Shown: in pieces, positions 1 to 64,000 of the stretch
How the letters are laid out: the number at the start of each line of letters is the position of its first letter
Numbering within the stretch: the stretch's first letter is position 1
DNA from: a virus
Virus record (IMG/VR): IMGVR_UViG_3300027974_000032
Location: 11,015 to 75,014 of that record
Reading direction: 5' to 3' (one strand)
DNA: 64,000 nucleotides
Notes under the pieces: model-generated
Told to the model about the DNA's origin: nothing
The model's input: only the letters and a program-made list of their open reading frames with translations
Database searches by the model: none
Translations under genes and position numbers: made by a program

Positions 1-566
1 ACACATCTAAAATTATTTTTTTGTGGAGCATAGTTTGTGTGATACATACTACCATCAAAGATTACAATGCTTCCAGCCTTTGGGTTTATGGTTTTAAAAA
101 CTGTTAACTCAGATTGATTGTATACTTTTCCAGAATACTTTTGATTATAAATTACTGTATCTCCATCAGAATCATTTACATAATAGATAACAACAAAATG
201 TTTTTCATCATTGTCAACGTGTGGCCAAGACAATCGCAGTTCTGTTGTACGAGATGTTAAATTAGACTTTGATCTGACTACTCTAACTGGTCCTAATATA
301 TTAAAAATGTTTAATTTGCTTAAAATGCTGTAAGAAATTTTTAATATTGGTCCTTCTGGAGAGTTAGAGTTATTTCCAGAAACTAAGAATGGGTAATCAG
401 AAAACATATCACCTATGACATAGCCAGGAGTATTTATGTCTGAGGTTATTTCTGCAGGGTTAAGAAAAAATGGTTGTAAATACATCACATTATTTTCAAT
501 ATCTAAAACTTCTTGTTTACTTAAAAAGTTATCGCTGTAAAAAAAGAAAGGGTCTTCCGTACTCAA
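1..566 (-). CDS. 2OG-Fe(II) oxygenase family protein (partial, runs off window start; not in ORF track)
   Basis: Manual translation from TTG at 566: ...WPHVDNDEKHFVVIYYVNDSDGDT...PKAGSIVIFDGSMYHTN...R; HxD...H triad of the double-stranded beta-helix fold. Confidence 0.8.
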   Translation of the reverse strand, partial: MSTEDPFFFYSDNFLSKQEVLDIENNVMYLQPFFLNPAEITSDINTPGYVIGDMFSDYPFLVSGNNSNSPEGPILKISYSILSKLNIFNILGPVRVVRSKSNLTSRTTELRLSWPHVDNDEKHFVVIYYVNDSDGDTVIYNQKYSGKVYNQSELTVFKTINPKAGSIVIFDGSMYHTNYAPQKNNFRC

Positions 567-730
567 CTGATATCTCCGCTATTCCTTATATCATCATAGT
601 GGTGTGAACATACATCAATTATTCTTGTTTCTGTTGCCCATATTTTTTCAGACTCTTCTTTGCATGATTCAACCTCGCATACTTGAAATGCTGAGTATAT
701 TAAATCCCTTGGATTTTTTAGTTTTATCAT
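563..730 (-). CDS. small putative Zn-binding protein, 55 aa (not in ORF track)
   Basis: MIKLKNPRDLIYSAFQVCEVESCKEESEKIWATETRIIDVCSHHYDDIRNSGDIS; exactly fills the gap, overlapping start/stop codons with both neighbours. Confidence 0.65.
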   Translation of the reverse strand: MIKLKNPRDLIYSAFQVCEVESCKEESEKIWATETRIIDVCSHHYDDIRNSGDIS

Positions 731-1155
731 TACTCTAGTTTACCATAGTCGTCTGGTATAAGTTTCTTTAATTCTTTATAGGCATTCGATATCTTTTTCA
801 TGGATGGATAGTGTGGGTAGGCGTCTCCAACAACTCCATACTCATCAAAATATTCAATTTCGGGTTCAATTTCATTAATAAAGATTGCAATTGCTTTTTG
901 AACATCCTCAATATAGTCAAAAGCCCAGTCTCTAGATTGAGAAACAAACTTTAAGAACCCATCAGTATTTTCAACTGATTTTGTTTCTGAAGAGTTCATT
1001 TCCTCTAATAGCCTTTCGGCAAAGATATTTCTATCTATGGCTATTTGAAGATTTTTGCTTACTAATGAGTTATTCTTTAATCTTAAACTAACATTATTGA
1101 ACATTAATAAAGAAAATAAAAAAACAAAAATACATGAGACTATAAGTTCAGTCAC
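730..1155 (-). CDS. hypothetical protein with N-terminal TM anchor
   Basis: 141 aa ORF, hydrophobic N-terminus, translationally coupled. Confidence 0.7.
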   Translation of the reverse strand: MTELIVSCIFVFLFSLLMFNNVSLRLKNNSLVSKNLQIAIDRNIFAERLLEEMNSSETKSVENTDGFLKFVSQSRDWAFDYIEDVQKAIAIFINEIEPEIEYFDEYGVVGDAYPHYPSMKKISNAYKELKKLIPDDYGKLE

Positions 1156-1406
1156 TATGGTTTCCCACCTTCTCTTACAAGAAGAACAATGGCCCCATTA
1201 TCCTCTAATGCATTTTTAACATTTACCATATACTCTACAGCCTCACGCTTTTGATCATCAGAAAGTCTCATAAAATCTTCTTCTTTTGCCTTTACTGTTA
1301 AAAAGTGATCATGATCAATTAACTGCAAGGAAAAGTTTTTGGGAGCACGTATTGAATGAAAAGCCATTCTCATCTGATCTGTATACACTATGCTTCTCTT
1401 TTCCAA
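1155..1406 (-). CDS. hypothetical protein
   Basis: 83 aa ORF in operon. Confidence 0.65.
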   Translation of the reverse strand: MEKRSIVYTDQMRMAFHSIRAPKNFSLQLIDHDHFLTVKAKEEDFMRLSDDQKREAVEYMVNVKNALEDNGAIVLLVREGGKP

Positions 1407-1600
1407 TGAACAAAAGACTTTATGTACACAGCAGAATATGCCGTTGCCATTGCAATAAATCCATACTGTTTAGTTGCTAGGGCATATGCAATCCATATGC
1501 ACTCATTGGTAAGTAGCACAAGCCATCCCCAAATTGTTTTTCTTCCAACAAAATATATTCCAGTTACTCCAACTACAGCAAGAACCCAAGACCACCACAT
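1388..1600 (-). CDS. small 3-TM membrane protein, PnuC/SemiSWEET half-transporter-like
   Basis: Three hydrophobic segments; RK.IWGW...N..W.AY.....YG pattern resembles a PnuC repeat. Confidence 0.5.
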   Translation of the reverse strand: MWWSWVLAVVGVTGIYFVGRKTIWGWLVLLTNECIWIAYALATKQYGFIAMATAYSAVYIKSFVHWKREA

Positions 1601-1601
1601 A

Positions 1602-2048
1602 CTAACCCTTATCTATTAGACCCACATAATCACTACATATACCATATATCGTATCATAATCTACACCAGAAGTCAAGTCAACATCAACTAAAACTGATAA
1701 TCTTGATACAGGTTTTTCTGGATAAGTCCAAATAATATTTTGACTTGTTAAAGTAAAGTCATCTTCCTGATGCCAAAAAAAATTACAAAATTTAAAGTTT
1801 TTTGCAAAAATATAAAGAGCCTCTAGATTTTTGCAATGAAACCAAGCAACATCTGCCACATCCATAATAAAAAATGGATCTACTGGGTATAGTGGTTCAC
1901 TGTGTCCAAGAAAAAAGTTACCATTAATAAACCAGATGTCAATTTCAACTTCATATCCAAGTTCTATTGCATTTAAGATGTATTCTGGAACATTTTCAAG
2001 GTCTGGGTTTGCTCCGTAAACATTGCCTCGATGTGCTATTTTAATCAA
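1602..2048 (-). CDS. glycerophosphodiester phosphodiesterase / PLC-like protein
   Basis: IAHRG, EN, VEIDIW, LGH, GICSDY motifs. Confidence 0.75.
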   Translation of the reverse strand: MIKIAHRGNVYGANPDLENVPEYILNAIELGYEVEIDIWFINGNFFLGHSEPLYPVDPFFIMDVADVAWFHCKNLEALYIFAKNFKFCNFFWHQEDDFTLTSQNIIWTYPEKPVSRLSVLVDVDLTSGVDYDTIYGICSDYVGLIDKG

Positions 2049-3409
2049 TGGCTGACCCTATTAGATAAATAATAATTTAAATCTTCTGGAGTTCCAACTC
2101 CCCACATTTTTTTAATATCGCTAGTAAAAATTCTTTTATTATCTAAAATTGCTTCATTAAAAACTGGGCAGACATAAAACTCATTATTAGTTCTAATATT
2201 TTTATCAATCATTTGTTCTGAATACTTAACAAAATCAGAACCATGTTTCCAATAATATATACCAACTGTTGCTATATCACTAATAGGCTTTTTTTCTGCT
2301 ACTTCAACAACTAATCCATTATCATCAACCCTAGCATATGACCATTTTGGATGTGTTGATTTAAATGTTGCTATTCCTCCATCTGCATTTTTTGTCATTA
2401 GGTCATATATAAACTGTCGACTATTCCATTCTACTATTTGATCAGAGTTTGCCATAATAAGCGGACTTTCGCTATCTATATATTCTTTGGCTAAAAGGCA
2501 TGTTACTGCAGCCCCCTCAGTAACTCCATCTACCTGAACAATATTGCATTCTGGAGTGATAAGATTTAATAAATAAGACAGATTATATTTTTCGTAGTGC
2601 TCTTTTTGTACTATATAGGTATACTTTGCTTTTACCCCAAGAGACTCCACCACAGCCTGAATCATGGGTTTGCCATCTACTTCGACCAATGGCTTAGGGA
2701 ATACGTATCCAGCATCCTTAAAACGGCTTCCAAGCCCAGCCATGGGTATTAGAACATTAAGGCCCTGATCTTTCCAAGTTGCTCCGCTATATTTTAAAAG
2801 ACTAATAGCCTTATTAATCTTATCTTCTGTAAGGTCTGTTCTATTCTTAATTTCAATTAGATTTGCCTTGCTATCTCTTGCTGCTAATTTCCCAACAAGA
2901 CTATCTTCAAAAATAACTGTCTCATCTGCAATTACACCAAAGTGTGACATGGCTTGCCAGTACATTTCTGGGTGTGGCTTTGGATTTTTAACATCTTCAT
3001 TACTTACAACGTGGTCTACTAAGTTTAAGACTCCTAAACTTTTGAGACAGTCAATAACTGTTTTACTAATGCTGTTACTTGCTACGGCTATATTAATATT
3101 ATTATCTTTAATCATAGTAAGCAGTCTAACTAAATCTTTGTCTTCTGGAATATTGGAAAACATTGTGCTTGTTATTTCTTGTTTTATTGACCACACACTA
3201 TCAAACATTTCTTCTGGAAGACCTTTGTATTTATTTAAAAGGCTTAGTTTTGCTTTTGTTGGTAGACCCTCATATATATTTTCTTGCTCTTCTTTTGTTA
3301 TAACATAAGATATGTCAAGTGATCTAAGTGCGTCATTGAGTGCATCAAAATGAATTGTTTTGCTATCAACAAGTACCCCATCTAAATCAAAAGCAATCAA
3401 CTTATTCAT
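2045..3409 (-). CDS. HAD phosphatase - nucleotidyltransferase fusion
   Basis: N-terminal FDLDGVLVDS, KPHP, FEDS (HAD); C-terminal LIPMAGLGSRF...PKPL, EKKPIS..ATVGIYY, GTPEDL (sugar-phosphate NTP transferase). Confidence 0.9.
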   Translation of the reverse strand: MNKLIAFDLDGVLVDSKTIHFDALNDALRSLDISYVITKEEQENIYEGLPTKAKLSLLNKYKGLPEEMFDSVWSIKQEITSTMFSNIPEDKDLVRLLTMIKDNNINIAVASNSISKTVIDCLKSLGVLNLVDHVVSNEDVKNPKPHPEMYWQAMSHFGVIADETVIFEDSLVGKLAARDSKANLIEIKNRTDLTEDKINKAISLLKYSGATWKDQGLNVLIPMAGLGSRFKDAGYVFPKPLVEVDGKPMIQAVVESLGVKAKYTYIVQKEHYEKYNLSYLLNLITPECNIVQVDGVTEGAAVTCLLAKEYIDSESPLIMANSDQIVEWNSRQFIYDLMTKNADGGIATFKSTHPKWSYARVDDNGLVVEVAEKKPISDIATVGIYYWKHGSDFVKYSEQMIDKNIRTNNEFYVCPVFNEAILDNKRIFTSDIKKMWGVGTPEDLNYYLSNRVSH

Positions 3410-4403
3410 CTTTGTTCCTTGAGTCTATAAAGTTAAATGCTGGAGTAGACACAATTCTTTTAATTAATGTATCTGCTTCTGTATTTATATTTGGAAAACC
3501 AAAATAGTTGCAGTTTTTTCTAAAAGCAATTGCATGATAAAAATGATGTTGACCTTCTTCAAACCCAAACCGATTTTCTGTTTTATCCATATAGTTTACA
3601 TGAGAAACATTTGTTATTAGTGTTGTCATTAATTCTATAACTGTGCCACCTGGCTGCATAAACATAACATTTGTCAGTCCACCACCAGTAATTCCTACTA
3701 TAGTATCAACTTCATAGAAATAGTTTAACTGATCTTCAAAAGAATCAAAATCTTCTGGGATCACAACCTCAAATCCATTATCAAGAAAAAAGTTTTCAAG
3801 TTTTTCTTCATCATCTATTCTATTATAGGTATTTCTTGTCAGTTTTTTAGAAAACTCTTCTCCATATTGCTTATTCTTATAATTAGTTAAACCCTTTCTA
3901 CTCAAATATACTTTTCTAAAAGGCTTAACATCTTGATTTTTAATAAAAGGCATTACATATTTCATCAATATGTTTGATGCATTATGATCTACAACCCTCT
4001 GGGTTCTTATGTAGAAATTATCAATATTAACGCTGCTACCCTTTGTTAGATCTACCTTTTCATAATTAACATTATGATAATCTAATAGTTTAAAGCAAAA
4101 CTCATTTACCTTGTGAGTCACTGGTGTTCTATTTGGAATAGACACATCTATAATAAACAATGTATCAGGATTAAGTTCAAATATATGAAAGACCGTTCCT
4201 AAAAAATCATGCATACAATGATAAAAACTTATTGGAAGCCTCATGATCATTTTTGTTTGATCTGAATAAAAGGACATACTTTCTTCATTAACTGGCTCTA
4301 ACACACGAAAGTCTGGATTATATCCAACATTCCAAGAATACTTATCCTTGATGAGTTCATAGTCACTATCAGAAGTGGTTATTGTTTGAATTGTTACTGC
4401 CAT
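3402..4403 (-). CDS. glycosyltransferase family 61 (DUF563)
   Basis: FYHCMHD, KVYLSR, PEDF.SFEDQL.YF, IVGITGGGLTNVMFMQPGGTVIEL. Confidence 0.85.
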   Translation of the reverse strand: MAVTIQTITTSDSDYELIKDKYSWNVGYNPDFRVLEPVNEESMSFYSDQTKMIMRLPISFYHCMHDFLGTVFHIFELNPDTLFIIDVSIPNRTPVTHKVNEFCFKLLDYHNVNYEKVDLTKGSSVNIDNFYIRTQRVVDHNASNILMKYVMPFIKNQDVKPFRKVYLSRKGLTNYKNKQYGEEFSKKLTRNTYNRIDDEEKLENFFLDNGFEVVIPEDFDSFEDQLNYFYEVDTIVGITGGGLTNVMFMQPGGTVIELMTTLITNVSHVNYMDKTENRFGFEEGQHHFYHAIAFRKNCNYFGFPNINTEADTLIKRIVSTPAFNFIDSRNKDE

Positions 4404-4687
4404 TATTGCTCCATAGTCATTCTAGTCCAAAAACTTCCCCAGTCTTTTTTATTCCTATGACTATTATACTCCCTTGATATCTCACCTGACTCTAGGTATA
4501 CCCCGCCCCAAATACCCCATTCCTTCCCAGTAACTCCAACTGCAAAACAGTTTTTGCTTACTGGACATGAAGAACAAAGTTTATCTACGGCTGGCCTCAG
4601 AATCTCATCGTCTTCATATTTATCAAAGAATAAGTCTGTGTCATAGTCTAAACAAGAAGATTGATCTTTCCATTCATGTTTAGCCAT
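4403..4687 (-). CDS. whiB: WhiB-family Fe-S transcription factor (start refined to ATG 4687)
   Basis: W....C...DTDLFF...C..CPV...C......GIWGG: four Cys plus the G[IV]WGG turn. Confidence 0.92.
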   Translation of the reverse strand: MAKHEWKDQSSCLDYDTDLFFDKYEDDEILRPAVDKLCSSCPVSKNCFAVGVTGKEWGIWGGVYLESGEISREYNSHRNKKDWGSFWTRMTMEQ

Positions 4688-4898
4688 TAGTTTCCACGAA
4701 CTTACTTGGTATATCCCAACCAGTTCTATTTGCCTCGTATCTAGTCTGAATATGCCATTTGCCATTAACTAGAGCACCATTTGCAGATGACCTAGCCTTA
4801 TCAGATGGGATGGAGTTTACTACTGTCCAACCATCCCAAGATAGTGTCTTATTGTTTTCAACAACTTTTTCCATATGTTCTAATGTTTTGATAATCAT
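4680..4898 (-). CDS. hypothetical protein
   Basis: 72 aa ORF, RBS upstream. Confidence 0.7.
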   Translation of the reverse strand: MIIKTLEHMEKVVENNKTLSWDGWTVVNSIPSDKARSSANGALVNGKWHIQTRYEANRTGWDIPSKFVETNG

Positions 4899-4907
4899 TT
4901 CATTCTC

Positions 4908-5258
4908 CTAGTATCTAAATATTCCGACTTCGACATTATTTAATTGTGCGGTATCGATTAATTTTGAGACTTGCTCACCCTCATTTGAAAGGAAAGCCAT
5001 ATAGTTAAATGTCTCAATATTTTCAGATATCCACTGTGGTGCAACTTTAAAAAACTTAATCTTTTTACCTCTAGACTTCATCCCTCTTTCAGAAAGATTT
5101 ATGAATTCAGAAACCATAGAGTTTATGTTTGCTGGACCAGCAGAATATACATAAAAATATTCATCTTCTATTGGAAGTCCAGAAAGGGCTACACCCATTG
5201 CACGAAGAAATACTTGGTAGTCACTAAAACTACTTGTTCCCTGTACTCCCACTATCAT
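4908..5258 (-). CDS. hypothetical protein, possible SLOG/YspA-like fold
   Basis: MIVGVQGTSSFSDY resembles the I.V.GSR.F.DY start of DUF2493/YspA-like proteins. Confidence 0.45.
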   Translation of the reverse strand: MIVGVQGTSSFSDYQVFLRAMGVALSGLPIEDEYFYVYSAGPANINSMVSEFINLSERGMKSRGKKIKFFKVAPQWISENIETFNYMAFLSNEGEQVSKLIDTAQLNNVEVGIFRY

Positions 5259-5646
5259 TTTTATCTCCATCTGTTAATTGATCTATTATAAAGATCATCT
5301 TGTCTAATTCTACCTTACCCATACCCATTGTGTCAACTACACGTGTGCTCTCCTTATTTATCCCGTTCTCATCAAATTCTGCTGTGTGAAATAGGTTATC
5401 CTTAATCCAGTATGCAGATCCCTCCACGATAATAACACGAACATTATGTTTATCTTCATATTTAGTTGCTTGGGTGGAAAGCCTTTTCTTTGCTGGAGGA
5501 TGAAGATCTAGCAATGGCTTGACTAAAGAATATATATGACTTTGGCTATATTTTATTTGCCCAGTCTCCCTTTTTGGAATAGGAAATCTAAGTCCAATAA
5601 AAACAATAGACGCAAAGGTAATAAAAGATCCAAGCAAATATTTCAT
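5230..5646 (-). CDS. hypothetical protein with N-terminal TM
   Basis: 138 aa ORF; GGAG RBS and TACAAT upstream. Confidence 0.7.
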   Translation of the reverse strand: MKYLLGSFITFASIVFIGLRFPIPKRETGQIKYSQSHIYSLVKPLLDLHPPAKKRLSTQATKYEDKHNVRVIIVEGSAYWIKDNLFHTAEFDENGINKESTRVVDTMGMGKVELDKMIFIIDQLTDGDKNDSGSTGNK

Positions 5647-5669
5647 TTTTCTCCCCTGAAACTATTGTA

Positions 5670-5999
5670 CTACCCTTGTTCCATTATTCTAATAATTTCC
5701 TTTAGACTAAATTGCATACCTTTATCTAATCTTAAAACCTCAGACTTATCTATAGCCTTTTGTGTTAGTTTAACCATAGGATTTTTGTCTGTTACATCCA
5801 TATCAATATATCCAAGGCTCCAAAGAGACATAACGTCTTGATGAAAATATGAAAAGAATTCATTATGTAGTTCTGGGTTTACCTCTTCTAACTTATTAGT
5901 AAAGTTATATAGGGGTTCTCCTGTCTCCATATCAATACCACAAGCCTCTAGCGCTCCCGCAAGAATTAGTTCCTCAATTATCTTATCTTCTTCATTCAT
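5670..5999 (-). CDS. hypothetical protein
   Basis: 109 aa ORF in operon. Confidence 0.7.
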   Translation of the reverse strand: MNEEDKIIEELILAGALEACGIDMETGEPLYNFTNKLEEVNPELHNEFFSYFHQDVMSLWSLGYIDMDVTDKNPMVKLTQKAIDKSEVLRLDKGMQFSLKEIIRIMEQG

Positions 6000-6243
6000 T
6001 TACAAACTCCAAAAATTGTTCACGAGTTTTGGCACCATTCATCCGCTTAACCTCTATACCATCATTAATCAAAACGTAGGTGGGAACAGATTTGATGCCA
6101 AATTTTTCTATTAGTTCAAGTTCTGTATCTGCATCAACAAATATAAAATCAACCAACCCCTCACGCTTAAGTTCATCGGCAACTGGCTTTGTCCTTTGAC
6201 ATGGATTACACCAATCTGCTGTAAAATAAAGTACATGCTTCAT
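5992..6243 (-). CDS. thioredoxin
   Basis: FTADWCNPC active site, SVPT cis-Pro motif. Confidence 0.9.
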   Translation of the reverse strand: MKHVLYFTADWCNPCQRTKPVADELKREGLVDFIFVDADTELELIEKFGIKSVPTYVLINDGIEVKRMNGAKTREQFLEFVNE

Positions 6244-6881
6244 TTAACTAATACTACACTAAACTTGGTGTTTTTGCAAGACTTCAAACCTGTGGCAATA
6301 AAGTTTTTTTCAGTTTTATCTACAGACAAACTCCATCTAACTTTAATTGAAACCCAATTTACTAAGTACTCACAAGCATAGGCTTTATTTGTTGGCATCC
6401 ATTCTGCTGGATCTTGGTCAGACTTAGATCTATTTGAACCACCAGTTACAGCAATTAAGTGACGAGGATCTGTTTGGTCATTAGCATACATCTCCTTCTT
6501 TGCTGCATCCCAAGCAGATGCACCAGAGTCCCAAGCCTCTGCAAGTGGAACCATATGATCTACATCTAGTTTCCCTGCTTCTGTAACCACAATATTATCA
6601 TAGATGCTTAGCCATTGCCCACCCTTAATTACACAGCCTTTTTCAACTACAGGCTTCTTAACTGCCTCAGCAATAATTACTGCCTTGCGTGAGTCACAAC
6701 CATTTCCAGCACCTGTCCAGTGCTTAAATAGTGTACGCTTATATCCTGTACGAACCTCATCTGCTACTTTAAGAGTATTCAAAGCAGTTGTAGCATCCTT
6801 ATATGATACTGTACTTGCTGCTTGAGCAGCACTTGCAACCATAGAAATACTAATGATTGCGGTTAATAATAGTTTACGCAT
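6240..6881 (-). CDS. secreted HNH endonuclease (DUF1524 type); start refined to ATG 6881
   Basis: Signal peptide MRKLLLTAII...AQA; DVDHMVPLAEAWDSGA...YAND...LIAV....NRSKSD.DPAEW.P. Confidence 0.88.
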   Translation of the reverse strand: MRKLLLTAIISISMVASAAQAASTVSYKDATTALNTLKVADEVRTGYKRTLFKHWTGAGNGCDSRKAVIIAEAVKKPVVEKGCVIKGGQWLSIYDNIVVTEAGKLDVDHMVPLAEAWDSGASAWDAAKKEMYANDQTDPRHLIAVTGGSNRSKSDQDPAEWMPTNKAYACEYLVNWVSIKVRWSLSVDKTEKNFIATGLKSCKNTKFSVVLVK

Positions 6882-7083
6882 TCTTTCTCCCCCAATTAAT
6901 TTTATCCCAAATTCTTTCATGCCAATAATAAATTCCAACCTTAACAATTGTTTCCCACATTGCAATTAGAGCAGAAAGACTTCCTTTTCCAGTAATAGCA
7001 TAGGCAACCAAAAAAGATGATAATGTACCAAAAATACGATAACTTAATGACTTCGTAAATGATCTTTGTTTAGTTACTTTCAT
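6874..7083 (-). CDS. DUF2061 membrane protein
   Basis: RS..KS.SYR...YY.HERIW.KI.WG. Confidence 0.85.
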   Translation of the reverse strand: MKVTKQRSFTKSLSYRIFGTLSSFLVAYAITGKGSLSALIAMWETIVKVGIYYWHERIWDKINWGRKNA

Positions 7084-7283
7084 TCTCTACCCCATGACGT
7101 TTTGTTCCATGCTCTTTCATGAACATAATAAAGTATAAAGTTTATGCCATTTGTTAAAAGAGTTCCAACCCAGGCTACTTTGATCTCACCACTAACAATA
7201 TAGATTGATATAAAAGTTGTTATAAGTGCTATAACTCTCCATGTTAATGATTTTATTAATGATCTTTTTTTATTTACGTTCAT
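7080..7283 (-). CDS. DUF2061 membrane protein
   Basis: RSLIKSLTWR...YYVHERAW.K..WG. Confidence 0.85.
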   Translation of the reverse strand: MNVNKKRSLIKSLTWRVIALITTFISIYIVSGEIKVAWVGTLLTNGINFILYYVHERAWNKTSWGRE

Positions 7284-7413
7284 TTTTGTCGCCAAACATT
7301 ATTCGCTCTTCTGCTTCATTCATTTTCTTGCCAGACTCTTCAATATAACTAAATGCTGAAACACTTATTTTTTTTATAAAATTAAATATAATAATAAATA
7401 CTTTATTCATCAT
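7270..7413 (-). CDS. small hypothetical protein, 47 aa (not in ORF track)
   Basis: MMNKVFIIIFNFIKKISVSAFSYIEESGKKMNEAEERIMFGDKNERK; ATGA overlap with the upstream stop. Confidence 0.5.
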   Translation of the reverse strand: MMNKVFIIIFNFIKKISVSAFSYIEESGKKMNEAEERIMFGDKNERK

Positions 7414-8144
7414 TTTTCCTTTCCAGAAATCACAAGTGTTGGTTGCTGAACCCTGTTTTTTAAAACAAAGTCCATTATATCACTTAACTTTCCTTCCATC
7501 ATAAACTCATCTTGTGTTGTTAAGTTGCTCAAAAGAGTCATCTCTTTTTCTGCACCCAAATGATACAGTAACTCTTTAAAAAATATATCCTGTATCTCAT
7601 GATGATAAAATATTACTGATGGATATTGACTATTTTTTATATTTTCGTATATATATTTTTTGTTCTTATCATAAAAGATCATTCCATAAAAAGAAAATGA
7701 TTGACCATAGTAAAATTTAGAATAAGATAGTGAGTCAATTACTGAGGATGGGCCTGGTAAAATTTTGTATTTAATACCTTTTGATATGGCTAACTGCCTA
7801 ATTGTATCAAATGGATCTTGAACAATTGCACTTCCCTCATCAGATAAGCACAAAACAGTTTCATTTAAAGAAATATGCCTCATTACCTCATCAGACATTC
7901 TTTGTCCGCTATTGTTGACACCCTTTAAATCATGAGTTATACCATTTGTCATAAAATCTCTTGGAGAAAAACTAACTATCTCTCCAGTAAAGTTTAACTC
8001 ATAGCGATCAATTATTTCTTTTATGGTTTCTTCATTTTCAACAGCAAGAACTTCTGCTTTTTCAATATGATTGACTAAATTATATGTTAAGTCGTCTAGG
8101 TTACCTATTGGCATTGTTCCAAATATTAGTTTTGCATTACTCAC
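7410..8144 (-). CDS. RsmI-like tetrapyrrole-methylase-fold SAM methyltransferase (divergent)
   Basis: PIGNLDD.T, LSDEGS....DP and ILPGPSS...SL match RsmI motifs TPIGNL.D, VSDAG.P..SDPG and PGPSA. Confidence 0.7.
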   Translation of the reverse strand: MSNAKLIFGTMPIGNLDDLTYNLVNHIEKAEVLAVENEETIKEIIDRYELNFTGEIVSFSPRDFMTNGITHDLKGVNNSGQRMSDEVMRHISLNETVLCLSDEGSAIVQDPFDTIRQLAISKGIKYKILPGPSSVIDSLSYSKFYYGQSFSFYGMIFYDKNKKYIYENIKNSQYPSVIFYHHEIQDIFFKELLYHLGAEKEMTLLSNLTTQDEFMMEGKLSDIMDFVLKNRVQQPTLVISGKEK

Positions 8145-8902
8145 AGTCCTAGTTCCTTGCGTTTTTCAGTTGCAGATATAGCATGTATCTCTGCACCCAA
8201 ATCAACCTGCTCAATCTTATAACCGACATCACGACCATATACAATGTTAGTGATATTAGGAAGTCTTAATACTAGTGCACCATCCATAAATTCATCCTTG
8301 GCAATGTACTCTTTAACCTGATCAAACTTAAGTGGATCTTTCTCACTTGTATTATAAGTGTTACGGACTCCAAGAAGGACTTGATCTGTTCTCTTCCCCG
8401 CCTCTTTGTAAAGTGCGTGATGGCCTTCGTGCCATGGTTGATATCTACCAAGCATAAGAGTTGTTGGTGCTGACCAATCATGGAGATTAAACTTGTCTAT
8501 AATATGTGATGACTTCTCTACTGCACCAAGATTATGACTAATAAAAGATACATCAGGACTCTCTGGACGCTCAAACATCTTATTTGTGTCTTCAAAACGG
8601 CCCTCTGCAATGGTATCCATAAATACTAAAATATCTGGCTTTCCAAATGCTGCACGAGTCAATTCTGTTGGACATACAAAATCTACAATTACTGGAGCAA
8701 CACCTTGCTTAGCAATTAGTCTTGCCATCTCACCCATACGACGTGCTTGCTCAATTCTATCTTCTGATGTAAAGCCTAGATCTGAGTTAACAGTTGCACG
8801 AACTTCATCTGCGTTAAGATGAATAGCATTAATGCGTTCCTTAAGTGTTTTTGCAAGTTCAGTTTTCCCTGATCCTGGAAGCCCAATAATTTGTATAATC
8901 AT
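8141..8902 (-). CDS. adenylylsulfate kinase (CysC-like) fused to an HxGH nucleotidyltransferase domain
   Basis: GLPGSGKT P-loop, ADEVR...DLGF..EDR; C-terminal GRYQPWHEGH and ISAT..R. Confidence 0.88.
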   Translation of the reverse strand: MIIQIIGLPGSGKTELAKTLKERINAIHLNADEVRATVNSDLGFTSEDRIEQARRMGEMARLIAKQGVAPVIVDFVCPTELTRAAFGKPDILVFMDTIAEGRFEDTNKMFERPESPDVSFISHNLGAVEKSSHIIDKFNLHDWSAPTTLMLGRYQPWHEGHHALYKEAGKRTDQVLLGVRNTYNTSEKDPLKFDQVKEYIAKDEFMDGALVLRLPNITNIVYGRDVGYKIEQVDLGAEIHAISATEKRKELGL

Positions 8903-8904
8903 TT

Positions 8905-9486
8905 TTATTCTCCTATGTATTGTTCTGGTACTATATCAATAATCATATGAATTCTATCCTCATGACTATTATTTGTTACGTAGTGGACTTTGCTATTATT
9001 AATTTCCCAGCACTCTCCAACTTTCATATTAATACTTTCTTCATCAACGTGAAACATAACATCTTTATTTGTTTTTAATGGGATATGGTGTCTTCTTACT
9101 ATTCCCAAATATTTTGATTCGTCTGCGTGTGGAATAATATCACTATCTGGAAGTAGTTTAACTATCATGGCAAGCGATGCTTTTCCATTATGAACAACCT
9201 CAAGGTCTTTCATTATTTTATCTGCAATAGATAAAACATGCACACTATTTGCTAAAGGGAATACTGCCAACTTTTCATGTGGTTCCCATCCTGGCTTAAA
9301 AGATCTTAAATAGTATGTATTTGTATTCATATGAACACTATTTGGCTGATTTTGTCTAGATGTATCAAGTCTCCACTCAGTTGTAAACTTGCCTACTATT
9401 TCTGACAACTCTGATACATCATAGGACCTTATAAGATTAAAGTTAAAATCCTCATTTAATTTGTTGTATGCATTCATACTAATCAT
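8905..9486 (-). CDS. aspartyl/asparaginyl beta-hydroxylase-like 2OG oxygenase
   Basis: I.PHAD...RRHHIPL.T...GECWEINN...H.V.N....RIH..ID. Confidence 0.85.
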   Translation of the reverse strand: MISMNAYNKLNEDFNFNLIRSYDVSELSEIVGKFTTEWRLDTSRQNQPNSVHMNTNTYYLRSFKPGWEPHEKLAVFPLANSVHVLSIADKIMKDLEVVHNGKASLAMIVKLLPDSDIIPHADESKYLGIVRRHHIPLKTNKDVMFHVDEESINMKVGECWEINNSKVHYVTNNSHEDRIHMIIDIVPEQYIGE

Positions 9487-10111
9487 TATACCCTAAAGCC
9501 CTAAACTCCCAAGACCAATCATGGGCAATCATATCTAAATAAACAGTTGAAAAAACATCTTTATAATTTATGCCTTTGGGCCTATAGGCTTTTTCATTAG
9601 CAGTTACATTAATGGTTGGCAAACCATGCAATGGAAGAATTCTATTAATCTCTTGCTCAAGACCTTTTTCATGCCTCAATATATCTGTTACTGCTATCTC
9701 TCCATTGACCGTATAGATATCCTTTGTACTTTTCATCCAAGGTCCATTGCTAAACTGATTATTAAAATAGTAATCAACTAGCCTATCTTGCTCTAGTTTG
9801 CTAAGTGAATTCCAATGAACATTTATTATTTCAGATCTAAAGAAAAAATCAGAAAGAACCATTTCGTATGGATGTCTAACTATCGTATAAGACTTTACAC
9901 CAGATAAATCAAGTTCTTGATTTGCCTCGAGCCATGTTGTATGATTAACAAACTTTCCAAAGTTTCTTGGTCTATGCTCTTTATTGGGTGGATTGATCAA
10001 GGTAACAACTGCAGAGTCTGGTAAAATTTTTGATAACTCTACCTCAAGAGAAGTACTACCAACTTTCATATTTTTGATTAACAGAAAGTTATGGTCTTTA
10101 GAAAAGATCAT
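9479..10111 (-). CDS. sulfotransferase family protein
   Basis: KVGSTS (5'-PSB loop), VRHPYE...S (3'-PB motif), C-terminal D...F..LGY. Confidence 0.8.
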   Translation of the reverse strand: MIFSKDHNFLLIKNMKVGSTSLEVELSKILPDSAVVTLINPPNKEHRPRNFGKFVNHTTWLEANQELDLSGVKSYTIVRHPYEMVLSDFFFRSEIINVHWNSLSKLEQDRLVDYYFNNQFSNGPWMKSTKDIYTVNGEIAVTDILRHEKGLEQEINRILPLHGLPTINVTANEKAYRPKGINYKDVFSTVYLDMIAHDWSWEFRALGYND

Positions 10112-10112
10112 T

Positions 10113-10355
10113 TTACCAAGTTTCAGTTTCTGGCTTTTTGATTAACTTATCACGTTCATCGGTAATTGTTATTGCAAATCCCATCATTTTTTCATACGAA
10201 AGAGGATTGTCCATAATTTTGTTATAGTGATGACCACAAAATAAAAGTTCTCCATTGAGTCCAACTACCTGAACTAATGCCTCTGCCTGACAAGAGTCAC
10301 AGCGATCCAATGGGGTAAGGATATACTTACTCTCTTCTTTCATATCGGTAATCAT
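10113..10355 (-). CDS. actinobacterial-type small Zn-binding protein
   Basis: LTPLDRCDSC.A.A.V......GELLFCGHH. Confidence 0.7.
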   Translation of the reverse strand: MITDMKEESKYILTPLDRCDSCQAEALVQVVGLNGELLFCGHHYNKIMDNPLSYEKMMGFAITITDERDKLIKKPETETW

Positions 10356-10873
10356 ATTAGTTTCTCCTTTTTATTATACTCTTCTTTTATTGTTTTATTT
10401 GATAAAATTCTTTCATCTATAATATTTTTAGGTTCTGCATACAAAAAGTTGTTAGATAGTGACCTGTAATGCGTTTTTCTCCAATGAAAATTGCAAAAAA
10501 ACTTATCTTCTCCTACTTGGTCATTAATAATTTTTACAAATGCTTCTTCTTCACACCAGCATAGTTCGCTAAAAGTTCTAACTGTTGCTTTTTTGTCAAA
10601 TGTGTCCTTTATGCTTTCAAGTTTTTCAACAACATATTTTTCAATTTCTGGCCATAGGTTGGGGGTAGAGTCATTCGTCATGTTTCTTTCATAGATGTAA
10701 TGAAAGTCACATAAAAACCTTTTTCCTCTAGAGCCTTCTAGGTAAACAAGTGCAGGAGCAACACACGAAGTACTCATCATATTTACAAACTCTGGCTTTA
10801 TTGCTTTATATGATAAGGAGACCATTGGATCAAAGGCCTCGCAGGTTTGTCCATCTGGAATTTCTTTTATCAT
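10352..10873 (-). CDS. hypothetical protein with two C...FC..H repeats
   Basis: C..PALV...RFLCDFHY and CWC...AFV...KFFCNFHW. Confidence 0.65.
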   Translation of the reverse strand: MIKEIPDGQTCEAFDPMVSLSYKAIKPEFVNMMSTSCVAPALVYLEGSRGKRFLCDFHYIYERNMTNDSTPNLWPEIEKYVVEKLESIKDTFDKKATVRTFSELCWCEEEAFVKIINDQVGEDKFFCNFHWRKTHYRSLSNNFLYAEPKNIIDERILSNKTIKEEYNKKEKLI

Positions 10874-11055
10874 TTTTTCCTATTGTCAGTGGAGTAGAAA
10901 CCACTCCCATTGAATACTGCTCCTATAATAGAGTATACACGAGTTAGATCTGAATTGCAAGTTTCACACTTATACCCTGGATCATTGTCAGAGATAGATC
11001 GCTCTTTAATAAAATTATCATTGCAAGTACTACAATTATATTCATAAATAGCCAT
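10870..11055 (-). CDS. FmdB-family zinc ribbon protein
   Basis: M.IYEY.C..C...C..C...L.RVYS...F.GSGFYSTD. Confidence 0.9.
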   Translation of the reverse strand: MAIYEYNCSTCNDNFIKERSISDNDPGYKCETCNSDLTRVYSIIGAVFNGSGFYSTDNRKK

Positions 11056-11060
11056 AAATA

Positions 11061-11168
11061 TTACTTCTTCTTTTTTGCTTTTACTGTCCAGTATGGTAAC
11101 TTAAGGTTATCTCCAGACCATTCATAACCAAGCAACTTGACAACAAATTTAATAATTTTAATTCTCAT
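11061..11168 (-). CDS. small basic protein, 35 aa (not in ORF track)
   Basis: MRIKIIKFVVKLLGYEWSGDNLKLPYWTVKAKKKK; AAGGAG RBS, TAATG coupling. Confidence 0.6.
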   Translation of the reverse strand: MRIKIIKFVVKLLGYEWSGDNLKLPYWTVKAKKKK

Positions 11169-11368
11169 TATTTAACTCCTTTCCCAAACTTTGCCCATAA
11201 TCTTTCATGTACAAAATATCCTAGTGACTCAATTGCAATGTATAGAATTGCTCCCAAACCTGCATACTCCCATTCACCAGTAAATATATATATTATTCCT
11301 GCAAGGACAACAAGATGAAATGTTTCCCAACTCAATGTCTTTATGGATGTTCTTCTCTTTGACTCCAT
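11168..11368 (-). CDS. DUF2061 membrane protein
   Basis: RT.IKTLSW...YFVHERLW. Confidence 0.8.
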   Translation of the reverse strand: MESKRRTSIKTLSWETFHLVVLAGIIYIFTGEWEYAGLGAILYIAIESLGYFVHERLWAKFGKGVK

Positions 11369-12015
11369 TACTTGGTCACTGTCTTACTTCCGCCACCTGA
11401 AGACTTTGATTTAACTGGCTTTGCGGTTGCAGACTTCTTTGCAGCATCTGGAGATGTAGCATTAACTGGAGTTGCTGACAACTTGTTTAGCAATGAAGCA
11501 TTTTCTTCACCAGCATATACTGGACGACCCCAACCAACTACTGCATTTAGCAACTTCTTTTTATTATTCTTTACATAACCACGAGTTTTTTCTACACACA
11601 TTCCACCATTGCGCTGGTCTCCCTTTGCAGTTCCTGAAGTGTTTCCTTCAATAACCTGAATTGTTCCGTCACCATTATTCTTAATGCAAAGACCAACGTG
11701 AGAAATGCGGTTTACACCATCATCTGGAAAATCAAAATAAATCCAGTCTCCTGCCTGTGGATCATCATTTCGAGCATCTGACCAACGCTCAGCCTTCTTG
11801 AACCAATCTGATGCTGCAACTGTTGATGCAGACTTGGGGAATGATTTTACCCCTGATGTAAATGCACACCATGAAACAAATGACTGGCACCATGGTTGAA
11901 AGTTTACCTTAATCCATGCACCGTACTTTGTTTCGTTATCTTTTGGACCCTCAATGGTTCCTAATTCTTTCTTTGCAATTTCGATGATTGCTTCTACTGA
12001 TCCTTTTGTTGCCAT
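11368..12015 (-). CDS. CHAP-domain peptidoglycan hydrolase (endolysin candidate)
   Basis: N.TKYG.W....PWC..FVSW, GD...F, SHVGL, IEGNT. Confidence 0.85.
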   Translation of the reverse strand: MATKGSVEAIIEIAKKELGTIEGPKDNETKYGAWIKVNFQPWCQSFVSWCAFTSGVKSFPKSASTVAASDWFKKAERWSDARNDDPQAGDWIYFDFPDDGVNRISHVGLCIKNNGDGTIQVIEGNTSGTAKGDQRNGGMCVEKTRGYVKNNKKKLLNAVVGWGRPVYAGEENASLLNKLSATPVNATSPDAAKKSATAKPVKSKSSGGGSKTVTK

Positions 12016-12040
12016 GTTACCCTCCTATAGGTTTATATCT

Positions 12041-12069
12041 ATTATATCATTCATATTGCTTTGTGTCAA
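12041..12069 (-). promoter_or_regulatory. consensus sigma70/SigA promoter upstream of the CHAP gene
   Basis: TTGACA-17-TATAAT with extended TG; AGGAGG RBS downstream. Confidence 0.85.
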
Positions 12070-12940
12070 TCAACCCAAGAAATCCTTTGGACCATAAGTA
12101 ATGGTATAAGTATCCAAGGTGACCATCTCTTTTACGCTCCCAGTCATCTCTTGGCTCTATGTTTTTAAGAAAAAAGTCTATATTTGATTTTATAAAAACT
12201 TCAGGATCTGGCATTTCTATAAAATTTTTAAATATTTTTGCATTTTTATAATTAACTGCATCTTCGTCATCCCATGTCGACCAAGCCAATTGAATATTGT
12301 TTGTAGCACAATAGTCTTCAAAAAGTTTTATGAGCATTGTAAATACAATAAAGTTTGACCTTTGTTCTTCAGTAGTTATTTTTCTTTTCCAGGTTGATTC
12401 AGGCTCTATATCTTCTGCACTGTTTGGCATTGACCCATAATATTGAAATATTTCAACATCTTTATTTTGCTCTTTCCATTTATAAAACCTGCCAATATTT
12501 GGAAATAATATAAAAATTTTATCTGGTTTTCCATAATTATTAATATAAGACATTATGTTTGATATTATTATGTCATATCCCCATCCATGTCTTGCAACAT
12601 TAAAAAATCCAGAAAGTTTGCTATTTTTTAATAAATGACTATATGTCATGTATGACCAACAAGATTCTAAACTTCCACCAACCCCCTCTGTTGCTGAGCA
12701 CCCAGCGAAAAGAACATGATCTCCATTGTGAACACTATTAAACTCATCAGATCTAAATCCAAAAGAGTTGTAAGAGTATCTGATTGTGTCGTCAAACTTT
12801 ATCTTTTTACTATTGGTAAATTCTCCAGCAGCAACAAACTCTTCTTCTGGCTTACGGATAGTTTTGTCTAATTCATTAAAAAATAGCGCATTGACTATTT
12901 CATTTTTTTGAATTGGGCTCATGAGATAATCTTTTGGCAT
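12047..12940 (-). CDS. SGNH-hydrolase-like protein
   Basis: YN..GFRS.EF, FAGCSATEG.G, N.A..G, DGH.G...H. Confidence 0.6.
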   Translation of the reverse strand: MPKDYLMSPIQKNEIVNALFFNELDKTIRKPEEEFVAAGEFTNSKKIKFDDTIRYSYNSFGFRSDEFNSVHNGDHVLFAGCSATEGVGGSLESCWSYMTYSHLLKNSKLSGFFNVARHGWGYDIIISNIMSYINNYGKPDKIFILFPNIGRFYKWKEQNKDVEIFQYYGSMPNSAEDIEPESTWKRKITTEEQRSNFIVFTMLIKLFEDYCATNNIQLAWSTWDDEDAVNYKNAKIFKNFIEMPDPEVFIKSNIDFFLKNIEPRDDWERKRDGHLGYLYHYLWSKGFLGLIDTKQYE

Positions 12941-12944
12941 AAAC

Positions 12945-14369
12945 CTATACTATAATTTTTGTATTATAGTTTGACTCCCATTCAGCAATATCTAACTCAT
13001 CATTTAGTAGTGGTTGTCCCTTAATATTTAGGCTAGTATTTAAAAGAACTGGCACTCCAGTTTCTAGATAGAATTTATTAAGCAATCTCCACAGTCCAGG
13101 GTGATCTTTTTTATTCACAGTCTGAACTCTTGATGTTCCGTCAGCATGCACGACAGATGGTATTTTTTCTGGTTGTAAGCACTTTACCGTATACTGCATA
13201 TAGGGACTTGAAAAATCCATATCAAACCATTTACTTGCATGCTCTTCCATAACCACAGGAGCAAACGGTCTAAACTGCTCCCTCTGTTTAATTTTATTTA
13301 CTTTGTTTTTTATGTCTGGGTCTCTAGGATCTGCCAATATACTTCTATTTCCTAGTGCTCTTGGTCCAAACTCTGCTCTTCCTACTGCTACTACTGCTAT
13401 CTTATCTTTTTTCAATGCTTCAAAAATTTTATCTACTGGATAATCTCCACCAAGGTCATGACCAAGATATGGCCCCTTCCACTCTAGATGTTTTCCGTAT
13501 AGTGCTGCTGCTGCCCCTAAAGAACTTCCAGCATCACCTGGGTTGGGCATAATCCAAATCATATCAAAAATGTTCCATAGTAAAGTATTTGCTGAAGAGT
13601 TTAATGCACATCCACCCATAAATACTAAATTCTTTTTACCAGTAATAGAATAAGCCATATGCATAAAATCATTTAGTCTTTGCTGATAAACAACTTGAAC
13701 GGCTGCTGCAATGTCAAATCTATCTTGTTGATTTATATGCATGCCCCAGTCGGTAATTCCTTTATGAAAATTATACTTTTGCTGATTATGTCTAGGAAAG
13801 TATTCATCAACTTCTTTATAGTATCTCTTCCAGTCCCCATAAGCAGCCATACCCATCATAATATATTCTTCTTGATTTGGCATCAAACCAATTAATTGTG
13901 TGAATGCTGAATAAAATAACCCAAAACTAACAGGATAGTTTTGTTTATATTTTAACCTAATCTTATCACCTTCTCCAATCCAAATTGTAGAAGTATTATA
14001 CTCACCCATAGCATCAAGCACTACAATGACTGCATCATTAAAATCGCTTGTATAGTATCCCGCTGCTGCATGGGAATAGTGATGGCTAAAAGATTTTCTA
14101 GGTATAGAGTCAAGATAAAACTTGGGCTTCCAGTCCCCACAGCCACCCTTTAAAAATAGCCTAGAGGCTTTTAGAAGGGGTTTTTCATAGTAGGCAATAT
14201 AGTCTGGTGCACCATAGGATAATGCATCTTTTACTAAACTATTATTGATGTACCAATCATTTTTTTCTTTACTATATCTTTCTGCATGCCCAGCAAAAAG
14301 GATCTCTCCATCTTTAATTAAAGACAGGGAGGCATCATGAGATGTCTCATTGACTCCTAAAATTATCAT
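12945..14369 (-). CDS. carbamoyltransferase (NodU/CmcH family); start refined to ATG 14369
   Basis: ILG.....HDAS, ERY...K, HH.SHAA, GGCALN, GDAG, EFGPRALGNRSILADP, RE.FRPFAP, H.DGTSRVQTV, LLNTS.N. Confidence 0.95.
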   Translation of the reverse strand: MIILGVNETSHDASLSLIKDGEILFAGHAERYSKEKNDWYINNSLVKDALSYGAPDYIAYYEKPLLKASRLFLKGGCGDWKPKFYLDSIPRKSFSHHYSHAAAGYYTSDFNDAVIVVLDAMGEYNTSTIWIGEGDKIRLKYKQNYPVSFGLFYSAFTQLIGLMPNQEEYIMMGMAAYGDWKRYYKEVDEYFPRHNQQKYNFHKGITDWGMHINQQDRFDIAAAVQVVYQQRLNDFMHMAYSITGKKNLVFMGGCALNSSANTLLWNIFDMIWIMPNPGDAGSSLGAAAALYGKHLEWKGPYLGHDLGGDYPVDKIFEALKKDKIAVVAVGRAEFGPRALGNRSILADPRDPDIKNKVNKIKQREQFRPFAPVVMEEHASKWFDMDFSSPYMQYTVKCLQPEKIPSVVHADGTSRVQTVNKKDHPGLWRLLNKFYLETGVPVLLNTSLNIKGQPLLNDELDIAEWESNYNTKIIV

Positions 14370-14374
14370 ATGTA

Positions 14375-14386
14375 TATGGTACCATA
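14375..14386. promoter_or_regulatory. palindromic bidirectional extended -10 element
   Basis: TATGGTACCATA reads TGG-TACCAT on both strands, between divergent genes. Confidence 0.6.
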
Positions 14387-14418
14387 AATACATAGGCATC
14401 AGAATTAGAGGCAACAAT

Positions 14419-15249
14419 ATGAACGTAAATGTTTTAAGGTTTTATAATAAAACTCCATTTAATCAATATAATTCTATAAAAAAGGAATCTCTTTCCACTC
14501 AATTTACCAACCCAGCGAACCTCATCCCTATTTTATATAAAATAAACTATGATAATGAAATCCTTGAGATGGGTTCTGGTGCTGGATGGTTAATCAATGG
14601 GTTGGCATATCACAACAATGCCTTTGGTCTTGGGGTTGATTTTAATAAAAAGGCAGTAAAAATCTCAAATAAAGTATCTAATAAATTAAATTTAAACACA
14701 AGGTTTATTGAAGAAGATATCTTTAGTTTTGCAAAAAAATCTGAAACAAGGTTTAAAACAATAATATCTTTTGGTGCATTGCACCATACTGAAGATTGCC
14801 ATGAAGCAATTAAATTAATCGTAGAAAATCTTTTAGAGAAAGATGGTGTATTGATTTTAGGTCTTTATCATAGTTATGAAAGAAAGCCATTCTTAGATTA
14901 TTTTAATCATTTAAAGCAAACTGGACTATCTAATAAAAAACTATTTAATTACTACAAAAAACTAAAACATAAAAACTTTATTACCAAAGATAAATCTTTA
15001 ATTAAGTCAATCTTTAATGACCAGGTACTACACCCACATGAAACACAGCATTCTTTTGTTGAGATAAAAGAACTTTTAGAAAACCTTGACTGCACAGTAA
15101 TTAAAACATCAATTAACAACTATAAAGATATAGTTGGAGATGAAGACTGGAACTCTATAGAGAACATAATTTTAAAAAATGCACAGGTAGATATTGATAA
15201 CTTTATCTTTAATCCTGGTCTATTTACAATTAAGGCAGTTAAAAACTAA
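14419..15249 (+). CDS. class I SAM-dependent methyltransferase; the only + strand gene (start refined to ATG 14419)
   Basis: ILEMGSGAGW, GVDFN, EEDIF, IISFGALHH, GVLILGLY; AGAGG RBS. Confidence 0.9.
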   Translation: MNVNVLRFYNKTPFNQYNSIKKESLSTQFTNPANLIPILYKINYDNEILEMGSGAGWLINGLAYHNNAFGLGVDFNKKAVKISNKVSNKLNLNTRFIEEDIFSFAKKSETRFKTIISFGALHHTEDCHEAIKLIVENLLEKDGVLILGLYHSYERKPFLDYFNHLKQTGLSNKKLFNYYKKLKHKNFITKDKSLIKSIFNDQVLHPHETQHSFVEIKELLENLDCTVIKTSINNYKDIVGDEDWNSIENIILKNAQVDIDNFIFNPGLFTIKAVKN

Positions 15250-15332
15250 TATATAAACCTATTATTTTTAAAACTTCTTTTTACTTTTTTAATAATAAAG
15301 TAAAGTTTTATTTTTCTTATAAGTTTTCTCAT
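15246..15332 (-). CDS. 28-aa basic peptide ending RFIY (not in ORF track)
   Basis: MRKLIRKIKLYFIIKKVKRSFKNNRFIY; ATGA overlap with the upstream oxygenase stop. Confidence 0.55.
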   Translation of the reverse strand: MRKLIRKIKLYFIIKKVKRSFKNNRFIY

Positions 15333-15988
15333 TCTTCACCAGTTGAATTAACCATGCTTTTCATGTTGTGGAACCAGTGAGGAAGAGAGTACCTTGATCC
15401 AGAAGTAATGGGATACACCTCATGAACATATAAAAAGTTCGATGGAAAGAATATAATGCTTCCTGCAGGTGGTTTAATCTTTACATTAGAGTTTCTAAAC
15501 TCTATCTCTCCACCTTCATAGTCATCATTTAGGTATGAAACAGTAGATAAAACTCTGCTACTAACTCCGTGATCTTGGTGTGCTGGTAAGTGTCCACCAA
15601 CATCATATCTTAAAAGATGAATGCTGTATTCTCTATTTTTAATATTTTGATTTGCAAATGGATATAAAACTTTTGTATAGTGCTCAGTTGCTTTATCAAG
15701 TGCTGAGTACAGTCGTTGTGAAACAGAGTACTGATCATCATAATAAAAATCTTGTTTATTAAGTGTTTCTGGTTTTTGGAAAAACTTTTGATGACAAAAC
15801 GTCATATTATTATCTGACCAATCTATCCAAGGCTTTACCTCTGTCATTGCTGTCCCATGTTCTCCAGACATAAACCTCTTATCAATACTATTAACTTTTT
15901 CTATTACTTCTGCTGGATCTTCTATTATGTTCTTGTATAAAACAAGTCCAAGGTCTAGAACCTCATAATCAAATTCTTGTAAATTCAC
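15329..15988 (-). CDS. prolyl-4-hydroxylase-like 2OG-Fe(II) oxygenase
   Basis: LLRY..GG..PAHQD, YLNDDYEGGEI.F, FPS..Y.HEV.PITSG.RY. Confidence 0.9.
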   Translation of the reverse strand: MNLQEFDYEVLDLGLVLYKNIIEDPAEVIEKVNSIDKRFMSGEHGTAMTEVKPWIDWSDNNMTFCHQKFFQKPETLNKQDFYYDDQYSVSQRLYSALDKATEHYTKVLYPFANQNIKNREYSIHLLRYDVGGHLPAHQDHGVSSRVLSTVSYLNDDYEGGEIEFRNSNVKIKPPAGSIIFFPSNFLYVHEVYPITSGSRYSLPHWFHNMKSMVNSTGEE

Positions 15989-16562
15989 TTTCCCCCGCCT
16001 TCCATACTAAATCATCTTCTGGTGATAAGAAATCAGGGTCAGCATGCTTTGGCAAACTTGTATGCATGTATAGTGCTGTATGTCTTACTCCACCTGTTAC
16101 CGTTGTAATTCCATGTGCATACTCTGAACCCGCTGATGGGAAAAAGACCGCTGAATATTTTTTAGGCTTATAAACAAAATTTTGGTTTGGAAAATATATA
16201 TCTCCACCAGTAAACTCATCATTGAGATAAATAATTGTGCTCCATTCAATCCATGGTTCTGGATCCTGTGCGTCTAAGTGCAGGTCTCCTTTTTTCCCTG
16301 GATTCCAAATAGAACCAAATGCTTTAAAAACATATATTGGGTTTACAAAACCGTTAAGTTCTTTGTGCTTTTCATTGCTAATGTCTCCATACTTTTTTAA
16401 AAGATCTCTTGTTATTGGGTTGTATGGAAACGCTGTTCCACCAAACCTATCTTTGTAATAATCTGGATACGCTTCTGCTGAAGATGGACTGACTTGTTCT
16501 CTTATAAGAACATTGGCATCTTCTTCAGATATAAAATTATCAACTATGTGAACTCTATGCAT
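15969..16562 (-). CDS. prolyl-4-hydroxylase-like 2OG-Fe(II) oxygenase
   Basis: LHLD, YLNDEFTGGDIYF, FFPS....AHG...VTGG.R. Confidence 0.9.
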   Translation of the reverse strand: MHRVHIVDNFISEEDANVLIREQVSPSSAEAYPDYYKDRFGGTAFPYNPITRDLLKKYGDISNEKHKELNGFVNPIYVFKAFGSIWNPGKKGDLHLDAQDPEPWIEWSTIIYLNDEFTGGDIYFPNQNFVYKPKKYSAVFFPSAGSEYAHGITTVTGGVRHTALYMHTSLPKHADPDFLSPEDDLVWKAGESEFTRI

Positions 16563-16585
16563 GTTTACTCCCTGTTATCATTATA

Positions 16586-17413
16586 CTATACAATCTGAAC
16601 ACCATTATACCCGCTTAAAAATCTTGGAACATCTAACTCTTCTAGACTAATCTTAAAACTTAGATATTCTACATCATCTATTTCATATGGCAGTTTTGTC
16701 AATTTAGACAACTGAATACCATGAAAATCTTCAAATGCTTTGTTATTTTTACTAACAATATACTTGAGCATTTTGTTGTATCCATGAATATTAGAGTAAG
16801 GTACATATGTATCCCTATTCTCCTGCTCTATTTGTGAATATGCTTTTGACGGAAGTGAGTAAATTCTATATCCAGCAGAAAGAAGTAGGCAAGACGCAAG
16901 TAGGTCTTGGCCCAAGTCTTTTAGCATATTTAATTTTGTTAATACCATAGCCTCCTTTGATCTTAAAAATAAAAAGTTTATATCGACAAAATTTGTTAGT
17001 TGCACCGATTGTGACTCTTCAGTATCAGTTAAAATTCTATGCCTATCTATTGACAATTTTGGTATTCCTTTTCCAGATACAACATCATTTTCTTTTAGTA
17101 CAGAACTAAGATATAGATCCCAAGAATTCATTATTGATATATTTGGATTAATTTCTAAAAAATAATCTGTTCTTTTTTCATTAAGGATACATGTATTTCT
17201 GTAGTATGCCATAGACTTATAGTCGTCCCAATGAATAAATTTATATATTACATTTGGAATGTCCTTAAAGTTAAAGTCTCTATCCACATTGTTTTGATCA
17301 AAAACATAGTATGAGACATCAAACATACTACTTTCCTTAGAAATAAGATCTTTGATTTGATCCAAAAGATTTTTATTTTTATAAGAATAAATAAAAACTT
17401 TTATAGACTTCAT
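16586..17413 (-). CDS. GT60 (Gnt1-like GlcNAc transferase)-like protein, possibly degenerate
   Basis: VFIYSYK..NL...DL.SK, YYRN...DYFLEI, WD..L, FLF, GQD.LAS...AGY.IY..P parallel the GT60 motif order; DSH is replaced by NPN. Confidence 0.5.
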   Translation of the reverse strand: MKSIKVFIYSYKNKNLLDQIKDLISKESSMFDVSYYVFDQNNVDRDFNFKDIPNVIYKFIHWDDYKSMAYYRNTCILNEKRTDYFLEINPNISIMNSWDLYLSSVLKENDVVSGKGIPKLSIDRHRILTDTEESQSVQLTNFVDINFLFLRSKEAMVLTKLNMLKDLGQDLLASCLLLSAGYRIYSLPSKAYSQIEQENRDTYVPYSNIHGYNKMLKYIVSKNNKAFEDFHGIQLSKLTKLPYEIDDVEYLSFKISLEELDVPRFLSGYNGVQIV

Positions 17414-17415
17414 AT

Positions 17416-18081
17416 CTATGCTAATGGGATCCAGTGTTGATGCTGATCATAGTCTTTGATAAAACGCAAAGGAACAATGTCATAGGCTAGGGTGATTCTT
17501 TGTCCATCCCAATCCCAATCTCCCTGTGCATGTGGGTGACCCATTTCAGACATAATCATTCTATTGTTCTTATTATGATTTTCTACAACCATATCTTCAC
17601 GATTTTCTAATTTATAGAATGTTGAAGATGGCTCTGCCTTAATGCAGTAGTAACCATGAAAAAATGGTGCCCATGGTCCACCATGATCATGCCAATCTAA
17701 CTTTCCAACTTTGCGATCATTGATATTAAACCAACCCTGAACATAATACTTTTCTCTTTTAAAGTCAACACCATAATAGTCGCAAGCCTCATGTACTAAA
17801 TCTTTTAGATTTGAGAAAACATTATAAATTTCTTCATTATAAAACTGGAACACGTTGTATTCGCTCCACTTTACTGTTGAAATACTTCCAGACTCTAGCC
17901 AAGATTCTTCACCCTTATGCCCAACAGGAGAAACTCCTCTTACTTTGGCATTACAAATATCATCATATAGTTTTGTTAAATAACTAGACATCTTATCAAG
18001 ATCATTATTTAGATATCTCTCAAAGAACATGTGTGGTTTATCATATTTCTTTGCTTGTGCGTATATGCCTTTATCTTGCAT
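17416..18081 (-). CDS. 2OG-Fe(II) oxygenase-like protein
   Basis: WFNIN, WHDH, FHGYY, PHA, RITLAYD. Confidence 0.75.
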   Translation of the reverse strand: MQDKGIYAQAKKYDKPHMFFERYLNNDLDKMSSYLTKLYDDICNAKVRGVSPVGHKGEESWLESGSISTVKWSEYNVFQFYNEEIYNVFSNLKDLVHEACDYYGVDFKREKYYVQGWFNINDRKVGKLDWHDHGGPWAPFFHGYYCIKAEPSSTFYKLENREDMVVENHNKNNRMIMSEMGHPHAQGDWDWDGQRITLAYDIVPLRFIKDYDQHQHWIPLA

Positions 18082-18119
18082 TTCTTTCTCCCTTTTCTAG
18101 AACTATTATCTATTATACA

Positions 18120-18854
18120 CTACTGGTAGTTTTTTCTTTGCCACGTAGTTTTCTTGTAGTGTCCTGTTACGTGTGACCTTCTTTTTTCTTCTTTTACCTT
18201 GTTCTCCCAGAAATATTTTTCTGAGTAATCAATATTGAGTTCCCAATCATCCCTTTTAATTGGAATCATCTGGAATAGAGGGGTTCCCTTTTTAATTGTA
18301 CCCTCGAACCCACGCTTTAAAAAGAATGTCATGAAAACTGGTAGTCCCCATATATCACTATCAACAATTCCTGTTGGGCTATAAAATGGTAAATCCCAAC
18401 GATTATGTGGATGAGTAATCATCAATGAGTATCCTGGTGGTGTTTCATAGTACCAACTCATCTTCCATCCAAAGTGTATTGGGTAGCAATCTCTTGGAAT
18501 GGGAAAATCAACAATTGGTCTTGTATCTACAACAGCATTAGGAGATTCCCACAAAAGAGATGGCTTTCCGTCTTTGTCTACTGTAACCTCAACATCTTCT
18601 GATAGAGTCTGCATATATCCAGATAGCATTGAATCTAATAGAGGCACACAAAGTTTTGTAGATACATCAGATCCATCCTGACCACGATCATTTACTGGGT
18701 ATAAATGTCTTATACTATGACTAGAAGCACCATTGTAACTTGCAAGATCTTTATACCAGTCTGGAAGAACTGAAGATGCTTTTACTGGTGGGCTTTTGTA
18801 CATTGGAGTGTTTTCATCCATTGACGATGGGCCAAAAGTTATTTTATTTGTCAT
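18120..18854 (-). CDS. conserved phage protein, dUTPase-like beta-clip fold suspected
   Basis: K.CVP.LD.M..GY, TPPGYS..ITHP.NR.DLPF, GIVDSD, IKKGTP.FQ.IP.KR. Confidence 0.55.
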   Translation of the reverse strand: MTNKITFGPSSMDENTPMYKSPPVKASSVLPDWYKDLASYNGASSHSIRHLYPVNDRGQDGSDVSTKLCVPLLDSMLSGYMQTLSEDVEVTVDKDGKPSLLWESPNAVVDTRPIVDFPIPRDCYPIHFGWKMSWYYETPPGYSLMITHPHNRWDLPFYSPTGIVDSDIWGLPVFMTFFLKRGFEGTIKKGTPLFQMIPIKRDDWELNIDYSEKYFWENKVKEEKRRSHVTGHYKKTTWQRKNYQ

Positions 18855-19509
18855 ACTCTTTTATCAACTCTCTAACTACTAGTTCATCTTTTATTATAAC
18901 ATCACAAATATTTGAACCTACTTCAATAATACCATAGGTATCACCATGGTACTCTTGAATATAGTCAGAGTCATTCTTAATTGCAAAATGAAACCAGTCA
19001 ACATTCCAAATAGGCTCATCCCTTAGTTTTTCAAATCTAACAGAATCGCTGATCATTCTAAATGGTGAATCACTTATCTCACGAATAGAACAAGTGATAT
19101 TTTTGTCTATAATCCAAGGTACATAGAATTTATACAAGGCATTAAAACAATCGTTGGGTGCTTCCACTTGATAGTCTGAAGGATAGAACTGTCTTTGCCA
19201 TGTCTTATCTAATGCATAAAGACCATGATCCATTTGCTCTAACCATACCTCTGCATGAGTTTTATATCTTAACACAGCAAAGTTGCCTTCTAAAATAAGT
19301 TCTGGTCTTGGGTAAAAGTGCATTGCATAACAGTTTACTGGCTTTAGTATTGAGTTAGAATATTTTGTGTCATGAACAAATGTAGAGTGTCCCCAATGAG
19401 GAGGTAGTTGAAAGTTTTGATTAGTTATCTCAGAGAAGGAATCGTGCTCACAGTTGACCCAATACTTTGAGCCTATCCTACCACGATTCACTTCATCTGA
19501 AATCTCCAT
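18844..19509 (-). CDS. hypothetical protein
   Basis: 221 aa ORF overlapping its neighbour. Confidence 0.7.
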   Translation of the reverse strand: MEISDEVNRGRIGSKYWVNCEHDSFSEITNQNFQLPPHWGHSTFVHDTKYSNSILKPVNCYAMHFYPRPELILEGNFAVLRYKTHAEVWLEQMDHGLYALDKTWQRQFYPSDYQVEAPNDCFNALYKFYVPWIIDKNITCSIREISDSPFRMISDSVRFEKLRDEPIWNVDWFHFAIKNDSDYIQEYHGDTYGIIEVGSNICDVIIKDELVVRELIKEYDK

Positions 19510-19513
19510 AATA

Positions 19514-20284
19514 TTAAATCTTTGGCTTTACAATTCCTGGAGCAATTCTAGTCGTTGTCCACATTGCTGCAACTGCAGCAGTTGCTGATGATGATGAGTG
19601 CGCTACAAGACCAAACAGTTGTGTAGAGTATGCCCATTTTGATCCATCATCAGTTAATTTTACAAAGTAATCTGTATTAGCATCTGACCAAGCAAGTGGA
19701 TTGCCCTTGTCATCTGCATGTGCAACTGCAGTAATCTCTGCAATACATCCAGGATATGTAACTGCAGCATTTTTTGCATTTCCAGATGAAGCAAAAACTA
19801 ATATTCCTTGTGCCTTTAAAGAAGCAATAATGCTACGAATTTCTTTATCTGCAGTTTCTGGTGTCCATGGAGCAGATGCAGTTGGCATACACGGCTTTGA
19901 AGCATGATTAAAATATCGTGAAAAAGATACAGCAGCAATCTGTGATGAATTAGCCTTTACCCAATTCATTGCAGTAATAAACATTGCTGGAGTCATATCT
20001 GCTGTTGCCGAAGCACCGCATAGTGCAATAATCTTTAATGATGGATTTTGAAGTTTTGCAACTGCATACATACTATTACCATGATTATATGGATCTGATG
20101 ATGATGCATTTTTGATTGGTGCAGAAACTTTACAAGGAGTCCCTTGCGGAGTGATAGCATCTGATGTAACTCGTGTATCAAAGTAACTGTCAATAATAAC
20201 AAGAGCCTTTGAATCTGCTGCTTGTGATTGAACTGGAACTACTACTGAAAACAATACTGCAATTAATGCGATTAACTTTTTCAT
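19514..20284 (-). CDS. secreted subtilisin-like (S8) peptidase; start refined to ATG 20284
   Basis: Signal peptide MKKLIALIAVLFS...SQA; IIDS (Asp), HGNSM (His), SSGN (oxyanion), SSSATAAVAA (Ser). Confidence 0.7.
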   Translation of the reverse strand: MKKLIALIAVLFSVVVPVQSQAADSKALVIIDSYFDTRVTSDAITPQGTPCKVSAPIKNASSSDPYNHGNSMYAVAKLQNPSLKIIALCGASATADMTPAMFITAMNWVKANSSQIAAVSFSRYFNHASKPCMPTASAPWTPETADKEIRSIIASLKAQGILVFASSGNAKNAAVTYPGCIAEITAVAHADDKGNPLAWSDANTDYFVKLTDDGSKWAYSTQLFGLVAHSSSSATAAVAAMWTTTRIAPGIVKPKI

Positions 20285-20286
20285 AT

Positions 20287-20508
20287 TTACATACCCTTTA
20301 TCTTGATTACTAGTTGACATGGGTCGCCACCTGCTTCCCACTCTTCTTGCTCTTCTTCTGTCATGTAAGGATCTCCTTCATGAGTATTACAGAACGGTTC
20401 TGTGATCCATCCCCGCTCAATTCCATTTTCAAGCCAAATCTCAAACTCATTAAAGTCTGACTCTGTATCTTGAATATCCTTTAAAATTTCATCAAATTCT
20501 TCGCTCAT
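20287..20508 (-). CDS. small acidic hypothetical protein
   Basis: W...G..RGWI..PFC.TH.G.P....E..W..GGDPC. Confidence 0.75.
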   Translation of the reverse strand: MSEEFDEILKDIQDTESDFNEFEIWLENGIERGWITEPFCNTHEGDPYMTEEEQEEWEAGGDPCQLVIKIKGM

Positions 20509-20514
20509 ATAATA

Positions 20515-20543
20515 AGTATACTACTAAGCGCTGACTACGTCAA
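20515..20543 (-). promoter_or_regulatory. SigA-type promoter for a leaderless transcript
   Basis: TTGACG-17-TATACT-6 nt-ATG(20508). Confidence 0.75.
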
Positions 20544-21048
20544 CTGGGCCCATGCAAGATGGATTGAATTTAATTGCAGCAGAAACTGCAGAGACAACAC
20601 GATTTCTAGCATTTTTTTGTTTATCTGTTGCATATAAAACTCCGTAAGCATATTCTGCTCCAGACCCCATAGCAAGATATGGCAATGTATATTTAGATAA
20701 AGACATATCTGCAGAACTGTGTTCGTATATCTCGCCACGTACTGCAATTAGTAAACCAAGATCACCATCTTTTGATGTATCAACCCAAAACTCATTATAA
20801 AACTCTTTGAGTTCTTTAATAAATCTAGTTTGCATAAACTTATCTGTATCTTTAATGTTTGGGGCAGATGGTTTAAAGTTATACCTAATTCTTTCACCAT
20901 CCATTGCGCCAGCATATCCAATTAGATATGGACCAATTTTCCAAACCTTTGGTGCGTCTAATGCAAGAATCGTTCCATCATCTGAGGCACCACGATCTCC
21001 TGCCATATAGACTTTATCTTCATGACGGACTACAGCAATACATGTCAC
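20524..21048 (-). CDS. HslV/proteasome beta-subunit-like Ntn hydrolase
   Basis: M-T-C-I-A (Thr1 nucleophile), MAGD, KVW, IGYAG, AMGSG..YA.G. Confidence 0.85.
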   Translation of the reverse strand: MTCIAVVRHEDKVYMAGDRGASDDGTILALDAPKVWKIGPYLIGYAGAMDGERIRYNFKPSAPNIKDTDKFMQTRFIKELKEFYNEFWVDTSKDGDLGLLIAVRGEIYEHSSADMSLSKYTLPYLAMGSGAEYAYGVLYATDKQKNARNRVVSAVSAAIKFNPSCMGPVDVVSA

Positions 21049-21060
21049 TTATAGTTTTCC

Positions 21061-21753
21061 TTACAGAATCTTTGGAAGTGGGAAATAGTGTTGCTCCCAG
21101 AAATCTTCATGATCTTGAAGATCAGCATCTAAAAATGCTTCCTGAGTTAGAATTCGCATTGGCAAAACATCATAAGCAATTGTAATTCTTTCGCCTTCCC
21201 ATGCCCAATCTCCCATTGCATGAGGATAGCCAATTAATGAAAGTATTGCACGGTTATTCTTGTTATGATTAATCTTTTCTTGATCATCAATCATGTAATG
21301 TGTTTGAGAAGGTTCTGCGTTTACAGAATAGTAGCCATGAAATGCTGGTACCTTAAAGTTTGGATCTAGATGATCATGCCAATCTAGTTTGCCACCCTTC
21401 GCTGTGCTATTAATATTAAACCATGCCTGTGCAACCCACTGCTCACTATTATAATCAATTTCATAATACTTACATGCTTCTCTTGTCATATCAACAACTG
21501 CAGAGTATAGTTCATGCATGAAAGGATAGTACATTTGAAAAGCATTGTACTCTCTTGACTTTTGAGTAGAAACTGATTTTGAGTATGTAAAAATATCTAA
21601 AGTGTCACTATGTGGAGCAATCCCACGCATCTCACATTTTGCAATTCTTTCATATTCAAATTTTAAAGTGTCTGTTACATTTTTTAAATCAAGATCTAAA
21701 TCTCTTGTAAAAAACTTTTGTGGTTTGCTATTTTTGTCAAATGGTTGATTCAT
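21061..21753 (-). CDS. 2OG-Fe(II) oxygenase-like protein, paralog of 17416-18081
   Basis: WFNIN, GKLDWHDH, FHGYY, NHNKNNR, PHA.GDW.W.G.RIT.AYD. Confidence 0.75.
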   Translation of the reverse strand: MNQPFDKNSKPQKFFTRDLDLDLKNVTDTLKFEYERIAKCEMRGIAPHSDTLDIFTYSKSVSTQKSREYNAFQMYYPFMHELYSAVVDMTREACKYYEIDYNSEQWVAQAWFNINSTAKGGKLDWHDHLDPNFKVPAFHGYYSVNAEPSQTHYMIDDQEKINHNKNNRAILSLIGYPHAMGDWAWEGERITIAYDVLPMRILTQEAFLDADLQDHEDFWEQHYFPLPKIL

Positions 21754-21808
21754 GACTAACCCCTTCTAGGCTCTATATAAGTATACCATTACCTAGAAGG
21801 GGAGTCAA
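21753..21808 (-). promoter_or_regulatory. promoter nested in an inverted repeat that covers the RBS
   Basis: TTGACT-17-TATACT (TGG extension); arms CCCCTTCTAGG 21760-21770 / CCTAGAAGGGG 21792-21802. Confidence 0.75.
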
Positions 21809-21825
21809 TTAAGCGTTAATAATGA

Positions 21826-22110
21826 TTAATTAGCCTTCTTGTCTACCGTCTTAAACGCATCATTGATTTCTGCCAATGTGAGTTTGCCATCGTCCAAAAA
21901 ATATCTTGCCAATTTTTCAACTACAGTTGCAACACCTAATAGTCCTGCTAAGCATACTGCCTGAACTGTATCAATTCCAACTACTGCTCCAGCACCAAGT
22001 ACTGAGAGACCAGATGCTGCGAACACTGCTACAATTCTCATTAAAACATTTGTTAGGGCCTTTTGTGGGTGCTCTTTCTTTGGAGCCTCTACTACCTTTT
22101 TAGTTGCCAT
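21826..22110 (-). CDS. small 2-TM membrane protein (holin-like); start refined to 22110
   Basis: Two TM segments, C-terminal DDGKLT..EI; GGAGG RBS. Confidence 0.65.
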   Translation of the reverse strand: MATKKVVEAPKKEHPQKALTNVLMRIVAVFAASGLSVLGAGAVVGIDTVQAVCLAGLLGVATVVEKLARYFLDDGKLTLAEINDAFKTVDKKAN

Positions 22111-22112
22111 AT

Positions 22113-22340
22113 TTAGTCCTCCTTTCTTAGCGGGATTGTAACTAGCCATATAATTGTTACTGCAAGAACTGCAATACCAACAATATCTCTTGCTGATCCC
22201 GTCAAAGTTAGCCATGCGATAAAGAAGCCAAGGAGGGTGAATGCCTGTGCAATTAATTCCATTCCTGCGTCTTTAAACCATTTGATTAATCCCTTGAGCA
22301 TTTTGCCTACCAGGTTGATGGCTTTATTGATTATTTTCAT
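22113..22340 (-). CDS. small membrane protein
   Basis: Two TM helices; AGGAGG RBS. Confidence 0.7.
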   Translation of the reverse strand: MKIINKAINLVGKMLKGLIKWFKDAGMELIAQAFTLLGFFIAWLTLTGSARDIVGIAVLAVTIIWLVTIPLRKED

Positions 22341-24442
22341 TTGTTCCTCCTTATCATTGCCCCTGCAATTTGTGACACTATGATCACTGGGACAACTACT
22401 TCCTGTGCTTTTTCTCTCTGATCGTCTGTCATATCCATACCTAATTCAGAGAAATTAGATAGGAGTTCTATTGGATCCACCGCAAAAACTGCTCCAAGTG
22501 GGTCTGCTAAGAATGCTTCTGTTTGTACTTCTGTTACTGCATCTGCTAATGTAAATGGCATTGGGGTTTCTCCTGCATCCCCTGCTCTTTCTGAGAACTC
22601 AACAAATGCTGAAGCAAGTGCTGGGTTAGACTTCATCTGCTCAGCAATTTGTGCAACTTCTGAAGTCTTGATACCAAGATCGCTTGCTACCTCTGCCTTT
22701 GCCTCTTGTGTCAATGCTCTAAGGGTTTGGCTAACTGCTGTGATTTGTTCTGCAGAAAGTTTAACTAACTTGTTATCCTTGCTTGTGAGGTTGGCAATAA
22801 CTCCAGATAGATCCTCTGAAGTTCCAGTTCCTTTTTCAGGAATAAGTGCTGCTAAAACTGCATCTTTAATTTCTACATCTGGTGTAGTCCAAGGGTTCTC
22901 TTCTGGCTTTGGGTCTGGTCCTGGTCCTGGAGAAGGCTCTGGTGTAGGGTCAACAATTGGGTCTGGGCTTGGCTCAGGAGTTGGTGGTTCCTCTGGGGTA
23001 GGCTCAGGTGTAGGCTGGTCTGTAGGGTCCACCGTAGGCTCTGGAGAAGGCTCTGGTGTAGGAGGCTCTTCTGCTGTAGGTTCTGGGCTTGGTTCTGGAG
23101 TAGGTGGTTCCTCAGCAGTTGGTTCTGGTGAAGGCTCTGGTGTGGGGGCAACAGTTGGTTCTGGATCTGGGCTGGCCTCTGGGGTAGGCTGATTGGCTGC
23201 AGCATTGGCTGCTGCTTGAGCAATGGCAGATTGAATTTCTCTTTGTGACTGCTCGTCATAGTAACGCCATGAGTTATCAATTGCACTGTTAACATTATTA
23301 ATTGCTTGTTCATATGCGTCAATAGCATTATTTTTATTTTGTAATGCCGTTGCAACATTCAAAACTGAATTATTATATTCAGTTGTTTTATTAGTTAAGG
23401 TTTGATTGTAACCATTTAATGTTGAAACTGCTTGGTTATAAACATTTAGTTTATCATTGTAAACATCTTGGGCTGCGTTCTTTGCAGCGAGTGCACTGTT
23501 GTAGTCGTTGGTCTGTTCTTGAGTTGCTCCAGATCCAGAAGAAAATGTGTTTAAATTACAACTAAAGTTTTGTCCCCATACTCTTGGATTTCCAGCATAG
23601 TCACAACCTGCTCCAGTCCATCCTCCAGGAATTCCCCATCCAAGATGATAGGATCCTGGTCCTCCACCGTTGTACCACCAAATCTCTACATCAAAAACTT
23701 TATCGCTTGTTACATCATATACAGGAGAATAAGCACTCCAAGTTGTTCCTTGCTCCCGCCAATTATTAATGGCAAGTTCTCCATCAATGTACATTCTAAA
23801 ACCATCATCTGTATATCCTGCAAAATATGCTTGTGTAAACCATGAAGGAACTGTTATCTGTCCAGTAAACTTAACAATGAAATTGCTATACCGATTTCCA
23901 CAAACTGGCAGTTGCATATAGTTTGAATTCCAGGTACCACTACATAGCAGTTGATCTGTGGCTGCTTGTCCATTAACTCTAATTAAACTATAAACATCAT
24001 ATTGTAGTCCTGCTCCACCAGCATTATTTAAGGCTTGCTGGGCTGTTTGTAGATTAATATTGGTTATACCAAGGGCATCATAGGCATCATTCTTATTCTC
24101 TAAGGCAATGGCTACCTCTGCTGTTTGTTCATCTAATGCTGATTGGGCTAATTCTTTTTCTTCAAGTGCCGTGGCTTTTGCATCAAGGGAATCATTATAT
24201 AGGTCTGAGGTTTGTGTCTGGGTTTCTTTTGCAGATACTGCAAGGGCATATTTATCTTCTGCCTCTTGAATTAAAGATATGAATTCATCTTGGTATCCAA
24301 GGTCATCTACGCTGTCATTAAGTGCCTGGATTTCTTGGGCTGCAACTGTGAGTGGATCATCAGAGTGTGCACCTTCTGGGGACATAAGAAGCCAACCAAA
24401 TGCTAACATTGTGGCTGCTACTATTCTTATTAGTTTTTTAAT
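22337..24442 (-). CDS. exported PA14-domain protein with coiled coils, Pro/Glu/Thr-rich stalk and C-terminal anchor; probable ATT start at 24442 (first ATG at 24409)
   Basis: F.V.FTG.I.VP...TDDG.RMYIDG...INNW..QG...WYNGGG (PA14); signal peptide KKLIRIVAATMLAFGWLLMSPEGAHS; C-terminal VVVPVIIVSQIAGAMIRR. Confidence 0.85.
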   Translation of the reverse strand: MKKLIRIVAATMLAFGWLLMSPEGAHSDDPLTVAAQEIQALNDSVDDLGYQDEFISLIQEAEDKYALAVSAKETQTQTSDLYNDSLDAKATALEEKELAQSALDEQTAEVAIALENKNDAYDALGITNINLQTAQQALNNAGGAGLQYDVYSLIRVNGQAATDQLLCSGTWNSNYMQLPVCGNRYSNFIVKFTGQITVPSWFTQAYFAGYTDDGFRMYIDGELAINNWREQGTTWSAYSPVYDVTSDKVFDVEIWWYNGGGPGSYHLGWGIPGGWTGAGCDYAGNPRVWGQNFSCNLNTFSSGSGATQEQTNDYNSALAAKNAAQDVYNDKLNVYNQAVSTLNGYNQTLTNKTTEYNNSVLNVATALQNKNNAIDAYEQAINNVNSAIDNSWRYYDEQSQREIQSAIAQAAANAAANQPTPEASPDPEPTVAPTPEPSPEPTAEEPPTPEPSPEPTAEEPPTPEPSPEPTVDPTDQPTPEPTPEEPPTPEPSPDPIVDPTPEPSPGPGPDPKPEENPWTTPDVEIKDAVLAALIPEKGTGTSEDLSGVIANLTSKDNKLVKLSAEQITAVSQTLRALTQEAKAEVASDLGIKTSEVAQIAEQMKSNPALASAFVEFSERAGDAGETPMPFTLADAVTEVQTEAFLADPLGAVFAVDPIELLSNFSELGMDMTDDQREKAQEVVVPVIIVSQIAGAMIRRNK
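22900..23190 (-). repeat. degenerate coding tandem repeat (PTPEPSPEPTAEEP)n, ~42-nt unit
   Basis: About 5-6 imperfect copies in the protein translation. Confidence 0.85.
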
Positions 24443-24480
24443 TACCTTTCCCCCTTGCAGACAAGATGTCTGTTAGGATG

Positions 24481-24489
24481 ATTATACCA
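24481..24489 (-). promoter_or_regulatory. extended -10 promoter for the PA14 gene
   Basis: TGG-TATAAT just downstream of a terminator. Confidence 0.7.
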
Positions 24490-24500
24490 TTTTATTGCAC

Positions 24501-24533
24501 AAAAAAGGGGACTAGCACTCAGCCAATCCCCTT
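24501..24533 (-). terminator. intrinsic terminator after the S-layer-like gene
   Basis: AAGGGGAUUGGC-ugagu-GCUAGUCCCCUU followed by a U run. Confidence 0.85.
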
Positions 24534-24547
24534 AGTTGTTGGACTAA

Positions 24548-25708
24548 TTACTTAATGTAAGTAACCTTTGCCTTTGGATTCTTTGCATTCCACTTCTTTG
24601 CAAGTGCATTGAAAGCATCCTTGATTGACTTAAGTGCAGCAGCATTATCTGCTGTTAACTTAGCGATAGTTGCATCCTTAGCAAGGACAACTGCATCTGA
24701 AGCAGTCTTTGCATCAGCAAGTGCCTTAGCAGAAGCAGCCTTCTCAGCAGCAAGTGCTGTAGCAGAAGCAGCCTTCTCTGCTGCAAGAGCAGCATCTGAA
24801 GCAACCTTAGCAGCAGCAGCATCTGCAGCAGCCTTAACGACTGCAGCATCTGAAATTGCCTTAGCAGCAAGTGCTGCATCCTTAGCAGCAGTCTGTGCTG
24901 CAAGTTCTGAAACTAGATCACGAACTGTGATTTCTGCAAACGGTGCAAGTGCACGAGCAGGTAGACCAACTACATCAGCAGTTGTTGCATCAGATGATGT
25001 TGTAGGTGAGAATGTGATTAGCGATCTTGTTCCAGTTGCTGGAAGTGTTGCAGTAAACTTTGCAACTCCAAAATCTGAAAGTGTGGCACCAGTTGTAACT
25101 GTTGCTGTATCAACTGTTGCTGTTGCAGCAAAAATTGTTGCAGTAATTGACTTGCCAGAAACCTTGTTACCAAATGTGTCTGTTGCAGTCACTGAGATAT
25201 CTTGCTTTGTACCAGCAGCACCAGCAGCAGGAGCAGATACTGTAAGAGTATTAATCTTACCAGCAGTTCCCTGTACGTAGTATGTAAGTTGTGTTCCACC
25301 ATTAGTGATTACAACTGTACCAATTGCTGTTGTCTTTGTGTAGACATAAAATGTTGCTGTTGTTCCTGTACCAGTGGCAATTGTCAAAGATGATGATCCT
25401 GATGTTGCTCCTACTGGTGCAGCAGTTGTGTGTAGTGCAGACACGATTGTTGCATTTGTTGCTACGACTGAAACGCTTGTTCCAACATCGACTGTTGCAA
25501 TAAACTTTAGTGCGTCAGCAGCGTCAACTGTATTGTCTGCAGGTACTGGCAATGATGCAGGCGTTGCGATTGCTGAGTTTGTAGTGTTTGCTACAGAGTC
25601 AAGCGATACAGCGACTGTCATTACAGCAGCACTTGCAGGTGTTGCTACCATTGTGCCCAAAGTCATGGCTGCAACCATGGCTAGTGCGATTTTCTTAAAT
25701 GAGTTCAT
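24548..25708 (-). CDS. secreted Ala/Thr-rich S-layer-like/surface protein
   Basis: Signal peptide MNSFKKIALAMVAAMTLG...PASA; Ig-like beta-rich body; Ala/Lys coiled coil; own promoter and terminator. Confidence 0.7.
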   Translation of the reverse strand: MNSFKKIALAMVAAMTLGTMVATPASAAVMTVAVSLDSVANTTNSAIATPASLPVPADNTVDAADALKFIATVDVGTSVSVVATNATIVSALHTTAAPVGATSGSSSLTIATGTGTTATFYVYTKTTAIGTVVITNGGTQLTYYVQGTAGKINTLTVSAPAAGAAGTKQDISVTATDTFGNKVSGKSITATIFAATATVDTATVTTGATLSDFGVAKFTATLPATGTRSLITFSPTTSSDATTADVVGLPARALAPFAEITVRDLVSELAAQTAAKDAALAAKAISDAAVVKAAADAAAAKVASDAALAAEKAASATALAAEKAASAKALADAKTASDAVVLAKDATIAKLTADNAAALKSIKDAFNALAKKWNAKNPKAKVTYIK

Positions 25709-25728
25709 TTAATTTATTCCTTTTCTTA

Positions 25729-27507
25729 TTATAGTAAGTTAAATCTATCCAAATAATCTTTTACATCATTTGGCATAGGTTTATATTCTATCACATTGGT
25801 GAAGGGGTTGTCAACTTTGGGGCTGTCCCTAAATGTATGAATCTCCACTTCAGTGTTATTATCCTTTGGGGTATGTGATATTGCCCCAAAAATAGCACCA
25901 CACACAGCGTCAGCCAAGTCTTTTGATAACTTTCGTGGGTGGTCAACTCTATTATTTTTCATAATCTTTAACTCTGTTAGTTCTTCGAACAAAAGTTCTA
26001 TTGAGGGCATCGCAAGTCTTTCCTCATATACAAGCATTGCCATATCTTCATAATGTTTTTTAGCAACAGAAACTGTTTCAGTTCTCATGCCAACCTGCTT
26101 TAATTCATTTTGAATATCAAAGGACTGCCAACGGTCAAAGGAAACCATTCCAATATTGAAACCCATTCTTCTTAAGTTTTGAATCCATTGTTTTACATCC
26201 GAAAGATTGACTGGCCCCTCGACTTTAGGTTCCCAATAGACAACTGCATCTACAACCACTATCGGTGCTACCTGCTCATAATTATTAATAACTTGAACAT
26301 TTACCCATTTGTCTACATGAGCAATTGCAACCGCACACTTGTCATGTTTTTGTGCAAGGTCAGCATGAACATAATAAACTTTATCTGGATCTGGTTTAAA
26401 TGCTTCATCAAATCTTTTAAAATTATCTATTGGATTTCTTAATGTCATACACTTTCTAACTTTTTCTACTTGTTTAAAAAATGCATCTGTAGAGTGTGTT
26501 GGTACACATGCAAATCTTTGCATTGCATCACCCAGGTCTGTAAAGAAAGAAATCTTAAAGTCTTCAATTTTTCTTGTTGGATTAACAACCCATGTTGGTC
26601 TCTTTAAAGCAAAAACTCCAGGATATTTATAAGAAATAATTGTGTCTTCTTGCCAAGATATTTCTAATGTATTTCCTGGTGCATCTGCAGGAAGATCTTC
26701 ATTCATAATAAAGGTGTGAGTCTTTTCAACAATTTCTTTTTCTGCAATTACATCATCATACTTTTGTGAAATAAAGTCTCCTGGATAACGTGGGAAAGAT
26801 AGTAGGGCTACTTTACCAAGATCAGGAAAACGAGAATCAACGGATGCACGGAATGCTTTATATATATTATCTGCTGTTTTTCCTTGTTCATTTCCTGTTC
26901 CAACTTCTTGTGCAAAACCTGAAATTTCATCAAGTACTGCTAACAAAAGGTTTAAACCCTCATGTGACTCACGTTCTGAGTGACCAGAGTAAACAGTAAT
27001 AGAGTGATCAAACTCAATACTTTCTGCTTTTGGATTATACTTTCCAGCAAACCATGGAGACCTTTCAATCTTAGTTTTAAATCCTTTAAAGAAAACATTT
27101 TTAGCCTGTTGAGCATTGATAGCAACGTTAATAATATCAATAGCATCTCCAGATGGTTTACCAAAATATTTTGCTGGATCATTTAAACATAATAGTTTAT
27201 AAACTATATAGGCACATGCTACTGTAGATGTAAAATCTTTACCAGACCCCTTGCCAAGTTGGAGAATTACTTCATTCTTTGTATATTTTTTATAATACCT
27301 TGTACCCTCTTCTTCACCTAGCAAATCAATAAGATCTTCGAGTTTATATATTTGGCTCATTGCCTCAACAATATCGTATTGAACCTGTGAAAGTGGTGGC
27401 TGTCCTAAATAATCTTCACCCTCAACAAAGGTCTTTGCGTTCACTGGTATTTCAGCAAAGTTGTTATTTTTTAATACTTCAAGAAACTCATTGAACATCG
27501 TGGACAA
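25729..27507 (-). CDS. terL: terminase large subunit
   Basis: GKGSGKD Walker A, LAVLDE Walker B, HADLA..HD RNase-H-type nuclease motif, DHP...SKD.ADA. Confidence 0.92.
   Translation of the reverse strand: MSTMFNEFLEVLKNNNFAEIPVNAKTFVEGEDYLGQPPLSQVQYDIVEAMSQIYKLEDLIDLLGEEEGTRYYKKYTKNEVILQLGKGSGKDFTSTVACAYIVYKLLCLNDPAKYFGKPSGDAIDIINVAINAQQAKNVFFKGFKTKIERSPWFAGKYNPKAESIEFDHSITVYSGHSERESHEGLNLLLAVLDEISGFAQEVGTGNEQGKTADNIYKAFRASVDSRFPDLGKVALLSFPRYPGDFISQKYDDVIAEKEIVEKTHTFIMNEDLPADAPGNTLEISWQEDTIISYKYPGVFALKRPTWVVNPTRKIEDFKISFFTDLGDAMQRFACVPTHSTDAFFKQVEKVRKCMTLRNPIDNFKRFDEAFKPDPDKVYYVHADLAQKHDKCAVAIAHVDKWVNVQVINNYEQVAPIVVVDAVVYWEPKVEGPVNLSDVKQWIQNLRRMGFNIGMVSFDRWQSFDIQNELKQVGMRTETVSVAKKHYEDMAMLVYEERLAMPSIELLFEELTELKIMKNNRVDHPRKLSKDLADAVCGAIFGAISHTPKDNNTEVEIHTFRDSPKVDNPFTNVIEYKPMPNDVKDYLDRFNLL
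25785..25814 (-). promoter_or_regulatory. promoter inside the terL 3' end driving the S-layer-like gene
   Basis: TTGACA-18-TAGAAT with TG extension. Confidence 0.7.
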
Positions 27508-28024
27508 CTGTGATTACCTCATTATCTCTTGATATTGCTGATAGTCTACGCATAATTTCATCACGCACTTGTGGATATTCTGCTGCTATATCTCTAAGAA
27601 CATTTATCAATATCTCTTGACGCTTCTCAATCTCAACCATCTCATCTGCAAGTTCTTTATTTTCTAGTAGTCCAGCCTTTTGCAACATATCTATTCTTTT
27701 GGATTCAATATCCATTACAAGTTTTATAGCAGCAGTCTTTGCACTAAGATTATTAGTCATTGATGCCTCGTCAATAACCTCATACGACTTTGAAATTAAT
27801 TTGCTGTAGTGTGCATCTGCTCCAGATAAGGCTTCTTTAGCACGTGCACGAATTGCTGCATTGTTAGATGCACTCACCTTCCACTCATCTATATATGAAA
27901 CAACCCTTTGTCTTGGAATTGCAAGGTCTTTTGAAATTTGTGTGGGGTCATTGCCCTTTAAGTATTCTTCAACAACTTGGTTGACTTGATCTTGATGTTT
28001 GACTAGATCATCTTCAATTGACAT
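27488..28024 (-). CDS. probable terminase small subunit
   Basis: N-terminal HTH (YLKG.DPTQISKDL.I.R..V) and helical body, directly upstream of and overlapping terL. Confidence 0.6.
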   Translation of the reverse strand: MSIEDDLVKHQDQVNQVVEEYLKGNDPTQISKDLAIPRQRVVSYIDEWKVSASNNAAIRARAKEALSGADAHYSKLISKSYEVIDEASMTNNLSAKTAAIKLVMDIESKRIDMLQKAGLLENKELADEMVEIEKRQEILINVLRDIAAEYPQVRDEIMRRLSAISRDNEVITVVHDVQ

Positions 28025-28256
28025 ATTTTCCCTCTAGTCTATTGATTTCATCCTTGATATAAAAAATTGCTTTCTCAAGATCTTGTATTGTTTTTGCTTC
28101 ATCTTTAAGTCCTGCTCTCCACAAATATTTGAATGCATTACCAATATTAAAATTACGGTGGCGAGTAATTTCTAAGCATTCAACCCCAGAAGGATCTGTA
28201 GTGTAGTGTGACGGATGATTAACTTGATCTACCGTAATATTTAAGTTATCACTCAT
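28014..28256 (-). CDS. DUF3310 family protein
   Basis: VNHPSHY...EC.E.....F..GNA.KY.WRAG.K....DLEKA.FY. Confidence 0.9.
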   Translation of the reverse strand: MSDNLNITVDQVNHPSHYTTDPSGVECLEITRHRNFNIGNAFKYLWRAGLKDEAKTIQDLEKAIFYIKDEINRLEGKYVN

Positions 28257-28411
28257 GCTTCTCCTCCAAGATCATGTCCCCACATTGATTCTTCATCATC
28301 ATCTTCCCAATCAAATGCTTCTGGAATTCCTTTTAACGCAGCAAATGCAAAAACAAAGCCAACAGTGCCTGCAACTGCAAGTGCTACCAATGCCTTTTCA
28401 AATTTATTCAT
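28253..28411 (-). CDS. small membrane protein (start refined to ATG 28411)
   Basis: MNKFEKALVALAVAG... one TM plus an acidic tail. Confidence 0.65.
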   Translation of the reverse strand: MNKFEKALVALAVAGTVGFVFAFAALKGIPEAFDWEDDDEESMWGHDLGGEA

Positions 28412-28563
28412 CGTCTTGACTTCCTTAATCCAAATTTGGCAAGGTAGACGTATATGGTCTCTAGACTCACTCCGCACTCCTTAGCAATTTCTTCTGGAGT
28501 CTTCTTATCCATAAGATATCTCTTACGCATAAAAGTCTCACTTGTATATAGTTTAGCAGCCAT
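28408..28563 (-). CDS. small helix-turn-helix protein, 51 aa (not in ORF track)
   Basis: MAAKLYTSETFMRKRYLMDKKTPEEIAKECGVSLETIYVYLAKFGLRKSRR; ATGA coupling to the next gene. Confidence 0.8.
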   Translation of the reverse strand: MAAKLYTSETFMRKRYLMDKKTPEEIAKECGVSLETIYVYLAKFGLRKSRR

Positions 28564-28578
28564 AGTATTATTTGTCAA
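28550..28578 (-). promoter_or_regulatory. promoter at the head of the terminase operon
   Basis: TTGACA-17-TAAACT with TGC extension. Confidence 0.75.
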
Positions 28579-29164
28579 CTCCTATTGCTTTTCCCCAGTT
28601 TTTTAATGCCCAATGGCCAATTCCACAGGCGTCTGCTACATCGTTATCACTAATAGTTCTATCATATATAGTATTGATATATTTTATAGTTCTTTGTTTT
28701 CTAAGTTCTCTCTCATAAGATTTGTACCAGGAAACTGATTTTCCAGGATACTGGTACCTTATGACTACTTGCTCATCTTTTGATATTTTTTTATTTCCAA
28801 TATAGTTTTGCCAAGTTATTGGTGAAACTTTTCCAATTACCTTAGTTCCAGTTTGTCCCGCTGATCCAAGAATAGCCCCTTGTACTAATGCAAGATCTGC
28901 AGCAGTCTTAGGGCTATTCATGAACACAGTATGCTCAATTACTATTGCTTCAAACCCACCATAGTAATCAAAGAATGCCTTAACCTTGTTTCCAGCATCC
29001 ATAACTTTTTCATAGGTGTTGTTGCCTTTAAAGTTAATCTTTCCAACTGCTCCCAACGATTGTTGTTGGGTGTTAAATAAAGCAAAAGCAAGACTATTAG
29101 TGCTTGCATCAATAGAGCATATAGTTGTTGGTGGAAGTTCTAGACCCCACTTATTCTTTACCAT
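28568..29164 (-). CDS. RuvC-like Holliday junction resolvase
   Basis: SIDAST, IVIE, L..VQGA, P..W, D.D.ADA..I. Confidence 0.8.
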   Translation of the reverse strand: MVKNKWGLELPPTTICSIDASTNSLAFALFNTQQQSLGAVGKINFKGNNTYEKVMDAGNKVKAFFDYYGGFEAIVIEHTVFMNSPKTAADLALVQGAILGSAGQTGTKVIGKVSPITWQNYIGNKKISKDEQVVIRYQYPGKSVSWYKSYERELRKQRTIKYINTIYDRTISDNDVADACGIGHWALKNWGKAIGVDK

Positions 29165-29435
29165 TTGCAAGCCCCTTAATATTCTTTAAAACTTTTGCAA
29201 CATCTTTTGGATTAACTGAACAGTTTGTACACAAGGGTTCATCATTATAGATGGACAAATCTTTATCACAAGATTTGCACTTTCTAGTTTTGCCTTTTCG
29301 TTTTTGCCTTCTAGTTATAATATATCTTGCAGCAATTTTTTCTTTTGTTGCTGAGTCCCTGCACTCTGCAGAACAATATATTTGATAACTTACTTCTGTC
29401 TTAAAGGAGTTATCACACCATTGACAATTTTTCAT
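29151..29435 (-). CDS. Cys-rich zinc-finger protein
   Basis: CxxC...YCS..C...CxxC...CxxC. Confidence 0.75.
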   Translation of the reverse strand: MKNCQWCDNSFKTEVSYQIYCSAECRDSATKEKIAARYIITRRQKRKGKTRKCKSCDKDLSIYNDEPLCTNCSVNPKDVAKVLKNIKGLANGKE

Positions 29436-30210
29436 CGATTGGCTCCAGAGGTTTTATTTTTATAGTTCCCTCTCCAGCAATGTCACAAGCCTTTTTTACA
29501 GGACATGTTTTACATATTTTAGAGTTAGATCTATAATTTTTACTTGGCAAAGTTCTATCGACCCATGCCTTGCGTGTCTCTTTCATCCAATCAAATGCTT
29601 GGTCTACCCACCTAACATAATAATCATTTACTTCAACAGGAAGAATTAGCAACTCATGATTATTTTTATTTTCATAAATAAACACAGCCTTCTTCTTCTT
29701 GAGAATCTTCATATAGATAAGCAACTGTATAAGGTGACCAGTCTTTGGTCTTCCCGCTGCTTTGCGATATTCAAAAGCCTCGCTCATCATTGTTTTAATT
29801 TCACCAAGCAGTGGCTCGCCTTGCCAGTCAAGCATTACATCCCCATAACCAAAAATTGGAGGATCAACGTAAGTGACCTTAAACTCTTCTTCAATTAAAA
29901 TTCCAGCATCTTTCATAGCCTTTTGCAAACGCCCATGTGAAAGTGTTCCAGCAGTCATGTTAGCAACACCATAAGCGTCTGAGTTGTCTTCAAAGTCCGC
30001 TCCGTCAAAAGCAATGTACCAGTATCTTGCACATTCTCCATGAGAGTATGCTAATGTTGATGGTGCAAAGGTTTTCTTTGTTGTAAATTTTGTTCCTCTT
30101 GGTGCAGTATAGCCATGCTGAATTGCTTTAATCAGTCCTTCTGGATCGACTGGATGAGGCTCTTTTGGTGCTGACCTGATCATAACCTGCTGTAATAAAC
30201 TTTTAGACAT
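29413..30210 (-). CDS. Cas4-like PD-(D/E)XK exonuclease
   Basis: EC.RY.Y, GT..H, G..D, EIKT, QL..YM, C..CP....C Fe-S staple. Confidence 0.88.
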   Translation of the reverse strand: MSKSLLQQVMIRSAPKEPHPVDPEGLIKAIQHGYTAPRGTKFTTKKTFAPSTLAYSHGECARYWYIAFDGADFEDNSDAYGVANMTAGTLSHGRLQKAMKDAGILIEEEFKVTYVDPPIFGYGDVMLDWQGEPLLGEIKTMMSEAFEYRKAAGRPKTGHLIQLLIYMKILKKKKAVFIYENKNNHELLILPVEVNDYYVRWVDQAFDWMKETRKAWVDRTLPSKNYRSNSKICKTCPVKKACDIAGEGTIKIKPLEPIDEKLSMV

Positions 30211-30249
30211 TATCTTTTCTCTTTTCTTGTAAGTTATAAGTATAGCAGA

Positions 30250-30555
30250 TTAACGGATTATATATTTGAGTGCTGCAACTAAATTGTTAATTGACTCTGC
30301 TGCAGTATAGTAAATGTTTTTCTTTCCCCTATTAGATTTATCAACGTTTGCCATCCAAGTTGCTTTAAAAGACATCTTTGCAGCAATGGCCTGTAATCTA
30401 ACTATTTCAGTTGAAACAACGTTAAATGGGATATCTGGTTTTAATATTGCTTTTGTGATAAACACTAATGCGGTTGTCAGATCTTCATCATCCATAAACT
30501 CTGATATTTCGGACAACCCATTAAGCATATCTACGGTTGAATTATTTTCTTCCAA
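30250..30555 (-). CDS. hypothetical protein
   Basis: 101 aa helical ORF. Confidence 0.7.
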   Translation of the reverse strand: MEENNSTVDMLNGLSEISEFMDDEDLTTALVFITKAILKPDIPFNVVSTEIVRLQAIAAKMSFKATWMANVDKSNRGKKNIYYTAAESINNLVAALKYIIR

Positions 30556-30563
30556 TGTAGTTT

Positions 30564-31244
30564 CTACTCTCTGTTTTGTTTTAGTTTTTCGTCTTTATCT
30601 TGATACTCTGTTTGATACTTTTTAAATTTTGGATTTGCGTTCCAACTATCTAATCTGGCCTGTCTTGCATCATCTTCTCTTGCTGGGCCATTTAGAGTCT
30701 CATGATCTTCTTTTGTTGAGAAGTGCATTGTAAGAACCTCTGTATTGTCACCTTCATTAAAAAGAATTGGTTCTCTCCAGTGAATAGTTCCTGCTCCCCA
30801 AAATACAAGTAGGTCTCCATATTCCAAATTAAATGAATCCTCTTCAATAACAATTGGCCAATCAATATTTTTATCTAGTTGATAGTCAAGTGTTAACTTT
30901 GAGTAATAATTATCTGAATCAAAATGTGGTGGCAACTTAGGGTTTGCTCCTGGGGAGTGTTCCTGATTATAACTCAGGTAACTATTGTGGTACATAAAAA
31001 CTTGTTCTCCAACCATTTCTGAGGCAAACTTTTCAAGTTTTTCCTGAATATGTACTGGGTACATAACTTCGATTTGCATTCGTGCCATTTGTGGTAAGAC
31101 AAAAGGCTCATAGAACTCGCTTAGATCTTTAGCATTTTTTTGATACTTTACTATAGCAAGTATGACTTCTAGTTCTTCTTCTGTAAAGAAGTTCTTTATG
31201 ATATGTGGTGTTACTGCGTTCTTTGGTGCGTATCCTGTATCCAT
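30564..31244 (-). CDS. 2OG-Fe(II) oxygenase-like protein (start refined to ATG 31244, leaderless)
   Basis: LPPHFD, DWP..I, GD.LVF.G...HWRE. Confidence 0.7.
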   Translation of the reverse strand: MDTGYAPKNAVTPHIIKNFFTEEELEVILAIVKYQKNAKDLSEFYEPFVLPQMARMQIEVMYPVHIQEKLEKFASEMVGEQVFMYHNSYLSYNQEHSPGANPKLPPHFDSDNYYSKLTLDYQLDKNIDWPIVIEEDSFNLEYGDLLVFWGAGTIHWREPILFNEGDNTEVLTMHFSTKEDHETLNGPAREDDARQARLDSWNANPKFKKYQTEYQDKDEKLKQNRE

Positions 31245-31251
31245 AATACTA

Positions 31252-31539
31252 TTATACCTCATCCTCTAAAAGTTGTTCTAGAATTGCTACCTCTATTACT
31301 GCCAACCTTACCTTTGAATTTCCTTCGCCCAAAACAATAAAAATAGCAGGATCGTTTTTATTTTTCATTGCATCTGTAACTGCTTTTGCCCAAATATCCT
31401 TATTGATAGTTATACCTTTTGGATACTCTTTAAAATCAACTGTGAAGTTATTCCAAGTGGCATCGCCTTTATGTGTATTCCTACCAGAATTTTTATGCTG
31501 CTTAGCCCCTATCCTTTTGCTCTCGCTTCTCTCGCTCAT
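31252..31539 (-). CDS. small PD-(D/E)XK nuclease / Holliday junction resolvase-like
   Basis: E.SE, NSGR...KGD......VDFKE. Confidence 0.7.
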   Translation of the reverse strand: MSERSESKRIGAKQHKNSGRNTHKGDATWNNFTVDFKEYPKGITINKDIWAKAVTDAMKNKNDPAIFIVLGEGNSKVRLAVIEVAILEQLLEDEV

Positions 31540-31696
31540 AGTCTTTTTTCTCCTTAATGAGTTTAACCTTGCTCAAGTGTTTTTCTGGGCACATCCATGA
31601 TATTTCTTTTGTATCTGGATATAGTCTCATTGTCTTTACATCTACCCCGCATGATTGGCAGAGCATGTTTCCATGATAAATGCTATATCTAGCCAT
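31502..31696 (-). CDS. small Zn-binding protein
   Basis: CxxC...C..KH. Confidence 0.65.
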   Translation of the reverse strand: MARYSIYHGNMLCQSCGVDVKTMRLYPDTKEISWMCPEKHLSKVKLIKEKKDYEREKREQKDRG

Positions 31697-32702
31697 TAAC
31701 CTTAGCCTTAATTAAATCCTGTAAGTCTAAATCTTCTCTAACACGATTAACAAAAGCATCTCGTCCTTGTACCTTAGATCCATCTGGAAGCACGTACCAA
31801 GCACCTGTGCGCTCTACAATGCCCATCATTTCTGCTGTATCAACCAAATCACCAATGGAATCAATACCAACATTGTCACCTCTAAAATAAAAATCATACT
31901 CACCACTCTGGAACCCTGGAGAAGTTTTAGAGAACTGTAGTTCCCATCTAACTTTTCGACCAATCTTTTCTTCAATGAGTTTGTCACCAATTGCGATTTT
32001 TCCTTTAATAGCCTGATTGTCAGATTCAGATGAAAATAATTTAATAACACTTGATGAATAAAACTTAGTAGCCTGACCACCAGTAGGCTGCTGGCTAGTA
32101 TACATAGCGCTAATATTATTACGAGACTGACTAATAAGCACAAGCATAGTAGGCTTAACTTTATTATTAGCATAGTTAAGCATTTTCCATGCATTGCTAA
32201 AGTCTCTAGACTCCGCACCAATTTGCTTTGTGTTTTCAAGTTGCTTGAGTTCATCAGTATCCTTTTCAAAATAAATTGCTGGGAGCAACGATGTGATAGA
32301 GTCAACAACAATCATATCTACCCCTGCCTCAATTAATTGTACACCAACATCAACCATCTCATTAATGGTTCTTGCTTGTGAAACAATAAGTTTAGATGTA
32401 TCTACTCCAAGGCTTGCTGCCCACTTAGTATCATATGACATTTCTGCATCAATCCAGGCGCAGACCTTTCCTTCTTGTTGGGCAAGACCAATCATTTGCA
32501 AACATAAAGAAGATTTAGCAGAAGACTTACTTCCCCAAATTAAAACTTGTCGACCATATGGAAGGCCACCATTTAATGCACGATTAAGCCCATAACTTGG
32601 TGTTGCTGCATATTGTGTTGGTGGAACTACATCACCAATCATTACGCTCTTGCGTAACTTTGGATTTAGTGATGCTAAAACCTCTTCTACTGTTACTGTC
32701 AT
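31689..32702 (-). CDS. recA: RecA-like recombinase
   Basis: L..ALNGGLP.GR, WIDAE, IVVDS, ISQ.R, TGG.A.KFYSS, G.V...GAWY. Confidence 0.92.
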   Translation of the reverse strand: MTVTVEEVLASLNPKLRKSVMIGDVVPPTQYAATPSYGLNRALNGGLPYGRQVLIWGSKSSAKSSLCLQMIGLAQQEGKVCAWIDAEMSYDTKWAASLGVDTSKLIVSQARTINEMVDVGVQLIEAGVDMIVVDSITSLLPAIYFEKDTDELKQLENTKQIGAESRDFSNAWKMLNYANNKVKPTMLVLISQSRNNISAMYTSQQPTGGQATKFYSSSVIKLFSSESDNQAIKGKIAIGDKLIEEKIGRKVRWELQFSKTSPGFQSGEYDFYFRGDNVGIDSIGDLVDTAEMMGIVERTGAWYVLPDGSKVQGRDAFVNRVREDLDLQDLIKAKVNG

Positions 32703-33019
32703 CAGAACTTTACTCCATGCTTCTCTGGTCTAGTTTTATTAAATTGTGTTTTTTCTTTTAACGCATAATCAAGCGATAATTTAGTATACCCTGCTTCAAC
32801 AAGTCCTGCATATAGATCAAGGGTACGAATTAAAATGTCTGCTACTTCTTTTGTTATTTCTTCTTCCCCTTTATCTTTTCTAATTGCTTCCATTGTTTCT
32901 GTAACTTCTGAAACAACCATCATACACTGTTTAGCAATAAATATATCATCTATTTCTTCAGGCCAAAAACCTTTTTCTTTTGCTATTTCATGTAATTGTA
33001 TTGCTAAATCATCAAGCAT
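32702..33019 (-). CDS. MazG-like NTP pyrophosphohydrolase
   Basis: SEVTE..EA.RK...KEVADI.IR.LD...K..FN..R...HG. Confidence 0.85.
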   Translation of the reverse strand: MLDDLAIQLHEIAKEKGFWPEEIDDIFIAKQCMMVVSEVTETMEAIRKDKGEEEITKEVADILIRTLDLYAGLVEAGYTKLSLDYALKEKTQFNKTRPEKHGVKF

Positions 33020-36000
33020 TTATATCCTCCAATATTACTGTTCCATCTTTAGTCTTACCCAAACTAAACTTATAAATGTTTCCTTCTTCAATCTTCATAT
33101 ATGCTTTTGCAAATGCAGTTGGGAAAACTGTAATTGAATGAAGTTCTCTGCTTGAATCTGCAACTGTAAGGGATGCCATTTTTTTACCAGTCTTTGTAAC
33201 TCTTGGCTTAAAAGAAACAACAAACATGTCATCATCCTTATATGGAAGCATCTTATAGTTTAAAAATTTAACCAAGGCACTGCTGGATCCCTTTATTTGT
33301 TCAACAGGAATAGCACTAAGTATCCTGTTATCATTAGCCAAAATGAGATACGATATGCCAGCCTCAATAGTTGTTTGTTCGTCATCAAATATTCCTACAC
33401 TTCCTGTTTTATCTAGTAACTCTACCCTTGACCATCCCTTTGCTCTTTTAATACTCTTGACCATTCCCATCATAACAAAAGAACCTTTTTCTTCATAGTC
33501 TTCAATAGAACTAATGAATGCGTGGTAATGTGATGGAACTGTGATATTAAACTCAGGTAAATTCAAATACTCGTAGAGATTTTCTTTGATTTCTTGTTCA
33601 TCTCTTGGGTTGTCAGTGAAAGTTGCTGCACCAATAACTCGTAATGCTTGTAAAGCACGAGAATTGACTCCATTTCCTTTTGTAAAAGTAAACTCTTCAA
33701 GTTCTTTATATGATCCAAAAGGCCTTGCAACCATATATCTTTCAGCAATTTTGTCTGAAATATACTTAATACCCGATAAGCCAAAGCGAATGCCCTTGCC
33801 TTCAATTTTAAAGTCAATATCAGAATCATTAATGTGAGGTAACTTGATACTAATGCCCATTCTTTTTGCCTCAATAAGATATTCAGTTCGTGCATCTTTA
33901 TCCTTTTCATTCTTCAATAGTGAATACATAAACTCTAATGGGTAGTGATACTTTAACCACGCCGTCCAATATGAAAGAGTTGAGTAAGCAACTGCGTGAC
34001 TTTTATTAAATGAGTACCCAGCATGTGCTTCAAAGTCTTGCCATAAATCTTTAGCATCGTTAGGCGAAATATAAGCAGATGCACCAGATACAAACTTATC
34101 CTTGAAAATGTCAAACTCTTTAGCATCTTTTTTCTTTCCAATGATCTTTCTAACTTTATCTGCTTCCGACATGGACATACCGCCAAGTTGTACGCATGCT
34201 TGCATAACTTGTTCTTGGTAAAGAATACAACCATAAGTTTCCTCCGTAAATGATTTAATAACTTGGTGCTTATAACTTGGATTTTGTCTACCATGTTTAA
34301 TAGCAATATAATCTTTTCCAATTGTATTCATTGCACCTGGGCGAACCAAAGCATTTGATGCAGCAAGTTCTGATAGATTCTTAACACCCATCTTTACAAG
34401 CAGATTAGTGTATGGTGCTGCTTCACACTGAAATACACCCTTAGTATATCCATCAGAAAGCATTTGATACACATTTGCATCATCCATTGGAATTGTTAAT
34501 GGATCAATGGTTTTACCATCTCGTTCTTTAATAATTTCAAGGGCATCTTTAAGTACACTTAAAGTTTTTAGTCCAAGTGCATCGATCTTGATTAGACCAA
34601 TTTTTTCAGCCTCTTCCATGTCAACTGCAACAACAGGAATGCGCTCATCGCTACCAGTAGAAGAGCGTGTCTCCATTGGTGCGTACCTAAAAATAGGATC
34701 TTTGCTAGTGACAACACCAGCAGCATGAATGCCAGTACCTCTAATACGACCACGTAGTTGCTCGCCATAAATCTCTACCTCTGGATATTTCTCACGAAAC
34801 TCTCGTGTTGTTTTTGAACTACAATATTCATCCCAAGTATCAACCATCTTTAAGACTTTATTTACATCAGTCAAGGGAATATTTAATACTCTTGCTACAT
34901 CTCGAACAACACCCTTATCTTTAAATGATAAGAATGTAGCAATAGAGGCAACATGTCGATACTGTCTAACAAGATAATCCTTTACTTCTTCACGACGTGT
35001 ATCCTGAATATCTGTATCAATATCTGGAAAGTCATTACGGTCTGGGTTAATAAAACGAAAGAAAAGTAGTCCATGTTGAATTGGGTCAATGTCAGTAATT
35101 CTTAAAACATAACAAAGTAAAGATCCTGCAGCAGATCCACGACCTGGACCTACCATGATTCCTTCTTTTTTAGCCCAAGTAATCATATTGCGTACCACAA
35201 GAAAATAAGGACCAAACTTTTTATCTTTAATTACCTTTAACTCTTCATCAAGTCTATCAAGGTATTCCTGGTTCCCCTCAAATCCTCTTTCCTTTAATCC
35301 TTCTAAAGCAAGTTCTTTGAGTTCTTTATCTGGGTTCTTGTATTGTACTGGCAGTAAATCTAGTCCTTCTTGTATTCCATAGTCCCCAACTTTTTCTGCA
35401 ATTGCTAATGTATTAGAATATATATCTGGTCTGTCAATCCCCTGAGACTCCATCGCTGCCTTCATCTCTTCATAAGAAAGTAGGTGAATGTCAAACTCAT
35501 TAAATGTAATTTGGCGATCATGTCCATACAGATAATCTAAACGATCCATCATATTGGTGTGCTTTTTAGACTTTTCAAATGTATGCTCTTTGTCAATCTT
35601 GACATGTGTATTAAGTAGTAGTTTAAATTCTTGAATCTCTTTTTGATCTGTTGAACTATGATGGCAGTCAGGTGTAACTACAACCTGAACACCAAACTCA
35701 TCAGCCAACTGAATCAACTGCTTATTAATTTCTGCCTCATTATGTGGCATAACCTCAATATAGTAGTCGTCACTAAAGACTCGCTTAAACCATTCAATGT
35801 GTTTCTTTGCGATTGCAAACTCATTATTCTCAAGTGCCTTTACAAGAACACTACTTGGGCAAGCAGATGTGACAATAATACCTTCTGCATATTTCTCAAG
35901 AACCTCAAAGTCAAATCGTGGCTTCTTAAAGAATCCCTCTGTCCAAGCAATCTCATTAATCTTATTTAAATTTTCTAAACCAATTTGATTCTTGGCGAGA

Positions 36001-36287
36001 AGGACTATATGGTTATAAATTAAATCTAGATCTCCATCTCTTTCAGACTTATCTCTAGTATCAAATCTATCAGAACACATATAGCCTTCTACACCAAGTA
36101 TAGGCTTAATACCCTTCGCTTTTGCAATACGGTGCAGTTCCCTATGCCCAGATAAAGTACCGTGGTCAGTGATGGCAATTGCTGGCATCCCTAACTCAAC
36201 TGCACGGTCAATGTATTCTTCTGGAGTAGCGATTCCGTCAAAGAGGGAATAGTGGGTATGTACGTGTAAGCCTACGTAAGACATCAA
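33012..36287 (-). CDS. dnaE: DNA polymerase III alpha subunit
   Basis: PHP domain HVHTHYSL.DG, TDHG; GRGSAAGSL; PDIDTD; HAAGV; YSFNKSH. Confidence 0.97.
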   Translation of the reverse strand: MMSYVGLHVHTHYSLFDGIATPEEYIDRAVELGMPAIAITDHGTLSGHRELHRIAKAKGIKPILGVEGYMCSDRFDTRDKSERDGDLDLIYNHIVLLAKNQIGLENLNKINEIAWTEGFFKKPRFDFEVLEKYAEGIIVTSACPSSVLVKALENNEFAIAKKHIEWFKRVFSDDYYIEVMPHNEAEINKQLIQLADEFGVQVVVTPDCHHSSTDQKEIQEFKLLLNTHVKIDKEHTFEKSKKHTNMMDRLDYLYGHDRQITFNEFDIHLLSYEEMKAAMESQGIDRPDIYSNTLAIAEKVGDYGIQEGLDLLPVQYKNPDKELKELALEGLKERGFEGNQEYLDRLDEELKVIKDKKFGPYFLVVRNMITWAKKEGIMVGPGRGSAAGSLLCYVLRITDIDPIQHGLLFFRFINPDRNDFPDIDTDIQDTRREEVKDYLVRQYRHVASIATFLSFKDKGVVRDVARVLNIPLTDVNKVLKMVDTWDEYCSSKTTREFREKYPEVEIYGEQLRGRIRGTGIHAAGVVTSKDPIFRYAPMETRSSTGSDERIPVVAVDMEEAEKIGLIKIDALGLKTLSVLKDALEIIKERDGKTIDPLTIPMDDANVYQMLSDGYTKGVFQCEAAPYTNLLVKMGVKNLSELAASNALVRPGAMNTIGKDYIAIKHGRQNPSYKHQVIKSFTEETYGCILYQEQVMQACVQLGGMSMSEADKVRKIIGKKKDAKEFDIFKDKFVSGASAYISPNDAKDLWQDFEAHAGYSFNKSHAVAYSTLSYWTAWLKYHYPLEFMYSLLKNEKDKDARTEYLIEAKRMGISIKLPHINDSDIDFKIEGKGIRFGLSGIKYISDKIAERYMVARPFGSYKELEEFTFTKGNGVNSRALQALRVIGAATFTDNPRDEQEIKENLYEYLNLPEFNITVPSHYHAFISSIEDYEEKGSFVMMGMVKSIKRAKGWSRVELLDKTGSVGIFDDEQTTIEAGISYLILANDNRILSAIPVEQIKGSSSALVKFLNYKMLPYKDDDMFVVSFKPRVTKTGKKMASLTVADSSRELHSITVFPTAFAKAYMKIEEGNIYKFSLGKTKDGTVILEDINA

Positions 36288-36941
36288 TTACCAGTCGATG
36301 TTTGTGCTGGTAACAGATGGAGTGTCAAACCCAAAGTAAAATGCTTCTTGCTCTGGATATGGAACTTCACGAACAACCTTTTCTAGGTTGAAGAATTCAA
36401 AACCTTCCCAATTGAATGGCTCTGAATCTGGCTTGCTTGGAAGAAGTGTGTAGTTGGTTTCAGTTCCCTGACCATTACGCTTTAACTTCCATTCGAGGTT
36501 TGATACGCTACCTGTGTCAAGTGCGTACTCACGGATATTATTAAATGCTGACTGCTTTGAAATTCCTTGTGACCAAACAGCAATATATGGATCCTCAAGG
36601 CCATCGTTCATTAGCACATTACAGTAAAAACGCAAACGTGCTCTCCAACCTGACTTTGGTTCCTTCTTGCCCATTTCACAACCAAAGCAACGGCCTTCTG
36701 AATCCTGAGTACATGCAGCCTTGCGCTTATAATCTTTTGGATTTGTGTGTTCTGCGACAACTACAGAAAGGCCACGAGCCTCATTATAGTTTGCAGAATC
36801 TTGATCTAGTTCTTCTACAAAACGAATCTTTGATGATTGTCCGTCAGCAAGTTTTACCCAACGAACCTTTTGTCCTGTGTTTTCGTACTTTGGTTTTTCG
36901 AGCAGGGCGTTGATATCTTTTAATCCCTTAATTACGCTCAT
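36288..36941 (-). CDS. single-stranded DNA-binding protein (gp32-like)
   Basis: C......C..C Zn site, R.G.G..T.Y, acidic/aromatic C-terminus DW; position beside the polymerase. Confidence 0.75.
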   Translation of the reverse strand: MSVIKGLKDINALLEKPKYENTGQKVRWVKLADGQSSKIRFVEELDQDSANYNEARGLSVVVAEHTNPKDYKRKAACTQDSEGRCFGCEMGKKEPKSGWRARLRFYCNVLMNDGLEDPYIAVWSQGISKQSAFNNIREYALDTGSVSNLEWKLKRNGQGTETNYTLLPSKPDSEPFNWEGFEFFNLEKVVREVPYPEQEAFYFGFDTPSVTSTNIDW

Positions 36942-36964
36942 ATGTTTCTCCTTTGTTTGTTGTA

Positions 36965-37909
36965 TTAGTTTAGCATAGATATGATCGCTTTGTCAAATGA
37001 GAAGTCCAACTTCTTTATTTCCTCATCGTTCATATCTCCTATGTCTTTATATTGTTTATCTAGTTTAATTACGGAAACACGAGATCCTAGTTTTTCAACT
37101 ATTCTGTCCTTCATGTTTCCACCTGCTTCATCATTATCTGCAATAACAAATATGTTATTAAAATATTTTTGAAGCAATTCTATTTGTGTTGATGAAACAT
37201 TTGCACCTAGGGTTGCAACTGCAGGCAGTCCAACCTGGTCAAGTCTAATTGCATCGAATGATGATTCTACAACATATACCCTATCTGCAGATTTCACCCT
37301 ATTTAAATTAAACAATGTTTTTGCTTTTGGCAGTCCTGGAGTATTTTTAAATTCTTTTCCCTCAACAGATCTTCCAACAAACCCAAGTGGCATTCCATCT
37401 GGACTATGAACTGGGACTGTTACCATATCCTGTTTTTCTGAATACCCTAAAGAAAACTTTGCCCAAGAAGACATGTCAATTTTTCTATACTGATAATAAT
37501 TTTTTGCTCTTTCAGATGATAGCAAACCATTGTATAATCTTTTTAATATGAGTTCATCAAATGGGACGAAGTCTGGCTTTGTGTAAAGTTTTTTATTAAT
37601 ATCTTGTTCAAGATTTCCTTCAACCTCTTTGCCCTTGATGAATCTAATTGCTTCAAAGTAAGTTCTTCCAGACATATGCATTGTTAACTCTATTAAATCT
37701 GCAACCTTATGACATGAAAAGCAAAAGAAGGTTCCTTTATATTTATCTACTTCTCCTGCTGGTGTCCTATTATTATTATGAAATGGACAAAAGATAATGT
37801 AGTCAGAGTCAATCTCTGACTCAATCGTTACACCTGTTCCTGTGAGTACTCTTTTGATCTGCTCGCTTGTGTATAGATTGCTTTGTTTACGTCTATCCCT
37901 ATTATCCAT
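36965..37909 (-). CDS. dnaG: DNA primase (CHC2 Zn finger + TOPRIM)
   Basis: CPFH...FCFSC; VVES.FDA; ADNDEAG; KD.GD. Confidence 0.92.
   Translation of the reverse strand: MDNRDRRKQSNLYTSEQIKRVLTGTGVTIESEIDSDYIIFCPFHNNNRTPAGEVDKYKGTFFCFSCHKVADLIELTMHMSGRTYFEAIRFIKGKEVEGNLEQDINKKLYTKPDFVPFDELILKRLYNGLLSSERAKNYYQYRKIDMSSWAKFSLGYSEKQDMVTVPVHSPDGMPLGFVGRSVEGKEFKNTPGLPKAKTLFNLNRVKSADRVYVVESSFDAIRLDQVGLPAVATLGANVSSTQIELLQKYFNNIFVIADNDEAGGNMKDRIVEKLGSRVSVIKLDKQYKDIGDMNDEEIKKLDFSFDKAIISMLN
36967..36996 (-). promoter_or_regulatory. promoter in the primase 3' end driving ssb-dnaE
   Basis: TTGACA-18-TAAACT with TGC extension; AAGGAG RBS. Confidence 0.75.
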
Positions 37910-38154
37910 TCGCTTTTCCTTTTCCCTACGTGTACTCCGTGCATTGATATCTCAAACTTAAAATATTGTTTTCTATCATCATAGTCTATCGTAAAATCTG
38001 GGTCTATGTCAATTCTAGGTACATATCCAGATAATCTCATCTCTGATGATAATAATCTTATGTACTCCTGCTTAAGCCTACCAAGAGATGATTCATCTTG
38101 AATAATGCCATCAAGGTGAAACCTTTTAATAGTCTTATGGTGAAAATTGTCCAT
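37828..38154 (-). CDS. hypothetical protein
   Basis: 108 aa ORF; TATAAT 5 nt upstream of the ATG. Confidence 0.7.
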   Translation of the reverse strand: MDNFHHKTIKRFHLDGIIQDESSLGRLKQEYIRLLSSEMRLSGYVPRIDIDPDFTIDYDDRKQYFKFEISMHGVHVGKRKSEWIIGIDVNKAIYTQASRSKEYSQEQV

Positions 38155-38166
38155 GACATATTATAA

Positions 38167-39387
38167 CTACTTATCTTCAAAATCTTTATATCTATAGTAT
38201 CCCTTGTCAAAATCGACCTGCACAAGGAAGTCTCCCATAAAACCATTACGGTTCTTTCTAAAAGCACACTCAATAACATCACTATTTGTGGCACGTCCAA
38301 GTGCAATTACCCAGTCTGCGTCATATGCAATCTGCCTAGACCAAGCAGTCTGTCCAAGTGTTGGAACTCCACTTAGGTCATTGACATCATCTGGTGTTGC
38401 AGATGAAATAGCAATAATTGGAACCTCTTCACCAATAGCCATAAGTTTAAGTTCTCTTGAAAGGTTCTTCATTCGTACAGTTTCGTTATCCGACTTCTGG
38501 TTAGGAGCCATTAGTTGCAGGTAGTCAACGATTACAAAGTCTGGCTTATACTGATCAATCTTTCCACGAAGCACAGATGGATTAATTTCTCCACCTTGAT
38601 CATTTGAGATAATGTGAAACTCAGGTTTTCCTGCAAGATGCTTTGCATGCCACGACTTCAACATATCCATTTCTACTTCGCCATTTGACAACTTGCGGTG
38701 TGACCAAAGTCCTTCCCCCATGATTGTAAAAACACGGTTACGAACCTCTGTCTCGCTCATCTCAAGTGAAATAATTAGTGGAGTCTTTCCTTGCTTCCAA
38801 GCCTGTACAGCAAAATATAAAGCCATCCAAGATTTACCAATTCCTGGGTACGCAAGAAAAACACCAAGTTGACCTGGCATAATTCCAGAAGGAAGGTAGT
38901 TATCAAATCCAGGAAGATTTGTTTTAATTCCAACATGACCTGCTGCTTGTTGCTTCTTTAAATTTTCAAAATATGCAATTGCGGATTCTAGATCTGTTAC
39001 ATCAATATCACGTATCGCTGATGTATTCTTTTTTAGTTCGGAGGTTTTAGTAATTAACTCATCTAGTGCTTTAGTGCCTTGTCCTTGCTGAACTTCTCCC
39101 GCTGCATTTCTAAGAATATCTTTTAGGCTATCATTTAAATATTCTGTTTGTAACTCTTCAAGATGATGCTTTGTTGCACCCACACCCTGAATTGGTTCAA
39201 AGTCACGAAACTTTTCAACAACTAGATTAACTGGAGGTACTGCTGAATTAACTTCAAAATAGTTTCTAATAAAATGCCATACATCTGTGTGCGTACGCAA
39301 AAGATTGTCAACGTTTGCCTGTAGAAGAACGTGAACCTGCTTATCACTAAGGACTGCTGAAATTAACTTTGCTTCTGTATTATTCAC
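38167..39387 (-). CDS. dnaB: replicative DNA helicase
   Basis: AYPGIGKS, SLEM, VDYLQLM, SRELK.MA, DAD, KNR.G. Confidence 0.95.
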   Translation of the reverse strand: MNNTEAKLISAVLSDKQVHVLLQANVDNLLRTHTDVWHFIRNYFEVNSAVPPVNLVVEKFRDFEPIQGVGATKHHLEELQTEYLNDSLKDILRNAAGEVQQGQGTKALDELITKTSELKKNTSAIRDIDVTDLESAIAYFENLKKQQAAGHVGIKTNLPGFDNYLPSGIMPGQLGVFLAYPGIGKSWMALYFAVQAWKQGKTPLIISLEMSETEVRNRVFTIMGEGLWSHRKLSNGEVEMDMLKSWHAKHLAGKPEFHIISNDQGGEINPSVLRGKIDQYKPDFVIVDYLQLMAPNQKSDNETVRMKNLSRELKLMAIGEEVPIIAISSATPDDVNDLSGVPTLGQTAWSRQIAYDADWVIALGRATNSDVIECAFRKNRNGFMGDFLVQVDFDKGYYRYKDFEDK

Positions 39388-39688
39388 TTAGCCACTCCTT
39401 AGCCATTCTACGGCGCTCTGCCCTGTCTCTATCATCTTGCTCTTTATCTTGTTTAGCCTGAAATATTTTTTCTGTATTATATGCAAAATAGTTCCAAGTT
39501 GGACTTTGTGCAACAGAAAAATAATGCTCTAATAAATCATAGCATGAGCCAATTCCATAAGACTCAATCAAGGCATCTGCTGCCCATTGTTCTACATTTA
39601 AGTTTAGTGATGGCTTTTGCTCATACTTTGCAGTATGGAACTTGCTGTACCTTGAAAGCAAAGCCATGCGGTCTTTGCGATCTGCCAC
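39380..39688 (-). CDS. hypothetical protein (helicase-adjacent)
   Basis: 102 aa ORF coupled to dnaB. Confidence 0.7.
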   Translation of the reverse strand: MADRKDRMALLSRYSKFHTAKYEQKPSLNLNVEQWAADALIESYGIGSCYDLLEHYFSVAQSPTWNYFAYNTEKIFQAKQDKEQDDRDRAERRRMAKEWLSE

Positions 39689-39897
39689 TATCCTTCAGCA
39701 GCCTCTGACTGAGCCTCTTGAATTTTTGTAGTTAGTTTGTCTTCAACAAACTTATACACACGATCAAAAGCCTCTTCTGTATTTTCTCCATCACGCTTTG
39801 AATCAATTACACCAAGATCAAGTCGCAGTGACTGAAAGTTTCCTAGGTTAAGCGTATATCCAAGTGTTACTGATACCTTTGTTGAATCGTTTTCCAT
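39688..39897 (-). CDS. hypothetical protein (start refined to 39897)
   Basis: V.V.LG.T.NLGNFQSLR.D motif. Confidence 0.7.
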   Translation of the reverse strand: MENDSTKVSVTLGYTLNLGNFQSLRLDLGVIDSKRDGENTEEAFDRVYKFVEDKLTTKIQEAQSEAAEG

Positions 39898-39910
39898 TTC
39901 ATACCCTTCG

Positions 39911-40453
39911 TTAAATAGACTCACTCCACACTGGAATAAATCGTCCATCTTCAGTTCTCGTATATGTAAGTATACCATCGCCCATTCTGCGTGTCAACTC
40001 TTGCTTGCTAGGCGTAATATCATTTGTTATTAAATTATCTTTTCGTGGTCTTCCAATATGGTATGAAGCAAGTATATCACGTATCTCTCTTACCTGGGAT
40101 TCTGAGTAATATGATCTTACTTGAAAACCTCGTGCACCACCCTTTTGTGATCCAGTTGGGAACGGGATGACTCCTCGTTTCATCAGTGATGGCATATATT
40201 TTTTATGACGATTAACTAATTCAGCAGTCTGACCAACAGTATATGCACGTTCTCTTTTATTTTTAAAATCTCCAATTAAACAACTTTCAATCTGACCCTT
40301 TGTAATATTAAAGACAGACATAATCCCATTTGATTTATTTAAATGATGAACTCTGACTAAATCTCCATTAAGAAACCAAACTTTTTTGTTTCCATAGATT
40401 ATAGGTGCGAGATTGTAGCCTTCGCTTTCGATAGTTCCTTTTTTAAGAGCCAT
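39911..40453 (-). CDS. MerR-like HTH DNA-binding protein (start refined to 40453)
   Basis: AYTVGQTAELVNR......MKRG.IP.P........YYSE. Confidence 0.65.
   Translation of the reverse strand: MALKKGTIESEGYNLAPIIYGNKKVWFLNGDLVRVHHLNKSNGIMSVFNITKGQIESCLIGDFKNKRERAYTVGQTAELVNRHKKYMPSLMKRGVIPFPTGSQKGGARGFQVRSYYSESQVREIRDILASYHIGRPRKDNLITNDITPSKQELTRRMGDGILTYTRTEDGRFIPVWSESI
39969..39997 (-). promoter_or_regulatory. promoter in front of the replication genes (intragenic)
   Basis: TTGACA-17-TATACT with TGG extension. Confidence 0.8.
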
Positions 40454-40590
40454 GTACCCTCCGCTGAATCTGATGGTGGATGAAAAAATCTTCTTGATCC
40501 ACAAGAAATACAGTATATCTCAATATGGTCTATAGTTGTGTATTGTCGATCAATGAACATTCTTCCATTGCATTTAAAACATTTTATCAT
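40399..40590 (-). CDS. small zinc-ribbon protein
   Basis: C.KC.GRMF.D........C..CG.R. Confidence 0.7.
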   Translation of the reverse strand: MIKCFKCNGRMFIDRQYTTIDHIEIYCISCGSRRFFHPPSDSAEGTWLLKKELSKAKATISHL

Positions 40591-41033
40591 TAATTGGGTA
40601 TGCCTATTACTATCAAGTTAACTGCTACTGATACATCTCCAGTAGTATTAAATTTAACTGTTCCCTCAATTTTTGAGGTAGTTACTGTTTTTAAAATAAC
40701 AGAAACATTTCTTCCTGCCTCTGTATTTCCAACATTAATTGGTGTTGCAGTTGATATGGGTGCATACTTAAAGTCGCTTGGAAAATCATAAGAAAAGTTA
40801 ACCTCATCACCTGCGGTCTTGCTAGCATTATTGGCAACCTCAACATATCCACCAATGATTCTTGCCTCTGATGCCTTTACGCTTTGCTTTCCAAGACCAG
40901 CAGTATCTACTGTGACGTACTTATATGTTGCTGGTGATACTTGTGAGGATAGGTCATTGACTGCACTTGCTAGTTGGTAAATATATCCAACGTCTAGAGG
41001 CTGTCCTCGTTCTGGTAGTGGTAATTTTGCCAT
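40590..41033 (-). CDS. probable minor tail/virion protein
   Basis: End of the tail module; beta-rich C-terminus. Confidence 0.55.
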   Translation of the reverse strand: MAKLPLPERGQPLDVGYIYQLASAVNDLSSQVSPATYKYVTVDTAGLGKQSVKASEARIIGGYVEVANNASKTAGDEVNFSYDFPSDFKYAPISTATPINVGNTEAGRNVSVILKTVTTSKIEGTVKFNTTGDVSVAVNLIVIGIPN

Positions 41034-41043
41034 GGTTATATAA

Positions 41044-41496
41044 TTATACCACTAAATCAATCTGGCCAGACTCAAAAAGTGTTGCTGCTGTGTATCTCTT
41101 TTTAGGAAAAGTTGGAGTTTGAATAGCGATTGCTATACTTGTAGTTGTATTATCAATAATAGTGGACCAAACATTTGTTCCAACAGTTTGAGCATATACC
41201 CATGACTGATTATTTATTTTTTTATAAATATCAAAAGTTATTTGATCCGTTCTTGGAGTCCAAATAACCTGCAGTGATTTCTTTGTTGGATCAATTGAGT
41301 TCGTTACAATATCTACTGAGTATTCTACTGGATCAACACTGTCTACTACAAGTGAATAGATTGGAGACCAGTGAGAAGATCTGTTCTTGTCTTCTGAAAC
41401 AATTCTATATCTAACAATGTAGTCTTGACCATCCCCATGTATTGCTGGCAAAGTAGGCTTTGGAACTATTGCCTTTTTAATTCCTTGGTCTGCCAC
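41044..41496 (-). CDS. probable minor tail protein (FN3-like)
   Basis: VRYRIVSED.NR.S.WS; position in the tail module. Confidence 0.55.
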   Translation of the reverse strand: MADQGIKKAIVPKPTLPAIHGDGQDYIVRYRIVSEDKNRSSHWSPIYSLVVDSVDPVEYSVDIVTNSIDPTKKSLQVIWTPRTDQITFDIYKKINNQSWVYAQTVGTNVWSTIIDNTTTSIAIAIQTPTFPKKRYTAATLFESGQIDLVV

Positions 41497-42623
41497 TATT
41501 GAACATCCAAGCCAAATCTAAATTCAAGATAGTTAGTTGTATTAGCAGACTTAACGATTGTTTTTGCCTCTGAATTTTTCATAACTGAATATCCCGTCAA
41601 ACCATATAAAGGATTTGCTGTATTTTTATTTTCTAGTCGGATTGCATCAAGACATACATAAAAATCTGATGATGGAACAGAGTTATTTAAAACTGTAGCA
41701 TAAATCTTTACAACATTAACTGTTGACCATGTAAATCCAGAACTCTTATAAAGTTCTTGCAGTTGCTTTGTTATAACAAAATATCTATTTGTTGCAAAAT
41801 CATAACTTCCATCGTCTGTAATATTTACCTCAAAACGAGCAAACTCTCCAGTATCTGATGAAGAATCGCTTGACCCAAACTCTAAAAGAATTCTAACTGC
41901 ATCTGGAACTATTGATGGGTCTGGGTCTTTATTAACTAAAGAAAATGCAAACTTAATTTCATCCGTTGGTGCATTTTTATTAAAATCAATAACTGCTCCA
42001 GTTAGGTGTATATGGTTTGCTCCAGATGGAACAACAATATGATTACTAGAATTAATAGTCAACGAAGAATCGTCTCCAACTATAGCAACAACATTATTTA
42101 AGAATCTGCATCGCTCATACCTGCTAACTCTATCCTCATCTGTAAATATTCTGTTATCAGCATTTGTTTGAAAAACATTATATGGCTGATCTATAACATT
42201 ATCATTGTTTGATCCGTCTAATGGTGAATAAACCACTGGTAAAGCAATTGCCTGATCATTTGCGTGATACTCCCAATTTTCAGTACTGACAAAAGAATAG
42301 ACTGACTTACTATCATATGCGCCTGCTGCTGGATTTGAACCAGCAGAGTATATTCCAACCTCAGAAATCTCATATCTTTCTTCTGTAGGTAGTTCTGCTG
42401 TTAAGACTATCTTTGATACTCCGCCTTCATTAACATATCCCCTTGAAGTTATGGGTACACGAAACATCTCAAAGTCTAAAGAAGTCTTGCCTGAGTAGTC
42501 CCCAAACACCCCATCAGAAGCCAGAGGAGTGGCACCACAGCCTACAGCAATGTATGAGGCATATGCTGGGGCCTGTCCCACCAAATACTTCGCTAAAATG
42601 CTTTTACCAGTATTAGTAATCAT
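41496..42623 (-). CDS. minor tail/baseplate protein
   Basis: MITNTG..ILAK...YIAVG.G...I.EVG.Y N-terminal tail-collar-like signature. Confidence 0.65.
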   Translation of the reverse strand: MITNTGKSILAKYLVGQAPAYASYIAVGCGATPLASDGVFGDYSGKTSLDFEMFRVPITSRGYVNEGGVSKIVLTAELPTEERYEISEVGIYSAGSNPAAGAYDSKSVYSFVSTENWEYHANDQAIALPVVYSPLDGSNNDNVIDQPYNVFQTNADNRIFTDEDRVSRYERCRFLNNVVAIVGDDSSLTINSSNHIVVPSGANHIHLTGAVIDFNKNAPTDEIKFAFSLVNKDPDPSIVPDAVRILLEFGSSDSSSDTGEFARFEVNITDDGSYDFATNRYFVITKQLQELYKSSGFTWSTVNVVKIYATVLNNSVPSSDFYVCLDAIRLENKNTANPLYGLTGYSVMKNSEAKTIVKSANTTNYLEFRFGLDVQ

Positions 42624-43114
42624 TAATTATTCACCTCATATATTGTACCATCAAGAATGACTCCTGCGTTTAAAATCTGAACTTCGACAACTTCATCCTT
42701 TTCTAGATTTATTACATTTATCACTATATTTCCAGTTTCTGAATCTATGTAGACAATTTCTCCATTAGGTCCAGTTCCCACATTTGGGATCTTATTTTCT
42801 AGTTTAATTGGAAAATTTTTAAAATAGGCAGCAGATGTATTTTGAAGCGCCAAAACGTTTTGTGGATTATACTGTAGGTATAGGCTAGTTAAATTTTTGA
42901 TTGGCTGATAAATAACATCTTGTCCATTAACCATGTCATTTCTACTAATGCTAATTAGTTCCTGGCCACCAATATTCTCAAAGATTAAATCAGTCATTAC
43001 CTCAATTGGAACGACTGAGTCATCAAAAATAATTAGATCTGGTGTTGCTATCTTTACACTTGCAACTAGTAATGGATCTGCTCCTCCTGGAGCGTCTGGT
43101 GTTGCTAATACCAT
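42623..43114 (-). CDS. minor tail protein
   Basis: Position; translational coupling. Confidence 0.55.
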   Translation of the reverse strand: MVLATPDAPGGADPLLVASVKIATPDLIIFDDSVVPIEVMTDLIFENIGGQELISISRNDMVNGQDVIYQPIKNLTSLYLQYNPQNVLALQNTSAAYFKNFPIKLENKIPNVGTGPNGEIVYIDSETGNIVINVINLEKDEVVEVQILNAGVILDGTIYEVNN

Positions 43115-46100
43115 TATGCTACCTCACTTAAATATACTGTCATTGATGGACCATTAAAATCTTTTGAGTGCTGGATATTGTAGATTACATATCTAGAGTC
43201 TTCCTTGCCAGCCTTATTTACGCTATTTTGTGAATAATTAATTTTAACAATATCTCCAAGTTGCAATGTCGGAGTTGAGAAAATCTTAATACCAAATGAT
43301 TTTCTTGGTTTAGTTATTTTAGATGTTACCCACTTCATAAGTTCGTTGGCATCATCTTCTGTCTGAATGTATGGAACATTTAAAGAAAAATCTTTTTTGC
43401 CATAAGTCATTCTACTAAGTTTAATATCTTCATATGCTTTTTCTATTTTAAAAGGAGAGGATATTAATTGGTTATTTTTAAACTCTGGATTTGAAAAATC
43501 GCTATTTTTTGAAAAATAATCATCTACAGTTAAGGAGTTTCTTGATTCTTGTGTAAAGGTTATTCCCTGAATTCTTAAATAGTTTCCAGTAGTTTCATCT
43601 AGGCTAAGTGCGGTATCTGTTGCATTGAATATCATAAACTCAGCACCATAAGATCCTGCTCTAAATCCAGAAACAGTATATCCTTTAATTCTGTTAAAAG
43701 TTGGTGATAACTTTGCATACAGAGCGGGGTACGCTTTATCATATCTAATATTAAAGGTTGAGGCTTCACGCATAATGGTACCAAACTCTTCAAAATAAAT
43801 CTTATACTCTGGAGGTTGATTTGGACTTATTCCAGATAGATAAGTTCCTTGTATGATTCCACTCATTGCATATTTTCTGAATGACTCATTTGCATCTATT
43901 TCTGCATCATCAAATATTGAGTTAACTGGTGTATCAAGAACAAACGATGTATTTTGGCTATAGTTATTTGTCAGTGCATAAATATTTTCAAACATAATTC
44001 TTGAAGATCCTCTTACGAACAAAGCCATATTATTATATACTGGAAGAGGAGTTGTATCATCAACGGTTGTAATTAATTTATTATTTATATATAGGTAGAA
44101 TCTTCTAATGTTTCCAATATCTTGATACTCTACAGATAAGTCGTATACCGTTGGATTTTGCTCAGAAGCCATCCTGTATTGACCTGTAAATTTTCCATCG
44201 TCTACAATAATATTGGACAATCCTTCCCAAAGTTTTACTGGAATAGCGTTACCTTCATTTTGCTCTATTTTATAAAATAAAATGTTGTTTACATTTGCAG
44301 ACTCCAAAGAATTTAAATCAGTTGTACCTAATGCAACAATTTCAAAATAATATCCATTATTTGTTTCTGGATTAATCAGAACACCTAATCCACCAGAACC
44401 ACCAGCAATTGTAATTGTTTGATCTGGTGTTGAGCCAGGAACTACATAATATGTTGAACTGCCAATGGCTGTTTGTCCACGATCCATATTATTTTCTATT
44501 TTTCCAATAACTCTCATCCTTGTTCCAAAGTGCTTATATCTGTCATTTAATGGTTTCTTGACATATGATATAAAATCAAGAGGTGATTCTGTAGTTGTAA
44601 ATGATGGTCCATTCATTAATAATGCTGATGACTGTATTGTTCCAGTTTGAGTAACCCTCATATTTGCAACATCCGACTCAGTTGTATAGTTAGATGACAA
44701 AAAGTTTCTGATAATTCCATTACGTGTAGTTTTTTCTGCAAGTGTTTTATTTATTCCAGCAGTACCAATTGATGTTGTTGGTGGTGTAAGACCATTTGTA
44801 AATAAGTATTTTGACTGCATCGTACAACCTTGAACGTTTTCATTATTTGACCAATAAGGGTCTAGGCCAGCAGAGTGTGATGTAACTGGAGTTCCAAATT
44901 GTGCACGTCCATGTTTTGCAACTGCACCATTTTTAAGTCGTAGAGTTCCATTAACTTCTTCATAGTTTGGTTCAGAGTAGATACGTACTAGTCCTGTTGG
45001 ATAGATCTTTCCATTAAAAGGAAGTTTAGAAAAATAGTTTTCGTACTCTTGTACATTATTAATCCACACATTGCCATAGCCAGATATATTATATTCAACT
45101 GCATCAAACTTTATAATCTCTCCATTTGAATAAAAGTATCCATTATATCTTGTAATCCAGTAAACTCCCTCTCCAAGATCCATAGTATTGTTAATTAATC
45201 GATTACCAGATACAGTTGGAACGGATGCAGATAGGTTTGAATTTAATGGAATAGCGCTAAGCATATACGTTGACTGATTTCCTACCTGATTATTTACAGA
45301 TTTTGTTGTAGAGGTACCACTAACTTCCCACAGAAGTACAGGCTTATATATCCATGTCTTTTCTGCATCAACAAGGTTTGCTTGTCTAATTGAGCCTATT
45401 GATCTTTGAATATATCTTGTTTCATAATTAATGACACCATCGTTATATACTGTTGTGTCCTGACCACTTATTTCAATTATGTTTGCATTATTTGTATCAC
45501 CATCTAAAACAAAATCTGTTGATCTTTCTGACTCTAAAGGCATAACGAAGTTTTTACTCATCATGACAAAGTTGTTATACTCATCAAAAAACATTGCTGT
45601 TTGTGTTGATACTGCTAGGTCTTGTAATATTTCTGCGACATTCTTATCTGGCGGTATAAAGAAATATGGAATAACAAGATCCTTTTCTCCATCAACTCTG
45701 TTAAAAGCATAGTTAGAAAATCCGATTGAATCAAGCAGTAGTGATACTGCTGCAGATAAAGATGTATTTGTTGATAGTATTTGTGGAGCAATTAATGATT
45801 CAAAATAAAAATATAAGTCTCTTAAACTAAGTTCAATCCTTTTTGATGAATTATCTATAGATGGAAATCCTTCTGAATACATAGTCTTAATTGGTACGTA
45901 ATAATCATACCCACCAACATCTACAACTATTTCATAAAACTTAAACTGGATATGTCTTGAAATATAGTCCTTAATTATGCTATCTGCATTATTTGATTGA
46001 AAGGCATCATCATAATCAAAGAGTGTAACTGATCCAGTTGATGCAAGTAGTTGACTTACTGGCATTCCAGTAATGCCAAGGTCTGATGCCATTTTTGTAA

Positions 46101-47340
46101 CATTGTAAGAAGATGTCTTGTCTGAAAGGTTCACTGAAAGTCTTGGTGATAACTCTATCAAGTCAAAAGTTGCATCCACCTTGTTCATTGTGTCTACCAC
46201 GACCCTAATTCCAGAAATGTAATCTAGTTCACGATATACAGTTGAGTTGTCCGTAGTGCTTGTATACTTTAGTGGACTTGTTAAGTCTGTTACAAAGTTA
46301 GTTAGTCTTGTTACTGTTTCATCCTCTAGTTGCCACCCATATGTTGGGGTAAAGTTTTCGTACTCAGTTCCCGTCCAAATATAGTATTTGCCTATGTCGG
46401 ATTCATTTGCTGAAACTAAATATGCATACCCAGTTACAGATTTTTGTGGCAACCAGGAGACTGATGAGTGTGACTCTGCAAAAACAAAAGTATCTCTATA
46501 CTTGTCTGGAATAATTAACCCATAAGAAAGTTCAACATATCCATCTGCTGCAATTACTGGATCGCCATTTTTTCTAGTTGATGATTGATTAAATGATAAA
46601 ACATCCACCCAATTATTTGACTTTAAAGACTGAACCTTCCATCTTACTGGAGTTGTTTTATTAGCATTTCCATAAAATGGATCTGAAAATGTTGACGATG
46701 AGTTAGAAAATGTACCTAGGTCTAAACTTCCGACATTTGTTTGCATCTTAATAATAATCTTATTTGTAGGAATTTTATTTTCATATACAACAAATGGTGC
46801 TGAGTCTTCAATATTATATTGACCGTTAATTAACTTATTAGCAATACCATATTCCACACCACCCTCTGTTCTGTAAGATGACCAGTACTTAAATTGATCA
46901 TTTTTATCTGCCATATAATACCTTGGTCTTTTTGCCATATTTACATTAGAGTGGTGAAGATATGAATTAGAGAAATACCTTGCTTTGTTAATTCCTGATC
47001 TTGGTCTAAATGGTTTAAAGCAGTCTTCTAGAGAGTAGAGCATTTTAATTTTATCTTTTGTTGCCGTTAATGTAAATGGTACATTGCTGTCATCTATACC
47101 TCCATCAATAACAACATCTGCATCTGTCGCATTTGTATAATAATTGCCCTGATCATTTGGGTCAAAGGTGTTTGTAATTGTTTGATAGTTTGACCCAGAA
47201 GTTGTAGGTCTATATCTATAGTTACCAATTTTAAATATATTATCTGGCATATTCATATTCCACTCTGCGATCACCGCAGATTGTGTTTTTACAACAGAAG
47301 ATGTTTGTAAATGATTTTTTAGTTCATCATTTTTAAACAT
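43114..47340 (-). CDS. large tail tip/hub protein (start refined to ATG 47340)
   Basis: ~1408 aa, second gene after the tape measure; C-terminal P.LQLGDIV.I motif. Confidence 0.7.
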   Translation of the reverse strand: MFKNDELKNHLQTSSVVKTQSAVIAEWNMNMPDNIFKIGNYRYRPTTSGSNYQTITNTFDPNDQGNYYTNATDADVVIDGGIDDSNVPFTLTATKDKIKMLYSLEDCFKPFRPRSGINKARYFSNSYLHHSNVNMAKRPRYYMADKNDQFKYWSSYRTEGGVEYGIANKLINGQYNIEDSAPFVVYENKIPTNKIIIKMQTNVGSLDLGTFSNSSSTFSDPFYGNANKTTPVRWKVQSLKSNNWVDVLSFNQSSTRKNGDPVIAADGYVELSYGLIIPDKYRDTFVFAESHSSVSWLPQKSVTGYAYLVSANESDIGKYYIWTGTEYENFTPTYGWQLEDETVTRLTNFVTDLTSPLKYTSTTDNSTVYRELDYISGIRVVVDTMNKVDATFDLIELSPRLSVNLSDKTSSYNVTKMASDLGITGMPVSQLLASTGSVTLFDYDDAFQSNNADSIIKDYISRHIQFKFYEIVVDVGGYDYYVPIKTMYSEGFPSIDNSSKRIELSLRDLYFYFESLIAPQILSTNTSLSAAVSLLLDSIGFSNYAFNRVDGEKDLVIPYFFIPPDKNVAEILQDLAVSTQTAMFFDEYNNFVMMSKNFVMPLESERSTDFVLDGDTNNANIIEISGQDTTVYNDGVINYETRYIQRSIGSIRQANLVDAEKTWIYKPVLLWEVSGTSTTKSVNNQVGNQSTYMLSAIPLNSNLSASVPTVSGNRLINNTMDLGEGVYWITRYNGYFYSNGEIIKFDAVEYNISGYGNVWINNVQEYENYFSKLPFNGKIYPTGLVRIYSEPNYEEVNGTLRLKNGAVAKHGRAQFGTPVTSHSAGLDPYWSNNENVQGCTMQSKYLFTNGLTPPTTSIGTAGINKTLAEKTTRNGIIRNFLSSNYTTESDVANMRVTQTGTIQSSALLMNGPSFTTTESPLDFISYVKKPLNDRYKHFGTRMRVIGKIENNMDRGQTAIGSSTYYVVPGSTPDQTITIAGGSGGLGVLINPETNNGYYFEIVALGTTDLNSLESANVNNILFYKIEQNEGNAIPVKLWEGLSNIIVDDGKFTGQYRMASEQNPTVYDLSVEYQDIGNIRRFYLYINNKLITTVDDTTPLPVYNNMALFVRGSSRIMFENIYALTNNYSQNTSFVLDTPVNSIFDDAEIDANESFRKYAMSGIIQGTYLSGISPNQPPEYKIYFEEFGTIMREASTFNIRYDKAYPALYAKLSPTFNRIKGYTVSGFRAGSYGAEFMIFNATDTALSLDETTGNYLRIQGITFTQESRNSLTVDDYFSKNSDFSNPEFKNNQLISSPFKIEKAYEDIKLSRMTYGKKDFSLNVPYIQTEDDANELMKWVTSKITKPRKSFGIKIFSTPTLQLGDIVKINYSQNSVNKAGKEDSRYVIYNIQHSKDFNGPSMTVYLSEVA

Positions 47341-48038
47341 TATGCCTCTTCCAGTGTTACAGAAACATTCCAAAAATCAAAATTAGAATTTCCACGTTTA
47401 ACAACTGTATATGAAAAATCTGATATAAACATTTCTACAACTTGGTTATATTGAGATAGATGGCCATAGGCAGAATCATTTTTCCCAAATTCAGAATATT
47501 TATCATAAGCAAGATAAACCCAGAAAGATCCTTTATGGTTTTCATACCAATCTAAAAGTTCAACTCCTCCTGCACCACCATCAGTTGTATACTGCTGAGC
47601 AAGTATTGTTTGGTTTGGAAGAATAGCAAAACTACCATCTGAATCTGGATTTCTAGACCCAGTTGTTTCTAATGATGTTTTCCCTGTTGTAGAATTAAAT
47701 TCTGGGGCAAGGGCGTGTGCTCTTGATGGCAACATGTTCCATGATGTGGATAGGGTTAGTTTATCTGCAGTATGATAAGATCTCATTCTGCCATTAATCA
47801 TTCTTTCACGCTTTTCTATTCTAACATTTTTAAGATCTAATTGTGACCTATTGTCATCTGAAAGAATTAAAAATTGATCTAACTTATTTGGGTCAGATTC
47901 TGCTCCTGGGTCTGAGCCTATTTCTAAGCCATTTGGAATATAAAGACCATTAATTAGTGTTCCAGAATTTTCTGACCATAGGATTGCTTGTGGTCTTCCA
48001 TATTTTTTTCTTCCATTCATATATCCTGTAGTTGCCAT
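47340..48038 (-). CDS. distal tail protein-like
   Basis: Directly follows the tape measure; C-terminal WNVSVTLEE. Confidence 0.65.
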   Translation of the reverse strand: MATTGYMNGRKKYGRPQAILWSENSGTLINGLYIPNGLEIGSDPGAESDPNKLDQFLILSDDNRSQLDLKNVRIEKRERMINGRMRSYHTADKLTLSTSWNMLPSRAHALAPEFNSTTGKTSLETTGSRNPDSDGSFAILPNQTILAQQYTTDGGAGGVELLDWYENHKGSFWVYLAYDKYSEFGKNDSAYGHLSQYNQVVEMFISDFSYTVVKRGNSNFDFWNVSVTLEEA

Positions 48039-51000
48039 TATAGTCTTGAACTCCTAATTCTTTGTGAATCAATTTGCTTAATGTGTGACATAACTGATCT
48101 TGCAATTTCGTCTGGATTTGCATCAGACTTTACATTTACACTAAGACTATAATTATACACTGAGTCGCCCACTGAATCCCCATTATTAATTGCCTTCATT
48201 TTTTCTACTCCATGAGTATCAACTGCATACTTGCTCATAACAAACTCTCCTGGAGTAAGTCTTGCTGCAACAGTATCAGACCCCATAGCAAATCCACCAA
48301 CAGCAAATGATTTTGGAATCATTCCTCCAGTGTAAAGACCCATTGACTTCATTGCTTGACCTGTGTATCTTGCTGTTGAAAGTGCTCCAGCAGTTCCACC
48401 AAGAGATTTTGTCATTGTAGGAGATGCAATTAGTGCCCTTGACATATTAATTGCAATTGATTCTGGAGAAAGAATATCCTGAGCAAGTCCAACCGCCTTA
48501 TTTAAACTTGCTGTATTGGTTGCTTTGCGAACAGCAAGACCTGCAATCTTACCCATAGATGCGGTAATTTCTTGAGCATCAGCATTTAGTGCATCCATTG
48601 CTTTAAGTGCAGCAAGTGCCTCTGCTGAGGCTGCTGCTGCTTCTGCTGCTGCAGCATCTGCTGCTGCTGCTGCTGAATCTGCAAACTCTTTCTTTGCATC
48701 ATCGCTGGCTTCAGGATCTACCACTACTGGTGGTGGCTTTGGAGTACCATCTCCTGGTCCAACCACTAATCCGCTTCCAGGAAGGGTTGCGCCACTTCTT
48801 AGTCTATCTAGTTCTGCAAAAGCAGCACGTGCTGCTGCTGCTACTGCATCAATTGCCAACTTCAGCGCATCAGCGTCACCTTTAGCACCCTTAAGAATAT
48901 TATTTAAGAAGTTTGGATCATTAATATCTATACCAGCGCTCTTTGCTAAATCTAGTGCAGTAACTGCTGCATCAATTTGGGCTTTTGTCATTCCAAAATA
49001 CATAATAGATTCTTTTTGTTTTTCAATTACACGCTCTAGTGCTACCTTTTCAGCAGTAATCTTATCTATATTGTCTTGTATTTTAACTGCTTCTTTTTCA
49101 AGGTCCCATAATTTTTCTTTTTGAATTTTAGCAATATCCATTGCTAATTGCTTATTTTGTTTTTCTAAAGCAGTTCTTCCAAGAGCATTAATTTGATTAT
49201 CTCTTGAATTTGTTAATGCAGTAGACATTGTGCTCATACCCTGTGCTGCCTGTCGTGCTCTTTCATCTTGTACAATGCCTGCTGCTGCAGATATATCTCC
49301 ACGACTTAATGCATCAGCAAGTGATAGTCTATTCTTTTGTGCTGCTGCAATATCTTCATTAATTGTCTTTATCTTATCAAGTGCTTTTACCTGTTCATCA
49401 TATTTAGCATTAATCTCGTCTTCTGCTAAAGCAATTTTTTGAAGTTCATAGTCATTGACTTTAATTTTATATTCAAGTGGTGCAATTTTTGCATCTGTAA
49501 TTTTCTTTATTTCAGCATTTACACCCTCAAGAGCAATTTGTTGCTCAAGGATTTGATCATTATATTTTTTAAATGTTGGAGCATTCTGCATATCAATCAG
49601 ATGCTCTGTAAGAGCAATATATGCTTGAGCCATCTTGAGTCTAGATAGTTCATAATCTCCCTGATCCTGTGTTGCAATTGCAACCTTTTCTGCTTTTTTC
49701 TTTTCCTCATTGTATTTCTTTATTGCATCTAGTGCTTCTTTCCATTTTGCAGAAGTCTTATCAATTGCAAGAATAGCCTTTGCCATATCTGGATTTGAAG
49801 CAATCTCCATTGCCATTGCAGCATCAATACCCGCTGCCCTTAATTTGATTAAAGCACCAGTTTGGTTTGTTACTTCTTTTATTTTGGCAGCCATGTCCTT
49901 AAAGAAATCATATGTGTCGTTTCCACCTGTTGATGTTCCGTTTCCAGCAGAATTTGCAGCATCATTAAATCCTTTAATCATAGCAATAGTTGCTGCAATT
50001 TCTTTTTGAAGATCTTTAGTCCATTTATTTGCAGCAATATTTGCTTCATTACGTCTTTTTGCAGCATCTGCACTTAAGTCTGCTGCCTTGCCTGCTGCTA
50101 TGTTAGCATCTGCAACTGCATTAAGAGAACTTGCTAGCCTATAAGCAATTGCTGCTTGAGTAATCATTTCTACTGAAACCCCTGCAGTTGCTGCCTTAAG
50201 CAATAAAGAACCATCCTTAAAACTACTTACACCCTTTGTTACTGCAGCAAGTTCAGGATTTATCATCATAATTGCTTTTCTCATTAAGAATAGTTGTGCA
50301 TTGCTTCCTGGTACCTGCTTTTTAATAGTGCCGATCATGGTATCAAATGATGAATTAAACTTCTTAAGATCTATCTGTCCAGTTTGAGTTAGTCTACTTA
50401 GGCTCTTAGAGTATGATGAAATACCTGTTGCTGCGTTAGTAAGTGCAGCCCTCTGCTCATCAAATAACTTTGCGCTAATAAATTTACTAATATCTTTTTT
50501 ACTTGCTCCAGTTGAAGCATAAGACTTATCAATTTGGTCTTTTACTTTTCTATAATCATTTTCAAACTTCTTGCTAAATCCTTGAAGTCCAACTCCAAGT
50601 TGTGCATTTAACTTTCCAAACCCTGCATCATCAAATGTAATGTCTTTGAAATTAAGGTTGAGATCTTTCTTTCCAGCCTCTTCTCTGATAGTATCAATTA
50701 AGAGTTGTACTTTTTCTTTTGCCAAGCCCTGAGACATTAACTCAAGACCCTTAAATGTAAGGGCTGCCTTGGCTTTTTCATCACTTAGGTTTGATACTGC
50801 TGTTATTGTTGAACCATAAGACTTCTTAAATCCTGGGTCTGATAACAAAGACTCTCTGGATGTTCTTGTTTGCGATCCAGTCACATCATTTGCTTTACCA
50901 GCCCTAAATGTTTCTAGTGGTCCCTTTTGTGGGATAAGGCTAAAGTAATCTGCTAGAAATTTTGTCTGATCTGTAGTTGTCTTTAACGCATCTGTGAATG

Positions 51001-54000
51001 CCTCGACTTGTTGGCGTTCTTTTTCTTTTGCGCTATTGTATGCTTTAATGGCAATAACTCCTGCAATTAATGCTATAGATGCAAGACCAAAACCAACTTT
51101 AAACTTTGTAACAAATTCCATCATCTTAGTTCCAGTAAGCATTTGCAAGATAGATGAGAATGCAAAAAGTGGACCAGAAATCTGGAAAGCAACTTCAGAT
51201 AGTTTACCAAGGTTTCCTCCAGCAGTCTGAGCAATGCCAGATAATGCTGTTAGTGCAAACATTCCACCCATAACTCTTCTGTTTAACTTATCCATACTTT
51301 CATTAAGTTTTACTTGTTTCTTTACTGCATCAGATTTAGCCAATGAGTCTTTAGTCACTCTTGATTGATCTGCTAATGAGTTTAATGGTACTCCCGCTCC
51401 CCCAGCAATTCCACCTGGACTAAATGCGTCAGTTGCATATGGTAGGTTTGTGGCTGGATTAATAAGTTTTTTAATTGCAACATTTCCTAATTGCTGTGCT
51501 GCATTTGCAACCTTTGCTTGGCTATTAACCAAGCCAATCTTCATTCCGTCACCTACATTTTCACCTTGTACAATTGCATCCTTCGATGGTGACTTTGACT
51601 TTGTACCACGAGCAATTCCATCAATTAAAGATTCACCAAGTTGCGTTCCTTCTCTTTTTAAAATTACATCTAATTTTGCTGAAAGATTTTTTACATATGG
51701 AACCATTTGTGCTTCAAGTTCAGCAACTGTTCCAGTTACGGACTGAGCCATGTGAGCCATTTGTGCTTTTACAAATTGACCTTTACCAGATTCAGGAATA
51801 TTTGGTGTCACTGGATTTTGAATATTTTGCATCATAGCCCAACTCTTTGAACCACTTTGAGAACTACTACTTGGTAAATCTTGTCTTTGGAATACGTTTG
51901 GATTTAATCTTGATGCTAAATCAAATGCTGCAGAGCCTCTTGATTTGTAAGATCCTTGTCCAGGAATTCCAGTTCTGCTTGTAAGTGTATTTGATTCTGG
52001 ATTATAATTTGTTCCACTGATTGCACCAACTGGTCCAATAGTAGTAATTTCCTGAATAGATCTTTCAAATGCTGTTGCCATATCTTTTCCAGCAAGTTGA
52101 ACTCCTTTTGCAACATCTCTCATTGCTGGTATTACTATTGATTCAAAGTCTGAATCTACCAAAAACTCTTTTCCAGAATTTGCTAGTGCATCTGCTGCAG
52201 AGTTTACAAATAAGTCACCAACTCTTCTAAACTCTTCAAGGTTTCTTGGGTCATTAATTTTAATTCCCATTTCTTTTGCCATTACTGCAAACAGAGGCGC
52301 TGCTGCTGCAGCACCTGATTGTTTTAGTGATGCTACAACATCTGCTGTTGCTGCGCCTTGACCACCTTGTTGACCAGTCTTAGCATTCATCCATTCCTGC
52401 ATAAACAAAGTTATATTTTTAAATCCTTTTACATCTTGTGTTCCAGAAGATGCTCCTCCTGGCATTGATCCACCAACCAAAGTTGTTGGGCTTTTAAATC
52501 CTGCAATATTTCCAGCAATAAGTCCCTTGACCATTCCAGGATATTTTTTAACAGTTCCTGCTGAAAGAATTGCTTCACCATTAGATGCCATGATTGGAAC
52601 AGAATCAGACTTTGGACCACCAGGACCTGAAATAATTCCACCCTCTGCAAACTTTTTTGGCATACGGCCTGGAAGCATCATTCCTGGATTTGCTGCTGCA
52701 AACCTTTGAGAGGCAGCAGTACCATTTACATATGCACGTGTTAATGCTTCAACTGCTGCTGCTTCACTTGTAAACTGTTGAGTTAACTTGGCATGTACTT
52801 GATCAAGCGAGTGTGCTGCTGCTGCAGCATCTAACTGCTCCGTTGTCATGTAAGTTGTTTCTTGTCCTAAAAGATGTGATTGACCAGTTAATCCCAAGTA
52901 TCCATTTCTTAGAGTTAAAAATAATTTAATTATGTTACCAACACCGTTAGCAAGAAGACCAAATGTCATTAGTAGCACTGGTCCTACTGCACCAAGGCCA
53001 ACAGTTAAAAGTGTAATAAACTTTTTAGTACCAGACGAAAGCCCACTAAATTTTTCAAGTATATCTCCAACAAACTTAACAATTGGAGTAACTGCTTCTA
53101 AAAATGTTTTTCCAACTGGTATTAAAGATGCTTTTAACTGTTCTACACTTGCCTTAAACTTAACCATTGGCGAATCTGCAGTTATTCCTAATTCTTTTTC
53201 AGATACTCTAGCGAGATCTTCAATTGATGTACCAGCAAGATCTAATACACGAGAAGCCTGTGTTCCATCTTTTGTAACATTCTGAAATAATGTTGATAAA
53301 CGTGCAAATTGAAACTTACCAAACATTTGTTCAATTGCTTTTGCTCTATCAAGTGGTGCTAAAGTATCTAACGCTTTTGCAAACTCAACAACAGTCGCTT
53401 TAATATCTCCTTGGTTTGAGTTAACAATGTTTTTAATGTTAATCCCATAAGCCTGAAGCATTGCTGATGCTTTAGTTGTTGGGTTAATAATTGATGCAAG
53501 TCCAGATTTAAGTGCGTTAGCACCTTCAGATGCATTAACTCCACCCTCTTTCATAGCAGTCAAGAAGAATGCTAAATCCTTAACATCTCCACCAAGTTGT
53601 TTAATGATTGGTGCAACTTTTGGAATTGCTGTTGTTACGTCATCTAAAGATAAAACAGTTTGGTTTTCTACTGCGTTAAGAAAATCAATTGATCCAGCAA
53701 GTTGTTCTGAAGATGTTCCAAATGCATTTTGTAAAGAGATTGTTGTTTGCAATGCTTTTTGACTATCAATTTGTCCAAGTACAGAAAGCCTTGTTGCTTC
53801 TGTTGTTTGTCTTTGTAGATCTATTCCTTTAAAGCCTGCTGCTGCAGCATCTGCTGCTAATCCAACAGTACTAGAAACTGCAATTCCATATTTAGTAAAC
53901 ATTTGCCCAAGTTGCTGAACATCAGCAAGTGCTTGCTGCGTTTCTGCTTGTGGAGTAAATAAATCGCCATAAACCTTTCTAAACTTTAAAGCCTGTGTTT

Positions 54001-54646
54001 CCATTTCCATAAATACTCTTGTTGCTGTTGTTCCAAGTATTGTTAGTGGAATTGTAAAACCAACCATTAATTGGCGACCTGCCCACTGGGTATTCTTACC
54101 AAAGTTAATGAGGTTTGTGGAACCTTGCTTCATTAACTGGTTAAATAATTGTTGTTTCTGTGCAGCCATTGCAACTTTTGTGCCATAGTCATCCATGTTA
54201 AGACTAGTTGGCATAACTGCAATTGCTTTCATTGCACCGTTTGCATCACGACCTAATTTAATATATTGTGTCTGTAATCTTTTGACACGCTCTGTTGCAA
54301 CCTTTTCAATAGTATCAAATTCACTAGTAAAAGACTTACCAAATGTTTTAGTTGATGCTGCAGCAAACCTAAAATATTGTCGCATTGAGAACTTGTTCTT
54401 CTCAAGTGATGCAGTAAATGATTCTGATGTTGTTTTGATAGTCCTGAGTTCTGCAGCAAATGCACCAGTGGCATTAATACTTGCAAGAAGATTCTTTTGA
54501 AGATCTCTTTGTGCTAGTGCTGCAGCCTCAGAAGTTCTAGATATTGATGTGTGAAACTGAGATAGTTGTTTTTGGAGAGATTTTAGTTGTGATAATGCAT
54601 TAGACGTGTCAATATTGACGCCTATATTGGCATTAACATCAGCCAT
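48038..54646 (-). CDS. tail tape measure protein
   Basis: 2202 aa, Ala-rich helical; TP901-like core, TM segments, GG...D.V.A....GE motifs. Confidence 0.95.
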   Translation of the reverse strand: MADVNANIGVNIDTSNALSQLKSLQKQLSQFHTSISRTSEAAALAQRDLQKNLLASINATGAFAAELRTIKTTSESFTASLEKNKFSMRQYFRFAAASTKTFGKSFTSEFDTIEKVATERVKRLQTQYIKLGRDANGAMKAIAVMPTSLNMDDYGTKVAMAAQKQQLFNQLMKQGSTNLINFGKNTQWAGRQLMVGFTIPLTILGTTATRVFMEMETQALKFRKVYGDLFTPQAETQQALADVQQLGQMFTKYGIAVSSTVGLAADAAAAGFKGIDLQRQTTEATRLSVLGQIDSQKALQTTISLQNAFGTSSEQLAGSIDFLNAVENQTVLSLDDVTTAIPKVAPIIKQLGGDVKDLAFFLTAMKEGGVNASEGANALKSGLASIINPTTKASAMLQAYGINIKNIVNSNQGDIKATVVEFAKALDTLAPLDRAKAIEQMFGKFQFARLSTLFQNVTKDGTQASRVLDLAGTSIEDLARVSEKELGITADSPMVKFKASVEQLKASLIPVGKTFLEAVTPIVKFVGDILEKFSGLSSGTKKFITLLTVGLGAVGPVLLMTFGLLANGVGNIIKLFLTLRNGYLGLTGQSHLLGQETTYMTTEQLDAAAAAHSLDQVHAKLTQQFTSEAAAVEALTRAYVNGTAASQRFAAANPGMMLPGRMPKKFAEGGIISGPGGPKSDSVPIMASNGEAILSAGTVKKYPGMVKGLIAGNIAGFKSPTTLVGGSMPGGASSGTQDVKGFKNITLFMQEWMNAKTGQQGGQGAATADVVASLKQSGAAAAAPLFAVMAKEMGIKINDPRNLEEFRRVGDLFVNSAADALANSGKEFLVDSDFESIVIPAMRDVAKGVQLAGKDMATAFERSIQEITTIGPVGAISGTNYNPESNTLTSRTGIPGQGSYKSRGSAAFDLASRLNPNVFQRQDLPSSSSQSGSKSWAMMQNIQNPVTPNIPESGKGQFVKAQMAHMAQSVTGTVAELEAQMVPYVKNLSAKLDVILKREGTQLGESLIDGIARGTKSKSPSKDAIVQGENVGDGMKIGLVNSQAKVANAAQQLGNVAIKKLINPATNLPYATDAFSPGGIAGGAGVPLNSLADQSRVTKDSLAKSDAVKKQVKLNESMDKLNRRVMGGMFALTALSGIAQTAGGNLGKLSEVAFQISGPLFAFSSILQMLTGTKMMEFVTKFKVGFGLASIALIAGVIAIKAYNSAKEKERQQVEAFTDALKTTTDQTKFLADYFSLIPQKGPLETFRAGKANDVTGSQTRTSRESLLSDPGFKKSYGSTITAVSNLSDEKAKAALTFKGLELMSQGLAKEKVQLLIDTIREEAGKKDLNLNFKDITFDDAGFGKLNAQLGVGLQGFSKKFENDYRKVKDQIDKSYASTGASKKDISKFISAKLFDEQRAALTNAATGISSYSKSLSRLTQTGQIDLKKFNSSFDTMIGTIKKQVPGSNAQLFLMRKAIMMINPELAAVTKGVSSFKDGSLLLKAATAGVSVEMITQAAIAYRLASSLNAVADANIAAGKAADLSADAAKRRNEANIAANKWTKDLQKEIAATIAMIKGFNDAANSAGNGTSTGGNDTYDFFKDMAAKIKEVTNQTGALIKLRAAGIDAAMAMEIASNPDMAKAILAIDKTSAKWKEALDAIKKYNEEKKKAEKVAIATQDQGDYELSRLKMAQAYIALTEHLIDMQNAPTFKKYNDQILEQQIALEGVNAEIKKITDAKIAPLEYKIKVNDYELQKIALAEDEINAKYDEQVKALDKIKTINEDIAAAQKNRLSLADALSRGDISAAAGIVQDERARQAAQGMSTMSTALTNSRDNQINALGRTALEKQNKQLAMDIAKIQKEKLWDLEKEAVKIQDNIDKITAEKVALERVIEKQKESIMYFGMTKAQIDAAVTALDLAKSAGIDINDPNFLNNILKGAKGDADALKLAIDAVAAAARAAFAELDRLRSGATLPGSGLVVGPGDGTPKPPPVVVDPEASDDAKKEFADSAAAAADAAAAEAAAASAEALAALKAMDALNADAQEITASMGKIAGLAVRKATNTASLNKAVGLAQDILSPESIAINMSRALIASPTMTKSLGGTAGALSTARYTGQAMKSMGLYTGGMIPKSFAVGGFAMGSDTVAARLTPGEFVMSKYAVDTHGVEKMKAINNGDSVGDSVYNYSLSVNVKSDANPDEIARSVMSHIKQIDSQRIRSSRL

Positions 54647-54668
54647 TCATTCTCACCTCTTTATTAAT

Positions 54669-54989
54669 TTATTCTTGAATTGTAGTATTAAGAAGTGCGC
54701 TTACCTCATTGAGTTTTACCCCAGAGGCTCCTTCAACAATCTTGTATACCGTTGGAAGGTCAAGTAGTTCTTCCAAAGCCTTTAGATCTTCAGCCAAGTC
54801 TGGCTTGTACTGCTTTAGTGCGATCTGAACACATTCAATTAATACTGTCATTGACTTATCGTTATCTTCTGCGATATCTGCAATTCCTTCAAACTTTTTC
54901 ATAAACGGACGTAGCAAAGAAATCTTAAGTGGACGTACCTCAATTTCGGTATTATCCATAAGTGTTACCTTTGTTGTTTGCGTTGTCAT
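54669..54989 (-). CDS. tail assembly chaperone, short (gpG-like); start refined to 54989
   Basis: Between tail tube and tape measure; paralog of the N-terminal half of 55042-55722; GGAGG RBS. Confidence 0.75.
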   Translation of the reverse strand: MTTQTTKVTLMDNTEIEVRPLKISLLRPFMKKFEGIADIAEDNDKSMTVLIECVQIALKQYKPDLAEDLKALEELLDLPTVYKIVEGASGVKLNEVSALLNTTIQE

Positions 54990-55016
54990 TTTTTCCTCCA
55001 AGATGTAGACTATCTA

Positions 55017-55025
55017 ATTATAGCA
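55017..55025 (-). promoter_or_regulatory. extended -10 promoter for the short chaperone/TMP operon
   Basis: TGC-TATAAT. Confidence 0.65.
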
Positions 55026-55041
55026 TAGCAAACTGCTATTT

Positions 55042-55722
55042 TTAGTCTATTTTCTCGTAAGACAATCCCATTCCAATACCAAATCCAGCATTAGCAGCAT
55101 TTTGTCCTTGAAGGGCAACAATGTCTTTTGGATCACTAGTTTTACCTTTGCTGTAAACTCTAGCCTTCATTTCTTCCCATGCGTTGCTATCAGTTTTACC
55201 ACTTTGCTCATCTAAATCTACGCCTTCCATTGCTGCTAAGAATTTCTTTTCTTGATAGTCTAATTCTCTTTTTGAATTAAGGGTTGTTAGCAGTTCTGGC
55301 ATTGATATTGATGTTTCTAGTTCCTCATAGTTTTTCCATATACCCAGTAAAAATAACTCAGACTCCAGTTTAACTAAATCTAATGAATCCCAAGATGATC
55401 CAGAATCTTCTGCTTGTTTTTTAACTGGCTCTTCAGATTTTTGATTAATTTTAATCCCAGCAGCAAACTCAATAATTTTATATATTGTTGGGAGATCTAC
55501 GTAGTCTTCAAGTTCATCAATTACTTCTGGTCTATACTGCTTCATAGTTATGGCTGCACATTTTGATAAAATCTCAATAGTCTCTTCATCATTTTCTGCT
55601 TCATGTATAAATTCAAACATTTCTAAAAATTCTCTTAAATATTTTATTTTAAGTGGTGTTGCATAAATTTCATAACCATCCATCATTTTTATATAGGATG
55701 ACTCATATATTTTTGTAGGCAT
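55042..55722 (-). CDS. tail assembly chaperone, long (gpGT-like, single frame)
   Basis: G-like N-terminal half, linker, then a T-like domain (W.NY.ELE...S..EL). Confidence 0.75.
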   Translation of the reverse strand: MPTKIYESSYIKMMDGYEIYATPLKIKYLREFLEMFEFIHEAENDEETIEILSKCAAITMKQYRPEVIDELEDYVDLPTIYKIIEFAAGIKINQKSEEPVKKQAEDSGSSWDSLDLVKLESELFLLGIWKNYEELETSISMPELLTTLNSKRELDYQEKKFLAAMEGVDLDEQSGKTDSNAWEEMKARVYSKGKTSDPKDIVALQGQNAANAGFGIGMGLSYEKID

Positions 55723-55728
55723 CTATCT

Positions 55729-55737
55729 ATTGTACCA
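55729..55737 (-). promoter_or_regulatory. extended -10 promoter, leaderless transcript
   Basis: TGG-TACAAT-6 nt-ATG(55722), no SD. Confidence 0.7.
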
Positions 55738-55772
55738 AACAGAAAGGCCCAATCCCGAAGGATTGAGCCTCT
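55738..55772 (-). terminator. intrinsic terminator after the tail tube gene
   Basis: AGGCUCAAUCC-UUCG-GGAUUGGGCCU-UUCUGUUU. Confidence 0.85.
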
Positions 55773-55787
55773 CACTATTAAATTGTA

Positions 55788-56432
55788 TTATGCAGTTGCT
55801 GGAATTGTACGATCTACAATCTTTCCGTATGATGCATCATCATTTGGAAGAAGGCGGAATGATACTTCGAACATAGTCGCTGCATCACGCTTAGCAGATA
55901 CTGTTACATTCTCGATTGAGAGTGCACGGTATGCTACATAAACACGTTCAATTGCAGATTCAGGTGCACAGTCGCCTGTACCTGGACCTACTGCTACCAA
56001 ACCACGTTCAACTGGACATTCGCCCAAGTCTCCTGCAGATAGGTTTAGTTCCTGTGAGTTTGCTCCGATACCTGTTCCTGTTGCTTCAGATAGATTAGAA
56101 TCTGAAGAAGCAAGTGCAAATAGAAGATTCTCAAGAGTTGCTTCAGCAAATGTAGTATTTAGATTTACCTTCATACCCTGCTTATACAACTTTGCAACGT
56201 CTAGAACCTGATCAACCTGTACTTCACCGAAGTCAGGCTGGAACTGTAGTTCAAGGCCGTTCATTGTGTAACCAACGTTACGGAAATCTTCATCGTCTGT
56301 TAGAGATTCTCTGAAAGACTTATTGATTTGGTACGCTGGAAGATCAGCATCAGTTAAGTTGCCTAGATCATATGTGAAAAGTGCTGCTGCTCCAACAATA
56401 ATGTTGTTGCTGCTACCTCTTGTATATGCCAT
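55788..56432 (-). CDS. major tail (tube) protein
   Basis: NI.VG, VGYT..G.EL, V.VDQ, T.FAE.TLENL; strong RBS, own terminator. Confidence 0.85.
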   Translation of the reverse strand: MAYTRGSSNNIIVGAAALFTYDLGNLTDADLPAYQINKSFRESLTDDEDFRNVGYTMNGLELQFQPDFGEVQVDQVLDVAKLYKQGMKVNLNTTFAEATLENLLFALASSDSNLSEATGTGIGANSQELNLSAGDLGECPVERGLVAVGPGTGDCAPESAIERVYVAYRALSIENVTVSAKRDAATMFEVSFRLLPNDDASYGKIVDRTIPATA

Positions 56433-56499
56433 ATTTGTTCACCTCTTTTTTCTTTGTTGAAATAAGGGCTTGTTTCCTCATGACAATTATAACATGCCT

Positions 56500-57045
56500 T
56501 TATTGGGATGAAATTGAGGTATCTTGATGATACTCAAAGTCTATGATTATCTTATTGCCACCATAGGTGCGGGCGGTGCCAAAGTCAATGATATCTCGTA
56601 CCTCTTCTAATTGGTAAATCTTGAATCTATGAAAGTAGAAGTTGCAATCCATGCCATCGATTGGTCCATTGGCTTTTGCCCAGTCGTTAATCTCTTGTGC
56701 AGTTTCATCTTCACGATCCATGAGTCTTAAAACAGATTCTTGGATCTGAACCATTATGTCAGTTGGATTAGTTCCTTGTGCATAAAAATAATACAATGCT
56801 TGCTCTTGTTTAATATGAGGAAAAGGGCTTCTTCTCATGCGAATAAGTCTATCCCATGTGGCTGCAACACCTTGAGTACTTTGACTAAAATATTCTGTTA
56901 AGTCGTTAACTGTTGATGGCGTACTAGGGAAAAATGGAAACTTGTCAATGTTTGATAGTGCTGGAATTTTTTCAGATAGATAGTTATTGATCCATAACAT
57001 TGGTGTATTCATTGGAGATGTTGGTTCCCAAATTTGATTTGCCAT
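56500..57045 (-). CDS. tail terminator-like protein
   Basis: Synteny directly upstream of the tail tube gene. Confidence 0.55.
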   Translation of the reverse strand: MANQIWEPTSPMNTPMLWINNYLSEKIPALSNIDKFPFFPSTPSTVNDLTEYFSQSTQGVAATWDRLIRMRRSPFPHIKQEQALYYFYAQGTNPTDIMVQIQESVLRLMDREDETAQEINDWAKANGPIDGMDCNFYFHRFKIYQLEEVRDIIDFGTARTYGGNKIIIDFEYHQDTSISSQ

Positions 57046-57716
57046 TATGATGCCACCCCTACATTAGCAACCCATCGATATCCAGTCTGAATTCCAGTGG
57101 CACGACCACCTCTAGACCCTGCTTGAAGATTCTTTTTATATGCAACAGGATTTTCAAATGACTGCAATATTCCGCTATTTTTTAAAAATGCTTGTGTAAA
57201 GTACTTATTGAAAAATGTGTCAAACACTCTTTCAAAACCACCTTCTGATTTTCCTCCAGGATTATTTACAACAACTTCATTTTTTGTATAAACAATCTCT
57301 CCGTTTATTTCAAATCTTAATGCATCTGCTTTCTTTGGTCTAATAGTTATTGGTGCACCCAATTCCATTATCTTTGCTTTATTATAAAATGGCTCTGATG
57401 ATCCTGCTTGAACTGATTTTGATTGTGAAAAGTTTGCCTTAAAAGAAAGACCTATATTGCTTACAGTATAATCAAAATCAAATAATCTTGCTTCTGGGCT
57501 TCCAACTCTATACCACTCATAAACATGATGAAGTGTTGTTGGATCAACCCTTGCATTGCTATCAACATACTGCTTTAATGCCTCTATTGTGTCAACACCT
57601 AGTGATTGTAAAAATTTTGTCTTTCCACGCTGTGCGCCTTCAATAAATCCAAGAGAATAGTCTACTATATTCTTCATTAGTCTATTAAACTCTCTATCAT
57701 CAAGTTTTACTATCAT
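57045..57716 (-). CDS. neck/tail completion protein
   Basis: Synteny; ME.G.PI.IRPK....LRF...V.NPG motif. Confidence 0.55.
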   Translation of the reverse strand: MIVKLDDREFNRLMKNIVDYSLGFIEGAQRGKTKFLQSLGVDTIEALKQYVDSNARVDPTTLHHVYEWYRVGSPEARLFDFDYTVSNIGLSFKANFSQSKSVQAGSSEPFYNKAKIMELGAPITIRPKKADALRFEINGEIVYTKNEVVVNNPGGKSEGGFERVFDTFFNKYFTQAFLKNSGILQSFENPVAYKKNLQAGSRGGRATGIQTGYRWVANVGVAS

Positions 57717-58159
57717 ACATCTACCGCCTGATTTTCTGATCTACGAATAACTAAATTATAATACTCAACATTACCAAATGGGCCCATAAAGGGTTCTTGT
57801 GTTGCAACTTCAAAAATTGTAGACTTTCCTGCACGTGGACCAGATGTCTCAATATATACCTCATTGCAGTTTCTATCTTTAACATTTGTAAGAAGCACAT
57901 TTGTTATTGAGTTACGCCCATCTAAACTAGATAGTCTAATATCTGTTTTTACTCTACCAATCAAAATTGTTTGCTGTGTAATGTTTACATTGGGAGTAAT
58001 TTCTTCTTTACCAGCACGGCCAACTGCATTAAATGAAGCAGCAATTGTTCTATCTTGTATCCATGTCTTTTTAACATTTCCATAAGTACCCTGTTCAACC
58101 ACTGGATGGAATATATCTGCTGACATTGGAAACATATAATCTGTTGCCTCGCAAATCAT
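57713..58159 (-). CDS. head-tail stopper-like protein
   Basis: Synteny; beta-rich, YG.V...W. Confidence 0.55.
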   Translation of the reverse strand: MICEATDYMFPMSADIFHPVVEQGTYGNVKKTWIQDRTIAASFNAVGRAGKEEITPNVNITQQTILIGRVKTDIRLSSLDGRNSITNVLLTNVKDRNCNEVYIETSGPRAGKSTIFEVATQEPFMGPFGNVEYYNLVIRRSENQAVDV

Positions 58160-59067
58160 TAAATTATCCCTGGTTTAAGAATAGTATTTGCGTACTTATC
58201 TAATATCTTATCTACTAGCATGTTACCAGTTCCATTAAGAATAGACTTGTCAAACTGGATTCTAAACTGATCTGTATTATAAGCAGTAACATATCTCTTA
58301 TAATAATCTAACTTGCCACAACTTAAATCTTCAATTAATGTTTTTGTTGCTGCCTCAACATCTGAGGGAATTGTTTTGTATCCGCTGTCTACAATAAATG
58401 TATAGTCACATCCCGCTGGGAATCCAATTGATTGATATCCGTAATACCCTAAGTCTCCCCTGGCGACTGGCATGTTTGGTGGAGTTTGCTCTGCTCTGTT
58501 ATATGGGTCAGTAATTACTCTTTGGACTGCTGAATTATCTAATGTAATTATATAGTCATAAACATTTCCTTCTGGTGTTTCAACATCATAAACTAAAACA
58601 TTGTTTTCATAAACCTTTAAAACTTTATTTGTATCGTACCATAATGGGAAGTAGTCTGTACCTTGACCAACTGTTTGAATAACCTTTTTAAAATTATAAA
58701 ATCCATTTGGAATAATCGTATCAATAATTGATCTTGCTACAAGTTCTAGCATTCTGTAATCTGCTATTTCTGATGCAGTTGTTCCAACCTTTTTAGCATT
58801 TACATAGGGTCTAATAATATCTAAGTTTTCTTCATATAGAGTATGCTCATGCTCTGTGTCATAAAATTTAATATAAAACTTTCTATCGAATTGAACTTTA
58901 TCAAGCGGTAGAATATACTCTACGACTCCATCGGCATCTGATGTGACTTCTGTTTCTATGAATGAGTGGTCCACCAAATCCTCAACATACTGAATATACG
59001 TATAGTTTGGTATAGGTAAATTCCAAGTAGTTGTAATAGGATAAGGTGGAACTCTCATAACCTCCAT
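58159..59067 (-). CDS. head-tail adaptor
   Basis: AR.IID, GY..IP.DV..A, TG...VD.IL.KY. Confidence 0.7.
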   Translation of the reverse strand: MEVMRVPPYPITTTWNLPIPNYTYIQYVEDLVDHSFIETEVTSDADGVVEYILPLDKVQFDRKFYIKFYDTEHEHTLYEENLDIIRPYVNAKKVGTTASEIADYRMLELVARSIIDTIIPNGFYNFKKVIQTVGQGTDYFPLWYDTNKVLKVYENNVLVYDVETPEGNVYDYIITLDNSAVQRVITDPYNRAEQTPPNMPVARGDLGYYGYQSIGFPAGCDYTFIVDSGYKTIPSDVEAATKTLIEDLSCGKLDYYKRYVTAYNTDQFRIQFDKSILNGTGNMLVDKILDKYANTILKPGII

Positions 59068-59070
59068 GTG

Positions 59071-59538
59071 TTACTTACCAAATTCCTTAGCAACATCTTC
59101 TGGTGAAACCAATGAGATGTGATCACGTGTAAGCCACTGCTTTGCATCTTTTTCAGAAACAATATTGATTCCTCTAGAAACCTTGCCAACTTCAGACCAA
59201 GAAACATTTTTTGTTGACTTAATTGCAACAGTCTTATCTTCCTTTGTAGGCTTTTCTATTTTCTTATTTGGTGTGCGTGGTGCAGTTGTTGCACCAATTG
59301 CACCATTTTCTACTGAACCAAGTGCTGGGACTTCATCTTGTCCAGCATATGATGGTGCAGCAATAACATCTGCAGGCTTTGGCTCTTCAACCTTTGCTTC
59401 TTCTACAGGCGCTTCTTCTTTTACAGATTCTACTGGTGTGTCTACCACTGATGGTGCTTCAACAACTGGTGCCTCTACAACAACGGGAGTCTCAACAATT
59501 ACCTCTTCTGTAATTGGATTTTCATTAAAATTTTCCAT
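59071..59538 (-). CDS. acidic Pro/Val/Glu-rich protein after the capsid gene
   Basis: Low-complexity N-terminus; AGGAGG RBS and TGA-TATAAT upstream. Confidence 0.7.
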   Translation of the reverse strand: MENFNENPITEEVIVETPVVVEAPVVEAPSVVDTPVESVKEEAPVEEAKVEEPKPADVIAAPSYAGQDEVPALGSVENGAIGATTAPRTPNKKIEKPTKEDKTVAIKSTKNVSWSEVGKVSRGINIVSEKDAKQWLTRDHISLVSPEDVAKEFGK

Positions 59539-59577
59539 TATTTCCTCCTAAATAGTATTATATCATTATAAGTTATA

Positions 59578-59611
59578 AGGGGAGCAGGAGAATTAACTCC
59601 TACTCCCCCTA
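59578..59611 (-). terminator. stem-loop after the major capsid gene
   Basis: GGGGAGUAGGAG-uuaauu-CUCCUGCUCCCC. Confidence 0.8.
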
Positions 59612-59630
59612 AATTTTTACTGTTTACAGA

Positions 59631-60788
59631 TTATGCATCTGATGCAGCGTCAGCGAATGCGATAGCATCCTGTTCTTCCCACTGAATACCAAAGCGAACG
59701 AATACTGTGTATTCTACAGTGTCCTTCTTTGGCTTGTATTCACGGTTAACAGTGATATCACGCTGGAAGCCCCATACACGGTTCTGTGGGAATGTCAAAT
59801 CGACATATCCTGCAGGGTAGTAAGGAACTTCTTGTACGTCCACTCCGAGAACACGTGTTGTACGTGCTCCACCGAATGTCTGTGCTCCACCGTCAAGGTA
59901 TGCCTGACGATTCATTGGAGTTCCGCCAGCCTGTGAAGCAAATGCTTCAGCAACTGCGTCTGCTAGAGTACCGTTATTCTTAACGATTCCCTGGAATGCA
60001 TCTGTACCAGCATAGAACTTCAAGTTAGACTTGATAGCACGATACTTACGTGGCATTGCTGTGATGATGTTCTGCATTACATCTGTTGTCCATGCGTTAT
60101 TAGCAACTGTGACTACAGACTCATGAGCGTCTCCATCTTCCTTAACACGATTTACGAAACCGTTCATGATACCAAGGAATGCTCCGTCTCCAGAGTCTCC
60201 TGTACCATTGATTGCAAGGTCTTCGATATCATTACCGAAAGCATTGGTCATCAAACGAACGATGTGATCTTCGAGTTGTGCACCTTCGATATTATCTTCT
60301 AGTGCTTCTGATGCTACTTCCCAGTCAAGACGAATCTTCTTTGTAGTCAATTCAACCTTTGAGAATGTTGCACCTGCGTTTGTGTAGTCGCCAACTGCTT
60401 GCGCTGCTGCACGGATTACACGCTCTCCGACGTTTACCTTTTCGAGTTCCATTGTATTGGCTCTCATAGTAACACGACGGCCATCTTGGGCGAGAGTGGT
60501 AGCATCCCACACGTAGTCAATAAAACGACGTGCTTGCTCTGGGCGGAGAATTCCGCTTCCAGCCTCACCTGAAGGATTTACTGCGTTTGGGCCATCTGTT
60601 AGACCCAAGTTTGCTGCAGGGATATTACCTAGTACTCCACCATCGGTGTAGTTACCTGGTACGTTAACGCCTGCTTCTGAACCTGATGCGAATGCTCCTT
60701 GACCCTGATAGAGTCCTGGTGCTGTTCCGCCAACATGCCCTGTACCTGTGGTACCTGGCTGGTTCTTTTCTATATTCTGTTCCGACAT
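59631..60788 (-). CDS. major capsid protein (HK97 fold)
   Basis: G.L.PEQA..FI, EL.TKK.RL..E.S.E.LEDN, D.E.L.INGTG; biased codons, GGAGGTGA RBS. Confidence 0.92.
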   Translation of the reverse strand: MSEQNIEKNQPGTTGTGHVGGTAPGLYQGQGAFASGSEAGVNVPGNYTDGGVLGNIPAANLGLTDGPNAVNPSGEAGSGILRPEQARRFIDYVWDATTLAQDGRRVTMRANTMELEKVNVGERVIRAAAQAVGDYTNAGATFSKVELTTKKIRLDWEVASEALEDNIEGAQLEDHIVRLMTNAFGNDIEDLAINGTGDSGDGAFLGIMNGFVNRVKEDGDAHESVVTVANNAWTTDVMQNIITAMPRKYRAIKSNLKFYAGTDAFQGIVKNNGTLADAVAEAFASQAGGTPMNRQAYLDGGAQTFGGARTTRVLGVDVQEVPYYPAGYVDLTFPQNRVWGFQRDITVNREYKPKKDTVEYTVFVRFGIQWEEQDAIAFADAASDA

Positions 60789-60811
60789 ATTGTCACCTCC
60801 TGTGATTTTTT

Positions 60812-62209
60812 CTAAATGAATAGATCGGCTGTTTTGAGGAAACTACCGCCCCATAGGGATTTTTCAACCATTTCAGGTTGATTCTGTACTATCTCGCCGA
60901 GATCGCCAGACTTTCGGAAAGCAGTGTCTTGCTCTACAAGTTCCACACGCTTACCAAATTCATTAAATGTATTTGTTGCTGCTGCAATATCTTTTGCAAC
61001 TGCTTCAAATGATTGTTTTGCTGTTTCAACGTCTACCTTTGAAGACTTAAGCATTTCTACTTCTGCCTGTAAAGACTTGACTGTTTCTACTAGATCGCTA
61101 AAGGCTTTTTCAAGACCGTCATTAGTTTCGGCAACTGCTTCTGCAATTACTTCATCTGACTTAGGAGCCATTGGCTTCTTCTTGTCTTCTTCTGATTCAA
61201 CTGATGTTGATTCAGTTCCTTCATGAGCAGCAGACTCTTCAGCATCAGTTGGCTTTGCAGCCTTTTCTGTTGAATTATCTTCAGTTGCATCCGACTTTGA
61301 ACCGCATTCACATGCGCCCATAGCCTTTCCGCAATTTGGACATGTTGAAGCCTTTGTAACTTCATCTTCTGCTACTGGAGCGACCTTCTCTATTTCAACT
61401 GCAATATCAGATTTCTCTACGATCTCTTCAACTGTGTTTTTTGTTGATTTTGCCATAAGGTTTTCCTCCTTGTTAATCTTAGAAGTATTAATGCCTTTAG
61501 CACTATCGACTAAGAATTTTATCATATTTAGTTTTTCGTTATCCGTTTTTTCAACGAAACCTATGTTTGCCATTTCTTCACCTGTATTTGGACTAATCTC
61601 TGATTCATTTGCTGATAACATTACAAGGCCTGACTCTTTATCATAAAATACGTTTTCTAAAACTGTTTCATCACCCTTAATAACATCTACACCATCAACT
61701 TTTTCAACAGATACGATGTTTGCAAATTGATTAGCAGGGGAATCAACAAGACTCAACTCTACTAAATCATATTCTTTAATAACACGGATTGACTTATCTG
61801 ATTTTTCATCATAGGCATCATCCCATTTATTCATTCTTCCGCCAATTGAAAAACCAGTATAGGTTCCATCAAGAACCTTTTCCCATGCATCGTTTGCTCC
61901 CTTTGAAATATATGCAGAAACGAATACTCCTTTATAAAACTTCTTTGACTCTGGATCAAAATATTTATCTTCTTTAAATGAAACCATTTTGCCAACTGCT
62001 GAAGGCTGATGCATTTCTCTAATGTTTCCACGGAATCTTGCAAATGCATCCATTGATGCTTCTGATGTAACAATATCATCTTGCTTATCAAGATTGTCTA
62101 AAGATGCAAAGCCAGAAACTATACGTCTTTCTTTGTCGACTTTTGTAAGTGGCATGGATAGGCGGACATTATCGCCATCTGTATTCCAATGTGCTTTAGA
62201 GATAGTCAT
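60812..62209 (-). CDS. prohead protease - scaffold fusion
   Basis: V.G.AS...D...D, IREMH, GFSIGG, ELSLVD.PAN; acidic/coiled-coil C-terminal half. Confidence 0.9.
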   Translation of the reverse strand: MTISKAHWNTDGDNVRLSMPLTKVDKERRIVSGFASLDNLDKQDDIVTSEASMDAFARFRGNIREMHQPSAVGKMVSFKEDKYFDPESKKFYKGVFVSAYISKGANDAWEKVLDGTYTGFSIGGRMNKWDDAYDEKSDKSIRVIKEYDLVELSLVDSPANQFANIVSVEKVDGVDVIKGDETVLENVFYDKESGLVMLSANESEISPNTGEEMANIGFVEKTDNEKLNMIKFLVDSAKGINTSKINKEENLMAKSTKNTVEEIVEKSDIAVEIEKVAPVAEDEVTKASTCPNCGKAMGACECGSKSDATEDNSTEKAAKPTDAEESAAHEGTESTSVESEEDKKKPMAPKSDEVIAEAVAETNDGLEKAFSDLVETVKSLQAEVEMLKSSKVDVETAKQSFEAVAKDIAAATNTFNEFGKRVELVEQDTAFRKSGDLGEIVQNQPEMVEKSLWGGSFLKTADLFI

Positions 62210-62249
62210 GGTAGTATATATTATAAAGCCTTTTTTTACGATATCTCAA

Positions 62250-63863
62250 TTATTGAGATGCTCGTCCTTCGCCCTTTGGATTACGACCACTTACGGTTGC
62301 AGTGCCATCAGACTGGTTATTAGTTCTTTCTGTATCCCTTGCACGATTAGCATTATCATTTGCTGCCTGCTCTGGTTTTGGATCGAACGGCTCATCTCCC
62401 CCATCTCTCTGTGGTAAATTAAGAAGTTCTCTTGCCTCATTTGGCACCATGATCTGTGTCTTTACATAGCGTTCCAAAATTTGAGACTGAGCAATTTCAT
62501 CTGTAAGAGTTAACTCATTAAACTTAAAATCAACAATATCTGTTTTTTCACGAACAACCTTGGTAATCATTTTTTCTAGATTTCTTTGTGCTGGTCTTGC
62601 AACTTGTTCTTTAAATGTTCTGTCTTGTGCTAATGCTGCAGCGATGGATGCTGAGTCCGATCCTCCAAGTTTTGATAAGGGAACCTGGTGGGCTACAAGA
62701 ATGTCGTCACGATTTTGTTTGCGATACTTTTCAAAAGACCCCTCTTGAACACCATTTTCAATTGGTTCCATTTTAAATTCAACTTTATTTGTGTCAGAAT
62801 CTCCAGGCAAAGGTATGTAAAGTGTTCGATGGTTTTGCCCCTTTAGTCCTGTTTGTAAAAAGCGGAACATCTTATCTTCTGCTTCTGAAGAAAGTTTTGC
62901 ACCCTTCAGTGTAACAACATATCTTGGTACTGCTTTGTTACTAAAGAAATCAATATTATATTGTGACGCAAGAGCATCTCCAGATAAAGCAGTTACTGCA
63001 GAGATAATATCTGGAACACCATAAAATGTATTTAAAGGTGAATACTCTTTAAAGTGAATAATTTCATTTGGTCTTGGATCTGTACCAAGTGGGTTTGGAT
63101 TTGTTGCTCCAAAGTTACGGAAATAAACAACCTTATTTGCAATTACCTGAACAAAGCCATCTCGTAAACGACGAACTCTCATGGTAGTCGCTGGAATATG
63201 CCCAATATATCCAATGTCTCCCTTAACTGTTCTACTTACCTCAAGGTAACCATTGCCAGTTGCCTGCAAATCTGTATAAACTTTTTCCATTGTTGATGTA
63301 AACGAATCATCACTGTTTAATGACTCAAGCCAATCTCGCAGTTCAATCTTTGCTCTTTCAATTCTTTTACGTGCTCTATCTGTAGCGCCTTTATCACTAG
63401 AAGACTCTAACTTCAACATTGTTCTTGGTGTAATTTTAAAGTCATAGCCAAGGCCAACAATATTTTCTACCTTCGCATCGATGGCAGCATGATTGGCAAA
63501 AGATGTATCGTAAAAGTTTGCAAGTTCATACAGGTTCCATGGTGGAGTAATAACATCAAACAAACCATAACCATTTCTATATATTAATCCTGGATTAATC
63601 TCTTTTGATGCTGCGCCATTAATACCAGTGCTTACTGCACGTGCTGAATCAATGTATCCTTTAGATGCATCTACTTTATTCATCTCAGCAGACTCTGATT
63701 TTATTACACGAGAAGTACGACGCCTAAAGTTATTATCTAGTCCATTAAGATTTTTTAATTCATCCCATGTTTTATTAAAGGGGTCTTGCTCAGCAAAGAT
63801 ATCTTTTTCTTCTTCAAAAGTATCTGTCTTTGCACGAATAATGTACTGGTTATCTTCACTCAT
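62250..63863 (-). CDS. portal protein
   Basis: D..ATGNGYLEV, EIIHFK.Y.....YGVP, FF.N.AVP, H.VP..KLG, NEARE.L. Confidence 0.93.
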   Translation of the reverse strand: MSEDNQYIIRAKTDTFEEEKDIFAEQDPFNKTWDELKNLNGLDNNFRRRTSRVIKSESAEMNKVDASKGYIDSARAVSTGINGAASKEINPGLIYRNGYGLFDVITPPWNLYELANFYDTSFANHAAIDAKVENIVGLGYDFKITPRTMLKLESSSDKGATDRARKRIERAKIELRDWLESLNSDDSFTSTMEKVYTDLQATGNGYLEVSRTVKGDIGYIGHIPATTMRVRRLRDGFVQVIANKVVYFRNFGATNPNPLGTDPRPNEIIHFKEYSPLNTFYGVPDIISAVTALSGDALASQYNIDFFSNKAVPRYVVTLKGAKLSSEAEDKMFRFLQTGLKGQNHRTLYIPLPGDSDTNKVEFKMEPIENGVQEGSFEKYRKQNRDDILVAHQVPLSKLGGSDSASIAAALAQDRTFKEQVARPAQRNLEKMITKVVREKTDIVDFKFNELTLTDEIAQSQILERYVKTQIMVPNEARELLNLPQRDGGDEPFDPKPEQAANDNANRARDTERTNNQSDGTATVSGRNPKGEGRASQ

Positions 63864-64000
63864 TAGTCATCACTTCCATACTTTGCAATAGTATCCTTTG
63901 CTGCTTGGACTGCTCCAAGATCATTAAGAGAAGGAATTAGCCCTTCGGCCATTCTTTGTTTTTGCTCAGAGTATTCTTCTTCAGAAATTCTAGTAAGGCC
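63863..64000 (-). CDS. hypothetical protein (partial, C-terminus only)
   Basis: ...ISEEEYSEQKQRMAEGLIPSLNDLGAVQAAKDTIAKYGSDD*, TAATG-coupled to the portal gene. Confidence 0.65.
   Translation of the reverse strand, partial: GLTRISEEEYSEQKQRMAEGLIPSLNDLGAVQAAKDTIAKYGSDD

Follow-up and report, generated by a model that had tools for sequence, protein, structure and literature searches.

The stretch of viral DNA analysed here (the window; 64,000 nucleotides of the IMG/VR record IMGVR_UViG_3300027974_000032) carries on its minus strand a gene for a 253-residue protein in which an APS-kinase-type domain is fused to a miniature nucleotidyltransferase domain, and two genes away from it lies a sulfotransferase gene. 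The features of the locus, with the evidence for each, are as follows.

9479..10111, minus strand: 210-aa Sulfotransfer_2-type protein, probable PAPS consumer (HMM, ESM Atlas)
8905..9486, minus strand: 193-aa 2OG oxygenase resembling Asp/Asn beta-hydroxylases, located between sulfotransferase and fusion (PF05118, E 4.3e-16)
8141..8902, minus strand: whole fusion gene, APS-kinase-type domain plus mini HxGH nucleotidyltransferase, 253 aa (translation, PHROG, model)
8489..8902, minus strand: N-terminal APS-kinase-type P-loop domain, residues 1-138, with a shortened lid (Pfam, Foldseek, alignments to 2yvu, 3uie and 3cr7)
8861..8884, minus strand: Walker A P-loop GLPGSGKT, residues 7-14 (motif check; K13 invariant)
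8798..8815, minus strand: NADEVR, counterpart of the APS-kinase DGDNxR (alignment to APS kinases; family conservation)
8144..8467, minus strand: C-terminal mini HxGH nucleotidyltransferase, residues 146-253, apparently NadM-derived, candidate ATP sulfurylase (profile search, domain model, VIA-align)
8420..8449, minus strand: GRYQPWHEGH, the HxGH (HIGH) nucleotide-binding motif, residues 152-161 (motif check, conservation)
8360..8368, minus strand: VRN, residues 179-181 (conservation; alignments to 2qjt and 1f9a)
8219..8239, minus strand: YGRDVGY, family hallmark, residues 222-228 (conservation; HMMER anchors)
8159..8179, minus strand: ISATEKR, the ISxTxxR phosphate-binding motif, residues 242-248 (motif check, conservation)
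8141-8143, minus strand: stop codon of the fusion gene

Translation reads through the 253 codons of the fusion gene without an internal stop, and the AlphaFold2 model of the whole protein has a mean pLDDT of 94.3. PHROG 10255 (‘kinase’) spans the entire protein (E 1.5e-63); since the match is full-length, the fusion belongs to a conserved family rather than being an accidental join. Phage homologues cover both domains at ~40% identity. The original prediction had described a CysC-like P-loop domain joined to an HxGH domain, which Pfam and PHROG 10255 confirm, and the motifs GLPGSGKT, GRYQPWHEGH and ISATEKR are present at verified coordinates. A megablast search of the region against cultured phages returned no match, and our literature search found no specific paper on the fusion family or on phage PAPS synthesis.

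The kinase half is an APS-kinase-type domain with a shortened lid

Pfam APS_kinase (PF01583) matches residues 2-85 of the fusion with an E-value of 1.7e-15 (57.8 bits against a cut-off of 21.1), the match reaching only positions 4-91 of the 152 in the profile. Pfam AAA_28 also matches, weakly (E 9.6e-4), APS_kinase being twelve orders of magnitude better. When the model of the whole protein was compared with the PDB using Foldseek, the matches listed, down to about rank 49, were all APS kinases or PAPS synthetases. The Walker A lysine K13 is invariant in 51 family members. In NADEVR, the counterpart of the DGDN motif, Asn takes the place of the first Asp, a position at which the family has Asn, Asp, Ser or Glu; the second Asp, D32, is kept in at least 90% of family members, and R35 is invariant. 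Along with F44 and R49, both nearly invariant, R35 aligns with the R, F and R of the plant APS kinase 3uie, residues which we take to contact APS (phosphosulfate and adenine) in the plant enzyme; a literature search for APS-contacting residues found nothing specific.

The lid is the most reduced part of the domain: the stretch between MDT and FERP has about half the canonical length and so falls short of a full ~30-residue lid, with R/K-aromatic-DTN as its conserved remnant in the family. Both Asp residues of the D87GD89N motif are required in human PAPSS1 (PMC11697783), and the APS-kinase lid, which bears catalytic Arg, Lys and Phe residues, is important (2026 Entamoeba preprint). Given the substitution of the first DGDN Asp and the loss of most of the lid, APS kinase activity of the viral domain is not assured.

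The small domain resembles NadM-type adenylyltransferases

Pfam CTP_transf_like matches residues 150-188 with an E-value of 6.6e-4, although its 20.3 bits are slightly below the cut-off of 21. Across 41 domains of the family the G, R, Q, P, H, G and H of the HxGH motif are invariant, H158-x-G-H161 supplying the HxxH signature, and so are the S, A, T and R of ISATEKR. A profile built from these 41 domains and run against PDB sequences finds NadM 2qjt (E 6.9e-10) and the NMNAT 1f9a (E 3e-8). Sat (PF01747) gives no Pfam match to the protein and none to the 41-domain profile at E-values up to 10, and where the fusion matches Sat-containing PDB chains, only the kinase parts are involved. On these sequence grounds (Pfam and the PDB profile) we reject direct kinship of the small domain to Sat, a relation that the original prediction had suggested; judged by sequence, the domain appears to derive from NadM-type NMN adenylyltransferases instead.

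It is nonetheless a divergent member of that branch. Scores against the NCBIfam NMNAT models are weak (NF002243, 25.4 bits against a cut-off of 127; TIGR01527, 20.8 against 181). In comparison with archaeal NMNAT about 25 central residues are missing (HMMER aligns query 9-71 with 1f9a 5-67 and query 88-113 with 1f9a 109-133), and the region lost presumably contributes nicotinamide-binding residues. The YGRDVGY hallmark, in which G223, R224 and G227 are invariant, sits at the junction of this deletion. R180 of VRN is likewise family-specific and nearly invariant, whereas NadM-type NMNATs have GS(A/C) there. To our knowledge, every characterised enzyme of the NadM/NMNAT branch uses a phosphate-ester acceptor and not sulfate.

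The small domain modelled alone has a pLDDT of 94.8. VIA-align gives this model Z-scores of 9.2 to NMNAT and PPAT and 8.1 to Thermus Sat 1v47 (110 residues aligned at 20% identity, tied with many HIGH enzymes). NMNAT, PPAT, the cytidylyltransferases (including the Fom1 domain, Z 8.1) and Sat are tied within one Z unit, and because of this tie the fold does not settle the function: superposing a predicted structure on Sat and on NMNAT, as had been suggested with the original prediction, yields a fold match to both but does not discriminate between them.

The two domains are paired across phages and bacteria

The mini-domain always travels with an APS-kinase-type domain, and the pairing is conserved through several gene arrangements. 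Kinase-then-nucleotidyltransferase fusions number 66 among viral ORFs; the reverse order also exists (P0168), and phages additionally carry the two as split, overlapping genes in either order. SAR86-family bacteria have split, overlapping genes with the kinase first in 20/20 loci. In P0162 the mini-domain is fused to a textbook CysC whose DGDN motif and lid are both intact, an architecture that is present on 47 marine metagenome contigs and is represented in five independent sources.

SAR11 HIMB1495 encodes a second, canonical-looking CysC that has no mini-domain and carries an unrelated C-terminal extension of ~200 aa; the contig ends ~40 codons upstream of the match.

Sulfotransferases are recurrent neighbours

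The product of 9479-10111 has no direct match in Pfam or NCBIfam. It is matched (E 1.4e-6) by an HMM of seven viral Sulfotransfer_2-type neighbours that was built without it, and a representative of this seven-neighbour cluster matches PF03567 (E 2.7e-10). In the ESM Atlas, the clusters closest to it are Sulfotransfer_2 (score 0.97), in agreement with the earlier placing of a sulfotransferase two genes from the fusion. No match to the 210-aa protein was found in cultured phages by tblastn.

Across 80 viral loci, the true neighbours found most often near the fusion are sulfotransferases, which belong to two unrelated Pfam types. One lies within 8 kb, often directly adjacent, in 46 of the 80, a count that overstates the number of independent associations since many of these loci are related to each other. 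Homologues of the 2OG oxygenase recur beside the fusion as well (13/80). Among bacteria, Inquilinus and a Rhodospirillaceae genome have a Sulfotransfer_3 gene at a distance of 3 kb from the fusion; no sulfotransferase was detected near the fusion in Sano-like phages or near most SAR11 loci, and some bacterial loci sit within glycan clusters that have no recognised sulfotransferase. The annotated commonest neighbour clusters include no glutamine-kinase-like or phosphonate-biosynthesis genes.

Two candidate clues in SAR86 G002 were set aside. DUF2061, for which the literature gives no function, was considered as sulfate-related; it occurs only in this one of five bacterial genomes, far from the pair. 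YeiH, a ‘putative sulfate exporter’ encoded directly upstream of the pair, is given little weight because it is not beside the pair in 20 other SAR86-family loci.

Canonical sulfurylases are absent from the viral and SAR86-family carriers

The original prediction pointed to the lack of any other sulfurylase in the window, and this holds for the whole 75-kb viral record (estimated to be 69% complete), in which neither Sat (PF01747) nor CysD/CysH (PF01507) was found. More broadly, Sat and PAPS_reduct (CysD/CysH) are absent from 50/50 viral records, five of them complete. The 61 SAR86-family genomes show the same gap: Sulfotransfer_3 is present in 59 and the mini-nucleotidyltransferase in 56, Sat and AprB are found in none, and the single genome with a strong CysD/CysH-like gene is one of the five that lack the mini-nucleotidyltransferase. 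SAR11 has AprB and no Sat. Inquilinus and a Rhodospirillaceae genome encode the fusion and a complete CysH-CysD-CysNC set, and thus the fusion is not strictly a replacement.

No NadD, NadM-Nudix or NadR reaches its model cut-off in the SAR86-family genomes either, and the same missing-enzyme logic could therefore assign the mini-domain to NAD synthesis. All six SAR86-family genomes checked encode a separate full-length CTP_transf_like protein of 372-384 aa, which could be the SAR86 NaMNAT. As for phages, a published survey reports that every NadM-carrying phage also has NadV (PMC9503650). NadV (NAPRTase, PF04095) occurs in only 3/48 carrier viral records, and it is absent from 4/5 complete metagenomic genomes, from Sano and from Clavibacter phage 33; in this respect the mini-domain does not behave like phage NadM.

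Proposed function and competing explanations

The idea that one protein makes PAPS gains real support from the joining of the mini-domain to canonical CysC, from its sulfotransferase neighbours, and from the lack of canonical sulfurylases in the phages and in the SAR86-family genomes that carry it together with sulfotransferases. We propose that the fusion is a compact PAPS synthase working in two steps, with a NadM-derived ATP sulfurylase as its small domain, a reading that we hold to be evenly poised between right and wrong. In the proposed mechanism, the mini-nucleotidyltransferase would have lost the part of its NadM-type ancestor that holds the large NMN acceptor. The HxGH and ISxTxxR motifs would bind ATP, and AMP would be transferred to sulfate, which we infer to be the acceptor and which is probably held by R180 and R224, yielding APS and PPi. 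The APS-kinase-type domain would then phosphorylate the 3'-OH of APS to give PAPS, pulling the unfavourable first step forward, and the neighbouring sulfotransferase (9479-10111) would consume the PAPS. Its target may be a glycan, or otherwise some other product of the surrounding tailoring genes; one of these is the probable identity of the sulfated molecule.

The small domain might instead have nothing to do with sulfate: the kinase half alone would serve sulfation, turning host APS into PAPS for the phage sulfotransferase, and its partner would perform another adenylyl transfer, most simply as a minimal NMNAT (NMN/NaMN to NAD) fused for co-expression or regulation. This strikes us as unlikely. 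Phages are known to rebuild NAD (PMC9503650), the best sequence matches of the domain are NadM-type NMNATs, and the domain is near-core in the SAR86 family, precisely where NadD, NadM-Nudix and NadR fall below their cut-offs; yet an NMNAT would have no evident reason to stay with an APS kinase in at least three independent arrangements, canonical CysC included. Nor does the domain look or travel like an NMNAT, given the missing central residues, the model score far under the cut-off (25 against 127 bits) and the lack of NadV in 45 of the 48 carrier records. In SAR86 the 372-384-aa protein could take the NaMNAT role, and these bacteria would still be without a source of APS. We also consider a NadR-like salvage enzyme, whose P-loop domain would phosphorylate nicotinamide riboside and whose small domain would adenylylate NMN, rebuilding NAD+ against NAD-depleting defences. 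A HIGH nucleotidyltransferase joined to a P-loop kinase is indeed the NadR architecture (PMC9503650), and both the weak AAA_28 match and the NadM-like motifs of the small domain fit it. What makes this reading very improbable is the kinase itself, with its far stronger APS_kinase match, its listed top structural matches to APS kinases only and its retained Arg/Phe/Arg aligned with APS-contacting residues; moreover, the protein reaches 17.5 bits with the NadR model TIGR01526, whose cut-off is 341, and neither the canonical CysC fusion nor the sulfotransferase neighbours have a place in such a scheme.

Alternatively, the product could be a PAPS-like donor, the small domain joining a nucleotide to some other small anion (phosphoramidate, phosphonate or selenate) and the kinase adding the 3'-phosphate. 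An APS-kinase homologue with a non-sulfate nucleotide as its substrate has a precedent, reported by the Raushel laboratory: in the C. jejuni O-methyl-phosphoramidate pathway a cytidylyltransferase is followed by a CysC-homologue cytidine diphosphoramidate kinase. The departures of the viral kinase from canonical CysC could be read in this light, as could the bacterial glycan clusters without a recognised sulfotransferase and the presence of the phosphonate-acting Fom1 cytidylyltransferase domain among the tied fold matches. Still, we regard this as improbable: the small domain also occurs joined to a fully canonical CysC, glutamine-kinase-like and phosphonate-biosynthesis genes are missing from the annotated commonest neighbour clusters, and the recurrent partners belong to Pfam sulfotransferase families, the known members of which use PAPS.

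Relation to known enzymes

Taken as a PAPS synthase, the fusion resembles the known ones (human PAPSS1/2; Aquifex Sat-CysC, 2gks) in combining, within a single polypeptide, an APS kinase and an adenylyltransferase of the HxxH type; either domain order is found in nature, and in each case the product feeds sulfotransferases, as is proposed here. It differs in size, with 253 aa in total as compared to ~550-620, and in its adenylyltransferase, which has ~110 residues, is apparently NadM-derived and has no Pfam ATP-sulfurylase match, whereas Sat has ~350-400 residues and its own motifs. The kinase lid is also shortened, and the first Asp of DGDN replaced. With NadM and archaeal NMNAT (1f9a, 2qjt), its best sequence and fold matches, the small domain shares GRxQPxHxGH, NPF and ISxTxxR; unlike them it has ~25 fewer central residues, the new R180 and YGRDVGY, no Nudix partner and a constant APS-kinase-type companion, most carrier phages being without NadV. 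NadR likewise fuses a HIGH nucleotidyltransferase to a P-loop kinase for successive steps of one pathway, but the kinase here is of the APS-kinase family and not the NadR RNK family.

The proposed chemistry has parallels as well. CoA synthase combines PPAT and dephospho-CoA kinase, and C. jejuni Cj1416/Cj1415 are reportedly a phosphoramidate cytidylyltransferase and a cytidine diphosphoramidate 3'-kinase. Both systems transfer a nucleotidyl group to a small acceptor, after which an APS-kinase-like or related P-loop kinase 3'-phosphorylates the product to give an activated donor; their acceptors and downstream transferases are different, the partners here being sulfotransferases. Finally, rhizobial NodPQ-NodH is, like the fusion in Inquilinus and the Rhodospirillaceae genome, a second, dedicated sulfate-activation module that adjoins a sulfotransferase and exists alongside CysDNC. 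NodPQ are CysD/CysN-CysC homologues, however, while the first step here would be performed by an unrelated mini-enzyme.

Implications

We know of only two kinds of ATP sulfurylase, Sat and CysDN. The ~110-residue domain may constitute a third, independently evolved class and, with its kinase partner, may supply the PAPS in SAR86, some SAR11, some soil Alphaproteobacteria and hundreds of phages; for this broader claim we put the chances slightly short of even. It would then be the smallest sulfurylase known and of separate evolutionary origin. In SAR11, with AprB and no Sat, the candidate domain might also catalyse the reverse reaction and release ATP from APS as sulfite is oxidised. A single-chain PAPS generator of 250 residues would moreover be of use in enzymatic sulfation. 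Should the domain prove to be a minimal NMNAT instead, it would fill the apparent gap in SAR86 NAD synthesis, which would also be worth knowing.

SAR86 is among the most abundant bacteria of the ocean, and SAR86, SAR11, the soil Alphaproteobacteria and the phages that carry the mini-domain are regarded as unable to activate sulfate. If the PAPS synthase reading is correct, it would explain how SAR86, without Sat, CysD or AprB, keeps its near-universal sulfotransferases supplied with PAPS. ‘cysC’ auxiliary genes in viromes would have to be read differently, and many aquatic phages would bring a self-contained sulfation kit, activation and transferase together, to hosts that may not activate sulfate at all.

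The kinase–nucleotidyltransferase fusion is real and conserved

Translation of the minus-strand ORF at 8141-8902 yields 253 residues, in which Pfam recognises APS_kinase (residues 2-85, E 1.7e-15) followed by CTP_transf_like (residues 150-188, E 6.6e-4, slightly below the cut-off). Adenylyl-sulfate kinase models top the NCBIfam ranking, followed by weak NadM-type NMNAT models, and PHROG 10255 ('kinase') spans the protein end to end (E 1.5e-63). Full-length homologues (38-42% identity) are found in phages of Xylella, Stenotrophomonas, Xanthomonas and Clavibacter; Ralstonia jumbo phages carry the kinase part only. Since the motif coordinates were also confirmed, and AlphaFold2, given a 51-member alignment, modelled the protein with a pLDDT of 94.3, the originally predicted fusion of a CysC-like domain with a mini HxGH nucleotidyltransferase (the mini-domain) is real and conserved. 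We found no paper describing the family, whose members are labelled 'kinase', 'adenylylsulfate kinase' or 'hypothetical protein' in databases. The IMG/VR viral record from which the window derives spans 75 kb (completeness estimated at 69%, GC 32-40%) and has almost every gene on one strand, a WhiB gene and a capsid protease most similar to those of Streptomyces phages.

Searches of representative proteins with the fusion returned ~90 clusters with E-values of 1e-30 or below. The kinase-then-nucleotidyltransferase order is seen in 66 viral ORFs and the reverse order in the relative P0168; in phages, the two domains may also be encoded by separate but translationally coupled genes, with either one first, and the split genes of SAR86-family loci overlap by 8 nt (20/20). 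In proteins of the P0162 type (304-325 aa; 47 marine metagenome contigs), the mini-domain is N-terminal to a textbook CysC with DGDN, FISP and the KGLYKKAR lid intact, and the 90% cluster of P0162 holds records from JGI, ENA, Logan, NCBI and Tara. The mini-domain and the APS-kinase-type domain always travel together, and fusion to a textbook CysC links the mini-domain with the chemistry of APS and PAPS, not with that of NAD.

The usual flanking genes of the P0162-type fusion on the marine contigs (L165-L212) encode a POT-family transporter (29 loci) and a TPR plus 2OG-oxygenase protein (27 loci); at 17 loci a 664-aa protein lies directly downstream on the same strand. Some bacterial members have a hydrophobic, probably membrane-spanning extension N-terminal to the kinase, which would place them at the membrane: it precedes both domains in P0130, and P0267 has it without the nucleotidyltransferase.

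Features of the two domains

Among the Foldseek matches to the PDB listed for the fusion model (to about rank 49), all are APS kinases or PAPS synthetases, and alignments to 2yvu, 3uie and 3cr7 cover the P-loop, the DGDNxR region and the DLGF..DR..RR region. Across 51 members (35-50% identity) K13 and R35 are invariant, and D32, F44, R49, Q52 and P78 are kept in at least 90%; R35, F44 and R49 align with the residues of plant APS kinase that contact APS. However, where canonical CysC has the first Asp of DGDN, the fusion has Asn, at a position that varies across the family, and the canonical full lid is approximately halved, the Pfam match stopping at profile position 91 of 152. Both Asp residues of DGDN are important in human PAPSS1 (PMC11697783), and the usual lid provides catalytic Arg, Lys and Phe residues (2026 Entamoeba preprint).

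While the mini-domain had been suggested to be kin to Sat-type ATP sulfurylases, a profile of 41 such domains matched Francisella NadM (E 6.9e-10), Methanocaldococcus NMNAT (E 3e-8) and then more NMNATs, with no match to Sat. The profile aligns to 1f9a in two blocks (query 9-71 to 5-67, and 88-113 to 109-133), and the gap between them indicates that ~25 residues are missing from the central NMNAT region, the source of nicotinamide-contacting residues. Family-specific invariants flank this gap: R180 (in VRD/VRN; GSA in NMNATs) and Y-G-R224-D-V-G-Y. The proposed structural superposition did not discriminate. By VIA-align, the domain-only model (pLDDT 94.8) does match Thermus ATP sulfurylase (Z 8.1, 110 residues aligned), but this does not separate it from NMNAT, PPAT and NadM (Z 9.2), a cytidylyltransferase (8.3) or the Fom1 cytidylyltransferase (8.1); with scores thus tied, the fold leaves the function undecided.

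The neighbourhood of the fusion

Genes around the fusion are listed below; those for the GT61, WhiB, GmrSD_C-like, CHAP and carbamoyltransferase proteins look like a glycan-tailoring set, reminiscent of Nod-factor decoration by carbamoylation, sulfation and methylation:

3402-4403, minus: GT61 glycosyltransferase
4403-4765, minus: WhiB
6240-6965, minus: GmrSD_C-like protein with hydrophobic N-terminal stretch
6874-7083, 7080-7295 and 11168-11368, minus: three small DUF2061 membrane proteins flanking the module (E 1e-12 to 1e-17)
7410-8144, minus: RsmI-like TP_methylase, 244 aa (PF00590 E 8e-11; TIGR00096 E 1.3e-13, well under cut-off)
9479-10111, minus: sulfotransferase, 210 aa
11368-12015, minus: CHAP endolysin
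12945-14417, minus: NodU/CmcH-type carbamoyltransferase

A 4-nt overlap between the stop of the fusion gene and the start of the TP_methylase gene makes co-translation of the two probable; the target of methylation by RsmI-type enzymes is a ribose 2'-OH. The identification of the nearby 210-aa protein as a sulfotransferase is supported: it matches a Sulfotransfer_2-type HMM made without it (E 1.4e-6), and the ESM Atlas clusters closest to it are Sulfotransfer_2 (score 0.97). The first 11 kb of the same record contain another sulfotransferase-like ORF (L002:2227-2844, plus strand), with a weak match to a Sulfotransfer_3-type HMM (E 4.7e-4).

Sulfotransferases are the commonest genuine neighbour clusters across 80 viral loci: a ~284-aa type (PF13469, E 8e-19) occurs at 29 and a ~195-aa type (PF03567, E 2.7e-10), often abutting the fusion, at 13. 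HMMs made from both clusters place a sulfotransferase within 8 kb of the fusion at 46 of the 80. Also recurrent are Asp/Asn-hydroxylase-like oxygenases (10-13 loci) and DUF2061 (11 loci), for which we found no published function. No sulfotransferase was detected in Sano-like phages; in phage DLP6 it is 90 kb from the fusion.

The mini-domain is the sole visible candidate for APS formation in SAR86

The window had been noted to contain no other sulfurylase, and this extends to its whole 75-kb viral record, from which Sat and PAPS_reduct (CysD/CysH) are absent, as they are from all 50 other viral records (five complete). A complete SAR86 genome combines the kinase–nucleotidyltransferase pair and two strong sulfotransferases with no Sat, CysD/CysH or AprB. 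Among 61 SAR86-family genomes, each at least 80% complete, 56 have the mini-domain and 59 Sulfotransfer_3; none has Sat, nor AprB by a model that does match SAR11, and the single strong PAPS_reduct gene (1/61) is in a genome without the mini-domain. PAPS consumers and an APS-kinase-type enzyme are present in this family, with the mini-domain as the sole visible candidate for APS formation. Directly upstream of the pair in the complete genome is a YeiH-family 'putative sulfate exporter' (L159:9049-9948, plus strand; TIGR00698 E 6.8e-31), not found beside the pair at 20 other SAR86-family loci.

In both Inquilinus and a Rhodospirillaceae genome, the fusion lies 3 kb away from a Sulfotransfer_3 gene, and a separate CysH-CysD-CysNC set is also present. 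Some SAR11 and other bacterial fusions are housed in glycan clusters; SAR11 split pairs are mostly amid unrelated metabolic genes. A ~330-aa protein abuts the kinase–nucleotidyltransferase genes in a Flavobacteriaceae MAG (L155:1716-2723, plus strand; pyruvate-kinase barrel match only, PF00224 E 1.3e-60), with a same-cluster homologue in one SAR11 genome (L157:5335-6315, plus strand). An AT-rich SAR11 region near a contig end (L245, G001:C2) encodes a CysC-like kinase with complete lid and a ~200-aa C-terminal extension. Since SAR11 HIMB1495 has AprB (C1:816205-816450, E 2.7e-33) and lacks Sat, its APS-to-ATP-and-sulfate step of sulfite oxidation is without an assigned enzyme, for which the mini-domain acting in reverse is a candidate.

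A putative compact PAPS synthase

A 'missing enzyme' argument could also cast the mini-domain as an NMNAT, with the kinase alone serving sulfation, since in the 61 SAR86-family genomes no NadM-Nudix or NadR match reached its cut-off, nor did any NadD match save one with internal stops. We consider it unlikely that the kinase alone serves sulfation and the small domain is an NMNAT or another adenylyltransferase. Under an NMNAT role the CysC pairing would go unexplained, and 6/6 SAR86-family genomes checked encode, besides CoaD and RibF, another full-length CTP_transf_like protein (372-384 aa, the full domain in its C-terminal half; L254:728-1846, minus strand, in SAR86 genome G002, with equivalents in the five others), which is possibly an unrecognised NaMN/NMN adenylyltransferase. 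Furthermore, most carrier phage records (45/48) lack NadV, whereas in a published survey every NadM-carrying phage also has it (PMC9503650). Production of a PAPS-like donor other than PAPS, on the model of phosphoramidate biosynthesis in Campylobacter, is less likely still, and NadR-like NAD salvage is the most doubtful alternative.

The most economical reading, to which we give an even chance, is that the fusion acts as a compact PAPS synthase, in which the mini-domain would adenylylate sulfate and the kinase domain would then add the 3'-phosphate; the product would supply the adjacent sulfotransferase. With somewhat greater confidence, we favour the broader view that the family provides a pathway from an adenylyl-X to a 3'-phosphate donor for sulfotransferase-type enzymes.

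Follow-up and report, generated by a model that had tools for sequence, protein, structure and literature searches.

In the phage genome examined here, the short and the long form of the tail assembly chaperone are likely encoded as two separate genes that replaced an ancestral locus expressed by -1 frameshifting. The sequence analysed (the window) is a stretch of 64,000 nucleotides from an IMG/VR virus record. What we observe is two separate genes, both conserved and under selection, which have different conserved start signals and from which the slippery site has been lost. On the minus strand of the window the order is tube gene, terminator, long chaperone gene, a 52-nt gap, short chaperone gene and tape measure gene, with the following features:

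55788-56432, minus strand: major tail (tube) protein gene, 214 aa, immediately 5′ of the chaperone pair
55742-55773, minus strand: terminator-like UUCG hairpin, 14 bp with a T-rich tail, directly 3′ of the tube gene stop
55729-55737, minus strand: extended -10-like box TGGTACAAT, 6 nt 5′ of the long-gene ATG, without a ribosome-binding site
55042-55722, minus strand: long chaperone gene, 226 aa, an in-frame G′-T fusion, corresponding to GT (TAC-NC)
55017-55025, minus strand: consensus extended -10 box TGCTATAAT, inside the 52-nt gap, 5′ of the short gene
54995-54999, minus strand: ribosome-binding site GGAGG, 5 nt 5′ of the short-gene ATG
54669-54989, minus strand: short chaperone gene, 106 aa, G only, corresponding to G (TAC-N)
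48038-54646, minus strand: tape measure protein gene, 2202 aa, beginning 22 nt past the short gene

For the short ORF, the length of 106 aa is counted from the ATG just past GGAGG, the start codon of an alternative 110-aa reading from TTG falling within the ribosome-binding site. The long protein is made up of a G′ domain (residues ~1-96), a junction or linker (~97-110) and a T domain (~108-226). In the window and in all relatives that are long enough, the tube gene lies upstream of the chaperone genes and the tape measure gene downstream. The tube protein matches phrog_2175 (E 1.4e-32) and, weakly, phrog_885 "major tail protein," and its gene is syntenic with the annotated major tail protein of the Streptomyces phages Coruscant and Circinus. 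The N-terminus of the tape measure protein is conserved and syntenic across all relatives, and its gene has the position of the annotated tape measure genes in the same two phages. At 2202 aa this tape measure is very long and, by the usual rule of 0.15 nm of tail per tape measure residue, the predicted tail would be ~330 nm long.

A preliminary description of this locus, made from the sequence alone, had claimed that the short ORF aligns with the N-terminal part of the long ORF, that the long ORF runs on in frame to a second domain, and that the genes stand long then short with a 52-nt gap between them. The coordinates above bear out the order and the gap. By BLASTP the long and short proteins share 38/94 identities (40%) and 72% positives (E = 6e-25) across residues 7-96 of the long and 4-97 of the short protein, and the residues common to both copies (PLKI..LR.F, C...MKQY.P and DLPT.YKI) are the conserved core of the family. 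Both proteins match phrog_10504, and the long one has an additional match to phrog_10474 at residues 128-217, as expected of a second domain. At the level of the genes, the sequences indicate a common N-terminal domain, to which the longer protein adds a C-terminal extension.

Relatives of these proteins among isolated phages were found by protein comparison. A megablast search of the locus against 50,697 phage records gave no match, so isolates offer protein-level relatives only. A tblastn search of the same collection returned 130 matches, to 127 Streptomyces and 3 Rhodococcus phage records, with E-values down to 6e-35. The 70 matches listed of these 130 are all in two pieces, G and then T, except for a weak and partial match to Rhodococcus phage Francesca. 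The ORFs beneath the tblastn matches are mostly annotated as tail assembly chaperone, together with the next ORF, and by sequence the window's proteins are homologous to annotated tail assembly chaperones. Among the matches listed, all of the homologues found are actinophage or metagenomic.

Structural comparison lends modest but consistent support to the predicted chaperone identity. The AlphaFold model of the long protein (pLDDT 74.5) matched "Tail assembly protein GT" of phage N15 in BFVD with a probability of 0.98, along with several other chaperones, and the model of the short protein has the same beta-hairpin and helices as that of the long N-domain. Comparisons with experimental structures were weak. 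The top VIA-align match was YqbN (3klu; Z 4.8, 83 residues aligned, rmsd 3.9), which we take to be a prophage tail-chaperone homologue, the title of the PDB entry naming no function; the HK97 chaperone 2ob9 scored Z 3.6 over 79 aligned residues (rmsd 4.9). The same HK97 tail assembly chaperone was the top match, also weak (E 0.77, TM 0.45), when the short model was compared with the PDB by Foldseek, a search in which the full-length long model returned nothing meaningful. When PDB sequences were searched with a profile of the long-protein alignment, nothing but chance matches to prion proteins came up (E ~0.5). Pfam matches were all sub-threshold, with Phage_TAC_19 seen in 2/46 members (E 2e-4); those to DUF4778 (long protein) and Rubis-subs-bind (short protein) were taken as noise.

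The state from which the two genes would have arisen is still present in relatives. In the 130 cultured phage records and in a metagenomic sister group, the halves of the long protein are split over two frames, G and T at -1. The closest cultured homologues, in Streptomyces phages of the family Stanwilliamsviridae (among them Coruscant, Circinus and BillNye; 37-44% identity over both halves), share with the window the synteny of tube, chaperone and tape measure genes and the terminator and extended -10 box before G; unlike the window, they possess only one G, and their T lies in the -1 frame. In Coruscant and Circinus, the chaperone ORFs lie between the major tail protein and the tape measure, the second ORF in the -1 frame. 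The T frame in the frameshifting relatives is open for 55-91 nt back into G, where it encodes a conserved SW..LDL..LE.E.F segment that is 5′ of any ATG. Thus, T in those phages can only be made as an extension of G. The G/T overlaps of Streptomyces phages were inspected at L001:4288-4345 and in L085-L093. Canonical XXXYYYZ heptamers are lacking in the overlap of the Coruscant-type phages. Loci of the Circinus/BillNye type carry CCCAAAT.

The sister group consists of 5 distinct metagenomic loci (L105, L108, L115, L131 and L148) that are nearer to the window than the Streptomyces phages are. In all 5, one G gene precedes a T in the -1 frame, and the overlap of the two opens with an in-frame G GGA AAC that does not vary. 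The -1 frameshift proteins predicted from these loci (226-239 aa) can be aligned over their full length with the 226-aa protein of the window, the identity being 49-55% in four of the five loci and 40% in the divergent L105; over the T domain, identity to the fused gene is 54-66% in the same number of loci and 48% in L105. The GGGAAAC slip site of the sister loci aligns with the in-frame linker of the window, where the fused genes are ~6 residues longer. A related locus with a single frameshifted gene, the two frames of which correspond to the two halves of the 226-aa protein, a check raised in the preliminary description, was found. In the window's long gene no slippery XXXYYYZ heptamer is present, and none is conserved at the junction across 52 long genes. 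The long form, as read from its sequence, is one open frame instead of the product of the frameshift typical of G/GT chaperones. Production of a G-sized protein from the long gene by recoding was considered and rejected, the slippery site not being conserved at the junction in these 52 genes.

A tree of the tube protein and the tape-measure N-terminus (513 columns) places the two-gene loci on one side of a branch with 97% support; the Streptomyces phages are supported at 100% and the sister group at 86%. With these groupings, one change of state suffices. When the tree is rooted on the Streptomyces phages, frameshifting is placed as ancestral and the two-gene layout as derived. The T-domain tree conflicts with the flanking-gene tree in that 4 frameshifting loci are nested in the fused group with 96% support. 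The T domain is too short and too conserved to give polarity, and the internal branches are short; because this tree is poorly resolved, polarity was read from the 513-column tree. Short genes and the G genes of the sister group fall together in the G-domain tree (97-100% support), and the short gene is, on this phylogeny, the orthologue of the single G in frameshifting relatives.

The two-gene layout is widespread in uncultured phages. Homologues of the long protein number 5838 (search band of 124-396 aa) and come from many independent assemblies; among the 120 listed, nearly all are 213-246 aa long and most are full-length, at ~226 aa. In the best 80 IMG/VR loci, the order tube, long, short, tape measure was found in 79/79 that extend far enough. 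A second scan, seeded with the T domain, added 54 two-gene loci, 24 frameshift-type loci and 2 fused loci that end before the position of the short gene. Every relative of the clade that extends far enough, about 130 loci, has the long-then-short layout, and it was found in none of the cultured phages in the 50,697-record collection. A dN/dS of ~0.17 for both genes (0.13-0.19 for each part of the long gene) indicates that purifying selection acts on both. The sole defects among the 79 close loci are single-base deletions in A-runs in L076 (~4820), where the short gene is broken, and in L082 (~950), where the long-gene stop is removed relative to the near-identical L064 and L080. These deletions are probably assembly errors and not pseudogenes.

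It is conceivable, though we consider it unlikely, that the two paralogues have different jobs, for example with a self-sufficient long protein and a short one that serves another client or the 2202-aa tape measure. The G domains are only 40% identical, the long N-domain forms a long-branched group of its own, and other genes can intervene between the two. In L025, an insert at 4742-5371 between the long and short genes encodes a 209-aa protein with a SAM-methyltransferase-like motif, and in L028 an insert at 4729-5800 in the same place contains ORFs of 204 aa and 154 aa, to which no function was assigned. Despite these inserts of 0.8-1.2 kb, the TGnTATAAT box and the ribosome-binding site stay with the short gene, downstream. 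One or two unrelated genes thus lie between the two chaperone genes, which need no adjacency. On the other hand, what the two copies have in common is precisely the conserved core of the family, both genes are kept between tube and tape measure in every locus, and the short gene is the apparent orthologue of the ancestral G. A division of one ancestral G/GT pair over two genes remains the reading that we prefer.

The origin of the upstream copy is less straightforward than that of the short gene. The free G-domain tree has the form (Streptomyces, ((sister G, short), long N-domain)), so that the long N-domain is a separate, long-branched group outside the short and sister G genes. This position may reflect faster evolution after a duplication within the lineage, or an older duplication, or a foreign copy. 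A clade of the short gene and the long N-domain, as expected from in-lineage duplication, is not favored by the tree and was not rejected by the AU test (p = 0.23). The placement of the long N-domain outside the group of sister G and short genes (97-100% support for this group) would suit an alternative in which the fused gene recombined in from another phage lineage, or in which the duplication is far older, such that recoding was not replaced in place. We regard this as improbable. In its T domain the fused gene closely resembles the sister loci, with short internal branches, the AU result leaves the in-lineage grouping standing, and no other lineage with a long-type N-domain was found in the phage records or the T-seeded scan. 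The earlier proposal that duplication replaced recoding holds in one part, namely that the two-gene layout is derived and the slippery site lost; its other part, a duplication within this lineage, is neither favored nor rejected by the G-domain tree.

A third reading, in which the locus is an ordinary frameshifted G/T one and owes its single long frame to an error of sequencing or assembly, is extremely improbable: single-base homopolymer deletions do exist in L076 and L082, but the same open frame is conserved across independent assemblies and present in about 130 loci, which refutes it, and the numerous homologues (5838, most of those listed full-length, from many independent samples), the absence of the slippery site and the intact separate G gene downstream all speak against it.

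Replacement of the frameshift by two genes would place the control of the two forms in the signals at which transcription and translation start, and these signals differ between the genes and are conserved. The hairpin behind the tube gene was found by a terminator scan and has a folding energy of -25.4 kcal/mol (z = -5.05). A strong hairpin (MFE -19 kcal/mol or lower) is found here in 41/41 distinct relatives, with stem sequences that are quite different. Before the long gene, TGn-TAnnnT stands at a fixed few nt (mostly 6 or 9) from the ATG in 40/41 distinct relatives, its -10 variants being TACAAT, TATACT, TAGAAT and TATAAT, and no ribosome-binding site was found before the long ATG in 40/41. 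Before the short gene, TGnTATAAT is present in 44/44 distinct relatives and is followed by a leader of roughly 20-30 nt, with a site of the GGAGG/AGGAGG type 5-9 nt from the ATG in nearly all 44. The motifs quoted in the preliminary description, TGGTACAAT 6 nt before the long ATG and TGCTATAAT with GGAGG before the short ATG, are all present; its claim of a separate extended -10 box for each gene extends to ~40 distinct relatives, and that of a leaderless-type start of the long gene behind the tube terminator agrees with the hairpin at 55742-55773 and with the lack of a ribosome-binding site in the relatives. In the frameshifting relatives, the single G is preceded by the same terminator, extended -10 box, leader and ribosome-binding site. 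The short gene has thus retained the start signals of the ancestral G together with its protein sequence, and it is the upstream copy that became leaderless.

Boxes of the short-gene type recur in the window. All 8 copies of TGNTATAAT are on the coding strand, with none on the opposite one, and 6/8 of the sites are intergenic, just upstream of ORFs:

59557-59565, minus strand: TGNTATAAT site
56486-56494, minus strand: TGNTATAAT site
55017-55025, minus strand: TGNTATAAT site
41043-41051, minus strand: TGNTATAAT site
24481-24489, minus strand: TGNTATAAT site
18893-18901, minus strand: TGNTATAAT site
12041-12049, minus strand: TGNTATAAT site
7474-7482, minus strand: TGNTATAAT site

The strand bias and the intergenic placing fit a real class of promoter, and TGNTATAAT looks like the main promoter class of this phage, one that has no -35 element. 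The box at 41043-41051 lies 9 nt before an ORF start at 41033, which makes this ORF a second candidate leaderless gene. A match to the WhiB family (PF02467) at 4499-4672 on the minus strand of the window (G000:C1:15513-15686; 43.4 bits, the cut-off being 23.6) suggests that this phage, with 36% G+C, has an actinobacterial host. Leaderless mRNAs are common in Actinobacteria, and they can be translated well there. Since efficient leaderless translation is possible in Actinobacteria, the long form is not necessarily scarce.

A scheme consistent with these observations would start from an ancestor with a -1 programmed frameshift, in which G was followed by T in the -1 frame. A second copy of G would have come to sit downstream of T, and the upstream copy would have been fused in frame to T, leaving an insertion of roughly 6 residues at the former slip site. 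The N-domain of the long protein would then be a diverged paralogue of G and its C-terminal domain would be T. In lambda, the G domains of G and GT coat the tape measure and the T domain recruits the tube protein. By analogy, we infer that the G domains would coat the tape measure here too, and that a less abundant long form would bring in the tube protein through its T domain. How much is made of each form is probably determined at transcription and at translation initiation. The short gene would benefit from its consensus -10 box, its strong ribosome-binding site and read-through from the upstream promoter, and the long gene would be held lower by its position behind the tube-gene terminator, its weaker -10 box and its leaderless start. 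Judging from these promoter and initiation signals, the short form is probably made in excess over the long one (G > GT).

To our knowledge, the G/GT frameshift is the rule for long-tailed phages. It is among the most conserved recoding events in viruses, and it is usually explained as a way to keep two proteins with a domain in common at a fixed ratio. In lambda, the slippery heptamer is GGGAAAG, to which GGGAAAC of the window's sister group is close. Like the lambda genes, the chaperone genes of the window lie between those of the tube and the tape measure and encode a short and a long form with a common N-domain, of which the long one has T. N15 GT and other chaperones are among the BFVD matches of the modelled long protein. 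The window differs from lambda in that the long form is read from an ordinary ORF with no shift of frame, in that the N-domains share only 40% of their residues where those of lambda are the same, and in the gene order, with the long gene in front; promoter-like box and type of start are also separate for the two genes. The production of lambda-type G and GT by -1 programmed ribosomal frameshifting is described, in the passages of PMC12859696 and PMC10274946 that deal with it, on the basis of earlier work (Levin et al., 1993; Xu et al., 2004).

Encoding of the two forms in separate genes is not without parallel. According to the summary in PMC10274946, some T4-like phages do without the frameshift and encode the short form and a long fusion in two genes (Vladimirov, Gautam and Davidson, Virology 2022;566:9-15), and by that report the two-gene principle already has a precedent. 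As described in this summary, the T4-like phages resemble the window in having TAC-N and TAC-NC in separate genes, the long one an in-frame fusion. They differ in being contractile-tailed phages of Gram-negative hosts, whereas the window's clade is long-tailed and related in sequence to actinophages; set against the same summary, the clade also has its two genes in the opposite order, each with a promoter-like box, and has sister lineages with a slippery site. Since these sister lineages still keep the slippery site, the window's clade is probably an independent origin of the two-gene solution, the T4-like phages being compared here by description. Literature searches turned up no report of duplicated chaperone genes in a long-tailed phage whose tail is non-contractile, which does not prove that there are none.

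It is reasonably likely that a large and abundant uncultured clade, with a probable actinobacterial host, has permanently exchanged the frameshift for a duplicated G and an in-frame G′-T, and that the N-domains have since drifted to 40% identity. If true, tail assembly requires neither an identical shared domain nor the translational coupling of the two forms, and sister lineages with the slippery site on one side and two genes on the other would allow a direct test of the selective value of the frameshift. The GGGAAAC state and the two-gene state, present in sister lineages with collinear proteins, form a matched natural comparison, in which it can be asked whether promoters and start signals can set the ratio instead, and what happens when the two copies of the shared domain can evolve apart. 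It can also be asked how such a transition proceeds, here with the ancestral promoter, leader and G unit apparently kept downstream and the upstream copy fused and leaderless. Thousands of contigs will be wrongly annotated by pipelines that expect a frameshift at this position. Where public sources name these proteins, the label is "hypothetical," and many GenBank records of Streptomyces phages give T as a separate or hypothetical ORF.
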